Part shown: in pieces, positions 1-64,000 of the stretch
How the letters are laid out: each line of letters begins with the position of its first letter
Position numbering within the stretch: position 1 is the stretch's first letter
Assembly: GCF_006345805.1 (NCBI RefSeq)
Contig: NC_043005.1
Coordinates: 81,964,001 to 82,028,000 of the forward strand
Length of the DNA stretch: 64,000 bases
Direction of reading: 5' to 3'
From: Octopus sinensis
Taxonomy: Eukaryota
Position numbers and translations under genes: made by a program
The notes under the pieces: model-generated
Seen by the model: only the letters and a program-made list of their open reading frames with translations
Database searches by the model: none
Told to the model about the DNA's origin: nothing

Positions 1-698
1 TATTGGAAATAGAAAAGTCAATGATGAAAATAAATGCAAAACAAATAAAATATTTGTAATTATACAATTAAAGTATGTATGAAAAAAAAAAATTTGTAAA
101 TGATTAACTTACAGAAAATGAAATTAGCCAATTACGTCACAAAAGAACAAAACAATATTTAAAAAAAAGATACATACATATATATATATATATAAAGTGT
201 TTAATTGCAAAAATATTTACAAATTAGGTTCCACGCGTTACGGAACCAACATCACGCGTCATAAACTCCAATACAACTCTGACGATAATGATTAGATTGT
301 TCCATTGCTGCCTGTGTGCTGTAAAATAGAATCAGAAAGCAGAGTTACAGAGTTCGCAACTATTTCAAATTGAATATAATTTCTTACATTTTATATTTTT
401 TTATTTTCAATATATAGTTTGTATTTTTAAACACAAGTTCATAAAATATCCTATCTCCAGACGAGTACTGCAATAAATTTTCGCTATTAATTTACATTAC
501 ATTTAATGCACAGATTGCTATTTTAATCTAATACTGTTTCTGTTGCCTAAAACAGATCGATATTCAACCGAGTGGCTAGTACAATGCTAATCATTGCACT
601 AATATATTAGTAAGTTGGATGTCATCTCTGCATGCAGTCGACAGTGAGTACATGTTACTGACAAAGTGTAGAGAAGCAGAAATGCTCTTATTTCATAA

Positions 699-923
699 TT
701 TTTATTGCTCACAAGGGGCTAAACAATGAAGGGACAAACAAGGACGAACAATGGGATTAAGTCGATTACATCGACCCCACTGCGTAACTGGTTCTTAATT
801 TATCGACCCCGAAAGGATGAAAAGAAAAGGCGACCTCGGCGGAATTTGAAATCAGAACGTAACTGCAGACGAAATACCGCTAAGCATTTTGCCCGCCGTC
901 CTAACGCTTCTGCCACCTCGCCG
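699..923 (-). mobile_element. tRNA-derived SINE monomer with Meta-domain-like body (family M)
   Basis: The minus strand reads a tRNA-like head (GGCGAGGTGGCAGAAGCGTTAG...TTCAAATTCC), then TTTTCATCCTTTCGGGGTCGATAAATTAAGAACCAG, resembling the MetaSINE domain. A 15-bp duplication AGCAGAAATGCTCTT flanks it at 675-689 and 935-949. Many copies occur in the window. Confidence 0.85.
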
Positions 924-1214
924 ACTTCTACAAGAGCAGAAATGCTCTTGTAGCATCCTCACCTGCCCCTGATGGACGCTTTTCGTCTACTACCGAAATC
1001 GTCTCTTCTTTTAAATACAACACATCCATAATATTTATTAACTCTCCACGATTATCACTAAAATTTAGTTTTTTGTGAAGTATTTATAGTAAGTATGATA
1101 CGCAGATGATTATTTTAGTATGATTCTGCTTCTTGTGCATAAACCAATTGTTGTGGTAAATAAAACAAATTTTTTGCTTGATATATACAGTCAGTATTTT
1201 CATTTAAATATCAT

Positions 1215-1610
1215 GACCTGCTCCACCTTATATCAGTGTCTCTAACACTTTATACTCAACTGTACGTTTAAATATCTATATCAAATAAAGTACTATTGCA
1301 ATACTGGCAACGCCTTATAATTGATTGCTGTATTACTAAGAAATATGGTACTTCGAGTCATATGTCTTCATGAGAAAGATGGTCAACTAATGTTTAAAGG
1401 ATTTCATTGTTCAACTCCTATGACCAGTGATACATACGTCGTTGGCCCAAACACTTTATACTTTATATATTTTCACTGTCGACAGTAAGTATATGTAATG
1501 TCACTACTACAAGTAGTAGCAATACCTTATAATTTATAGCTGCGTTACTAACGTTCTATGCTATTTACAGCCATCTTTCTTCAAGAGAAAGATAGCTGAC
1601 TAATGTGTCA
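1215..1610. repeat. Degenerate ~210-bp direct tandem duplication
   Basis: The blocks AACACTTTATACT, CCTTATAATT, TTACTAA and TCTTCAnGAGAAAGATnG...ACTAATG each recur about 205-213 bp apart. Confidence 0.7.
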
Positions 1611-2494
1611 CAGAATATTGCCTGTAAACCAGGCAAGTCTGGATAAAATAGTTATACAAGTCTTTGTGAGAAGACGTTTTCACTTTGGAAAATAAATTAA
1701 AGGCCAACATTTTCGGAACTTTCATCTGAAATAGAAATCAAAAGGTCAGAATGTAGTTCAGGATAGAGCAGAAATAGTTTAGAATACATATGACAGGCAT
1801 GCATTAGACTAGGTCCTGTATTTAGAAAAGCGCTTTTGAACGACCTAATGGGAAGGTCATATGCTATACAGGCTCAGATCTAAGAACATTGTACACATTT
1901 ATAACAGCTTGCATTCTAGCAGACAAAAATAATGCAAAAACTAAACCAAGTAAAACCATTCGATTAAAGAGGAACTGTTCAGAGTTGATAGAAATAAGAA
2001 TACTTAATGCAGCAGATATATGTGATACAGATGACCTCATCGGAGATCACCGGAGAAAATTATGACAGATCGTGTTCAGACAAAAAACACTCCGTTATGT
2101 ATAGATGCTGCTACAGTTCTGATGGAAATATATAAATTTCCATTAAACTACTGCTATACTTTGTTGCACGTAAGAAAGAAGGAAAAAAAATTAATATATA
2201 TCACACTTCATGCTAGCTTATATTATTATGAAAGTCTGAAACATTATTTAAAACAAGCCAAGAAAAATGCAGGCTGCACGTAAAGAGGGCAATGGAATCA
2301 AGACAGACGTCGGCTCTGTTCACTAAATGATATCTGATGAAATACACAAATATGAATACTCATGCTCGTTTATGTTAACGTATGTGCCAATGTTTATCTT
2401 AATGTTCCTGAGGTAAAATAAAACAGAGTACGCTCAAACAGAAATATTAAAACACGCACACACACTCTCGAGTAAATATCTGTATCTATGTACA

Positions 2495-2861
2495 CAAGGG
2501 TTAAGGAATGGGGTAGATAAAATCCAGGCTACATGGGTTTCACAGCGAGCGAAACCTCGGAAGTGGGTAATTATCCAAGTGACGTACATACCGCAGGCTA
2601 CTTTTCAGGCCAAGAATATCTTCATTACATGAAAGTTTACATTGTCGCAAGGAGGTACATGTTAACACATAGAAAATTTAATCTTCCATGTGCTAACATG
2701 TACCTCCTTGCGGCAATCTAAGCCTTCATTTAATCAAGGTATCCTTGGCCTGAAAAGTAGCCTGCGGTATACACCTCGCTTGGATACTTAACGCTTCTGA
2801 GGTTTCGCTCGCTATGAAACATAAGGATCCTGGATCTTATCTACTCTATCCTTAACTCTTG
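2495..2861. mobile_element. Fully palindromic (fold-back) MITE-like element, ~367 bp
   Basis: Arm 2495-2676 is the reverse complement of ~2680-2861 along its whole length (e.g. TACCGCAGGCTACTTTTCAGGCCAAG / CTTGGCCTGAAAAGTAGCCTGCGGTA). TA lies at the right end. Confidence 0.85.
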
Positions 2862-3077
2862 TATTATTATTCGCATACCCGGTGACATTGGTCGCCTGCC
2901 GTGAAATATTAAAAGGACTTTTTTCAATTTATCGTACATCGATAAGAAAAAAATCCATCCACGACCTTCCATCTCAATAAACTACTATTGTCGCTGAAAG
3001 CTATGTTATATATATTTACCATATATTGCTTGAGCTAACTGTCTCACTTCAACTCAATCCTTGGATGTTAGATATGT

Positions 3078-3110
3078 TGAGTGAGACGTTTATGTATAGT
3101 AATAATGCCC

Positions 3111-3155
<45 letters not shown>

Positions 3156-3299
3156 GGCATTATTACTATACATAAACGTCTCACTCAAAGGGGACTTTTA
3201 AAGTCAAAACTACCATAATATATGTTTATTTATTATGGTAGTTTTGGCTTTAAGAGTCCATCACAGCGTGAGCGATTTATGTATAGTAATGCCCTTAAT
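3078..3299. repeat. ~150-bp palindromic element (3151-3299) plus an extra inverted half-copy (3078-3114) across a (TA)n tract
   Basis: TTGAGTGAGACGTTTATGTATAGTAATAATGCCCTT, then (TA)n, then its exact reverse complement. The internal hairpin is AAAACTACCATAAT/ATTATGGTAGTTTT. Confidence 0.8.
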
Positions 3300-3407
3300 A
3301 TAAGTATATATATATTTAAGAGGAATAAATTGATGGATTTTTCCATTATGAGGTTTTTTCAGGCTAAGTACTTGATAAATTCTTATAAAGATTTTATCCT
3401 ATTTTTC

Positions 3408-3448
<41 letters not shown>

Positions 3449-5099
3449 AGAATATGTGTATATATGTATATATATACATATACAAATTAGAGAAAACAAC
3501 ACTATTATATAATTCAAACAATGATGACATAGACCATATCATATAGAAAAATAAATCATATAAAACATATAACTAGATCACAAAAACGTACAAAAAATGA
3601 ATAGACAATATATAAGAAGTAAAAAGACTACGTACGTTTCGCGGCTATAACTCCAATTCGAATTAAAATTAAATTTAAATATATATTATATATTTATATT
3701 GTGAAATTTGTTTTAATACTAAATTGAATTTTTCCCTGTATATCTGGAGTTACTCCCTAATATTATTATTATTATACACACACACACATAGACAGACACA
3801 CACACATACATATATATATCTATCCACGTTTGTAAGCAAATTATCATGTTAATGTATATATCTATCATGTTAAGCACATATTCCTTGTCATTATCATACT
3901 ATCAACCTTTCATTATAAAAATGTAATGAATACGATGCGCTATTTTAAGTCCTTGAGCGATCTTGGAATTAATGTTTGCTTAGTTTTGCTATATAAACAC
4001 ACTGAAAAGCAATCTTTAATGTACACATGCGTGTGAGTATGCTTTAATCCGTAGAATGTATCTTGATGCTGTTACGTATAGTTAAAATAATTATTTTAAC
4101 CAATTCAGTTTTAGATGGCAATCATTTGATAGTGCCATCATACCTTCAGCAAGGAACGTTGCTTTTGTCAGAGCTACTTAGAATTGTCTATAGATGAATG
4201 AATCACTTGAGATTAAGTTAACCGATTTAGTCAAATGCTGACTTTGGTATTTATTGAGTGTGCTGTTGTGAAAGGTACTCGAACTGGAAGCCGTAACCAA
4301 TTCAGATATTCTTGTTGTTTAGTGTATGCATTAAGATCGCAACGAAAAACATAAGGCCAATAAACAGAGACTATTGTGTACGTATGTGTTTAAGTGTCTC
4401 GGTGTATGGATATATATATATATATATATATATGCATGTATGTACGTATAAGCGGGTAAGTGTGAATGGTTGTGTGTATGTATTTATACAGGTACAGATG
4501 CACGCAGAGAATTGCGTGCATCTGTGTCATTTTTGATTTGTTTATTGCACCATATAATTGCTGTCGTGCTGGCTTTTACTAAACTACAATCCAACCTACC
4601 TACCTACCACCTTTTTAATTACCTACCTGTCTATCTACCTACACATAGATACACACATACTCACCCACACGTACACATAACACACATATGTATGCAAAGA
4701 CTCTAAATCAAGCAAAGATGCGTGAAGACACATAAGAGATGATAGGCGAACATGCAAATAATAGCAGCAGGATCTTTACAACATTTCTTTGGTGTTTTTT
4801 TATCATAAAAGTAACAAAGAAGCAAAGATTAGTGGATTCTTGTCTTTTTTTCTTTGCATTTTCGTCTCTTATTTCGAGTTATGACGCAATGCAACACTTA
4901 GTACTTCAATTATGTAATTGGACATAGTTTACATGCTGAGCGTATTTCATTAAACATGCACACGCTCTCGTGTATTTGACATTTGGTCGACACATATATC
5001 CCACTAGAATTAGCTTACATTCCTTTAGCTATCTTTTAATACTTAATAACTTTAATAGCTTAATTCCAGTTCATAAGTCCATAAGCATTTTTTAAATTC

Positions 5100-5275
5100 T
5101 TTTACTCTTTTACTTGTTTCAGTGATTTGACTGCGGCCATGCTGTAGCACCGCCTTAGAGTATTTTAGTCGAAGGAATCGAATCCAGAACTTATTTTTTG
5201 TAAGTCAGCTACTTATTCTATGCCGAACCACTAAGTTACGAGACCCTAAACACTCTACAATCGGCTGTCAAGACG
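5100..5275 (-). mobile_element. 3' part of CORE-like SINE (family C)
   Basis: TTTTACTTGTTTCAGTGATTTGACTGCGGCCATGCTGTAGCACCGCC matches the tails at 52808 and 55060. Confidence 0.8.
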
Positions 5276-5279
5276 GGAA

Positions 5280-5614
5280 GGATGGCTTCCCTTTCACTGG
5301 AAAAAGGATATATATTTGCAAAGGGAGGCCTACTTTTCATCGACAACTGCTGATTGTTACACGCTGATGACGGGTCAATAACCAGAAACTCGGGTCCGTG
5401 TGTATTGTAGGTTGAAGACAGGAAGTATGGCTTCCTTTTGCAAATACTGATAGGGCACAGAAAGTGTGTCAATAGCCAGCTGGAGAAGGTGTCCTCCTGG
5501 GGCTACAAGCTACAGTAGCATCCACTCTTAGGGGTTATCCACATTTAAGTGGCAAATATACTTCACGATGTGTTGTAACTACTGTTCATACCTCGCTCAG
5601 AGAATTATTATTGC
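5280..5614 (+). mobile_element. ~340-nt hammerhead-bearing repeat unit (retrozyme or Penelope pLTR-like, family H1)
   Basis: Homologous to the reverse complement of 29636-29980. It contains a hammerhead at 5358-5402 and runs directly into (TA)n. Confidence 0.75.
5358..5402 (+). ncRNA. Minimal type-I hammerhead ribozyme
   Basis: Stem I TACACG/CGTGTG; core CTGATGA at 5364-5370; short stem II GGT/ACC; GAAA at 5385-5388; near-palindromic stem III ACTCGGGT; GUC cleavage triplet ending at 5396. Confidence 0.8.
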
Positions 5615-5615
5615 G

Positions 5616-5698
<83 letters not shown>

Positions 5699-8600
5699 CG
5701 GCGTAGCATAGATTAAGGGATGATTCTTTCGTATGTTCATATCTATCCATATATCTGTCTGTCTGTCTACCTAGCTATCTTTCTATATATCTATCTATCT
5801 GCCTGTCTATCTATCTTTCTTTCTCTATCCATCTTTCTTTCTCTTTCTGTGTCTCTCTCTTCATATATATACGTACATGTATATATACAACGTGCATGTG
5901 CCTTTAAATGTGTACATACCTGTATATCATCTAATCATATGTTATAAGCGTTATCCTGTTTATATTGTTTCTGTGATATATGGTGTTCGTAGAGAAAGGG
6001 GATGTCAAGATGCCTTTCACAATACATTTCTGTATATACTTGTTTATCATTATTTGAATACACATAGAAACACGCAATCAAACACGCACAAATACACACC
6101 TAGATATATAGTAATGAGTTAGAATAATTTACGGTGATGTCTTCTCTATGCAATAATAGAAAATATCCTCCCTTGGTAGAGCTATAAATATTTCGTTCAA
6201 CAAGTAAATACGCTAATCCCTGTACAGAATTTTACAGCTAAACCTAATGAATTAGATTTTTCATTTAGTTTTACAATTTTTAAAACATTCAATATCAGTG
6301 CATTATGCTGGTCTCCTCAAAATTATTTCCATTCACATTCTGCTAACAATGAACACACATTCATTTATGCTTATCCGACTACCCTACAGGAGATAGATAA
6401 AATTTATAGATATTTATAATAACGTTTAACCACATTTCACATTTCTGACAAATTTTATTTAACGCAGTTATTTATTGAAGATTACTATTTGTAAATCTCT
6501 CAACGAGTTATTTATATCCGTAACTTTTATAGCAAGATAATAGATTTTACTATAACAAAGGATGCTGGGAATCATTGAATACCAAATAACTAATAGTAAA
6601 GAATGTATATGTCTCCATAAGCTTTTAAGGCTAAATGTTTAGCGCATATTTGCTAGAATAAAGCAGATACGATGCAAATATTGCACTAAGTCTATCACAT
6701 GTAATATTTTGGTAGCTCCGAGTCAACCTTATACCATATGAATAAAATTTAGTTGACGGAACCTGTATAGAAGCTCATTAGAATTCTATACACTTCGTTC
6801 CTATGATACAAAAGAGTTCCACGTTAAACGTTGGACAAAGATTTTGAGGTAATTACAAATATATGATCCAAACGTTCATTATGCAAGATGAAAAGATTTT
6901 CTTGAAATCTGAAGGTAGTGGAGAATATTAATTATAAGACGTGCGTTGTCGGTTGAAATCAGTTGTGGGTATTTTCTAACTTTTCTAACTACAAAACTAA
7001 AATTGTATTGTCACCGCCCACATCCTGTCAATAGCTATTAAATGAGCGAGTAATGTTACATGTAGATGCACTATGGCCGAATGGCCAAGTTCACTTTTCA
7101 TTCATAATGTCTAGAGTTCGATATTTGCTAAGTGTCATTAACTATTATTCCAAGTCGATTTATGTCTTGTGAATGAAATTGGGTACACAGAAATTGTGTA
7201 TGAACCCGCTGGATTCATTGAACATTTAATTCTAATGTTTAGCGTTATGAGAGTGTGTCACGCTGACAGGGCCTGAGTTTTACGTTACAGTGCATGATTC
7301 TGTGGAATACAGCATAGCTGATACCCTAACTCAATGACATGGATAGAAGAGTTGATAAAAGAAATGAAAAATAAATGGGACTCAAACTGAATTTTCACTA
7401 GAGAGCTTAATTTTTACCTGTTCAATCAACTGAACTAACCTCGCTAAAATTTGAATTAAAGTGGCTGAGTATTCTGGACACAAATGTATATTGTTAACAT
7501 TATTATTATTATTATTATTATTAATATCCTACTTTATATCGGCACAACTCGGTACGATCCCATAAGACTGCTGTTGTAAGTTGGAATCACTAGGCCGTGA
7601 CCGACAATAAATAATGCAATCAGCTTGTCAATCCACCGCCTTAGTTTGGTATATTTTTAATGACCTTGTAGGGTTGAACGGCAAAATTTAAATTACTGCT
7701 ATTTGAACTTGCACAAGCGAGAGTCAGAGCTAATGTGTGGAATTTATATCCAGCGCTCTATTGATTCTACAATTTCACCAAACCTAGGTGTGATATAGTT
7801 AAGTATCACTGAATCTGTTAATCCGCAAGTTTCATTAATATGTGGAACTTTAATGTCAAAGGGAAAGTATCGCTATTCTGCAAGCTACTCACTCTGTAGC
7901 AAATATAAAAGGGGAAACGGGGTATTTTAATGGCTCTTCCGTGAGAAATTATTGCTTAAAAGAATTACAACGGCTTCGACATTCATTTGAAACTGTGTAG
8001 CGAATTCAGCTCGGCACAAAGCTGTACAGCATTAATCATAGCGTTCCACACAATTACCTTAAAACTACCGAGCTAAATGTTCCTTCTGTGTGGCCCCAAA
8101 ACAATTTCACCATGATAGGATATATAAGCACTGCTACGATGGAAACGAACATAGAGGTTATCTTTCATACCTACTCTAACATCCAATACATTTCCATACC
8201 GTATCACAGCAATGGTGTAATTGTCGTCGTAGTAGCAGCATTTGCTCAACTCTGATCTTTCTGCCTGAAGAAAATCTAATGAACACTCTGTAACTAGAAA
8301 TAGCCCATATAATATTTTTATTTCTCTTATATCGTCTATACATTACTTCAACCTTCACACATTTCCCTGATATTGTTGTTTTGTTTTCATATATATATAT
8401 ATTTAGGCTGTATGGGCAATAAATCTTTAAGATGAAAATCCTAGGGTGTGATATACGATTCACAATTCAGTATGAATTTGTACGTGCTGTTTCAGGTTGT
8501 GAAACATAACAGCCTGAATATGATTGATTATCTTAATAATTTATCCTATTATCTTATAACACCAGCTAGAAATCACGCTAACGTGTTCACTATCTGATCT

Positions 8601-9136
8601 AAACGTTCGCACAAAAGTTACACTATCCAGAAACAGGGAAACAGCGTAGCGTAGAGAAGAATATTGTTTCTATTCTGGAAATGAAGTTAGTGTTAGACTA
8701 TAATGCTGTCTATGGGCACTTACACATTTCAAAACAAGATATGTCTAAAAGCAAGACACTGAAAGAAAGATTACGTGTTTTCGTAAACCATTTAATTACA
8801 GAATATACAGAATGGATATCTTTACGAACACACAGATTTATGGTAATGTTCAAGGCTTTCCTTCAAATCCATGGGATTGTAGGTTCGATTCATGGGCTGG
8901 GAGATGCGATGAGAGTGGCACTTAATTTAAAGTGCAGCCTACTTTCCCTACCATTGTCACATGCTCTTATGCGGGTAATTGCTACAAGCACACGTGCTCG
9001 CACACGCAGAGGTACACATATATATTATATATTTCCTTTTTGGTGAAACATTGCAAACTGCTGTCTATATTAATTTTCTGTATAAAAATTTGCGATTTGT
9101 TAAGTCATCAAAAGATTTCTGTGATGAAAACATAAA

Positions 9137-9526
9137 CGTAGTCTGATCAATAAGTATCCGGACTGAAACATAATAACGAAGCTAAAGCACGCAGAGTAAA
9201 GCTACTTGGCAGACACTGATTTTGATCTCTGCTGTTCATGCGCACTAAGTCTTAACATTCTAGCTCGCTGCCGCTGTTTACAGCAGTGCTTGGAAGGAAA
9301 CTGTGTAGCGTGTGATCGCCGCATTGGCCATAACAGTTGTGCAGAGAATCAGCATCAAATTTTGTCAAAAGCATGGCGATAACTGCTCAGAGGCCTACGC
9401 AAATTTTTCGAAAAGTTTTTATCGTTCTCGACACTGACTATGTGGTAAGTAGCTTGCTTGCGAACCACATGGTTCCGGGTTCAGTCGCGCTACGTGACAT
9501 CTTGGGCAACTGAAAGAAGCCCGTCA

Positions 9527-9583
<57 letters not shown>

Positions 9584-10354
9584 TTGTGTTTGTCCCCCCT
9601 GCATCATTTGACAACCGACGCTGGTGTGTTTACGTTCCTGTAACTTAGCGGTTCAGCAAAAGCGACCGATAGAATAAGTGCTAGGCTTACAAAGAATAAG
9701 CCCCGGGGTCTGTTTGCTCTACTAAAGGCGGTGCTCCAGCATGGCCACTGTCAAATGACTGAAACAAGTAAAAAAGTAATCAAGGAAACCTTGTGCAACT
9801 GAAACCCGAGTGTCTTTTTCGTCCGCTGAAAACAGTTTCGTCGCAAACTTGGCAGACATGCGTCTCGTACCCAAATCTTCAGTGATAATGGACTGAACTA
9901 AATCGTAACCAATCTGCACACCTTCTCATAAGACACAGTTAGTGATTCAACGATTTCCCCTCACAGCTGCATTGTTTTTCTTAGTTCTGCTCGTTGTGGG
10001 TCTCCCAGAATGTTCATCACTATTCACATATTTCGACTATCTTCGAAACGTCTGAACCAGTCGTACATTTGTGTGCGACTCATAACTCCTCTCCATACAC
10101 TTTCTACTACTTTGCGTAGGCCTCTGAGCAGATATCGCCATAACAACCTTTTTATGTCAGGGGCAATGTGACGATTCCACACTACTCACCTTCATTTCAC
10201 GCAGTGCTGTAAACAGCGGAAGTAGGCTAGAACGTTAAAACTTAGAGCACATGTACAGCAGAGTTTAACGGCAATCTGCGCCAATCAGTTTTACTCTGCG
10301 CGTTTTATTTTCGTTACTATTACAATGGTTCGGATACTAATAGATCAGACCTCG
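9137..10354. mobile_element. Mariner-derived inverted dimer (two 5' ends) with decayed N-terminal transposase
   Basis: TIRs are GTCTGATCAATAAGTATCCG and CGGATACTAATAGATCAGACCTCG-TA. The left arm (+) encodes QRISIKFCQKHGDNCSEAYA. The right arm (-) encodes MSRTQMYDWFRRF...SGRPTTSRT...IITEDLGTRRMSAKF, a mariner HTH region up to the degenerate WVPH linker. Confidence 0.85.
9432..9775 (+). mobile_element. CORE-like tRNA SINE (family C) nested in the mariner dimer
   Basis: Head TGTGGTAAGTAGCTTGC...GGTTCAGTC, then CTTGGGCAA, an internal (TA)n/(TG)n tract, and tail GGCGGTGCTCCAGCATGGCC...GAAACAAGTAAAA. Confidence 0.85.
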
Positions 10355-10445
10355 TATACTGACAGGTAATTAAATCCGGAATCTGCCGAAGTCGAGCCAC
10401 ACCTTCCTGATGAGACAACGGAAATTGCATAATGTATAAGGAATT

Positions 10446-10494
<49 letters not shown>

Positions 10495-10498
10495 TAAA

Positions 10499-10690
10499 GT
10501 TAGTCCAAACATGAAAACACAAAGAGAAAACCCAACAACGCGAGGACGTGGAACAAGTATAGTATTATTGGACGCGCAGGAAAGAAGGAGGGTTTAACGT
10601 TTCGAGCGGAGCTCTTCGTCAGAAACATAGAAAAAGGAAAGATCCAAAGAAGGGAAGACGGAGGGAAAAAATTCGCAAAGGTATGCACGT
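10499..10690 (-). mobile_element. Penelope pLTR-like fragment with hammerhead (family H2)
   Basis: Near-identical to 57730-57890 on the opposite strand; its 3' end abuts (TA)n. Confidence 0.75.
10592..10626 (-). ncRNA. Minimal type-I hammerhead ribozyme
   Basis: The minus strand reads GTTT-CTGACGA-A-GAGC(TCC)GCTC-GAAA-CG-TT-AAAC: stem I GTTT/AAAC, stem II GAGC/GCTC, palindromic ACGT stem III, GUU cleavage triplet. Confidence 0.75.
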
Positions 10691-11002
10691 GGTCACGAAT
10701 TCTCTATGTGTATATGTGTGTGTGTGTGTGTGCGTACGTGTACAATGGGCAAGTGTATATCAAAAGGTACAGTTTAGGGGGTACAGGCTTGGTAGGTGGT
10801 CAAATATCTAAATTTCTAAAAGTCAATGTCTTAAAACAATTAATTAGGTTAAAAATAAAATGCATGTTAAACCTTTTCAGTTATTTCAAGGATCCAGTGA
10901 CAAATTGATGCAGTAATAAGCATTATGCGTATGAATTACTATTGACAAATTAATAATGAAATAAACATTGTCGTCAACTCATTACTTCATTGATAAAGAT
11001 TA

Positions 11003-11384
11003 TCTCTCTCTATATAAACGGCAGTTTGTCTGTGTGTGTTTCTGTGTGTCTGTTTGCTTGTACCCTCACCCTGACCACGGCTTTCAACCGATTCTGATGA
11101 AACTTGACACACACATAGCCCAATGTCATAATTCAAAACTAACGCAGCGAAAATTTTGAAAAGTTCCCCCAGTTCTGAAAAAAATCGATAAATTCGACAT
11201 GGGGTCGAGAATCAGAAACACAAACCACAAACTGTCTAGGGAACGCAACTCCACCTTTTTTAACTCTAAAAAAAATTTACCATCATTTTTTTCCATTTTT
11301 TTGCTATTTTTTGGCTATAACTCTCTAAAAATGCTTTATAGTTATTTCCCTTACAAACCTGAGCAACGCCGGGCGATACTGCTA

Positions 11385-11385
<1 letters not shown>
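11003..11385 (+). mobile_element. Non-autonomous Helitron-like element
   Basis: It starts A|TC (TCTCTCTCTATATAAA) and ends CTAG|T, with a GC-rich subterminal hairpin CCTGAGCAACGCCGGG and no TSD. Confidence 0.75.
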
Positions 11386-11432
<47 letters not shown>

Positions 11433-12408
11433 ACACATATATATATGCAATATGTATATATATACACACGCACATACATTTATCTATCTATCTGTCCCTC
11501 TCTCTGTATATCTGTCTGACTCTCTCTCTCTCTCTCTCTCCCTATATATATATGTATATATATATATATATATTATATATATATATATACATACATACAG
11601 GCACACACACACATATATTTGAGATACAAATTTTCCCAAAGAAGAAAGTAAAAGTGAAAGTGACGTTTCGGACATAGTTCTTCATCGGATAAAAAAGAAA
11701 AAAGTGCTGAAAGGCGTGTGGTAACGAGGGACTAAAGATAAGCGCTGGTTAAAAATGAAATTCTATGGAAAGGAGTTAAGAAGGAATTTAGCGAGCAGTT
11801 GCGTGGAAGTAGAAATATTTTGTTTAAGATGAGGATTGCCATATATATTTCCTACTCATAAAAATACAAGAAGGGTTGGTAGACTCTTTTGCCTGCAAAC
11901 TCTTGGATACTCAACAGTTTTAGTTGAGACTTGTTTCGAACTTTTACAACCTACTACGAGACCGTCGTGTTCTATATTTACTACTGTTTAGTAAAGTTCA
12001 TAACAGTACCCTTTGATTCGTAGGGGGACTTCGCTGTTATTACTTGTAGGTGAAACTACTGTTTAAAAGTATCTGTCTTTATCTAGAAAGTGAAAGACGT
12101 TTTAATTGTGATTCGTATAGTCAGAAAAAGATTTACAAATCTTGGATACGTGTAGCGTTCTTGGAGATTAATGTGAAATCTGCACATTATTAGATGTCTA
12201 CGTTTATTGTACAATAATTGGTGAAGACGGCAACAGGAAGATAAGGAAAAAAAAACCTAACGATAGCTATGTCACTATAGCGATAACCTTAATATTTTCT
12301 GTTGTTACTTATGCTTCGAAAAGGGCACTAGAATGTCAACGAAGACAATAAGTGGAGAATAATGATTCTCTTATCGCTACCACTAATAAAACCTCTGCTG
12401 CAAATGCA

Positions 12409-12445
12409 ACTACTGCTATTACCACCACCACCACCACCACCACCA

Positions 12446-12516
<71 letters not shown>

Positions 12517-12531
12517 GTTGCTGTTGTTGTT
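12409..12531. repeat. (ACC)n/(ACT)n trinucleotide microsatellite
   Basis: Read directly; it explains the poly-T/V/S/L ORFs here. Confidence 0.95.
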
Positions 12532-12799
12532 AAGCAACAACACGGGTAAGGGTGATTAGGTGATGGTCTGAGACCCCTGACCTTCGAAAAAAAAACAAAC
12601 TTTGGTCGTCTTTTTGTAGTCGAGGGCTCTTCGTTGACGCCCGACACCCCTGGGAGGTAGCCCTCGAATTCGCTGGAAATGGAGATGTCCAGGTCCAAAT
12701 TCTTGGACGTCTGCTGCTGCTGCTGCTCTTACTACTTGTAGTAGTTGTAGTAGTTTCTAATAAAAGGCTATTACTTTTGAAAGAAGGAATTGACTCGAA

Positions 12800-12920
12800 G
12801 GAAGGAGTCGTATCGACCCCAGCACTTGAGTAGAGCTGTATGATATCGACCTCGGAGGGATGAAGGGCAAAGTTGAACGAGGTGGTATCGTAATACATTT
12901 TGACCCACGCTCGAAAGACT
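12800..12920 (-). mobile_element. Degenerate family M SINE
   Basis: ATCGACCCCAGCAC...ATCGACCTCGGAGGGATGAAGGGCAAAGTTG resembles the family M body. Confidence 0.6.
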
Positions 12921-13372
12921 TTTCCGATTGACCACTTTAAACAACAGCATCAACAATAGCAGACATAAGAGAAGACTACCACCATTATCGCAACCGTCAA
13001 CACCACCACTGTCACCACAATACCCGCCACCACGGCCAAATGGACGACGAGTAGAAATGAAGAAGCTTAAGAAGGATGCGCAGAGACAGCAGTAGTTATT
13101 GATGATGATGATGATGACGGGAAGAAATGAGGAGGAGGGAACGGAGAAGGTAGAGGACGAAAAAGAAGAAAAAATTTGGAAACGAAGATGAAGAGCAAGA
13201 AGAAGAAACAGGAGACGGAAGAGGAAAAAGAGGAAGAAAACGATGGTCATGATGAAGGGTGTGGTGATGATGATGACCAGGTTGATCGTGATGCTAAATA
13301 ATGATGAGAAAATGAAGACCATGCATAATAAAGGGAAAAAGGATGATCATCAATACAATGGCGATAAGTAAA

Positions 13373-13408
<36 letters not shown>

Positions 13409-13585
13409 GTTGTTTATTCTTTTTCTTTTTTTTGGTCCAATATATTCTCTGCGAATAAGAAAGAGAATAATCAGCTCTTAAATAGGAAGAAATCGTTAAC
13501 TATAAATAAATCTATTTTAGAAACTATTGGATTTTTCGGCAATGTTCGTTGCCGAATAAAGAGATAAAAAGAGAGAGAAAGGGAG

Positions 13586-13638
<53 letters not shown>

Positions 13639-14229
13639 AAGAAAGAGAAATAGCAGACAGTCGGAAAGAAAGAGAGGCACAAAAACGCCCCTTTTCCATG
13701 AGGTATTTCCATCAAGTTCATTAAAACGATCAGATTTGATTGGCCATTTAATATGTCCTAGCTTCTCGCAGGCAGCTATCTTGTTTGTTATTGATTGCAG
13801 CTGTGCTTACAGTGAACCTACATCAGTTAACGAGTATAACAAGATTCTCCCTTTCATTGCACAATAAATAAATCAACAAATAAATGCACCAATAAAAGTA
13901 AGAATAAACAAATGAGTAAATGAAATAGATATATATATACAAAAAAAAAGGAAAACAAAGAAAACGGACAAACGAAAGTACGTAACTGGATGCAAGTGTA
14001 GGAAGGGAAATAAGGAAAAGAACTTATGAAATCAAGAAAAAGAAAAAAGTATTATGGACAGACAGTTCTTGGCTGATAACAATGTGTGTGTATGTATATG
14101 TGTGTGTGTATACGTATATGTATGTATATATGCATGTATATATATATTATTTATATTATATATATATATTCCTTTATATTTATATATATATATATATATA
14201 TATTCCTTTATATTTATATATATATATTC

Positions 14230-14261
<32 letters not shown>

Positions 14262-14266
<5 letters not shown>

Positions 14267-14285
14267 TTCACTTATATACAAATGT

Positions 14286-14317
<32 letters not shown>

Positions 14318-14364
14318 GTATATATATATATATGTATATATATGTATGTATATATATATTTATG

Positions 14365-14395
<31 letters not shown>

Positions 14396-14729
14396 GTATA
14401 TATGTGTATGTATATATATATATATGTGTATGTATATATATGTATATATATATATATATGTGTGTATATATATATATGTATATATATATACCACATATAT
14501 CTCTGCATGTATCCATGTTGCTGTCTTCTCGTTCTCATCCTCTCTCTGCTTCACTCTGTCTCTGCCTTCATATAGATACACATACATATATACATGCATA
14601 TATATATATATAATATATATATATATATAAGTTCACTTATATACAAATGTATATATATATATGTATATATATATGTATGTGTATATATATATATATGTAT
14701 ATATATATGTATGTATATATATATTTATG

Positions 14730-14760
<31 letters not shown>

Positions 14761-14959
14761 GTATATATGTGTATGTATATATATATATATGTGTATGTAT
14801 ATATATATGTGTATGTATATATATATGTGTGTATATATATATGTATATATATATACCACATATATCTCTGCATGTATCCATGTTGCTGTCTTCTCGTTCT
14901 CATCCTCTCTCTGCTTCACTCTGTCTCTGCCTTCATATAGATACACATACATATATACA

Positions 14960-14991
<32 letters not shown>
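14262..14991. repeat. Near-perfect 365-bp tandem duplication within an AT microsatellite field
   Basis: AAGTTCACTTATATACAAATG and the unique block CCACATATATCTCTGCATG...GCCTTCATATAGATACAC each occur twice, 365 bp apart. Confidence 0.9.
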
Positions 14992-15011
<20 letters not shown>

Positions 15012-16151
15012 TGCATGTGTATGCAAGCACACACGCACACATAGGATAGACACACACGTATGTGTGTGTACATATGTTTTTTAACTGTATAAATCAAAAT
15101 AAAAACAACACATTAGCAGTCAGTTTCTTTCTGCTGATAACAATATACATGCTTACATACGTACATGCTTAATACACATATACATATTTTCCATTTTCCA
15201 TATATAATACTCCATTTTTTTACATCCGAAAGATATCTTTCGAAATATTTCTTACTTTTGTTTCTCTTTTCCTTTTAATATTTTCTTCTATATATTTATA
15301 TTTTACTGTTTGCCCCGTTGGTCTGTTTTATTCAATGCTGTACTTTTGTTGCTGTTTATGTATATTTATATTTTCTCTTTCTTCCATTCGAGAACAATGT
15401 CTTTGATTTCGTCTTCATGCCTTCATAAATCGATCACAGTTTTCTTCATATTCTTTCCCATTGAATTATTTAGATCTCTATACTGATCACTAGTGGACAT
15501 GTAAATAAACGTGTATGTGAGCATGGAGTTAGTGACTTAATGAGAGAGAATGTGCTTTGTGAATATAGAAATTTCAACACTAGAACATCTCGTCAATATA
15601 TTGTGAATACAAAAAGACAAGAGAAAACCAACAGAGACCAATCCCCCCCTCTCTCTCTCCATGTAAATATTGTTGGAAGAAATGAACTTTTCACCAAAAG
15701 ATCATAAATCAGTCATCAATTATAATGTTTAATTATAAGATTCGATCACTAAATATTGCAGTAAGAAAACTGTGTATTTGGTTATTTCCAAAGCTGTCAA
15801 CGGCAGAAATAAACTAGCCTCGGTATCGATAAATACAATCATTAGAGAAAGTATTAGGGTTTAGTTCTCGTTATTTTCTCTCGGAGCAAGCTATTTTTGC
15901 TTATAATAAGCCAGTTCTTATAAGGCTAGTAAACTAGAGAGGAAGATAAATCAGCTGACAGGAAGCATGACGACAGAAACATTCACTGTTTTCTCCTTGT
16001 TAGCTTGACCCAATATGAAACAGCGAACGCCTTCAACATTTTAATAACTATATTTTATCAAAATATATTGAATTCTTTTTGAACATTTGCTTTAGGAATA
16101 TTCACATACACATTTTCCCCGATAATATAATGGTAGCATTATTCATTTTGT

Positions 16152-16460
16152 GGAGGCGCAATGGCCCAGTGGTTAGGGCAGCGGACTCGCGGTCGGAGGA
16201 TTGCGGTTTCGATTCCCAGACCGGGCGTTGTGTGTGTGTTTATTGAGCGAAAACACCTAAAAGCTCCACGAGGCTCCGGCAGGGGGTGGTGGCGACCCCT
16301 GTTATACTCTTTCGCCACAACTTTTTCTCACTTTCTCTTCTTGTTTCTTGAGCAACGCTGCGATGGACTGGCGTCCCGTTCAGCTGGGGGAACACTTACG
16401 CCACAGAAACCGGGAAACCGGTCCCATGAACCTGGCTAGGCTTGAAAAGGGCGACGTTTA
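16152..16460 (+). mobile_element. tRNA-derived SINE with V-domain-like motif (family V)
   Basis: A-box TGGCCCAGTGG, B-box-like GGTTTCGATTCCC, and GCGATGGACTGGCGTCCCGTTCAG resembling the V-SINE domain. TTATTCATTTT flanks both sides as a TSD-like repeat. Confidence 0.85.
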
Positions 16461-16894
16461 TCGTTTATTATTCATTTTATGTAGCTTCATGTCAGATATG
16501 TAAGACCAACGACATCCTAACGGTGGCTATCCTATTTTCAGTATATCTTAGTATATCTAAGAGCGTATTTCTAAATGCTACCTTCATCGTAAAGACAATA
16601 AGATATGAAAGCTGCTAAGATGTTTGGCTGTTTTATCGAAAAAGTTGATTACCTTGATCGCCCTTAGTTTATTTGATAACAGTGAGATGTAATGCACAAG
16701 GTATTTTTGATATTGGCTCTTTAATTTTAAACCCTGTACTATCAAATCTAGCTATCCAGCTCGTGGTCACGCAAACACTTATGCATGAAAATATACCACT
16801 GAAACGGAAACATCTATCTAACCATCTTTGTCTGTCTCTCTCTGTCTCCGTATATATATATAGTATACACACATATACACACACTGATATTTAT

Positions 16895-16966
<72 letters not shown>

Positions 16967-18427
16967 GTATATATATGTTTAGACATGCATATATATATAT
17001 ATATATATTAACATATATATTCATAAGACTACTAACACGTTCACATTTATCAACGGTGTACATCCAAATTTGTTATACTACACTAAGTTGCTGACTTTCG
17101 GAAAAAAAGGATATTAACACAGAAAATATGTTGAAAAACAGAAGAAAAAAAACAGTTTCAAAAATAAGTTAAACGGAGAAAAGAAAAAAGCAATGAATTT
17201 TTGATGGAATAAAATATATTATTTCAAAAATAGACATTTATTTCTTGTTTTCATAGTTTTGAAAATGTCATAGTGTGATTACTATTTAATAATATATATT
17301 ATCTATTTCTAGATAAAACACCAAGAAAAAACAGTATCAGCAACAACAATAACGTCAACAATGACGATTAAGCTGATAGTATTATTATTATTATTATATT
17401 ATTATTATATTATTATTATTATATTATTAACGATAATAATAATAATAATAATAACAAAAGTCTCGCATGTTGTTATTAGATTTCCGACATTTTAGAAATG
17501 ATTGTTGTTATGTTAAGTGAGAAGAGAATATAAAAAGTGTGTCTATGTTTGTAAGTGTACGAATGACGCTTGTTACTAAAAGCAAACACTCACAATCAAA
17601 CAGACGATGAATAATTGTTATCCTTTTTTTCTAAACGGAAACAATAATCACGTACATCTATACTAAAAACAATGAACTTCCATCGCAGACACGGCCAACA
17701 CACACATACAGTCGTATACACTCACTTACACACACAACACATAGAACTATAAACACTCATATATACATTTGCCCTTTTTGTATTTCTCTCACACACTTAT
17801 ATTGCTATGTATGCAATCTCGCTCTCAATCACACTCGGACATACAAGCACACATACCGACATACACACACACATTTATACATAGATACACACACACATAC
17901 ATACATGAATACGTATATACATACGTACATACATACGTATATGCATAAATACATGCATATATACGCACATATACATACATACATATATACATATTTACAT
18001 ACATGCATATATACATATTTACATACATACATACATACATACATAAATACATACATACATATATAAATACATACATACGTACATACATACATACGTATAT
18101 CCATCTATATCTATCTCCCAGTACTTACTCATATAATATTCACAATAGATATAAATATTTCGCAAGCATAAAGAAAATATTATTCTGGCGTAAAACGATT
18201 TAGCAGAGCGTTCCATAAACATGGATATATATCTTAGAGTAATAACATTGATGGATGAAGACAGCCAAGATAAAATGCGAACCAAAAGTAAATCTTGGCT
18301 ATAAGTAATTTTTCTGAAAAAAGAAAAAAAACGATATTTATAGATTTATCTTTGAATATGAAATCGTGCTTCAAATGTCCTACGTTTAAAATAATAAGGT
18401 GATAACATTGCAATCATACTTAATATA

Positions 18428-18987
18428 TGCGGTTGTCCGGAAAGTTCGTGCTGATTTTTAAAGGAAAGGAAAAGGTCAATAAATACTTGCCATTACATTT
18501 TTAATCAACCAAATATGAACCATTTTGTTGCACAATGCGTCTCCATCTTTCCTTTAACTTGAAAATACCCTCTTCCCAGAATTGAGGTGGTTTCATGGCA
18601 AACAATTCATCAAAGTATTTTTTTATGTCATCCAAGGAATTGAAATTTGTACCATTAAGACTATTCTGCAGAAACCTGAATAAGTGGAATTCCGAAGGAG
18701 TAATATCTGGTGAATATGGAGGGTGGGGTAACACATCGCAGCCAAGATGCAGCAACTTTTGTCTGGCTCCCAAATCATCAGGTGCCGAAAATGAACTTTC
18801 TTATCTTCCATTCAAAAAGAATTAACACAGGTTATAGGAAACATAAACCTTCTTCAACAAAATGATAGCTTAAACTGTGCTCAAAATGGAGGTGTAGTCA
18901 AATACTATTTTATGGATTCAACCATGTTCTAAAATACATCGAAAGGTAAGCTACTATAAATCGACACGAGCTTTCCGGACAACCCAA
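18428..18987 (-). mobile_element. Internally deleted mariner element retaining the C-terminal transposase
   Basis: TIRs GGTTGTCCGGAAAG / CTTTCCGGACAACC with TA flanks. ORF 18501-18773 reads LPHPPYSPDITPSEFHLF...GIFKLKERW, matching the mariner YSPDL motif. Confidence 0.92.
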
Positions 18988-19770
18988 TATAAACTCCGGT
19001 AATGCTGAATAGCGAGCCAGAATCATTGGAATATAGGGGAAATGTTTCTAAATACCTTAAACACTTTTCGGACTGCAAAAGAGTACATCCTCATTCATAT
19101 GGCATTTTTCTGTTTGGGTTTACTGATACGTTTTGGGTCAATATGCATCTCCCTTCCTATCTTGATGTATCTTGCTTGTCACAGCGGCTGGTATTATATT
19201 TTAAATGTATGAATGCTACAAACGCAGGTTCATGTCCGGAGAAATATACGAATACATGTATGTATTTACTTCCTTATAATGAAGAGTTAATATTATATTT
19301 AATATATTTAATGCACACACACATATATACCCAATATCTGTTTTCGAATATATATTTATATTTCTGTCTTAAATACTATGAGTGAGTCAGAGTGTGCATA
19401 TGTAAGTGTGCCTATATGTGTGGATGTATTTATAAATGTCTATATAAGCAATATCAATAATTATGTCAGTGTACGTGCATCTATCGACAAACATATGTAC
19501 GTGTTTGTACACAACATTTAAGAATCAATAATGTTAATTTACTTCACTCGGATTGCAGAGAGAGGTCCGCTTTTAATTCTTCGGTCTATCATTAAAACCA
19601 CATTAAATCTATTAATTAAGTGTCGACTTTTCACATTTTCAAAACTTGTAATCATGGACGTTTCATTTATCTTGCTTGTTTCATCTATATATTTATATAT
19701 ATATGCATATGCGTGTGTATTTACATACATACAGGCATATATATATATATATATATATATAGACATATAC

Positions 19771-19818
<48 letters not shown>

Positions 19819-20732
19819 GTTCAATTTTAGAGGTTCATTTTGTTGTTTTTACTTTGGGTGTTGTATAGCGAAAAATAAATATTATAGAGAATTGAATAGG
19901 TTTAATCACCAAGTTATAATTCAACACTCGTTCTAAGGAAATCACTAGTTATACAATCTGATCAGAGAGTTGGCTGAGTACTTTTGCTGAGGGCCATGTA
20001 AATAAATCTACCTGAGGTTTAGAAGATATATCTAGAGGGCTAATTTTATTTTGACCCTTTTCGCAATCAGATACACATCGTCTAATTAAGGATTTTTAAT
20101 ATTCGTCCAGGACATGCATTTCAGAAATTGATTTCGACGATAGAGTCGGTCTCAGCATAACATGAAAACAACGATAAACCAAATCATTTGGGATATAATA
20201 ATTTTGTTGAATTTTTTTTACGTTCCATATAAGCAATGATGGTGATGGTGATTCAAAGATCCTCTAGACACAAATATTTTATGTATTTGTATATCGAGTT
20301 AAACGTAAGATATTTGAGTATGTTGCGAGGGAGATTTTTTATTAGAATTTCTTGCTGAGCGAGTGTGTCGATGCTTCTTTGTCAGGTCATCCAAAGCGTA
20401 AAGACTACCGCAACACCATATGCGGCGCTCCTCTGTGGAGTTGGGTTTGGTTTATAATTCTGGTCTATGTTTTGCTTTATGTTTCGTTCTTACAAACATA
20501 ACTTATTTATCTAAAGAGGAACGAATGCTCCAACGTCAATTTTTATTTCTTCACCTCTTATTGTTATGTTATTGATTATAAATGCGAGAAAGACTAAGCA
20601 TCTCCTAGCTTGATGATATTACTTTACTTGCGTTGAGATTGCCAGGAGGCAGACCAGCCATGATACAGCAAAATTATTGAAGCTCTGATAATCACATTAC
20701 TATTTTAAGGCATACAGCTTATTCACAATTAC

Positions 20733-21144
20733 GGATCATTTCGGTTTGAACGGCAGTTTTTTCTAGCGGTGTCATATGAAATTGTCACCCATAATTATGA
20801 CTGTAAAATCGATCTATTGCATTTCAATCTCTTTTAGGGTTAGGGATGGGGGAAGGGTATCTTTTTTTTCTTCACAAATGTAACTAAACCCAATCTGTTT
20901 CTTAAACGAGTGACATATTCATACGGCACAGAATGCTTTTTAGCTCAATACACGTCACTGATTGGTTGAAATTGCAGAAATGGAAGAAAAAAAAACAACA
21001 AATATCTTACAAACTATAGAATTTTCTCAATAAAGCCAAGAGAAAAAGATGTTTTATAAACACATTCCACCAGTATACGAAGTTTAAAACTTTTTAGTTA
21101 CCTACGATTTATGTTAAAAACTGCCGTTCAAACCGAAAAGATCC
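20733..21144. mobile_element. MITE with 28-bp TIRs and 8-bp TSD
   Basis: TIRs GGATCATTTCGGTTTGAACGGCAGTTTT / AAAACTGCCGTTCAAACCGAAAAGATCC; flanks ACAATTAC / ACAGTTAC; internal TTAGGGTTAGGG. Confidence 0.88.
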
Positions 21145-21366
21145 ACAGTTACATTACTTAGAGTGTGATATATTTTATAAGAGAGAATTGCTTTCAGTCA
21201 CAGTTGTCTCATATTCCCACTTGATCAAACGCATGCGCAGAGATTTCGTTTATCATTCGTTCACCTGCATTGCGAAGTAGACTTCAGGTATGGGCTCAGA
21301 AGTAAATTTCAGTAGGGAGTCAAAAGTGAACTCTAATACTTGATTCTTACTTTATTTTAAAATTTG

Positions 21367-21713
21367 GCACAGGAGTGGCTGTGTGGTAAGTAACTTGCTT
21401 ACCAGCCACATGGTTCTGGGTTCAGTCCCACTGCGTGGCACCTTGGGCAAGTGTCTTCTAATATGGCCTCGGGCCGACCAAAGCATTGTGAGTGGATTTG
21501 GTAGACGGAAAATGAAAGAAACCCGTCGTATATATGTATGTGAGTGTATATGTTTGTGAGTCTGTGTTTGTCCCCCCAACATCACTTGACAACCTATGCT
21601 GGTATATTTACGTCCCTGTAACTTAGCGGCAAAAGAGACCGATAGAATAAGTACTAGGCTTACAAAGAATAAGTCCTGGAATCGATTTGCTCGACTAAAG
21701 GCGGTGCTCCAGC
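21367..21713 (+). mobile_element. CORE-like tRNA SINE (family C), near full length
   Basis: GGAGTGGCTGTGTGGTAAG...GGTTCAGTCCCACTGCGTGGCACCTTGGGCAAGTG (MIR-core-like), an internal microsatellite, and the shared tail. Confidence 0.88.
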
Positions 21714-21929
21714 AAAAAGAGCAAAAAGGAGTAAAAGAGTAATTGCTCTGAAAGAATATAAAGTAACTTTAACGCCGGCAGGATTTGAGATTAGCATATT
21801 AGGATATGGAACAAATCTCGAAGCTCTAGTGATCAAGTGACTCATTGTGCTATCCTTGAGTTGGAAAATATATGTAATTAGTAGCTCTAATTTGAATTAA
21901 TATAAAGGCCTTATATATTGGTTTAAGTT

Positions 21930-22296
21930 TTTGAGACTAGACCAGCAATTTCATGGAAGGGGTAAGTCGATTTCATCGGTCCCAGTGCTCTACTGGTATT
22001 TCTTTTATCGCGCCTAGAAGGGATGAAAAGTAGAGTCGAACTCGGAACGTAATAACGGACGAAATATCTATTTCTTTACTATCAAAGGGCTAAACACAGA
22101 GAGGACAAACAAGGACAGACAAACGGATTAAGTCGATTATATCGACCCTAGTGCGTAACTGGTACTTAATTTATCGACCCCGAAAGGATGAAAGGCAAAG
22201 TCGACCTCGGCAGAATTTGAACACAGAACGTAGCGGCAGACAAAATACGGCTACGCATTTCGCCCGGCGTGCTAATGTTTCTGCCAGCTCGCCGCC
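21930..22296 (-). mobile_element. Dimeric family M SINE
   Basis: Two Meta-like bodies joined at GACGAAATATC|TATTTCTTTACT; the head is at 22296. Confidence 0.85.
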
Positions 22297-22635
22297 TTAA
22301 AATGGTTATATATTAAATGACAAAGAGAAGAATGGTTGTGTCCTTAATTTCTTTCTCGTGAGTGAATTGAATATTCGATTGTGAAAGGAATTTAGATCTA
22401 ACTTTTCTGCTGCATTATGGTAATCATTGGAATTCCTTAGAAAGTTAATTTAAATACTACACACTGTTACAGCACTCCAGTTATTTCCTTCTGTTTTTTC
22501 CCTACATCCAGAGTCAAAGGAAAACAGACGGATACACTGTTTGCTCTCTGTCTAACCTGATCAATGATATATATATATAATTGTACGCTAGCTACATAGA
22601 ATCGTATATACTTATATGCATATCTATCTAAAATA

Positions 22636-22685
22636 CCTACCTACCTACCTACCTACCTACCTACCTACCTATCTATCTGTATGTA

Positions 22686-22752
<67 letters not shown>

Positions 22753-22875
22753 ATGTATGTCTATCTATCTATCTAGCTAGCTAGCTAGCTAGCTATATAT
22801 GTATCTATTTACCTACCTACTGACCTATCTCTCTTTCTCTCTCTATCTGCCTGTCTCTCTCTCTCTCTATCTATT
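22636..22875. repeat. Compound (CTAC)n/(TATC)n/(CTAG)n/(CT)n microsatellite
   Basis: Read directly from the sequence. Confidence 0.95.
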
Positions 22876-24396
22876 TATAATACTAGCGCTTCTTTGCCAA
22901 TATGAAGAATGTTCTCATTATTATATCTTTTGTTCGGCTCCATAGAAATATACTGAATGCTCTATTGTAAACAGTTGCGTTTTCTTCGAATTATATAATT
23001 ATCACGATTCTAGTCGCATGGGTAAAAAAAAAACATATTATTGCATATTTATGTTAGTATAATTGGTAGAATTAAATCTGATACATACATTTTGTTCCTA
23101 TTATATCGAGCCAAAATAATCGTGGAATATTTCATTTCAGATTGTAGAAGCTAAAAATTAAAAATATTCTAAACAATTATTTCGAAACCGTGTCGTTTTC
23201 TCAAATTTGGTATTCTACGTTCAGAAAATATAGGTTAACTTCGTTATCGAGACTCTCTTCATTTTTAGTACACCAAACTGTCTCACCGACGCAATAAACA
23301 CACAACACTATATTATGTCTCTATTGCAACCAAATATCTTTTGACAACTATTATTTATTTTCCTTTAAACGTGTCACTTAGTGCCATACTATATAATTTA
23401 TAATTTGGATTTCGCTAATTTTCTCCGGAATTCAGCAACACCAAATTTTATTTCAGTAATCAGACGTCGTTAAACAAATTGTAATTACTTTAGAATTATA
23501 TCAATTAGTCAAATTGGACAAAGAATGAATAAACAAATAAAGAAAAAACTGACACAGGTTCAACAGAATTAGAATTGATTGTGTGAAATATTTTATAGTT
23601 TGCTGTTGTTGATGTTTATCCTCAAGCTTGCTCTACTGGTGAAAGCTTATGACAAACGGCACTCCACTTGTGACTATCACTACCATTTATTTCCAGATGA
23701 AGTGAATCTAGCCCGATAGAATGTACTGAGTTTCATTTTTAAAGAAGGCTATATGTAATTTGAGGGAGATTTGGTTTACATTTCTAGCAGGTGAAGAAAT
23801 CGTATAAAGTATCATATTAGGGCAAATTTTATTACGAAGGAAGAAAGCGAGATGAAAAAGGAAAAAGAGGAAACGGAAAGATTATAGTAGAAAGGAAATG
23901 AAAATAAAATTAAAGGAGAGTAAAAGGAAGAAAATGAAGAAAAGGAGGAGGGAAGGACGAGAAGGAAGAGCAAGAGAAACAAAAGGTGAAAAGGAAAAAT
24001 AGGAGAGAATATATATAAAAATAAACGAAAAAGAAACAAAAAGGAAAGGAACAGGTGTTTGAATAACAGGGTTTGGAATAGCAGATGATGAAGTACGAGA
24101 AGAAATGAATGAACGGTAAAAAAATGAAAATAAGATAAAAGTTAAATTGGCAGAGGTGCTGAATTAGAGGGATGGAGAAAATAAAAAAAAAGTGCTATTC
24201 AAAATGTAGATTAAGGAAAACAAAAATAGGGATTAATGAAGATTGAGAGGTGCGAGAATAAAATATTGAATATTACCGGAGAAACAAGATAATTACATTT
24301 AGAGGAAACCATAAAAACTGAGGTACTGTTTTGGTGGAAATGTCACTGGTTCAATTGGAATAAAGTAATACAAGATAATATTAAAATAGTATAAAA

Positions 24397-24435
24397 CAAG
24401 AGCTCTAAGAGAGCGCAAACCTCCACCAAGGCAAA
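24397..24435 (-). mobile_element. Possible Helentron/HINE-like terminal fragment
   Basis: The minus strand CCTTGGTGGAGGTTTGCGCTCTCTTAGAGCTCTTGTT resembles such element ends as I recall them. The other end was not found. Confidence 0.35.
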
Positions 24436-24660
24436 ACCAATGATTAGCCAGAGATGATTTTTGAAATGAGAATATCTGAAATAAACTCAACTGTTCTCAC
24501 AAACTCGGTTCATTTACTTTTATGAAAAAAAAAAAAAAAGGATTGTTTTCTCTCAAAATTATATTTTGAGTATTGCAATGGGTTGGATGAATTTACTGTG
24601 TTTACTTTTCGACCAGCTGTTTGAACCTGAATAAAATGGAAAGTAATCAATGATTTCAAA

Positions 24661-24865
24661 CTTTGGCTGTAAAGCAGGCATTTTCGGGTCTGGGAGGTAA
24701 GTTGATTACATCAACCCCAGTGCTCAAATGGTGCTTACTTTATCGATCCTGATAGGATGAAAAGCAAAGTCAACCTCTGCGGCATTTGAACTCAGTAAGA
24801 AAGAAGGATGAAATGCTGTTAAACATTTTGCTCAGCGCGCTAACGGTTTTGCGAGCTAGACACCT
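24661..24865 (-). mobile_element. Family M SINE monomer
   Basis: GATTACATCAACCCCAGTG...GGATGAAAAGCAAAGTCAACC...TTTGAACTC, with a TSD-like AAAATGGAAAnTAAT on both sides. Confidence 0.8.
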
Positions 24866-27800
24866 TAAAATGGAAATTAATTATTAATTGTAAGTTTTAT
24901 ACAGTACATTAAACACAGTCTACTAAACCGAATGCAATAATTGAATTGTTTTTATTTATCAACTTGATGAAATCTGATTCAACTTGTTAATAGTTACGAT
25001 GAAGTGTTTGGGCCAGCCATACAAGGATTCTTCTATCCACAACCCTCAACTTTTAGGTACCAATAACACGATGAAATATATTGTTCACCATCTGTAAGGT
25101 ACGGTTGACGTAACTGATCCTTCTTATGATTATTTCTGTAGCTGATTGCTGAAAGATTCCTTTTACCTGTTATATCAAAGTCTCGTACGCCATGATGAAT
25201 ATTTCCGTATTAAAAATCCATTTTGAAAAAGAATTTTCTCAGGAAGTAAACGAGTTGTGAAATAATTGTGCCAAAAACTATGAGTAAACTGAACAAGAAA
25301 ACAGCACACAAACCACGTATATTGGGAAAAATATGCCGGCAAGCAGACTGACACAGACATCACGGAAGGAATTTCATATCTCTCAGACTAATTTGTTTTG
25401 CAATATATAATTACACGCAAGAAAATTGTTATTGGCTTTTAATTATTTTAGGTGAAGCGAAAATTTTAGCTACATTCAATTCTTTGTACAGATAAACAAA
25501 TAAAATTAAAGGAAGAGCACGTGCACAGACTTAGCCACGTGCGTAAGAACTCCGTTTAGCAATTATCAGATTTCAAGTTCGAATTAAGTGCATAGCACAT
25601 TCTGCAAATAATCTCACGTTGCAGAAGTGCGATAACTAATGTGTTGTGATTGGACTTTGTTAGGCGGAAACTAGTCGTGTACACATACAGACATAGACAC
25701 ACACACTCATGCGTAAGAGAGCTTTTCGAAGCAGCCCGTCTCAGTGTGATACATCCACGTATATATATATATATGCTTATCTGTAGCTTTGCATGTATGT
25801 ATATGATATTTATAAACTTAAATTAGTTAAACTAGAGATCTCTGTGAAACACTAAACATGCACTCACAGACACACACACATCACCATAATCATTCACAAA
25901 ACGCACAGATTGCTAATAAATATTGAGCCAACACACTTCAGGAAGTGCTGTGCATTCATCAGAGGACAATTGTCTTTACTTCCTTCTCTCTCGAAGAGTC
26001 ATTCATACAATTGTTATTTAAACAAAGCAAAGTTAGAATTTAATTTTATGCATTTGTGCATCTACATGGGTGTGCGTGATTATGTGTAAGTGAGTAAACG
26101 TGTGCGTATATCGTTGTCTTCACTAATATAAACCTGTACCAATCTGTCCCCCCTTAAGCCAGACTTGTAACTTAAGCCTTAGATGAATTCAAACCCTTGC
26201 CCTCTGTAATCGCATTATTGGCCTAAACCCCAAATCACGTGGTTGTGAAGCGTACTTTGTAACCTCGCACTTATGTTTGCTATTATGTTACATAAGAGAT
26301 GAACAGAAAATTCACGACGCTCAGATGAACTGGTATACGTATATATATATATTTATACGTGTATCTTGTTTTGTTTAAATCGTAAAAACAAATTCCGTAA
26401 TTGCTATTGTTTCATTCTTGCTAATTTCATTCACAAGATAGATATTTTTTTGTGTGTGTTGTAGTAATTTAATTCACGTGTTATTTTAGAACGAATTTGG
26501 AAGTCGATAAAAATAATCAATAGTTGTCACTTCCCGTATTTTTCAATCATTTATACTATAATGTCAGTTCATCTTTTTTTTAGTTTTTCAAAAGTTATTC
26601 TATTTTGCAGACGAAAACGTGGACAATAATTGTATTTGTCATATGATGTTGTAGTGTCATCATCAAAATTGATATTGACTTAATGTCTCTGGGTCCATTT
26701 AAAAGTGATTGTTTTAAAATATTTCTTAACCCTCGAAATAAAAGAAAAATGGCTATTTTTATTGAATAGTCTCTGCTTACAGTGTCATTTTGAGAATACC
26801 AGCAGTTATTTTTACAGCAAAGCAAAATGAACATTGTGATAGCAACGGGAGTGTCGAAAAATCTGGTACAACACTATGAGCATAAAATGGTGCATATCAC
26901 TCAGAAATGCTTTTTCTAACGTATTTTTACTGTAAACTGACCAAGCATTTAGAGAGCAAAGAGCCTTGTTGAAAAACCCGACACTATATTATGAGAATAA
27001 TCTGTGGGTATAATTGAGATTTAGTTTCTTCAAGACTTTTCGAGAAATCATTTGTAAGTTACAGAAAAAATACTTGCTTGGCAAGTCTTTTGCTCAAAGA
27101 TGGTGGGCTGAATCTAAAGCGATTGCACCGTGGAAGACATTCGGAAACATGCAGATACAGTCAACTTAGCTTAAAAATTTGTTATATCATGTCACAATTT
27201 GGCCAAAATTTGAAATTAATATAGTGTCAAGATTAATATGGTGTCAGATCTGATCCCTGACAAAAAAATGCTGCTGTAAAATCTTTTGTTGGTGAAGTTA
27301 TATTGCAGTTTCAAGCGACGAAATAAATGTTTAAGTGAAGTTAACTATTTCTGTGTGTCGGTAGATGGTTAACTTATGTCGTCCACGCTGTTATCCCGTA
27401 TCTAATTTTTGTTCTAATATTTTGTGGTGAATTTGCCACATGGAGATTTTAACCTAGGCAAGTCACCATTTTATGGTTAACGTCTAATACTCACAAAATG
27501 ATATCCAGCATCCTTCTGATCTAATAAGTAATAAACGAAATTTATAAAAGATAAACCATTTATATTGGAATGAATCTCAATATTCTAATATTTTATGTTA
27601 TATTTTATATTCAGACTATATATTATGACTATATAATATTTTCGATGTATATATATATATATACATGTTAAATGGTCACTGAAAATGTAAGTCTCTATAG
27701 GTGGTTATTAAAATAGAATATTTTTTATTGATCGTAATGTACTTAGATTATGCAACGAGTATAATAAAGTGTCTGATGTTACCGATTTCCTTATAAGTAA

Positions 27801-28264
27801 ACTAGTCGATTTCCCCGATCTCAAAATGATCAGAAGCCGAAATTGGAATTGCACACGCAAAGAGATTCCATTCGTTTGAAATGTAACACTTATCAATCGC
27901 AAAAACCGAATATATTTATACTACGAAGAGTAACTCATAATTTTAATAAATTCCCAATTTGCTGAAAACCACTATGCTTTATATGGAAGTTGTATGGCTG
28001 CAAGAATCTATGAGTTTTATTACTAGTAGTGTCCTCACATGTTAATAAATTTTTATGACGGAAGGAAAAATGTAAAAAGAAATTATAGTTATGGCAACAC
28101 GCGCGTGCGAAAACACACGCACACAAACACACACATGTACATCTTCTATCTTTTACTTGTTTCAGTCATTGGACAGAGGCTTTAATCGAGAAAATCATCA
28201 CCAATACTTATTTTTAAGTGTGGTATATATCAGCTAATTTGCATAAAGTTTCCTTGAAAAAGGA

Positions 28265-29520
28265 AAAAAAAATGACTTCACTGGTAGTTCTACTTAATTT
28301 AATTTCCTAATAATATGATTTTTAGAACTAGTAAGTTCTTTGTTAACTTCGGTAGGGAGATGTTCTAAAATTTCCATGGAAACCTTTCTGGAGAACTTTC
28401 TTGCTTGTCAAACTGATCTCATGTTTTGTTGTACAGTGTGATTCTACATATAAGAGATTTGGGTGCGTCTGAGGTGGGGTTGCGATTTGTTAATAACTGT
28501 GGGAGTGAAGGAGTGTTGATGAACAACAGCTGAAAGAAAATAGTGAATGGTAAAAACAAGATAATTAATTGAGGGGGAATTTGGGTGGCGGTGAGGTTTT
28601 TAAGGAGTCTTTTATGAAGTGCTCTCCTGGTGGTTCCATTTGAACATTTCTATCAACAAACATTCCAAAAGTAACCTTATATTTTGTTCTCTCTGGTATC
28701 ATCCCTTTTTGATCAAAAGACACGTATCTTATTTTTTTTATTGCCCACAAGGGGCTAAACATAGAAGGGACAAACAAGGACAGACAAGGGGATTAAGTCG
28801 ATTACATCGACCTCAGTGCGTAACTGGTACTTAAATTATCGACCCTGAAAGGATGAAAGGCAAAGTCAAACTCGGCGGAATTTGAACTCAAAACCGAACT
28901 GCAGACGAAATACCTATTTCTTTACTACCCACAAGGGGCTAAACGCAGAGAGGACAATCAAGGATAGACAAACGGATTAAGTCGATCACATCGACCTCAG
29001 TGCGTGACTGATACTTATTTAATCGACCCCGAAAGGATGAAAGGCAAAGTCAACCTCGGCGGAATTTGAACTCAGAACGAAGCGGCAGACGAAATACTGC
29101 TAAGCAGTTCGTCCGGCTTGCTAACATTTCTGCCAGCTCCCCGCCTTAAAAGACACCTATCTTGCAGCTCAAAACACCCCGCCCAGTCACACACTTAAAC
29201 TCATCTTTAACATAGTATATTACCGAAGCTTCTCTTTATGAAATTAAGAGAATTTGTAAAAACATCTGACAATTATACTTTTCACCAGAGGCCAACTACT
29301 CAAATGGAATCATGAGGAGGGCAATTCTCCAGAAATGTTAACAAGGAATCTTTTAAAAAACGTACCCATCGAAGGTAACAAAGTACTTACTAATTCTAAA
29401 AACCAAACTAAAATTATATTTCGTTTTTGGATTTGGTTTGCAAGATTCTTTATGCGTAAAATTATATTATTAGGAAATTAAATTGATTAGAACTACCACG
29501 GAAGTAAGATTTTCTTTCCC
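28265..29520. repeat. Old long inverted repeat (arms ~28265-28480 and ~29165-29520)
   Basis: GGTAGTTCTACTTAATTTAATTTCCTAATAATAT pairs with ATATTATTAGGAAATTAAATTGATTAGAACTACC, and TTTTAGAACTAGTAAGTTCTTTGTTA pairs with TAACAAAGTACTTACTAATTCTAAAA. Confidence 0.75.
28731..29145 (-). mobile_element. Dimeric family M SINE
   Basis: Junction GACGAAATACC|TATTTCTTTACT at 28914; TSD AAAAGACACGTATCTT / AAAAGACACCTATCTT. Confidence 0.9.
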
Positions 29521-29635
29521 AAATATACCTAACTGTACCAAAGATTTCACACTTTTTCTAATATATAAATATGTGTGTGTGTGTGCTTGTGTGTGTGTGT
29601 GTGTGTGGTGTGTGTGTGTGTGTGTGTGTATGTAT

Positions 29636-30199
29636 ATCGTAAAATATAATTGCCATCTAAATGTTGTGAACGATCCTACCGTTGTTTTTAGCCCCAGGAG
29701 GACATCTCCTTCAGCTGGTTAACCACACACTGTTTGTGTCCGATTAGTATTTGGGAGGAGAAAACATCGTTCCCATCTGTAGTCTTACGTGATACACACA
29801 GACCCGGGTTTCTGGTAGTAACCCGTCATCAGTGTGTGATAATTACGAGCTACTGCTGAAAACTCATTCCACACGCAAAGTACTATATGATTTGTCCAGT
29901 GACAAACTGTCGCTGATCTCGCAAAGGGAGAAATAAGCAATATTAAATCTCTGAGCGAGAAGTAAACTGTAGCAGTAAGGAATCGTAAAATATAATTGCC
30001 AACTAAATGTGGAGGTCCCATAGAGGATGGACACAGACAATGTGTCGTTAGCCAGCTGGAGGAGATGTCTTCCTGGGGCTACGAACAACAGTAGCATCGT
30101 CCTCTATGGGACCGCTACATTTAGTTGGCAATTATATTTTACGATTCCTTACTGCTTTACTGCTACTATTTACTTCTTACTCAGCGATTTACTATTGCC
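29636..30199 (-). mobile_element. Family H1 element: partial tandem (346-bp period) plus inverted copy
   Basis: ATCGTAAAATATAATTGCC occurs at 29636 and 29982 and is inverted at ~30127-30145. A hammerhead lies at 29795-29838. (TG)n/(TA)n flank the element. Confidence 0.8.
29795..29838 (-). ncRNA. Minimal type-I hammerhead ribozyme
   Basis: The minus strand reads CACACA-CTGATGA-CG-GGT(TACT)ACC-A-GAAA-CCCGG-GTC-TGTGTG, with a 6-bp stem I and a perfect palindrome ACCCGGGT in stem III. Confidence 0.82.
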
Positions 30200-30221
30200 T
30201 GTGTGTGTATGTGTGCGCGTC

Positions 30222-30254
<33 letters not shown>

Positions 30255-30499
30255 CCTTTTTGTATATACATGTTTATGTATGCATGTGTGTGTGCATTTG
30301 TGTCTGTACACCCTCACACACTACAGACACACATACACACACATTCAAGCGCTTCGTATAAATACAGAAGATTATAATGATAGTAATAAAGATAGTGACA
30401 CTAAGATTAATGATAGCTCAATCGATATAACAATTGCTGCAATTTGCAATTTAACAGTTAAAGAGAAAGCTCAAAAGCTTTAAGTAAATATTTGTATTT

Positions 30500-30670
30500 A
30501 ATAATCCTTTCTACTATGGGCGCAAGGCCTGAAATTTGGCCCCAGCATTTCACTGGTATTTTATTTATCGAAAGCCAACCACAGCAGAATTTCAATTCGG
30601 AACGTAGCGATGGGCGAAATACCGCTAAGCATTTTGTCCAGCGTGCTAATGATTCTTCAAGCTGACCGCC
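30500..30670 (-). mobile_element. Internally deleted family M SINE
   Basis: Tail CTTTCTACTATGGGCGCAAGGCCTGAAAT and head GAAATACCGCTAAGCATTTTGTCCAGCGTGCTAA. Confidence 0.75.
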
Positions 30671-32159
30671 CTATATAATAAGATTTGATAATGATTTTTA
30701 AAATGGGAGCGATGTGGTTGAAGGAAGATTTAGTTGTTATTTCTAAAAGATACGCCACCACAAAGCAACTCCACTTTTGCTTCCTGTGCCATGTGTAGTG
30801 CATCAAAATAATGCATTCATAATCCTCTCCAGTAAGGTTAAAAATAGATAAAAATTGGTCTTTATATTTCATTGCGAGTTAGATTTTTATCCTCTATGTA
30901 GTAGCATTCATCTTCATAGGCAAACATTTGGGTCAGGACACGAGTTTGGATATAACTCCTTGCTTATATAAAAATATGTGAATTGGGTCATGGACGTTGC
31001 TATTCATCCGCTGTCTAAGTGATAAAAATATTGGATCATTTATCTTTTATTCAAATGATTGCTATTAAAATGGTTACAATAATATGCCTTTCAGAACTGA
31101 AATAATAGGTCCCTAATCCACATGAATCAGACAGATTATTATATTTTCAGAAATATTATATCGTTTATTTTATTTACAAAAATAATTTGTTGATTTTTGC
31201 TTTTTTATATTCGATAAAATCGAGGTCACATCTGAATGTGGAATCATAAATTATATAGAGTAACCTATTGTGTTTCACTTTGAGAATCCCCATTAAATTA
31301 TCAGCATAATCTCATAGCATTATTCTAAGATGTGATAAAAATCATTCCGAATGAAATCCTCAGAATATCATATTTTCTTATTTTATTTTATTTTATCAAT
31401 AACATTCGTTACATTATTTTACAAATGTGGAAGCTTTGATATAATTTAGATTTCAAAAACACAAAAACTTAGACAAAATTCAAAATGAATAAAACAGAGC
31501 TACATTTAATGATTTAATGTAACTTTCTTCCCTATGTGGATTTCTGGTATCTAAATGAATTTGTCTCATTAAAGAACAAAGCGATATCCGCCTGTTCATG
31601 TTAAATTGAGAGTTTATATAACTTTATTTTTTCTGTTTTTAACCACTCAATTGCATCCGCATAACTTCTCTCCATTATAAGTCCGATGCCATTACTTTGT
31701 TAAATACATGTTGCTATCCTTCGTTTCTCATTGTCTGAGCTTTAAAATAATTACGATTATTCTTCTGTTTAAAATCAAAGAACAAAAAACCCTTTAGTGC
31801 TTTAATTTCCAAATAATTTCCCAGTAACTATCGGCGCTCAAAAGAAAGAAAATAATAAACAAAAGCATTAGTGTTCGACTCTTTATTAACAGATTCAAAG
31901 AAAGCAAAGTATTTCTATAATGCATTGAATATTCAATATATTCTCTTTAGGTCATTAAAGTAGAATAATTTCACGGTCTAGTAAAAAAAAAAATAATATA
32001 TGTATATATTGAAAATCTTATATTCTCTGAAATATTTTAAGTTGACATTTCCCAACACCAATTAGGTCCCACCATTGTTTATATATTGTGTTGAAATATT
32101 AAATTTTATACATCATACAAGCAGTGCTTACATCAGCAAGAAGCCAGAATATGTAATAA

Positions 32160-32330
32160 CTCTTTTTACTATAGGCACAAAGCCTACATTTGGGCAGAAA
32201 GGACTAGTCGATTGATTCAACCCCAGTATAAAACTGGTACTTATTTCAGCGAATCGGTATTCGATCTCAGAACGTAAAGATGGACGAAATGCATTTGTGC
32301 AGCGTGCTAACGACTCAACCAGCTCGCCAC
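32160..32330 (-). mobile_element. Internally deleted family M SINE
   Basis: Same tail and head blocks as above; TSD-like GAATATGTAATA on both sides. Confidence 0.75.
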
Positions 32331-33135
32331 TTTAACCTCCTGAATATGTAATACTGTTTTTTCAAAAATACATTTGAAGTTACAGCTTCGTCTGTATCGA
32401 AACCATGACGATTGTTACATGTTTCAATAATTGACTTTACACTAGATTATCATTAGTATTAATTTTATCGACACGTGATTGATAAAAGTAGCAAACCGGA
32501 TTTTAATGGTGTAAGAGCTAAGCTGGAATTGGGGCTCTAGAGATTAAATACCATAACAAATTTGGTTCGTTCTATCGCCAGGGATAACTTAATCGTTACC
32601 TTTGTTGTTTCTGAAATAGCCGTTAATTAATTGATAAGAGGAATTATAAAGCAACTATATCGTTTTTTAATCATATTACAGTCTCACAGAACACTAAAAG
32701 TGACCTCAGCATAATTTAATTTAAAATAAATATATCGAGGTATGAAATATTACTTCTAATTATTTATTTCAATTAACCACTGAGCGAATGAGCAGCTGTT
32801 CTGATTTAAAGCTTTGACAAATTCATAAAAACGGAACACTGTATATGAAACAAAACAGAATTCATATGAGAAACTGTGGCTACAAACGACGATAACAATT
32901 TATAATGAATTAGTAATTTAATTGGGTACTTAGAGCCCAGCTGAAGTCAATTAAGGACTGGAGAATCGAATACGGCGTGACCCTCCTTCACACACACCAT
33001 ATTAGTTTCTCAAATTTATACTAATCATGCTATTTGGTTTTCGATATTTATACGATTATGCAGTTATGACTGTTCGTGTACCGCAAATTATTTTGAATAT
33101 TCAGTGTTCAATTCATACCTTATTCATTATGAGAA

Positions 33136-33526
33136 AGTGACTAGCGAGGTCATATTTCGGGAAGGTCATACTGCTAATAAAATTGCACACGCTGGTCATG
33201 TCTCACTTCAGATGCATTGCCGGTCAATTAAATGAGGAATCAATTGATTAATTGTTTTATAGATTAGTTTTGACAAAATATTTTTGAACTGTAAGCATGG
33301 AATTGTGATAATAAAATAAATAATGCGGAGAAAGGTGTAGTTGAGGAGCACGCAATAATTGGTAAAGACTGTGACGTATGTATTTTGACAGGCTAATGAT
33401 TGAACAGTTAATCAATTGACTAACTAACCAATTAACTGGTACTGAAACTACAATGACACTTAGCCAGTTTGTGTGCATTTATTGGTAGTATGACCCTCCT
33501 AAAATACAATTACATGACTATCACAT
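33136..33526. repeat. Imperfect inverted repeat with ~140-bp arms
   Basis: GGAAGGTCATACTGCTAATAAA pairs with TTTATTGGTAGTATGACCCTCC, and TCAATTGATTAATTGTT pairs with AACAGTTAATCAATTGA. Confidence 0.8.
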
Positions 33527-35428
33527 TGAAAACTTCGTGTCTCTACCAGACTGTTGCAAATCAAATATAAACGTTTTTAAGGATGTGCTAATGCTTTACC
33601 TCACGTATCTCTGTATTTGAAAGCAATATAATACATGATATAGTATAATATAATATAAAAATTTTACAATATATATATATAATATATATAATATATAATA
33701 TATTATAATATTATATAATAATTACATAATATATTATGATTTAATATAATTTAATAATATCATAATATTTTCGAAGCGTTTTTTTTATATTACAAGGTGA
33801 TGCACACTTTTAGCCATACACCAATGGTCAAAATAAATAAAAGCTATAAAACATAACATAATATAATAATATAATAATATAACATAAATATATAATATTT
33901 AAATGTCTACCATACGATTGAACCTAATAAGCTCTTGGTTTAGAACGCGGTCATTTCTTAAGAAAATAATAATTTCCACGGCAAGATAATAACTTCCTGT
34001 AGATACCGTTTTGCATGTAACACTACCAACACAACTTGTTGCTATGTGTATATATTTTTAAATCGACCGAACTTACCAGAGAAATCAATGAACGTTTCAA
34101 ATTAATCTTGAAGTATTTGCAGCCATTTGTATTCGTCATCCATTTCTGAAATATTTAGAATTAAACAACAAAATGAATATGCCATGTAACAGTACTGTTA
34201 TATTGCTGTTGAACTGGATGGTGATATGTTGGCCATATAAGCCTGTCTTTGTGAGATAGCATAGTAATATAGAGATGTCACAACTAAGACACAAAATTAT
34301 TAGCTGAAGCGTAATGAAGGTAGAGTAATGACTGTGAACAACACACCAAACACATCCTAGCATTGAATAACATAAACAATGTAAGACAATTCTGAAAGAG
34401 AACAAAGAATATTAAAATAAAGCACAGCAATATGAATAGATATAGACAGTAATCGTAGTAGGAACGATAGAAATGTGTAGCTGAAATGCGTATAAACTGT
34501 CATTTTGACAAGAAATAAATGAATGGAATTTTACAATAATTATTATGGAAATTGGAAAGAAAATAATAAACAGTTGTCAAGCTAGACAAGCTGTGTCTTA
34601 TAAAAGAAAATGTAGATGTTGTATTCGATTACGTTGAAAGAATTTTAAGTGTCTCAGTCAGATGCAGCGTTTAGTGTGTGGCCTAGTTGACAAAACGTAT
34701 AAGGGTTATCTTTCATGACTGTCAGTGCACTCTCTGCAAGACATCTGACTGTTGCAAGCTGAATAGTTTGTAACAACTACCATAAAGATGTGCATACGAG
34801 CTCTGGCGCCAATGAGGACGAATCTATATGGTGGTTCATTTTGCCAGTAATAACAGCTACCTTTCTTTGAGCTCACACTGGAAATGAGAATATATCAGAT
34901 AATGTATGTTAAGGTGGACTAGGTTTTGAGACACAGGATAGTCAAGGATAAATTGCTTTCGCTCTTATTTCTGCTTGATTGAGTTTCACTTATGGTTGAA
35001 CCATAACAACAAGAGGAACAGCTGCAGCAACACTGCATCTCAGTACCCTGACATGCAAGCAGAAAGTACACTAAATTTGGATTCTTAAAAAACACCTTAT
35101 GGGGACCATTAAATGCAATTTGAAAAATGAATGCTATAGTACTTGTCACGTGCCTCCAGATACAATTTGACTATAAGCTACGTTGTTATTTAATGTAATA
35201 TTGTAATGAGATTGCGAATTGAATTTAATTGATGAAAGTTAAGAAAACTTTCATATCAGTACATAATTGTATGTGAGCATATATATATATAAATCACCTT
35301 TTATAAAATCAACATTGAAATAATTAAATTATACCATATAGAAAAAAATTAAATATATGATAAAATTTATATACATATATTATATTTTGTGAAATCTGAT
35401 TTCGTATAGATTGGACTAATATTCCCTA

Positions 35429-35483
<55 letters not shown>

Positions 35484-35564
35484 TCTGAAGGCGAGATACG
35501 AATACGGAGGATGCGGAAAAACACTCCTGCCAAGCCTCAGTAATTCCTACCGTGACTGCAAAAA

Positions 35565-35810
35565 GTGTCTGATATGGCATTGTTGAGATGCAAGACTGCT
35601 CTTATGATTAGCAAGTGCTGGATGCTTCTTATTTGTCCAGTTGGTCACAGTACATATCTGAATTGATGTTTATGTCCGTAGGAAGGTGCTTGTAAAAAAA
35701 CAACACACTTCAAGCCCCACCAAACTGAAAAAATAACCTTCTTTGGCTGAAATACTGATTTGGGGGTTGTTGTGTTGGTTCCAAGCAATTTTCCCAGCAT
35801 CATTTGCGAT
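35565..35810 (-). pseudogene. Decayed mariner transposase catalytic fragment
   Basis: The frameshifted minus strand gives KVIFSVWWGLKCVVF, INSDMYCDQLDK and KHPALAN, matching mariner KVMLSVWWD / TINSDxYCxQL / RPALAN. Confidence 0.75.
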
Positions 35811-35830
35811 TTACATTCTGTGTGTATTTA

Positions 35831-36057
35831 CGAGGGGCGCTGAAAAGTTCCTGGTTTTAAGGGTATCGCGAAAGACCTGGTTGGGGGCCCAAACATTTGA
35901 ATTCTCTTACAGGGATTAGAAAAGCTAAATGATCGCTGCAATACGTGATTGAATCTGAGTGGGTAATATTTTGAATAAAATCATAATTAATTGATCCTCC
36001 TGTATTTTCTTTTGACTAAAGGCAGGAACTTTTCATCGCACTTACCCACCGCTCTCG
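35831..36057 (+). mobile_element. Mariner-derived MITE
   Basis: TA-CGAGGGGCGCTGAAAAGTTCCTG ... CAGGAACTTTTCA...CTCG-TA, with an internal remnant GLEKLNDRCN of a transposase C-terminus. Confidence 0.75.
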
Positions 36058-36084
36058 TATATGTCCCGTTCCATTCTACACAAC

Positions 36085-36212
36085 TTGGAAAATTGCTTCT
36101 CAGTATAGTCCCGGGTCAATCAATGTCAAGGGTACTTGTCGTCTACATAGTGGGACTGAACCCGAAACCACAGAGCAGCAAAGCAAATTTCCTAGCCACA
36201 CAGCCATGGCTA
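36085..36212 (-). mobile_element. Family C SINE head fragment
   Basis: AGTGGGACTGAACCCGAAACCAC...CCACACAGCCA. Confidence 0.7.
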
Positions 36213-36845
36213 CGAATGCATTGTGTGTGCGTGTGCGAGTAAGTGTGGGTATGTATTAATGTAATTATGTAGATTACTCAGTGCAATTGGTAACGTATAA
36301 CGCTGTACGACCAGTCGCCGGATGGGCCGTCGGCAACTAAGCCGGCGTCTCTACCAAACCTACTCGGTAAGGAGCGATGTTTTTGTTTGAAAACTTGCAA
36401 GACAATAGACGAATCGTTTTAAAGGTCTTCGTAGAGAGTCACTGGCCATCAAATAGCTGAGAATGAGTGACCGCCTGTTTTATATTTGGACATCTCTCCA
36501 TGAGAAGGAAATTCCCAAATCACACCCAGCCCATTGCTAAGACGGAGATCTTCCTTGTTAGCAGACCACTTGGTTTTGGAGGTGAGAATTTTAACAGTGT
36601 TCAGCAAGCTGTTATTGATTTGAAATTTCAGCACGGACATTGTTGACAGCCATTGTCTTTAACACTGAAAATAAGATAATTTGTCAGTGTTAGTCCTTCG
36701 TGTTTACGAATTGACAGCCACAAAGTCTGCAGGTACATATACTGGGATGTTCTTATGTAATATATGTATATGTATGTACGATGTGCGTTTTTTCGTGTGT
36801 ATGTGTGTGTGTATGTATATATGTGTGCCTATATAATATTTCTGC

Positions 36846-36899
<54 letters not shown>

Positions 36900-37958
36900 T
36901 ATCTGTCTATCTGTCTGTCTGTCTGTCTGCCTGCCTGCTTGCCTGTGTGTCTGTCTATGTATCTATGTATCTGTCTATCTATCTATTTACGTAGCTATCT
37001 ATCAATCTACCTACCTATGTTTAGATAGATACACACACTGCTGCCCCCCCACACACACATACACACGCACACATACATGTAACTACGATACTACAATCTT
37101 ATTCGATTTTACTTCCCTTGAACAACGAGTTACTCTTAGGATGAGAGAAATGTTCTGTAGGAATGTACTATTGTGAGTAAACATACACACACACCTGTCT
37201 ATATGTAAGCATATTATTATGGAAACATAAATTGATAATTTCACATTGATCTTCAAGTATGGATTAAAACGCATCGAAATACTTGCACCGTCGTTGCTAT
37301 ATTAGTTGATAGCTGGAGGCTAAACGTGTGTTGTAATGAGTCGGTAGGCTTTCCATTTTCAAACTTGATAAATAGATGTCATCGTATTATATGTAATGGC
37401 TGTGGGCGAAACTCTTGAGAGCCTCTCAGTGTCCGAAGCCCTTATGTTAAAGATTTGGAACTTTTACATTTATAAGTATATAATTAAAGCATCTTCTGTC
37501 TGTTTCTCGCTTTCATGTGTCGCTATGAAGAATGTGTTAGTTATAATAGATATAAAACAGAATTATAATTTCTTATTGTGAGCCTGGTTTGGTGTGCTTC
37601 TGCTAAGAAATTGCGTATATGTGTACAAATACACTTACGTAGAAATATTCGTACGTGGATCATTATATACGTAAGTATAATCCTGCAGAAACACATAATT
37701 ATATATTGTATATCTGTGTGTGATTGAGCAGGCATCTCCACATATTAACTACACATACTATGCAGTCAAAAATAGTAATTTGAAATAGAAATAATGAAGT
37801 AAGTCTTCCGGAAGTACAGCTTTGGGACATTTCCGTATGAGAACTTCGTATTCAGAACAGAACACTGGGGGATTTTGCTTCAGTCACACTGATGCTAGCC
37901 TTACTGAACTTTAATATGATATAGGTATACACACTCATGAGAGTCACATACACACTTC

Positions 37959-37997
<39 letters not shown>

Positions 37998-38268
37998 TCA
38001 TACGCAGACACACGCACATGCACACACAGGCGAGCAGGTATACCTACATACCTATACATTCGCTAAATAGAATGGTACACACCTGTGCAAAACGTATGAG
38101 ACTTAAAGTTAGAAATGGAAGCCATGTGATCGACTAGACTTTTGAATAGGATACCCCAGCCTAACGGCGGTTCACTCGTTACAATAGGTATATAAATAAA
38201 AAGAAATAAGCAATATTGATCTTAATATTCCTTGCTGAGCAAAAGATGATACATTACAAGGAATTTGC

Positions 38269-38337
<69 letters not shown>

Positions 38338-38345
38338 TGTGTGTG

Positions 38346-38379
<34 letters not shown>

Positions 38380-38738
38380 AAAAGCAAACACATATTCTTG
38401 GCTTAACATCGGATTGTTAGTGTATATATTCATGAGCAGTTACCTCTCAAATTATTATTTATTCTTTGTAATTCCTTTCGTCTAAATTGTAGTGGATATT
38501 ACTAGATATATAGTAATACATGTCGGATGGAATTACCTAGATCACATAATCTAAAACGTACCCGACTTTATGAAATATCTGCTATTAAATATTTTGATGA
38601 CGACCACGCCATATATATGAGAAATATATTTCTGCCAGATATAATTACACATTACCTTACAAACAGAAATATATACTCTGACAGATACATACCACGCTGC
38701 CCTATTCTGTCGCCTTCTCACCATCATATATTTATATG

Positions 38739-38770
<32 letters not shown>

Positions 38771-38964
38771 GGCTTCAGCATAGTTACACTGGTGTATGGT
38801 TTCATAGTGTTATGTCCTATCTTATTGCGTTGCATCTTGGTAGATGTATTCTACTATGGCCCTCACGGTGAGATAACTTATAAACCAAAAAGGATACAAA
38901 AGCAAATGTGTGTGTATTATTGGTTATGCGCATATATATAAATATGAGTGTATGCAATGCTTCT

Positions 38965-39806
38965 TGGCGTAGCATCAAGGGTTTGGTTCCGTTCAAGCAA
39001 TTCGTAATGGATAATCCCTTCCCATTCCCACCATATGCACAACATCGTTTTACGCGGATGAAGATCTTGTTTAACGTGCAGTGTCGCTTATTTTCCGGGA
39101 CTAAGCCATTCCTTACGCTGCTTCATATTGATGTACAAGCACCATTTTCGTCGCCGGCAACGATTCAGTAAAGAAATCGTTGCTTGTGTCAATGAGTTGA
39201 GCGGTGACGAGCAAGCAAACCAGCGGAGATTGTGGCTCGTTGATTTTTGTTGTTGTCAGTTAAAACATGCTGAACCCATGCTCCATACTTCTGAATCTTT
39301 CCCATCGAGTGAAGATGCTTCTCTATAGCAGTGTGGGAGCATTCCATTTTCCTTGCGAGTTCCCTTGTCGTTTGACGAGAATTTTCGTGCAAAAGTTGGT
39401 TTAATCGCACTTTATCGAACTCAACTGGACAGCCAGAATGAGGTACGTCTTTGAGGTTAAAAATTCCATTTTTGAACTTGGCATACCAATCACAAGCGGT
39501 TCTCTCAGCTATGGCACCCTCTCCATACACAGCAGAATTGTCCCGAACAGCTTTTGCGGCCTTAGAACCTTAATTAAAAGAAGTAAGAAGGAATCGTCGA
39601 AAATGCTTGTTTTTCTTAACTTGACATTCCATTTTAATGATCTGAAATTAAACAAAAATTAACTAACATTAAGTAGAAAAAGAAAGAAAAGGTTCCAAAA
39701 TGATTCAAATATAGAACTCTGGAAAAAAAAAAAGATTCCAAAATTTAAAATCGCAATAAATTCCAAAATGAAAAATAAAACGGCGGGAACTTAGTTGCCA
39801 ACCGAA
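38965..39806 (-). mobile_element. Truncated mariner element (5' TIR plus N-terminal to central transposase)
   Basis: ORF 39189-39530 reads YGEGAIAERTACDWYAKFKNG...SGCPVEFD...GAWVQHVL, with YELLERNQT downstream. A TIR-like GAACTTAGTTGCCAACCGAA-TA marks the end. Confidence 0.9.
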
Positions 39807-39817
39807 TATATATATAT

Positions 39818-39872
<55 letters not shown>

Positions 39873-40501
39873 TTACCTTGATAAGATTCTTACTCAAAAT
39901 ATTTCCATGATATGAACTTTTAAAACTTTGTCGGTTTTGGGGTTTGAATCGAAATAGTCGCAGGGGTTATCTATGTTTTTTAGTATAATAATAATAATGT
40001 ATTATTATGTTAATAAATTAACAAATATTAATATAAATCAGCTTAAACTCTCAGTTTTCCTTTTATTATTGCATATATATATATATATAAATGTTTTTAT
40101 AGACCTACATACCTTCCCACCCACTAATCTGTTACATAGTTACCTCTCTACTTACGAATCTACCTACATACGTCCTGATCAACTACCTACTTACCTACTA
40201 TCTTAACTACATACATACACACACATACACTTACAATATCATTGGTTTGATGAAGTAACATCAAATTTTGTAACCTTTTTCACCTTAAACTCTCGTGTGC
40301 TGCAATCGTAATATGTAATCATATCAACTACTGATGCACACTTAGACAGGATTACATATACAAATACAGACATACGTACACAAGCATTATCGTATCTAAC
40401 GATGAAATATAATTAGTTCCCACAAAAAGACATACTGCATACATAACTACGCACGACTGCACATACATGAATAATTGCAGATATATATATATATATATAT
40501 T

Positions 40502-40532
<31 letters not shown>

Positions 40533-40547
40533 CCATATGTACATGAA

Positions 40548-40557
40548 TATCTATCTG

Positions 40558-40621
<64 letters not shown>

Positions 40622-40624
40622 GCC

Positions 40625-40702
<78 letters not shown>
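40548..40702. repeat. (TATC)n microsatellite
   Basis: Read directly from the sequence. Confidence 0.95.
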
Positions 40703-41119
40703 TTTGAAAGGATGCTACCAACGACATCATGCACTTAAGGAACTAAAGTAGCACAGTAAATGTCACAAATATTTTACTCATTTTTTAAAACTTAAGTCTT
40801 GAGTAAGTGTCATTTTTAACAATCCGTGTGAAACACTGTTCTACAGATGTGTGAAGCTCACCAGTGATTTCATAATGGATAAGCTACCAATTTAGTTATA
40901 TAGGCATGGGATATGGTTACTGCAGAGAAGGAAAGAAAGGTTCTCTGTCGTTTCGAGCACAGCTCTTCTTCAGAAACTGCAGAGAAGAGAGAGAGAGAGA
41001 GTGAGATAGTTCGGGGTAAGATGGGGACAGTTTGCATAAAATGAAAAGAAACCATTATATTTCATCTAAAGATAACATGTTTTTTTAATCAAAAGATATG
41101 TACCAGATAATGTCTAGGG

Positions 41120-41575
41120 GATAACAATTTATTCAAAGTAGCCACCCACAGATCCACGGCCACAAGACTGCTCCGCTCTCTGGCGCATGCATTCCTCACT
41201 GAGTCTCTGGGAAAACCTTCGAACACCTTGATCTTCGGTACCAGCTAGACCTTGCTGTTGCAAGGCAGTGTGTTTGATGTCTTTCTCGGCCGTGCCTCAT
41301 GGCAAAGTATTCCATAGGATTACAATCGAGTGAGATTAGGTGGTCAGAATTTGGGGCTGATGAAGTAATAGAAATTGTCCGAGAAACACTTCTGACAACG
41401 ACCGGACCCCTGCTGCCTCACCTATGGCCATTCCAGCGACAATGCTATCCAAATAAAATCTGAATTCAATAGTTTCAATTGAGAGGCCTCAATTGAGCCA
41501 TCTCGAATAAGCCTGAGACCCTGTTACATGATGTAAGACGCCATGACGTCTCCTTCACTGGAGACCCCACCCTCC
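41120..41575 (-). pseudogene. Decayed Tc1/maT (DD37D-like) transposase C-terminal half
   Basis: Minus-strand pieces read VSSEGDVMA, RQQGS, FISPKF*PPN..DCNPMEYF, VRNACAR and GGYFE*. Confidence 0.72.
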
Positions 41576-41896
41576 AAATAGATAGGTAAGTAGATAAATA
41601 TATAAATAGACAGATGGATAGATACTTAGCTAGATAAGATAATTTAAACTAAGGCGTGATTACTCATTCCATTCTATGAAAGACATATGAACAGATGTTA
41701 TTGATGTTAGGTATATGCACAGATTTACCGACATGTATACTCACAGTCACCAAAAATGCAAACCAAAAATACTTGCAACAGCCTTGATTGCCTCACACAA
41801 AATAAACTCGTCTGTTTGTTAGTAACCAGCTTGAATTCTGCATAGGAGAACATAAATAAATATGAAAGAAGTAGTTACACACACACGCACACACAT

Positions 41897-41931
41897 TTAC
41901 ATATATATATGTATATATATGTATATATATG

Positions 41932-41962
<31 letters not shown>

Positions 41963-42315
41963 GTATATATATAATATATATATATATATATGTATATTAT
42001 GTATATGTATATATATATATGTATATATATATGTATATATATATATGTATATATATATGTATATATATATGTATATATATGTATATGTTATATATGTATG
42101 TATATATGTATATATATGGTGTATATATGTATATATATATGTATAATGTATATATATGTTATATAGATATATATGTACTATATATGTATATATATATATA
42201 TGTATATATGTATATATATATGTATATATGTATATATATATGTATATATGTATATATATATGTAAATATATGTATATATGTATGTATATATGTATGTGAT
42301 ATATGTATGTATATG

Positions 42316-42360
<45 letters not shown>
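41897..42360. repeat. Long (TA)n/(TATG)n field
   Basis: Read directly; similar fields occur at 44216-44385, 46990-47230 and 59960-60420. Confidence 0.95.
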
Positions 42361-42364
<4 letters not shown>

Positions 42365-43219
42365 AAATATATGTCACGCCACATACTGGCACACACGCCA
42401 CATGCACAGGCACATATATTGTGATACAAAGACAGGTATACTAAGCGTCATTTAAGGTAGAACAAACAAAGCTGAGCAACTTGTATACATGAAATAGCAT
42501 TTAGAAGATTTATTGATATTTTCAAAGCCATATTTTGAATTTTTCATATCGGCCATTTGGGGAGAAAATGATTTACGACAAAGTGAAATTTAGGTTTACA
42601 ATACAATAATATATTATTCTAATAGACATCCTGAAGTATACACTCCCCCCTACACACACAGAGAAGCACACACGCGCCTGCGCAACCACACATGCACATA
42701 TACACATGTACATATTCATTTGTATATATACACACATATCTGCATTGCCATACATACACATACATATGCATAAGCAATATATATATCTATATATATATAT
42801 CTATATATATATATATATAATATAAATACTTATATATAAATATATATATATATATATAAACATATATATGTGTATATAATATATATGCATATTCATACAG
42901 CCGTAATTGTATTTGTATGAGTATATTTGTATGTATGTGTTTCGGTATGTATATATGTGTGTGTACGTACATATGCATATGTAATGCATATTGCGTTATA
43001 TGTATCTGATGCGGTGTAAGTTAATTATGTAGACTATGGATACGCATGTACTACAGATATGCATACATACATATACATAGATATACATGTTCTAACTTGC
43101 TATATAAAGGAATATATTACACGGGGATGTGCGCCATATAAATATAAATATGTGTATACATATATGTGTGTGTGTGTGTAGTTATATATATATATATATA
43201 TATATATAATTATCTCTAA

Positions 43220-43257
<38 letters not shown>

Positions 43258-44102
43258 TGTATGTAGAGAGTAGAAAAGTAACACATGAATTGATATGTAT
43301 AAGGAAAAGAAGACAAGATAGAAAAGTAATTTTCTTATGAAGGACATTTTAGTACCGGTTCCCGACTTTTAGACTTTTTCAACTAAGAGTAAAATAAGAA
43401 AAACAATTAAATTGGAGAGAGAAATTAAGTGAAATGTTTTGTAAATATTTCCATACTCTCCAAATACTCTCTCTCTGTGTCTTCCTCGTCGTTTGGTAGG
43501 TAGGTAGTAGTAAATCTGAAGGAATAGTATTTTGAGTACAAAGAATTGATGTTTTAATCAGGAGCAGCCAAGGGAGGAGAAGCAGAAGAAAAATAAGGAA
43601 GAGGACGGGGAAAATGAAGAGGATAAATAAAAAGGTGAAGAAGGAAGAGAAGTAGCAGTAATTGTATATTTGCGTTAGTGTCAGGGCCAAATAATACACA
43701 ATATCACACCCAATGTATATATGATTGGTAACTGTTGAAAATTACGGATAGAGAGGATTAGTCTATTACTGGAAGCTAATATACGTGTCAATGTTCAACC
43801 TTAGTATCGCACCGATTATGCAGTGTTATGATGGGCATCTTCCAGCCTTGAACAGCAATAGTTTTGTGCGTCATATTCAATATGGTTTACAGTTGATATT
43901 TTTGTTAGGTGTCAGATTGCAATCTGGTTTCAGTTCATGTTACTATTTATAAGAAAAGAAACCACTCTACTTTTCCCGGCTGCCCTTAGTAAAACTAATT
44001 AAGTCGTGAATGACATGTGCATGTATGCATAGCGCATCATAATTTTCGTGCATTTTGCTAGTGTAAATATGCTCACCCCCATAGATCCGTGTATATATAT
44101 AT

Positions 44103-44175
44103 ATATTAATAGTGATCGCCAAGCTAACATGGCAGTCCTGCACTGACGTGTTAGCTTGCCGATAACTATTAATAT
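44103..44175. other. 73-nt near-perfect hairpin
   Basis: ATATTAATAGTGATCGCCAAGCTAACATGGCAGT (CCTGC) ACTGACGTGTTAGCTTGCCGATAACTATTAATAT: 34-nt arms with 3 mismatches and 1 G-U pair. Confidence 0.8.
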
Positions 44176-44262
44176 CCAGTACCGCTGCCGTAGTCTCCTT
44201 TAGATTTCTATATTTCATATATATATATATATATATAATATATTATATATATATATATATTA

Positions 44263-44331
<69 letters not shown>

Positions 44332-44343
44332 GTATATATATAT

Positions 44344-44377
<34 letters not shown>

Positions 44378-44419
44378 CATACATACACACACACATATTT
44401 ATATATATATGCATACATA

Positions 44420-45130
44420 CATCTTGCCTGGTATTAATTTCAGTCTTCTGCGGAGATTGTCGATGCTTAATTGCCCCATTGTTGATCGTTATGGACAATT
44501 ATTTGATAGATAATATTTGAAGGAACCTACTTGGAAAATTAGTCGGGAGAGATATGCCTGAAGAATCTTTTTGGCTGTGACTACGTATTGCTAAAAGAAT
44601 TTAGATATTTAATACCGCCCCATATCGATATCCATGTTTCAATAAGAATGAATTTTACCCAGAATGTTTAAGGTTCGTGTTTTAGTAAGTGGGGAACCTC
44701 TTACTTGCCGTGGAAAAACCTATCGATATTCGTTTGAAATATTTTTTTCTGTTATTTTTCAAATTAGTAGCTGTCATGACGGCTTATGCGATGGAGTACC
44801 GGCTGGTTGAGGAATGGGTTGTACATAACCTATAGGTATGGATATTTGGCTCGCGCTCATGAAGTCACGAAATCGATTTCTGGAATGTGAATTGCCCTTG
44901 AACATGGTGATTATTTATACGTTGCTTCGATCTAGTGAACTGAAAATATATACTAGCCTTGTATGCTGTCACATTCCTTCCTATCTACAGGTGTACACTC
45001 ATAGATCATTTAATGACAGAATGGGAGAGCAGAGATCGTTTCCATGTTCTGTGCTCAACTCAATACAGGCAAATAAGTTTCTTGAATGCATGGTGTCAGT
45101 TGGTTTTGGTGTTGTATTAGATTTTGTTCA
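44420..45130 (-). pseudogene. Probable decayed Penelope-like element, RT C-terminus to GIY-YIG
   Basis: Colinear frameshifted motifs on the minus strand: KPTDT (~45100), IP..VMYNP (~44825), and SNIIYQI.CP...[12 protein letters not shown] (~44520-44440), running into (TA)n. Confidence 0.5.
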
Positions 45131-45488
45131 GTTTAAAATCAGTCATCGCTGAATAGAAGTTTTATTAAAACATTCCACCCCTAGCCATGGCATATTTCAT
45201 TTTTGTATTGCATATCCACGGCTAAATTATACAATGTGCCCTTTAGATTTAAAGACGCTAGAGCGTAATTTAAGATTCCTAGTTATAGATGTTCGACTGT
45301 AAAAGTATATGCCATCCCGTTAACACATGTCGGAATGGTTTTGAATGAAGGCTTGAGTCTGTTCTGTCATTAGCCTTGATGTCAGATTGAATAGTTTCCC
45401 CATGGTCCGCTGATACTCTCGTGCATTTGAATGTTCGTATGTGTGCGTTTGTGTTTGAGCGTGTGTGCGTGCGTGTATGTACGTATTT

Positions 45489-45540
<52 letters not shown>

Positions 45541-45993
45541 TAGCACGATACACGACATTCTTAGCCATTTCCTTCTCATTGTTTGTCTCTCTCTCAGTTT
45601 CATCCAGGAGAACAGTCTACATTATAGACATTCACTGATAACGAGAAGGCGAGCCTTGAAATCTCACGGAAGTTGACAGCATATTTTTAGTATCTGTAGA
45701 ATGTGACTTTGGTGTCTGATATTTATTCGTACACTAAATCACTGTTCCTACATTGAACTTTTAGATCGTTCGGCACCTTCTCAGTATGAACTACATTATC
45801 GAACAAAGGCAAATGATATTACGCCTATCTAAAAACAGCATCATCAGACAAAAATGTTCACTGTGCATGGAGTGAACTTTGTTGGAGATGTAAGAGCCAG
45901 ATCTGCGAGTTAAGTTCAAACTGTTTCCGACAGCTCCAAACTAGAATGGGTGGTTTTACTCCATTTTTCCATTCATAAGACTCAAAGTCAACC

Positions 45994-46305
45994 GCAGCGT
46001 GTGAGGTGTTCATAAGCCATTTACAAATACACAAAAACCGTTAGATTCACTTCAATACTAAAATTTAATTTGTCAAAATATTTTCGTCGCTTAAGAAATT
46101 TTGTCAGTGAACAGGTCGCGATCTCAAAGCGACGAAAATATTTTGACAAATTAAATTTAAGTATTGAAGTGAATCTAACGGTTTTTGTGTATTTTTAAAT
46201 GGCTTATGAACACCCTCCACGCTGCAGTTATTTTTGTTTCAGCACACGATCTCAGATCAAATCATTTTCTATGCAAGTACATCTCGTAATGAATCAAAGT
46301 GTTTC
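45994..46305 (+). mobile_element. Fold-back element with variant hammerhead (family H3)
   Basis: Arms 45994-46092 and 46127-46225 are near-perfect reverse complements. A second partial copy is inverted at 47578-47727. Confidence 0.8.
46100..46150 (+). ncRNA. Type-I hammerhead-like fold with G3-C8 swapped core
   Basis: TTTGTCA-GTGAACA-G-GTCGC(GATCTCAAA)GCGAC-GAAA-ATAT-TT-TGACAAA: 7-bp stem I, 5-bp stem II, palindromic AATATT stem III. Confidence 0.6.
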
Positions 46306-47068
46306 TTGAAACATAATGAAGCGTAAGGAGAATACATCTTATTAACTAAGGTGAATGAACTATGCGATATATCTGGAGTGATATATGGCGGAAGATGAAG
46401 GTCGCACGTTTGCGAATGCTAGTATTTCGTAGTCAGCGATGTAAAATTTATTACAACTATTTTTGTTTGCCAAATTGGCAATTGCTTTTCCATTAATCTT
46501 GTTTTGAATACTAATAGATATGTGTCTCCTTCAGGAATTACTTGTTAGTAAACCACTAGACGTTCCCTCTGTAGTTTCATCGAGTTAGGCATCGCTCGGG
46601 GTTGTGATAATATCAGAAGACTGAAAAAAAAATGATGATGATAGCCAGTCGCCAACTGATTACAGAAATGTCCTGCAGCACTTGCTGGATGTAGATAATA
46701 AACAATATGTATGTATATATGAATTAGCATTCAATGCAGCAGCCGTCAATTATATAGACTAGAAATTGCTACATGCAGCAATAACAGTAGTCTTGATACT
46801 ATCGTGTGAGATCCGATGTACACCCTCCGTTCTGACAGGAGCGCATTCTTATGTATGTAGCTTTAAAATGTTTTAGCTAGTGAGAACAAGAAAAAAAATG
46901 TATATACATATTTACATATATTTACATTTATGAATATATGCATATATGCTCTTGGTCAATGTCTGAATACATTGTGAAAATGAGATTTTATACTGGAATC
47001 GAATATGTATGCATATATATGTGTATATGTGTGTATATATACACACACACACACATATATATATATAA

Positions 47069-47109
<41 letters not shown>

Positions 47110-47577
47110 TATATGTATACACATACATACACACACACACACATATATATATGTATACACATACATACACACATATATATATATATGTATACACATACAT
47201 ACACACAAATATATATATATACACACATACGTGGGTGTATATGGGTGCAAGTGTTATCTATGTATGATGCATATACACGGAAAATGATACTGTTGATAAT
47301 GCTGAAAATCAACGAATGTATTTCGTAGTAAACTGAGCAGATAATCCGACAATATTAGTAAACACATCAATGTTATACTATTCGCCATCTCGCTGCAATG
47401 CGGTCAAGAAAGCTTCAACTAATTTTTGCAGCAATCTCGGGTTATCGCTCATGTCCAAACTTCACGACCTTCTGTTTTAAGTCCGAAATTCATGAAACGT
47501 TATGAATTGCTATTTAGTTTTTAACGAAATCCGCTCAGTTAATAAGATGTATTCTCCATTCGTTTTATTATGTTTCA

Positions 47578-47727
47578 ATAAACACTTTGATTCTTTACGA
47601 GATGTACTTGCATAGCAAATGACTTGATCTGAGATCTTGTTCTGAAACAAAAATAATTGCAGCGTGGAAGGTGTTCATAAGCCATTTTAAAACACATAAA
47701 AACCGTTAGATTCACTTCAGCATTTAA
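47578..47727 (-). mobile_element. Partial family H3 copy, followed by a family C SINE head (47735-47820)
   Basis: Reverse complement of ~46160-46305; it stops before the hammerhead. Confidence 0.8.
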
Positions 47728-48099
47728 TAGAAAATGCTTGCCCAATGTGCTACCCATTGAGATTGAACTCAGAACCATGGGGTTGGAAAGCAAACTTCTT
47801 TCTACATACCCATAACTGCGCGTCTTTCAGAATTTCCTGAGATATTTTAGATTTTATGTTTGTATCACGAGGCAATATTGAATATTAAATCGTCCCTTTG
47901 CAGAAATGGACACATGGAAAGGCATTCTTTGTTTCTTAATAGAGCTTGACGTGAGTTGAATGAAAGGGGCAGTAGATGCAAATTGCACAATGGTATTTTA
48001 TCAATAAAATGTCTTTAAATTGATTCTTCTTAGGCTAATTTTCACGATCCCTGATAAAATCTAGGTAATGTATTAGTGTTGGGTATATTTGTATGTTGT

Positions 48100-48196
48100 G
48101 GAGGCACAATAGCCCAGTGGTTAGGGCAGTGGACTTGCGGGCGTTGGGTCGCGGTTTCGATTCCAAGACTGGGCGTTTTGGGTGTTTATTGAGCGA
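48100..48196 (+). mobile_element. Family V SINE head fragment
   Basis: GGAGGCACAATAGCCCAGTGGTTAGGGCAG...GGTTTCGATTCC matches the copy at 16152. Confidence 0.8.
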
Positions 48197-49031
48197 CAAC
48201 TGGAACCCTCGTCGTTGTAATTTATGGAGTGACACGATATTTGTATGTCACTACTTCATACAAAAATATCTGTACTTCTATGCTGTTTATATACATAAAC
48301 ACGAACTGCCACATACGCAGTGAGCCTTTACACAAAGTTTTGATGGGCTGTCACGCAACTACTTTTCCTAATTTGCCAAACAGTTTTCTAAAGCATACCA
48401 CATAGTATTATGTTGTACATGAGCCCATCAACTACTACGTTAACAGACAGCGTGTATGTATGTGTATGTTTGTGTTAATGCATACATGTGTGCATATATA
48501 TATATATATGTTTACATAGTTGTATAGTTATATATTATGCGTACACACACACACGCACTCATATATATGTACATGCATGTATGTGTGTACGCATGTGTGT
48601 TACTCAAAATATTGAATAAAATGTCAACGCTACAATATGAATTCGTCCAAACGTGACTGTTATGATATATTTGGTTCACACAGACAATGGCGTAAGAAAA
48701 CTAAAGAAGATAATCTGTTGTATTACACTGTCTGGACATAGAATGTAATACCAGTCTGCCTCTTAGTCAGGTTCTTCTTCCTCTTCTTTTTCTTCTTCTT
48801 CTTAGTGAAAGAGAGAGGGAGAAAAAGAGAGAGAGAGCACAAATAGAATTCAGAAATGAGAGACGTGAATTTAAATTCATTGACTTATACCATCTCCAGC
48901 CATTTGTTTACGTTGTCTTTTCTTTTCAACAACTCTTTCTTATCACATTTTCGAATGTACATACACACATTCTCTCTCTCTCTCTCTCTCTCTCTCACAT
49001 AAAGTCAAAGTGCCACAGCAGACTTTATATA

Positions 49032-49063
<32 letters not shown>

Positions 49064-49247
49064 TCTTTAAGCTCTTGCTGCTTTGTATCAACATTTTTCT
49101 GGTCTGTTGTCCTACTTCTTTAGTTTTTGATTTCTTCCTCATGTATGTTTTTTAACTAATCGCCATGTTTACAGAATGCGTTTTCGATTCCTGTGGACTG
49201 CTTTCGACTTTTCCTTTCACACTTTTTAAAACTTAAAATCTATACGC

Positions 49248-49986
49248 TCGTTCTTCTGAGATGTCCTCCGTTCTCGTAAGGTTGAACATGTTAAATAGTT
49301 CATGGTTCATGCTTATTACATACATTCCATAATATTGTCTTCATTTGGTGACCTTGTTATTGGTAGATAGAATAACAATTAATGGTTTCTAGTTTTGACA
49401 GATTGTGTGGCATATGTGTGTGGGTGAGTGTATGTGTGTGTGTAGGAGTGAGTGGACAAACAAACTAAAAAGCAATATGTACTACGCGCTCAGCTGATAA
49501 GGGTCACACACACACACACACACATTATTTATAACATTTTGGTTCGGCTGCATATGACAAAGTTTCGCAGACGTCTAACGGAAACACATCGTTAATGTAA
49601 AGTCCGTTTGTAATCCATAAATCCTGAAAGTGACGGACTTCTGTAAGAGACCCGAGAAATTTTAAGTCACATGGAGCCGAATAAACTGTTTAAAATGATA
49701 CTTGAAACTCCTACTAAATGTATTGAGTGCCATTTTCTTTTGTTTGTCCACTCACCCCTGCACACACACACATACACACACTCACACACATATGCCACAC
49801 AACCTATTAAAATTAAAAACTATTAATTGTCATTCTATCTACTATAATAAGATCACCAAGCGAAGACAATATTATAGAATGTATGTAATAAGACAATATT
49901 ATGGAATGTATGTAATATGTAATGAACCATGAACTCTTTAACGTGTTCAACCTTACGACAACACAGAGGACATCTCAGAAGAACGA
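49248..49986. repeat. ~740-bp fold-back inverted duplication
   Basis: TCGTTCTTCTGAGATGTCCTC / GAGGACATCTCAGAAGAACGA at the ends. Pairing continues inward, with indels, to AAGTCCGT/ACGGACTT around a ~25-nt loop. Confidence 0.88.
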
Positions 49987-50569
49987 GATACCGGATATAA
50001 CATTCATGTTCAATAAGCATATCAAACATATATTCCCCTCATCAGCTGCCAAGTTCATATCGCTATAGTTTCGAAACTTAGGCAGGCGGTACCAATAGCG
50101 TTAAAAATATAAACACTGTTAGAGAATCAACAGAGAAGTAGCGAAACACTAGCGTGATATGTGCGGTACGTTTACATTTATTTAAAATGTAGTATCTATA
50201 GAAAAGGGAAATTAGTCCCCTCAAAAGACTTTGCTACCTCAAAAACTACAGAATAAAGTAGAACCAGCAGGCTATATTTATTGAGAAACATTGACTGAAT
50301 CACTGTTGCATAACGCAATGGATAGCAAACTTACAGATTAATTCATGAACATAGACCAATATATGTGCTGTTTTGCACTCTTTAACACTTTCCAAACATT
50401 GAAATACACCAAGAATGGACCGAATGTAAACTAACGGAACCTTTTGACCAGCGACCTTGAACCGCACAGAAGGAAATAAAATACAAATGATAAATATCTA
50501 TTAAATATATGTCTAATGATAGAAAATAAATTAACCAAACAAATTGCTAATTAAAAGTAAATAGAATGT

Positions 50570-51600
50570 AAAGAAATATATGCTATACATATGACAAACC
50601 TTCCAAATTATAACAAATCACTAAATAAATAAAAGGACGTGATTGCAAACAAACTCAATAGATTTCCATTTAAGCATACAGCATTAAATGCTTACAGTTT
50701 GGACATAACCCAAACAAAACCAATAACTAATGAATAAACATAATTATAGAATATATTTAAACTAATATTTTCACCTGATACGCATACAAAGATGGCTAAA
50801 ACAAACAAATCACGTTGAAAATATTTTTCATTAAAATCAAGTAAAGTCCATTTGCTGCGAAGAAAATAACGAAATCACTCACGTGTTAGCGACATCGCTG
50901 CGAAAAACCAAAAGACGGTTAACATTCAACAGGTAGAAGTCCATTCCATCCTCCTAACGGAAGTGATGCTGCAAACAATACGATATAACAACCAATTCAT
51001 AAACTGCAAAATAGCGACTTCACTTTCACACTTAATTAAAACAAACAGCGTCTAAGAACTCCGCTGAATTGCAAACTGGCGACCATTCCATATTTTCTCA
51101 AAATTTCACTCTCCTTCCCAAAGCCACAGTTAGAACATTTACTTAATCTATTCTTATGGTAATCCTGTTTCTCCATTTGTATAGATAACTTTTTAATTCT
51201 CTCCAAGCGCATTCCAACTTCATTTATAATTCTACTTTATCTAATAACCTGAATTCTTACAATGAATTTTACTTTTCGCCGAGGGTAAAAATCAATGCGA
51301 AAATAAAGAACTTGCCATAAAACATTTTTTTTTTCATTTAGACTTAAAGTCTAAAAGTTAACCCTACCTATCATGTTACCATTTCTAGTCGCTTCTAGAC
51401 CATTCGGATAGATTTTCTCAAGAAAATATTCGAAATAGTTTTAGTTATGAATAGCAATATCATCGATGTATTTGCAACATCTGCTGAGTTGTTTGATTAA
51501 ACCTTTTACCTTCGGTATAGATAATTTTTTCGCATGAAAACAAATGAAAAACCCACTAATGAAGAGCTGCAATTAACCGCTCCCAGAAACATTGGAATTC
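50570..51600 (+). pseudogene. Possible very old Penelope-like RT remnant
   Basis: Colinear faint motifs: SLDIT; DFTF...KQRLRTPLNCKLATI (cf. YFTF..YKQ..GTPMG..AP); CIDNFL (cf. YIDD); NNLNS; LPFL. A decayed hammerhead-like motif follows at 51553-51595. Confidence 0.35.
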
Positions 51601-52807
51601 CCTTAAATGTCTAAAATCTTTCCCCAGCTAATGTAGTACATGCGATATTATCCATAATACAGGCCATTCCTTTAGACTACTTTTACTAAATCACTATTAT
51701 AACTGCACTTGTACAAAGACAACATTCGCCGTTTCTATGGAATACTTACAACCTTTATTAAACACTGTATCAGTAACTCTAGATATACCTTCTTCGACTC
51801 TTTTCAAATTAAAATTAGAATGCAGTATAGGAAAATCATTGGCATGCATGGTTTGAACTACTTTAGTTCTTTACAACTTGTTGAAAAATTTAATTTCTCG
51901 ATCTTATACTCGAAAACAAGCTATGCCTGTAGGGTTAGAATTTATGTGCGTCAGTAGTTTGTGCGTTTGCTTTATATTACAGACAGGATTGTCTTGGTCT
52001 TTAAACATTTTTTTTAATGAATTTTTTTCGTGTTTAGTTAAGAAATCCGTATATTTAGTCTGGAGCGACGTCGTTTGTAAGTCTATTAAAATTTCGAAAC
52101 CATCCCGGTGTCGTCTTCTGCAAGAAGTTGTAATAGTAACGTTACGATTGCTCTGTTCCCTGTGGAGGCATCAGTTGATCACAGAAATGAAACTGTACCT
52201 GATGAAACCTGCGTTTGACTAGAAAGTGTTAAACCGTTAACTCCAAGTTATTTAAATAGTTTATTGCAGGATTACCGTATCTGTGTTTCAAAATTTTGTT
52301 TGTATTCCGCATTGAATAGAACTTCCATTGCTAAGCTCGTAGTTATTATATATCTATGGATATCTACAGAGAATTGTTGATATCAGCGAACGTTTTCTGT
52401 TTAGCTAATGTTATCTGCTAATGATTTTTTTTTTCTCTATCAACTTTTTTTTCCTGTATGTGTGTACACACACACACACACACTTACGCAAGTACGCGCG
52501 CACACACATACACACACACAGACAGATAAATGGATACACACGCGGTTCGGCCGAAAATTTGCAACTCCAACGTCCAAGGCACGATTTCACGGTGTGGCGT
52601 GATGGTAAAATGTCACATATATTGCCTCCCTTCTACAAATGTATGCGAGTAAAATTAGGTAGATGGAAACTTTATTGAAGCTCTTCACCCTACATTTAGG
52701 CACACGAGAACGGATGCGCGCACACGCACACAACAAACACAGACACACACACATTTGAACGTATATGTATGTGACATGTATAGATGTATACATGTATCTC
52801 TATATAC

Positions 52808-53200
52808 TGTTTTACTCTCTTACTTGTTTCAGTCATTTGACTGTGGCCATGCTGGAGCACCGCCTGTAGTCGAGCAAATCGACCCCAGAACTTATTATTT
52901 GTAAGCCTAGTACTTATTCTATCAGCTTCTTTTTGCCCAACCACTAAGTTACGGTGACGTAAACACACCAGCATCGGTTGTCAAGCGACACAAACACAGA
53001 CACACAAACATACACACACACACACACACGTATATATCTACACGACGGGCTTCTTTCAGTTTCCGTCTACCAAATCCACTCACAAAGCTTTGGTTAGCTC
53101 GAGGCTCTAGCAGAGGACACCTGCCCAAGGTGCCACGCAGTGGGACTGAACCCGGAAGCATGTGACTCGTAAGCAAGCTACTTACCACACAGCCACTTCT
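52808..53200 (-). mobile_element. Family C SINE, full length
   Basis: Reverse complement of the 21367-21713 element, including the tail. Confidence 0.9.
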
Positions 53201-53535
53201 GTATACAATAAATACATCAGTGTGTACTCGTGTCGTGTACGTGTGTACGTGTGAGTGCGTGAATGCATACAGAATACCTTGGTTGGAATGTTTAGTCTAT
53301 CACTTAAAGTCTTAACTACGAGTAATCCACAGATGGTTGTGCTGTTAACATCAAGTTTCTTCCGCCTATCTTCGGGTGTCTTTAGTCTTCCCCGATCACT
53401 TCATTCTCGACTTTCACCTGGAGAAGTTAAATATATACGTTACGATGGATTATAGAAAATATAAAAAAGAAAACTACCAACAGCGTAAATAAAACTTAGG
53501 AATGGTAAAAAAAAATAGTAATATTTCGTTGTTTT

Positions 53536-53882
53536 ACACACACACAACCACACACACGCATACACACACATGCACACACACACACACACCCGTACACATA
53601 CATACACAAATACACACACACACAAGCATACATACACGTACACGCATACATGCACGTACACACACAAGCGCGCTTACACACACACGCATACACACACAAA
53701 CACTTACGCATACACAAACACGCACACGCGCGTACACATACATACACACACACAAGCATACACACGCAAATACACACACACAAGCTTACATACACATTTA
53801 CGCATACATACACGCACGCACACACACACGCGCGCACACACAAACACGATACACACACATACACACACATACACATACACAT
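53536..53882. repeat. Degenerate (CA)n field, followed by a family C tail remnant (53888-54070)
   Basis: Read directly from the sequence. Confidence 0.9.
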
Positions 53883-54302
53883 ATTCATCTTTTATCTTTT
53901 ACTTCTCTCAGTCATTGGACTGCGGCCATGCCGGATCAGTTTGAAAGGTTTATTCAAACAAATTAATCCTTATCTTTCGTAATTACTGCATCCATATCTT
54001 TTGTCGAACTTCTAGGTCACGCAAACGTAAAAAACCAACACTGGTTTTCAAGCTATTTTGAGGGACAAAGACAAATAGAAAAACACAACATACTGCATAC
54101 ACGCACACGCACCACACACACACCATATACACACACAAACACATACACACCTGCACACACCCATATATAACCCATTCATACATACATTCATACACACACA
54201 CATACAAGTATGCACACGAACACATATCCAGCCACACACACACAGCCCCCACCCACCACACATATGTGTGCATATTGTAAAATTGGTCTGCTCCGGCTAT
54301 AT

Positions 54303-54697
54303 TCTTTTCTACTCTAGGCACAAGGTCGGAAATTTGGTGGGAGGGGCCAGTCGATTAGATCAACTCCAGTACGCGACTGATACTTGATTTATCGATCCCG
54401 AAAGGATGAAAGGCAAAGTCGACCTCGGCGGAATTTGAACTCAGAACGTATCGGTAGACGAAATACCTATTTCTTTACTACACACAAGGTGCTATACACA
54501 GAGGGGACAAACAAGGACAGATAAATGGATTAAGTCGATTACATCGACCCCAGTGCGTAACTGGTACTTATTTAATCGATCCCGAAAGGATGAATGACAA
54601 AGTCGAACTCGGCGGAATTTGAACTCAGAACGTAGCGGCAGACGAAATAACGCTGACATTTCGCCCGGCGTGCTAACGAATCTGCCAGCTCGCCGCC
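54303..54697 (-). mobile_element. Dimeric family M SINE
   Basis: Junction at 54467; perfect 16-bp TSD TCTGCTCCGGCTATAT at 54287-54302 and 54699-54714. Confidence 0.92.
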
Positions 54698-55059
54698 TTC
54701 TGCTCCGGCTATATAACAAAACACTTGCCCGAACATACACACATACACATAAATACATGAAGAATTTATTATTATACGCAACAGGCCACGTGCCTCTAAT
54801 CGAAAGGAGTATCACACGCAGCATGTATTAATCTCTACCGTGACTTAATAATCTCTAATTTGCTTGCCATCTGTGACGTTATTATTCATCCATCTATATG
54901 CATATGAATGTTTTTGCGTCCGTATAAATACCGTACACACATACATACCATAGGGCATGTATGTGTGTCCGCTCTTTCGTGTGAGTGAATGCACGCTTGC
55001 TTGCGTGTGCATTTATGCGTGTCTATGCTATATGAGTGTATATGTATGAATATATCTTC

Positions 55060-55460
55060 TTTTATCCTTTTACTTGTTTCAGTCAATTGACTGCGGCCGT
55101 GCTGGAGCACCGCCTTTTTTTAGAATCGACCCCAGGACTTATTCTTTGTAAGCCTAGTAGTTTTCTATCAGTCTTTTTGCTGAACCACGGATGTCAGGTG
55201 ATGGTGGGAGGTGGGGACAAACAGAGAGACATATGCATGCATGCGTCCATACATACATACATACATACATACATATACACACGCATATACACACAAGTAT
55301 ATATGTATATTCGACGGGCTTCTTTCAGTTTCTGTCCAACAAATCCATTTACAAGGCTTCGGTCGGCCCGAGGCTATAACAGGAAGACACATTGTCAAGG
55401 GACCACGCAGTGAGACTGAACCTGGAACCATGTGGTTCGGAAGCATGACCACTCCTACGC
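55060..55460 (-). mobile_element. Family C SINE
   Basis: Tail CTTTTACTTGTTTCAGTC...GCTGGAGCACCGCC, an internal microsatellite, and head GACTGAACCTGGAACCATGTGG. Confidence 0.85.
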
Positions 55461-56964
55461 CTATATATATATGTGTGTGTATATATATGTGTGTATATAT
55501 GTCTGTATTTACATGTGTGTGTGTATACACATATATAAAAGCACCTGTATAGCTCTGATTCGTCGGTCATTTCACAGAAGCATCAGCAGTAGTCCAAATA
55601 GAGCAGCATTTTGTGATATATAGAATTAAAGCTACAAAGGTGCATGTATGTATATATTGATAGATATAGAAACACACTCTTGTATAAATATATGTGCGTT
55701 TGTGTGTGTACTCATTCATAGATGCACGCACATGTTTGTGTGTATGTGTGTATACATTGATAGATAGATATAAATAGGTATACACACATGCACATATGTA
55801 TATGTGTGTATATATTGACAGATATAAATAGATACACATACATGTATGTGTTTGGCTTCATATGCATGTATATATACTAGGTATATGCACCGATTCAACA
55901 GTGCCTCTCTCACGTTTTTTTGTACTTTCTGCATCTACGGCAACTACTTTCTATAGGTGTGTGTGTTCGTGTCTGTGTGCATGTTAATATGTGTTTCAAC
56001 TCGTTCGTGATTCTGTGAATGTCTGTATCAGATAAATTCATTGGTAGTTTAATAGACTGATAAATAGGTAAACATACAGAGAGACAGACAAAGTAATAGA
56101 GAAATAGATTGACAGACAGGCAGACAGATATATATATAGGTCGATAGATAGATAGATAGACAGATAGATAGATAGACAAACGCATAAAGAAGTATTTAGT
56201 TAGACAAAAAGGTAAATACAGGTATCTTCAAGGTGTAACTTATATGATTTGGTATATATCTGAATGTAACACAAGAACTTTCCTTTCGCTGATGGAACCC
56301 GTGTGGAATATGTATTGCGAAATCCGTAACAAAGTATCCAGACGATAAAATTTACGTATATCTGTATCTTAGATGAGTGAATATTTATTTAGGAAGATCT
56401 TACTGATCTTCTGGAATATAAAAGTCTTTGTACAAGTTTGGCATTTGCAAAGATTTGCTTGAATATATATAACTACGCACATATATACTTCCATACATAT
56501 AAGTATGGAAGTACATAAATAAATAAAAGTTAAATAAATGTGTCCCTCTCCCATGTTCCTGCCTTTAGGCTTTTACTTTATACACGCCAGCTCAATCTGA
56601 ATTGTTCTCAGTCGAAAGACGCCTATTGTTATTTCTTGTTGTTGTATTCGTAATTGTGTAACAGGTTCTCCGTTTTTTTTTGTTTTTTCGTCTTTGTTGC
56701 CGTACACATTCCTTAGCTTTCTTACAAAGGGGTCCTAACGCTCTTACCTTAAACTTTTGGGGGCATATCCAGATCGGACTATCTCAGTGTAACTGTCCGA
56801 AATGGTCGTGACTTCTGGGACTTGACTGATGTAAGAAAGCGAAGAATGACCCGTCTTTTTTTGCCTGTCCTTTTAATCGTTGCTTCTGTTGTTCGCCTTT
56901 GTGTCGTCTATCCGTCCGAACGTTTTAATGCCCTCTATTGCGTTGTTGTTCCATTTATACCCCA

Positions 56965-57015
<51 letters not shown>

Positions 57016-57729
57016 TATATATATCACAGGATAGGTTAAATCGGATGATGACAGTACAAAAGTCACGTGGTGTTTAGTAAAGTCTCCCCCACAGTTTTTT
57101 TTTCGGTTTTGTTTTTCCGAGACCAAAATTCGCTGGGTTCCACTTCAAGTTTCAAAATACGGTCGCTTCCTCCGTCCCATTCAAAAACATGTGTTGTTTT
57201 TCCAGAGAGAGAATCAATATACATGGTTTAATGTATTTCATAGAATTTTCTAGAATACGCAGATTAATATAAACGGAATCTTGCTAAAATAATGTCCAAG
57301 AAGCATCTGAACGTGGAGTCTTCCTCGTGGTCGGTGGATCTGCAAAAAATAGAAACCATGTAACCCTAAAATGACAACATTCTTTCTTAAGTAGCTGTTG
57401 CATTAGGGAACTTAATCTTTTTAACAAAGGCGTGATTGTCACAATTAGTGTAACTTTCATTAAAAGTCTCCATTCGATCAGCTTTGTCCTGAAGCTTAGC
57501 GAAGGAAGGACGAGTAAATACTTTTAGCCGTCACTCTTTCAACTACATATATCGACTTTTACTCATTTAAACGATTTACATAATAACATCAACATTTACA
57601 CAGTCATGAGCACAAATTCGCATCAAATGCACGTAAGCATGAATACGCACACGTTTCCGTGCCCCCTACACAGTTATTGGAAAGATACTGGCACCTACGC
57701 ATTTCTTTCTCTCCCTCTCTCTCTCTCTC

Positions 57730-57890
57730 TGTCTTCCATTCTCTGGATCTTTCCTTCTCCTATGTTTCCGACGAAGAGCTCCGCTCGAAACGTTAAACCC
57801 TCCTTCTTTCCTGAGCGTCCAATAATACTATATTTGTTCCACGTCCTCGCGTTGTTGTGTTTTTTTGTGCTTTCTTGTTTGGATTAACTA
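57730..57890 (+). mobile_element. Family H2 copy with hammerhead variant (57764-57798)
   Basis: GTTT-CCGACGA-A-GAGC(TCC)GCTC-GAAACGTT-AAAC, with C at core position 4. It ends in (TA)n. Confidence 0.78.
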
Positions 57891-57924
<34 letters not shown>

Positions 57925-57933
57925 TATATATAT

Positions 57934-57976
<43 letters not shown>

Positions 57977-58010
57977 ATATGCAAACACACACACACATAT
58001 ATATAAAGGT

Positions 58011-58250
58011 GGAGGTGCGTGGCTTAGTGGTTAGGTTGTCAGCATCATGATAGTAAGATTGTGGTTTCGATTCCTGGACCGGGCGACGCGTTGTGTTCTT
58101 GAGCACAAACACTTCATTTCACGTTGCTCGAGTCCACTCAGCTGGCAAAAATGAGTAACGCTGCGATGGACTGGCGTCCCGTCCAGCTAGGGAACACATA
58201 CGACATAGAAACCGGGCCCATGAGTCTGACTAGGCTTTAAAAGGGCGCAT
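58011..58250 (+). mobile_element. tRNA SINE with V-like domain, second subfamily
   Basis: A-box TGGCTTAGTGG and B-box-like GGTTTCGATTCC. It shares AACGCTGCGATGGACTGGCGTCCCG and the tail with 16152 but has a different middle. Confidence 0.85.
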
Positions 58251-58254
58251 TTAT

Positions 58255-58298
<44 letters not shown>

Positions 58299-60075
58299 AT
58301 ATATATGCAAGATTGTATTGATTTTGGTTCGATAACCGATGAAGGATGATCATGCCAGCGTCTTGCGTGTTGTTTGTGATTTTGTCGTCCTTCTGTGCAA
58401 TATGTTACTCTTTGTCTGTCATATATGTATTTATATATGTGTGTACGTGTGTGTATACATATACGGATACTTAGATGTAAATGTGTGCGTCTGTGTATTT
58501 GTGTGTATACGCATGTATCTGTATTAAGTGTGGTGTGTGAGTTTGTGTGTATAATCCTGTGTTTGTTCTAATTAGTTGTTTGATCAGAATATTTGAAAGA
58601 TGTTTGTGGGGCGATATATTATTCTATAAGAAGAATTGTGTTACTTTCTATAAGTGTTGATGTGTAAATCCATGTGAGTATACTGCAGGAGTGTTATCGT
58701 AAATACATGTTTTTTGTTAATATAAGAAAAGGATTGAAGATGTGAGAATATTTTTAAAGTGAATATGAAGCAGTTGGAGATAGATAGGTGCGTACAAGCA
58801 AGAGATTTGTGAGGACAATAGTATATAGAAATATTAATGTAAGAGAATGAATAACGTAAAAACTCCGGTGAAAATAAAACCGGATGCAAAAATGACAGAT
58901 ATGAAGAAATGCAATGAGAAAAGCGCAAGAAATTATGATATATATAAAATGAAGGTAAATAAAATAAAGGAATCAATACATTTATATGGGTGGGAACGAA
59001 AGAACTTGTATTAAAAGAACTTGTATTTAAAAAAAAACAATGGATAAAAAAGAGTTATACGTCAAAATGAGAAAGTGAATGAAAAATATTTTATTCTTTT
59101 ATATTCTGTTGGTTTCAACCAGAAGTTGGAACTATTCTGGGACACCGCCATTAGCGTTAAAGCTTGTTTGTTTTAGACTCATTTCCCGGTTCTACGTCCG
59201 GAACATTAGAGAAAGAAATTTAAAAGGAGAAATATGAAAAACTTGAAAGTGAAAAGAAAAAGTGACAAGAAATAAAAATGATGTGAGAGTGACATGTGCA
59301 GAAGGGAGTGTGAACGATTAGGAGAGAGAAGTGAAATATGAGTGAACGAAAATCTAAGAATAAAAGCATAAATGAAATAAATACATGAACGAGAATGTTA
59401 AAACGCGAAGTGAAAGAAGAGATGAGGTTAATGCGAACGAAAATGAGAGTGAAATTAAAATTGAAAGAAGTAACACGCGGGAAAGAACGGCTGAAAAAGG
59501 TAAAAAAGAAAACAAAACAAGCGGAAGAAACGATAGATATGAAAACGTTAAATGACATGTGGGAAGGAAAGTGAAAGTAAACTGAAGAAAATTAGATATG
59601 TAAAAACGAAAGTAAAAGTGAAATAGAAGAAAATAAATACAACTTAGAAATGGTATAGTTTATTGAAGTGAAGGAAGTACTGTATTCCATTGAGAAGGGA
59701 ATGGTCGAAGCAGTGATGGAGGGACAGGATATCATAAGATAGATAGATAGATAGGGAGAGAGAGAGAGAGAGAGGGGGAAAAATACAGCGTTGCTTCTTT
59801 GAAATATTTTCGTGTTTTGTGTTGACATCTGTTTTGTAGACGCGCGTGCGTCAGAATGAGATGTACGATGGTGTATACAAGTGTGTGCGTTTTAGTGCGT
59901 GTGTGTATGTGTGTGAGTTTGTCTGACACTGTCCGTCCGTAAAGCAGTTTATACATACATACATAATATGTATATATATATAATATTATTTGTATGTATT
60001 TGTATATATGTGTATTATATATATTATATATATATATAATATATATATATATATTATATATATATATATATATTA

Positions 60076-60187
<112 letters not shown>

Positions 60188-60367
60188 ATATATATATATA
60201 CATATATTATACATATATATATATATGTATATATACATACATATATACATATATATATGTATATATACATATAATATATATAATACATCACACATATATA
60301 TGTATATATACATACATACATATATTGATATATACATACATTATCTATGTATATATACATACATACA

Positions 60368-60411
<44 letters not shown>

Positions 60412-61149
60412 CACATATACGTAAATACTATGTGTGTGTGTGGGTGTGTCGCTTCAGTGTGTACTGCGTGTATTTCTCTGTCAACAAGGACGCGAAACGA
60501 TATCAAGATTTTGGTAGGAGATTATAAACATGGCAGTAGTAAAAGTAAGGGGTAGGGTGGGGTGGCTATAGTACCGAGAAGTGAAAGACAAGTAAATGTG
60601 AAGGAGGGGGATTTTCATCTCTTTGTTCTTTTCCTTGTGTTTTGACTCTTTCTTGCCGCCATCTCTTCTCAAATATCTATCAATTTCTCCCTTCTCATAT
60701 TTAAAACTCGATATTCTCTGTTTATTAAAACCAAGAATTACACAAAAGACGCCTGTCTCTCTCTCTCTCTCAGTCCCTCTTTCACTACTTATACATCACT
60801 ATACATCACTTTCTCTCCCCAGACTCTCTCTCTCTTTCATCAGTCACTCTCTTCACTTTCTTTTTCTCACCTTTTAATGCCTACGTTCTCTTCGTTTATT
60901 TCCCTCCTCTAGTCTCTCTATCTTTCCTTCTTTCTCGTTTACTTTCACTTTCGCCATTCATTTCTCCTGTTGATTTCGTCTCCCTCAGTCTCTGTTTGTC
61001 TATCAAATTGTCTATGTGCTTGCCTGTCTATGTATGTCTTTCTATCGCTTGTCTTTTCTCTGTCTCAAAGTTCCTATTATCTCTCATATTCTATATTCCA
61101 CTGCATTCTTCTGTCAATCAATCCCTGTAACTCCATTCACTCGAGACTC

Positions 61150-61195
<46 letters not shown>

Positions 61196-61206
61196 CTGTG
61201 TGAGTT

Positions 61207-61263
<57 letters not shown>

Positions 61264-61851
61264 ACATACACACATACATATAATATATATATATACATGT
61301 ATATATACATAAACAAACACACATACACACACACACATGCACACGCATCCCTCTGTGAGTGCCTTATGTTGCCATAAGGCTATCGTTATTTTTTCATTGT
61401 GTACGTTGCCCTCTCGTGGTTCTCAAGCACTCAAACAACAAACACATGAATTCTATTATTTCTCTACAGTGACACAATGTGGAGAGCCTGTATATGACCA
61501 CACGACCTGCTTGAAACAGCAGCCAGGTAAAATTACACGACAGCATTAAGGAGAAAAAAAAATCGCCGCAAATTGGAGAATGTAGTCTAAGAAGGGAAAG
61601 AAAATGAAAGAATGTTTACAGGAACGATTTTTTTTCTCCCATGATGTGCCTACGCGACTGTGACTGACGTGGAATTAGAACAGGACAGTCACCAACAAAA
61701 CGACTTCAATCATTAGAAGGCAACGAAACTAATTAATATATATATATAAATAAATTAATGAGCAGAGACGAACGATTTACAAAAATATTCGTATAATTGA
61801 AAAAAGAAAAAAAAAATCCATTGTATTTTTTCTGTGTGTATGTGTGTCCGT

Positions 61852-61949
<98 letters not shown>

Positions 61950-63349
61950 ATGTATGCAGACACACACACACGTGTGGCTGTGCGTTACTGATATTAATCA
62001 ACATGTATTTTAATTTTCTTTTTGGGAAAAAAGGACGCAGGATTCAAATAAGATAGTTTTTACATTTGTGTGAATCCATTAAACTTGAAAAACCAATTAC
62101 AATAAAAATCGGGTGTATTTTGCTTTAATCAGGAAGGACTTCATAGTTTGCACAATGTTAGATACATAAACTGGTTGGTTGGCAATCAAACAGAGAGGTC
62201 GTACGGGTTTCGATTTCTCTCCGTTTGTTTTTAATTTTGTTTATTTTTACTTTTGTTTTTGAAAGCGTTGTAAATAAACCGGCTTTTTTCTTTTTCTCTT
62301 CATTTCTTTTTTCTTTTTTTATTTTGTTGACTGTGCAGTTCTGCAAAAGGTTATACTGAAAATAAACAGAAAGACAGGCAGACAGACAGATAGGTAGACA
62401 GATAGAGGGATGGATGGACAGATAAATAAACAGCTACATACAGACATGGGTTATCAGATAGGTATATGGATAAATGGATAGATAGGTAGACATATAGATA
62501 AATGGAAAGATAAACAGCTACATAGAGAGAGAGAGAGAGAGATGTAGAGACAGACATACAGACAGATAGATAGATGGATGGACAGATACAGGGAGAGGTG
62601 GATGGATGAATTGATAGAGAAACTGTTTATTAGATAGATAGATACATGTAGAGATAGGCAGGTACATAGAGTTAGAGACCAAAAGACTACCAATTAGTCG
62701 CGTATAAAAGAGAGATAGACTGACCGATAGATAGACCGATAGATAGACCGCCGTGCTGCCCGGCATTCGCGATCATTAACGGCTCTTGACACACACCTGC
62801 ACTTCAATAAACGACGCATACCTGCACACTGCACACATTACACACATACGCACATTTTTATATGCAGGGCTGTACGTGGTAGCACAAATTGCTAGAAATA
62901 GCAACCAAATCTTTCCAGAGTTGTACTATACTGCCTTACAGAATGATAAATATCGCATTGGAGAATGCAGAACAACAAATGAATAAATAAATGGGATGGT
63001 CATGGCTGGAATGCTATTGATCGAAGGCCCACTCAAACAGGAATGAAAGAGGGTCTAAACGATAAAATCAATATTAACAACTACAAGGATGACGACGATC
63101 ACACCACCTCTACCACGACCACCACCACCGATAACAACAACAACAACAACGGAAATAACAAAACTGTATACTTAGTTACACAGGCACACACTCATACAAT
63201 CACACACGTGCACATACAGGCACAGGTGCATTCTTTCTTTTTTCCACTTTCACTTTCCCTTTCTCACTCTCTCTCATTCTCTCATACAGTCACTCACACA
63301 TATGTGATACACTTCAGATCAAACTTCTGCATACATATGTTTTTAATTG

Positions 63350-63405
<56 letters not shown>

Positions 63406-63441
63406 CTATTACCTGTATAAAATAAAATACTGTAATATATA

Positions 63442-63500
<59 letters not shown>

Positions 63501-63732
63501 ATATATGTATGTATGTCTGTATACATGTATGTATATATGTTATGCATATTAGCGTTGAAATATTATTGAACTAAAAATCCCCATATATGGAATAGTTGAA
63601 TCCAAAATTCAAACGTTTTCATTATATATATATATATTTATATATTTGTCTACTTGCATTCACAGTGTTATCAACGATTTATTTCACGTCTCTCGAAGTT
63701 TCCAAATTCCTATGACGTAAACAACATATGTA

Positions 63733-63763
<31 letters not shown>

Positions 63764-64000
63764 TTACACACGCACACACACATATATATGTGTGTGTGTG
63801 TGTACTTAGATATATACACATACCTCTATGTAAAATACATATGCACGAATAAAACACAAGAAAAAGCCGCATACATCGCTGCACATTCGTCTATCGAATA
63901 CTTACTTTTACAATCATCTCATCATACACTGATTGTAAATAAAGAGGTGTTACCCCGCAAATATATAAAAAAAGAAAGAGACATGGTGAGAGGCTAGGAA

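What the first reader, a model, noticed from the sequence alone, without database searches (positions are those of the whole stretch)
29636..30199. Retrozyme-like ~350-nt hammerhead repeat (family H1): partial tandem, inverted copy and circular permutation
Seen: an intact type-I hammerhead (29795-29838, minus) lies inside a unit repeating with a 346-bp period, followed by an inverted part-copy. The homologous unit at 5280-5614 has its blocks in circularly permuted order: CTCGCTCAGAGA ends that copy but precedes CACTGGA here. There is no coding capacity. Known: non-LTR retrozymes in animals are tandem units of a few hundred bp, each with a type-I hammerhead, and yield circular RNAs; Penelope-like elements (PLEs) show tandem/inverted pLTRs with such hammerheads. 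Inference: this is a non-autonomous self-cleaving RNA family, possibly circRNA-forming and mobilised by PLE RT. I do not know whether it has been described in cephalopods.
Basis: partly seen in the sequence, partly recalled or inferred. Interest (0 to 1): 0.8.

Follow-up and report, generated by a model that had tools for sequence, protein, structure and literature searches.

The report
Self-cutting RNA repeat with own parasites
This is an old, damaged copy of a large family of ~355-base non-coding repeats that carry a hammerhead-ribozyme motif, were likely pasted around this animal genome by Penelope-type enzymes, possibly from RNA circles, and are themselves the fixed insertion target of two other jumping elements.

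Summary
The locus is one insertion of a ~355-nt non-coding repeat: two head-to-head arms and one type-I hammerhead. The window copy is a relic with a damaged helix II and cannot release a monomer. The 346 period is a local deletion of a 358-nt unit.

G000 holds probably thousands of copies in seven subfamilies, 66-93% alike. The hammerhead helices covary, and the helix III loop switches among palindromes, as expected for a dimeric ribozyme. Insertions show Penelope-like (PLE) marks: scattered 5' ends, two fixed 3' ends 45 nt apart, and 11-14-bp duplications in AT-rich targets. In 56 of 58 classifiable head-to-head insertions one arm uses each end. No coding PLE carrying this unit was found (three families tested).

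A 5.5-kb L1/Tx1-type LINE inserts at the predicted start site (22 of 29 copies) and once at U2 +1. A second element inserts 10 nt further on. Cleavage, circles and the promoter are untested. Verdict: new variant of non-LTR retrozyme.

The parts
29636..30027 (-). Arm 1: 1.13 units of subfamily A (unit positions 268>358>1>313), ending at the short 3' end
   Evidence: 90% to subfamily majority
30029..30198 (+). Arm 2: head-to-head inverted part-copy (positions 197>358), ending with the 45-nt tail
29788..29851 (-). Type-I hammerhead with extended helix I; C3 at 29832, predicted cleavage after 29801; palindromic helix III (ACCCGGGU); helix II lacks one C
   Evidence: covariation
29904..29921 (-). 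PSE-like motif, matching the motif about 58 nt upstream of U1 and U2 genes of this genome; function inferred
29857..29857 (-). Predicted transcription start (unit position 80); same site is the LINE target in other copies; next base is mutated in this copy
   Evidence: inference
29937..29981 (-). Internal copy of the 45-nt tail between the two fixed 3' ends, joined in phase to unit position 1
29621..29633 (+). Possible left target-site duplication (13 nt, inside a TG microsatellite, weak)
30200..30212 (+). Possible right target-site duplication (same 13 nt, weak)
5294..5614 (+). Separate insertion, subfamily B (positions 35>355, tailed end; hammerhead core 5364-5396; lacks the PSE-like motif)
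   Evidence: 94% to subfamily majority
5270..5294 (+). 25-nt piece of unit positions 156-180 joined to the 5' end of copy B (template jump or deletion)

Best explanation
The locus is a decayed two-armed insertion of a non-coding ~355-nt hammerhead repeat family that likely behaves as a non-LTR retrozyme pasted by a Penelope-type RT/GIY-YIG protein. Shown: closed unit, seven subfamilies, covarying structure, palindromic helix III, PLE-type ends, both arms usually from one haplotype, two site-specific parasites. Inferred cycle: (1) a multi-unit locus is transcribed from an internal snRNA-type promoter starting about 25 nt before the ribozyme core; (2) hammerheads pair through the palindrome and cut; (3) the monomer is ligated to a circle; (4) a PLE protein nicks both strands of AT-rich DNA and primes cDNA from both nicks, one at unit position ~312 and one at ~357; (5) each cDNA runs back through the cleavage site and unit junction for 0.2-4 units, and the two join head to head. 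The window copy has one weakened hammerhead and is very likely dead as a source.
For: 3' ends: 142 tailed, 121 short, 52 other of 315 arms in 215 loci. Head-to-head pairs: 83, of which 56 of 58 classifiable are short+tail (p=6e-15); no tail-to-tail pair. Duplications of 9 nt or more: 10 of 15 non-microsatellite F loci vs 6 of 412 control pairs; 9 of 20 C loci vs 9 of 732. Dinucleotide-repeat 3' flanks 53 of 109 vs 214 of 3531. These match PLE features in PMC8557442 and PMC11167929. No arm of 185 has its 3' end at the cleavage site and 5' ends do not pile up there (2 of 25 nearby), so a cleaved linear monomer is not the template. Arms of one insertion share minor alleles 52 of 64 (F) and 19 of 21 (C), vs 18-20% between loci. 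Helix III loop among the first 100 of 262 pattern hits, hand count: TGCA 33, TCGA 24, CCGG 3, wobble TCGG 15, other 25; F uses ACUAGU. 20 of 102 predicted pairs change on both sides among seven majority sequences; 9 of 29 in 20 natural copies. Circular fold z = -3.4 to -8.7 for A-E. PSE-like site is the top site on either strand in 7 of 7 subfamilies, 56-60 nt before the predicted start. Only 9 of 315 arms hold the promoter motif plus two hammerhead positions; 5'-truncating copying of linear RNA would shorten such sources each generation, which argues for a length-restoring circle (inference).
Against: No cleavage, circle or start site was observed. A PLE protein used uncleaved RNA and did not need its hammerhead in vitro (PMC11167929). 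Only 1 of 9 Xenopus retrozyme dimers cleaved in vitro (bioRxiv 10.64898/2026.07.22.740005). Subfamilies A-E have a C.A mismatch at the base of helix II, F and G have U at C3, and the predicted monomer fold is an inactive rod. No partner PLE was found. The PSE score is weak in F (151 of 200 shuffles as good), A (27) and G (30), and the seven units are not independent. Pile-up of 5' ends at the predicted start is marginal (10 of 96, p=0.053). Arms disagree in 3 of 18 F loci. Loci came from best hits and exact patterns, not a random sample.
Confidence: 0.63

Rival explanations
1. Same family and same PLE helper, but the template is uncleaved linear multi-unit RNA from a few tandem loci. Long arms come from long sources, template jumps or DNA-level duplication, and no circle is needed.
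For: Unprocessed RNA was the dominant substrate of a PLE in vitro. Multi-unit loci exist (8 of 315 arms of 2 units or more), some with 97-100% internal identity. Slight excess of 5' ends at the predicted start.
Against: The unit junction is in phase in 153 of 315 arms, and I saw no recurrent jump from the start or cleavage site. The hammerhead core and palindrome are kept over 34% divergence, although cutting without ligation would remove promoter and ribozyme from the cDNA (inference; coding PLEs also keep hammerheads, so this is not proof).
Confidence: 0.25
2. The unit is only the pseudo-LTR of a coding PLE not yet found, and the copies are its truncated 3' ends.
For: Vertebrate retrozymes resemble pLTRs (24 of 57 Xenopus families matched known TEs, nearly all PLEs). 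Only three PLE families were tested here.
Against: Arms that pass position 1 continue into the same unit. Among 75 free 5' flanks the only shared upstream sequences at one unit position were the 3' ends of the two inserted L1-type elements (5 flanks); the other abutting pairs looked like common repeats. Three flanks carried PLE fragments, not homologous in position. 90 PLE loci show the unit only as nested copies.
Confidence: 0.06
3. The L1/Tx1-type LINE found inside the unit is the helper that moves it.
For: It encodes an RT and is tightly tied to the unit.
Against: The LINE inserts at one fixed site with 15-18-bp duplications and an AATAAA end. The unit inserts at AT-rich sites with 11-14-bp duplications, two fixed ends and inverted arms. 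Two of the coding PLE families show two 3' ends by eye.
Confidence: 0.03

Closest known systems
Non-LTR retrozymes of animals (mussel, axolotl, coral; PMC7229834)
   Same: 150-450-bp non-coding unit, type-I hammerhead per unit, GC 44-46% in A-E, self-paired predicted circle, duplications longer than 4 bp, PLEs in the same genome. Axolotl variants also have a short palindromic helix III or a mismatch at the base of helix II.
   Different: Mostly dispersed 0.5-1.5-unit insertions rather than arrays (longest seen 3.9 units). Inverted arms, paired short/tailed ends, an internal promoter and site-specific parasites are not in that paper's main text as far as read. RNA not shown here.
Penelope-like elements, EN+ clades (PMC8557442; Poseidon of Anolis, PMC11167929)
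   Same: 5' truncation, partial tandems, inverted 5'-adjacent copy, tail at one end only, AT-rich or (TA)n targets, two RT start sites, palindromic dimer-type hammerhead (PMC6765202).
   Different: No ORF; closed unit; tail 45 nt rather than 30-40; hammerhead has a full, extended helix I; no homology to three resident PLE families.
Newt satellite 2 (hammerhead satellite with snRNA-type promoter, per a passage in PMC2220036; original paper not held)
   Same: Tandem hammerhead unit with an internal snRNA-type promoter (predicted here).
   Different: Promoter here is a motif-and-distance match only; different phylum; sequence homology not tested.
Target-specific Tx1-clade LINEs (Keno in U2, Tx1-Mar, Tx1 in Tx1D; PMC4494074)
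   Same: Two-ORF APE-RT LINE with a fixed site in a multicopy sequence, tandem re-insertion.
   Different: Target is a hammerhead repeat at its predicted start site, and once U2 +1. That paper's figure legend lists 'satellites' among Tx1 targets, so a precedent is not excluded. Clade not tested by phylogeny.

Membership tests
Non-LTR retrozyme | Repeat unit of 150-450 bp with a type-I hammerhead | tested here: met
   351-358 nt in seven subfamilies; motif and covariation; Rfam models miss it
Non-LTR retrozyme | Non-coding, GC below 50% | tested here: met
   longest stop-free frame 110 aa in A, 88 in B; GC 0.44-0.46 in A-E
Non-LTR retrozyme | [quoted passage not shown] | tested here: met
   met by the family (L032, L035 with complete motifs; 9 of 315 arms span two sites); not met by the window copy
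Non-LTR retrozyme | Target duplications longer than 4 bp | tested here: met
   11-14 bp
Non-LTR retrozyme | Self-cleavage, better as dimer | not testable with these tools
   palindrome switching is indirect
Non-LTR retrozyme | Expressed as linear and circular monomer RNA | tested here: inconclusive
   only assembled contigs of runs guessed to be RNA were available
Non-LTR retrozyme | Homology to a pLTR of a resident PLE | tested here: inconclusive
   none in three families; other families not screened
Autonomous PLE | ORF with RT and GIY-YIG | tested here: not met
PLE-mobilised insertion | 5' truncation, inverted 5'-adjacent arm, tail at one end, AT-rich target | tested here: met
snRNA-type (PSE) promoter | PSE motif at snRNA distance from the start | tested here: met
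   top site in 7 of 7, 56-60 nt vs 56-59 nt in 20 U1 and 1 U2 upstreams; weak score in F, A, G; the start itself is predicted
snRNA-type (PSE) promoter | SNAPc binding and capped start at +1 | not testable with these tools
   indirect only: one LINE copy carries unit sequence from -1/+1; 5'-end excess p=0.053
L1/Tx1-type LINE (inserted element c) | ORF1 zinc knuckle; ORF2 APE-RT-zfRVT; target duplication | tested here: met
   zf-CCHC just under cut-off; best solved match human L1 ORF2p, E 2e-62
Tx1 clade proper | RT phylogeny with Tx1/Keno | not tested
   no named Tx1 references among hits; label inferred from site specificity and recall

The most novel reading that the evidence does not exclude
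A three-tier system: a hammerhead RNA circle transcribed from its own snRNA-type promoter is pasted by a PLE dimer that fires once from each of two start sites per insertion, and is in turn the landing pad and promoter for a LINE lineage that targets snRNA-type start sites (this unit and U2 +1) and carries the unit's first 15 bases as its own 5' end.
Probability: 0.4. Interest if true: 0.78.

Novelty: new variant of a known kind. Interest (0 to 1): 0.6.

Why it matters
The papers read propose PLEs as the helper of animal retrozymes from co-occurrence and pLTR likeness. This family gives insertion-level marks for that link, and a near-strict rule (56 of 58) that constrains how a PLE makes two-armed insertions. 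The young subfamilies (C, F; up to 99% to majority) and resident PLE families with long ORFs make circle versus linear template directly testable. The site-specific LINE has copies with long ORFs, a new target type, and points independently to where the repeat is transcribed.

Tried and rejected
Rfam: no hammerhead hit. RNA evidence: no RNA holder listed on record. Three runs guessed to be RNA and one DNA-like run were laid as contigs (4 of 24 listed). They hold many diverged pieces, mostly 90-95% alike, some running into unique flanks at the short end. Contigs cannot show strand, ends, level or circles, so this is no evidence either way. Partner search: three coding PLE families, 30 loci each, no homology; one search used a wrong reading frame but retrieved the intended family's loci. 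A by-eye likeness between unit 195-225 and the U2 upstream was not above shuffles and was dropped. No snRNA 3' box match with one simple pattern. Co-mobilisation of element b with the unit: no convincing duplications around composite blocks, while two off-target b copies have their own 15-18-bp duplications; not supported. Preferential conservation of the core within subfamilies: not seen clearly. Earlier findings of this scan: none. Coats 1994 not held. Supplement of PMC7229834 unreadable and the preprint's supplements closed; either could list this family or its insertion structure. Repbase and Dfam could not be searched.

Full report
1. Observation. The window lies at G000:C9:81964001-82028000 in a 2.72-Gb genome. 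Positions 29636-30027 (minus) hold 1.13 units and 30029-30198 (plus) an inverted part-copy; their 5' ends meet. A second copy lies at 5294-5614. The hammerhead core is complete, but helix II has lost a C, and an 11-nt deletion plus that base explain 346 against the 358-nt unit. Rfam does not detect the ribozyme.

2. Family. DNA searches gave 2484, 3064 and 1720 first-look candidates for three subfamily queries, of which 40 each were scored. The unit made up 941 of 354,825 bases in 107 unrelated loci. Thousands of copies is therefore an estimate. Majority sequences for seven subfamilies (A is the window copy; G rests on four loci) are 351-358 nt and 66-93% alike. Median identity to majority is 89% for A and 93-94% for B-E; F arms are mostly 95-99%.

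3. RNA structure. Across subfamilies 9 of 10 core bases are invariant against 187 of 363 columns; the exception is C3>U in F and G. Twenty of 102 predicted pairs change on both sides, in hammerhead helices I and II, the rod around them and hairpins elsewhere. In 20 natural copies 9 of 29 pairs do. Helix III is a palindrome in every subfamily tested: ACCCGGGU, ACUCGAGU, ACUGCAGU, ACUAGU; D has the wobble form UCGG. Of the first 100 of 262 pattern hits, 60 have a perfect palindrome and 15 the wobble form (hand count). Short palindromic helix III is the mark of hammerheads that cut as dimers (PMC6765202, passages). Against activity: a C.A mismatch at the base of helix II in A-E, and a monomer minimum-energy fold that is not the ribozyme. 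Within subfamilies the core decays like the rest, as expected for dead copies.

4. Insertion anatomy (215 loci after dropping 7 overlaps, arms of 60 nt or more, chosen by best hits or exact patterns). 3' ends: 142 tailed, 121 short, 52 other of 315. 5' ends are scattered. 153 arms cross a fixed junction into the previous unit; 8 reach two units; the longest is 3.9. There are 83 head-to-head pairs and no tail-to-tail pair; 56 of 58 classifiable pairs have one short and one tailed end, 2 are short+short, 25 could not be classed. Target duplications are 11-14 bp: 10 of 15 non-microsatellite F loci (24 of 29 loci examined; 5 interrupted or complex ones left out) and 9 of 20 C loci, against 6 of 412 and 9 of 732 controls. 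Dinucleotide repeats flank 53 of 109 ends against 6% background. These are the PLE features in PMC8557442 (passages). PMC11167929 (parts 1-2 of 4) ties the tail to two internal RT start sites and shows priming on both strands by a predicted dimer. The paired use seen here suggests one start per strand (inference). Arms of one insertion share source alleles (52 of 64 in F, 19 of 21 in C, about 19% between loci; 3 of 18 F loci disagree).

5. Template. Ends avoid the cleavage site, so the template is a circle or an uncleaved multimer. I favour the circle because sources with promoter and two hammerheads are rare (9 of 315 arms) and truncating copies cannot outgrow a linear source, yet the family renewed itself through seven subfamilies. 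This is an argument, not a result. The in vitro PLE work favours uncleaved RNA. Public RNA data could not decide (see Tried and rejected).

6. Helper. Three coding PLE families were seeded from GIY-YIG fragments in flanks (Pfam scores just under cut-off). None of 90 loci has the unit as its 3' end. The helper is unidentified.

7. Parasites. Five of 75 free 5' flanks abutted a shared sequence just before the hammerhead. Element c is a 5.4-5.5-kb LINE with ORF1 and an APE-RT-zfRVT ORF2. Of 29 further 3' ends, 22 run into the unit at positions 73-78, 4 into the target 12-mer only, 3 into neither; one of these is a U2 gene at +1. Thirteen of 18 loci fetched at length have the unit on both sides with a duplication of about 16 bp; tandem re-insertions occur. 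The U2 copy and one copy in a B unit carry a 5' piece of another subfamily's unit, so the LINE RNA likely begins in the unit. Element b is 1.9 kb, ORF1-like only: 18 of 29 run into the unit, mostly at 86-91, 7 into the target only, 4 neither. Seeds were found through the unit, but later hits were retrieved with element sequence only.

8. Promoter. Twenty U1 upstreams and the one U2 upstream share an ATCAG-centred motif at -56 to -59; a U1-only matrix finds the U2 site. In all seven units the best site on either strand is at position 20, 56-60 nt before the A at 76-80 where the LINE duplication starts. Shuffles scoring as well: 27, 1, 8, 9, 3, 151, 30 of 200. The units are related, so this is one observation. 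Newt satellite 2 is said to use an snRNA-type promoter (PMC2220036, passage; original not held).

9. Known or new. The class is known: PMC7229834 (parts 2-4 of 6 and passages; supplement not readable) and bioRxiv 10.64898/2026.07.22.740005 (parts 1-3 of 5; supplements closed; vertebrates, insects, coral). The giant squid genome paper lists 235 Rfam hammerhead-1 hits without analysis (PMC6962438, passage). Site-specific Tx1 LINEs are known for U2, transposons, microsatellites and unnamed satellites (PMC4494074, passages). Nine searches listed no paper on a cephalopod retrozyme or on a LINE targeting a hammerhead repeat; I saw only listings for most hits, the library is partial, and repeat databases were not searched.

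10. Verdict. Real; works like a non-LTR retrozyme and meets its sequence-level tests; RNA-level tests are open. New variant of a known kind. Interest 0.6.

Noticed in passing
L295-L300, L303-L306, L308-L310 (e.g. L297:1526-7050): 5.5-kb L1/Tx1-type LINE inserted at one fixed site of the unit, with long ORF2 stretches (1134 aa in L297) and tandem re-insertions.
   Followed up: yes
L244:1919-2112 and L302:3010-8390: The same LINE sits at the first bases of a U2 snRNA gene and carries 15 nt of the retrozyme unit at its 5' end.
   Followed up: partly
L228:554-2425 and L262-L290: 1.9-kb ORF1-only element inserted at unit positions 86-101. Arms that carry it end short 19 times and tailed 4 times (hand count), against 121:142 in the family; unexplained.
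   Followed up: partly
window 10596-10622 (-) and 40937-40973 (-): Two minimal hammerhead-like motifs of another kind, similar by eye to the motif near the 3' end of the PLE family in L093-L122; no BLAST match to it at 1e-6.
   Followed up: no
window about 51300-51600 (-): Broken RT-like fragment with a KYIDD motif, possibly a PLE remnant.
   Followed up: no
L093-L122, L167-L196, L197-L226: Three abundant coding PLE families (7566-17207 first-look candidates); one has near-identical copies with open frames of 778-854 aa, and two show short and tailed 3' ends. Candidate helpers.
   Followed up: partly
unit positions 29-33, subfamilies B and C: A hairpin loop is the exact reverse complement between the two subfamilies, suggesting a template-switch inversion.
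   Followed up: no
L169, about 270 nt into the stretch scanned after the GIY-YIG match: A PSE-like ATCAGTGG in this PLE's 3' region (score 5.5, weak).
   Followed up: no
window 28733-29097: Two tandem 184-bp copies of a common SINE-like repeat, unrelated to the finding.
   Followed up: no
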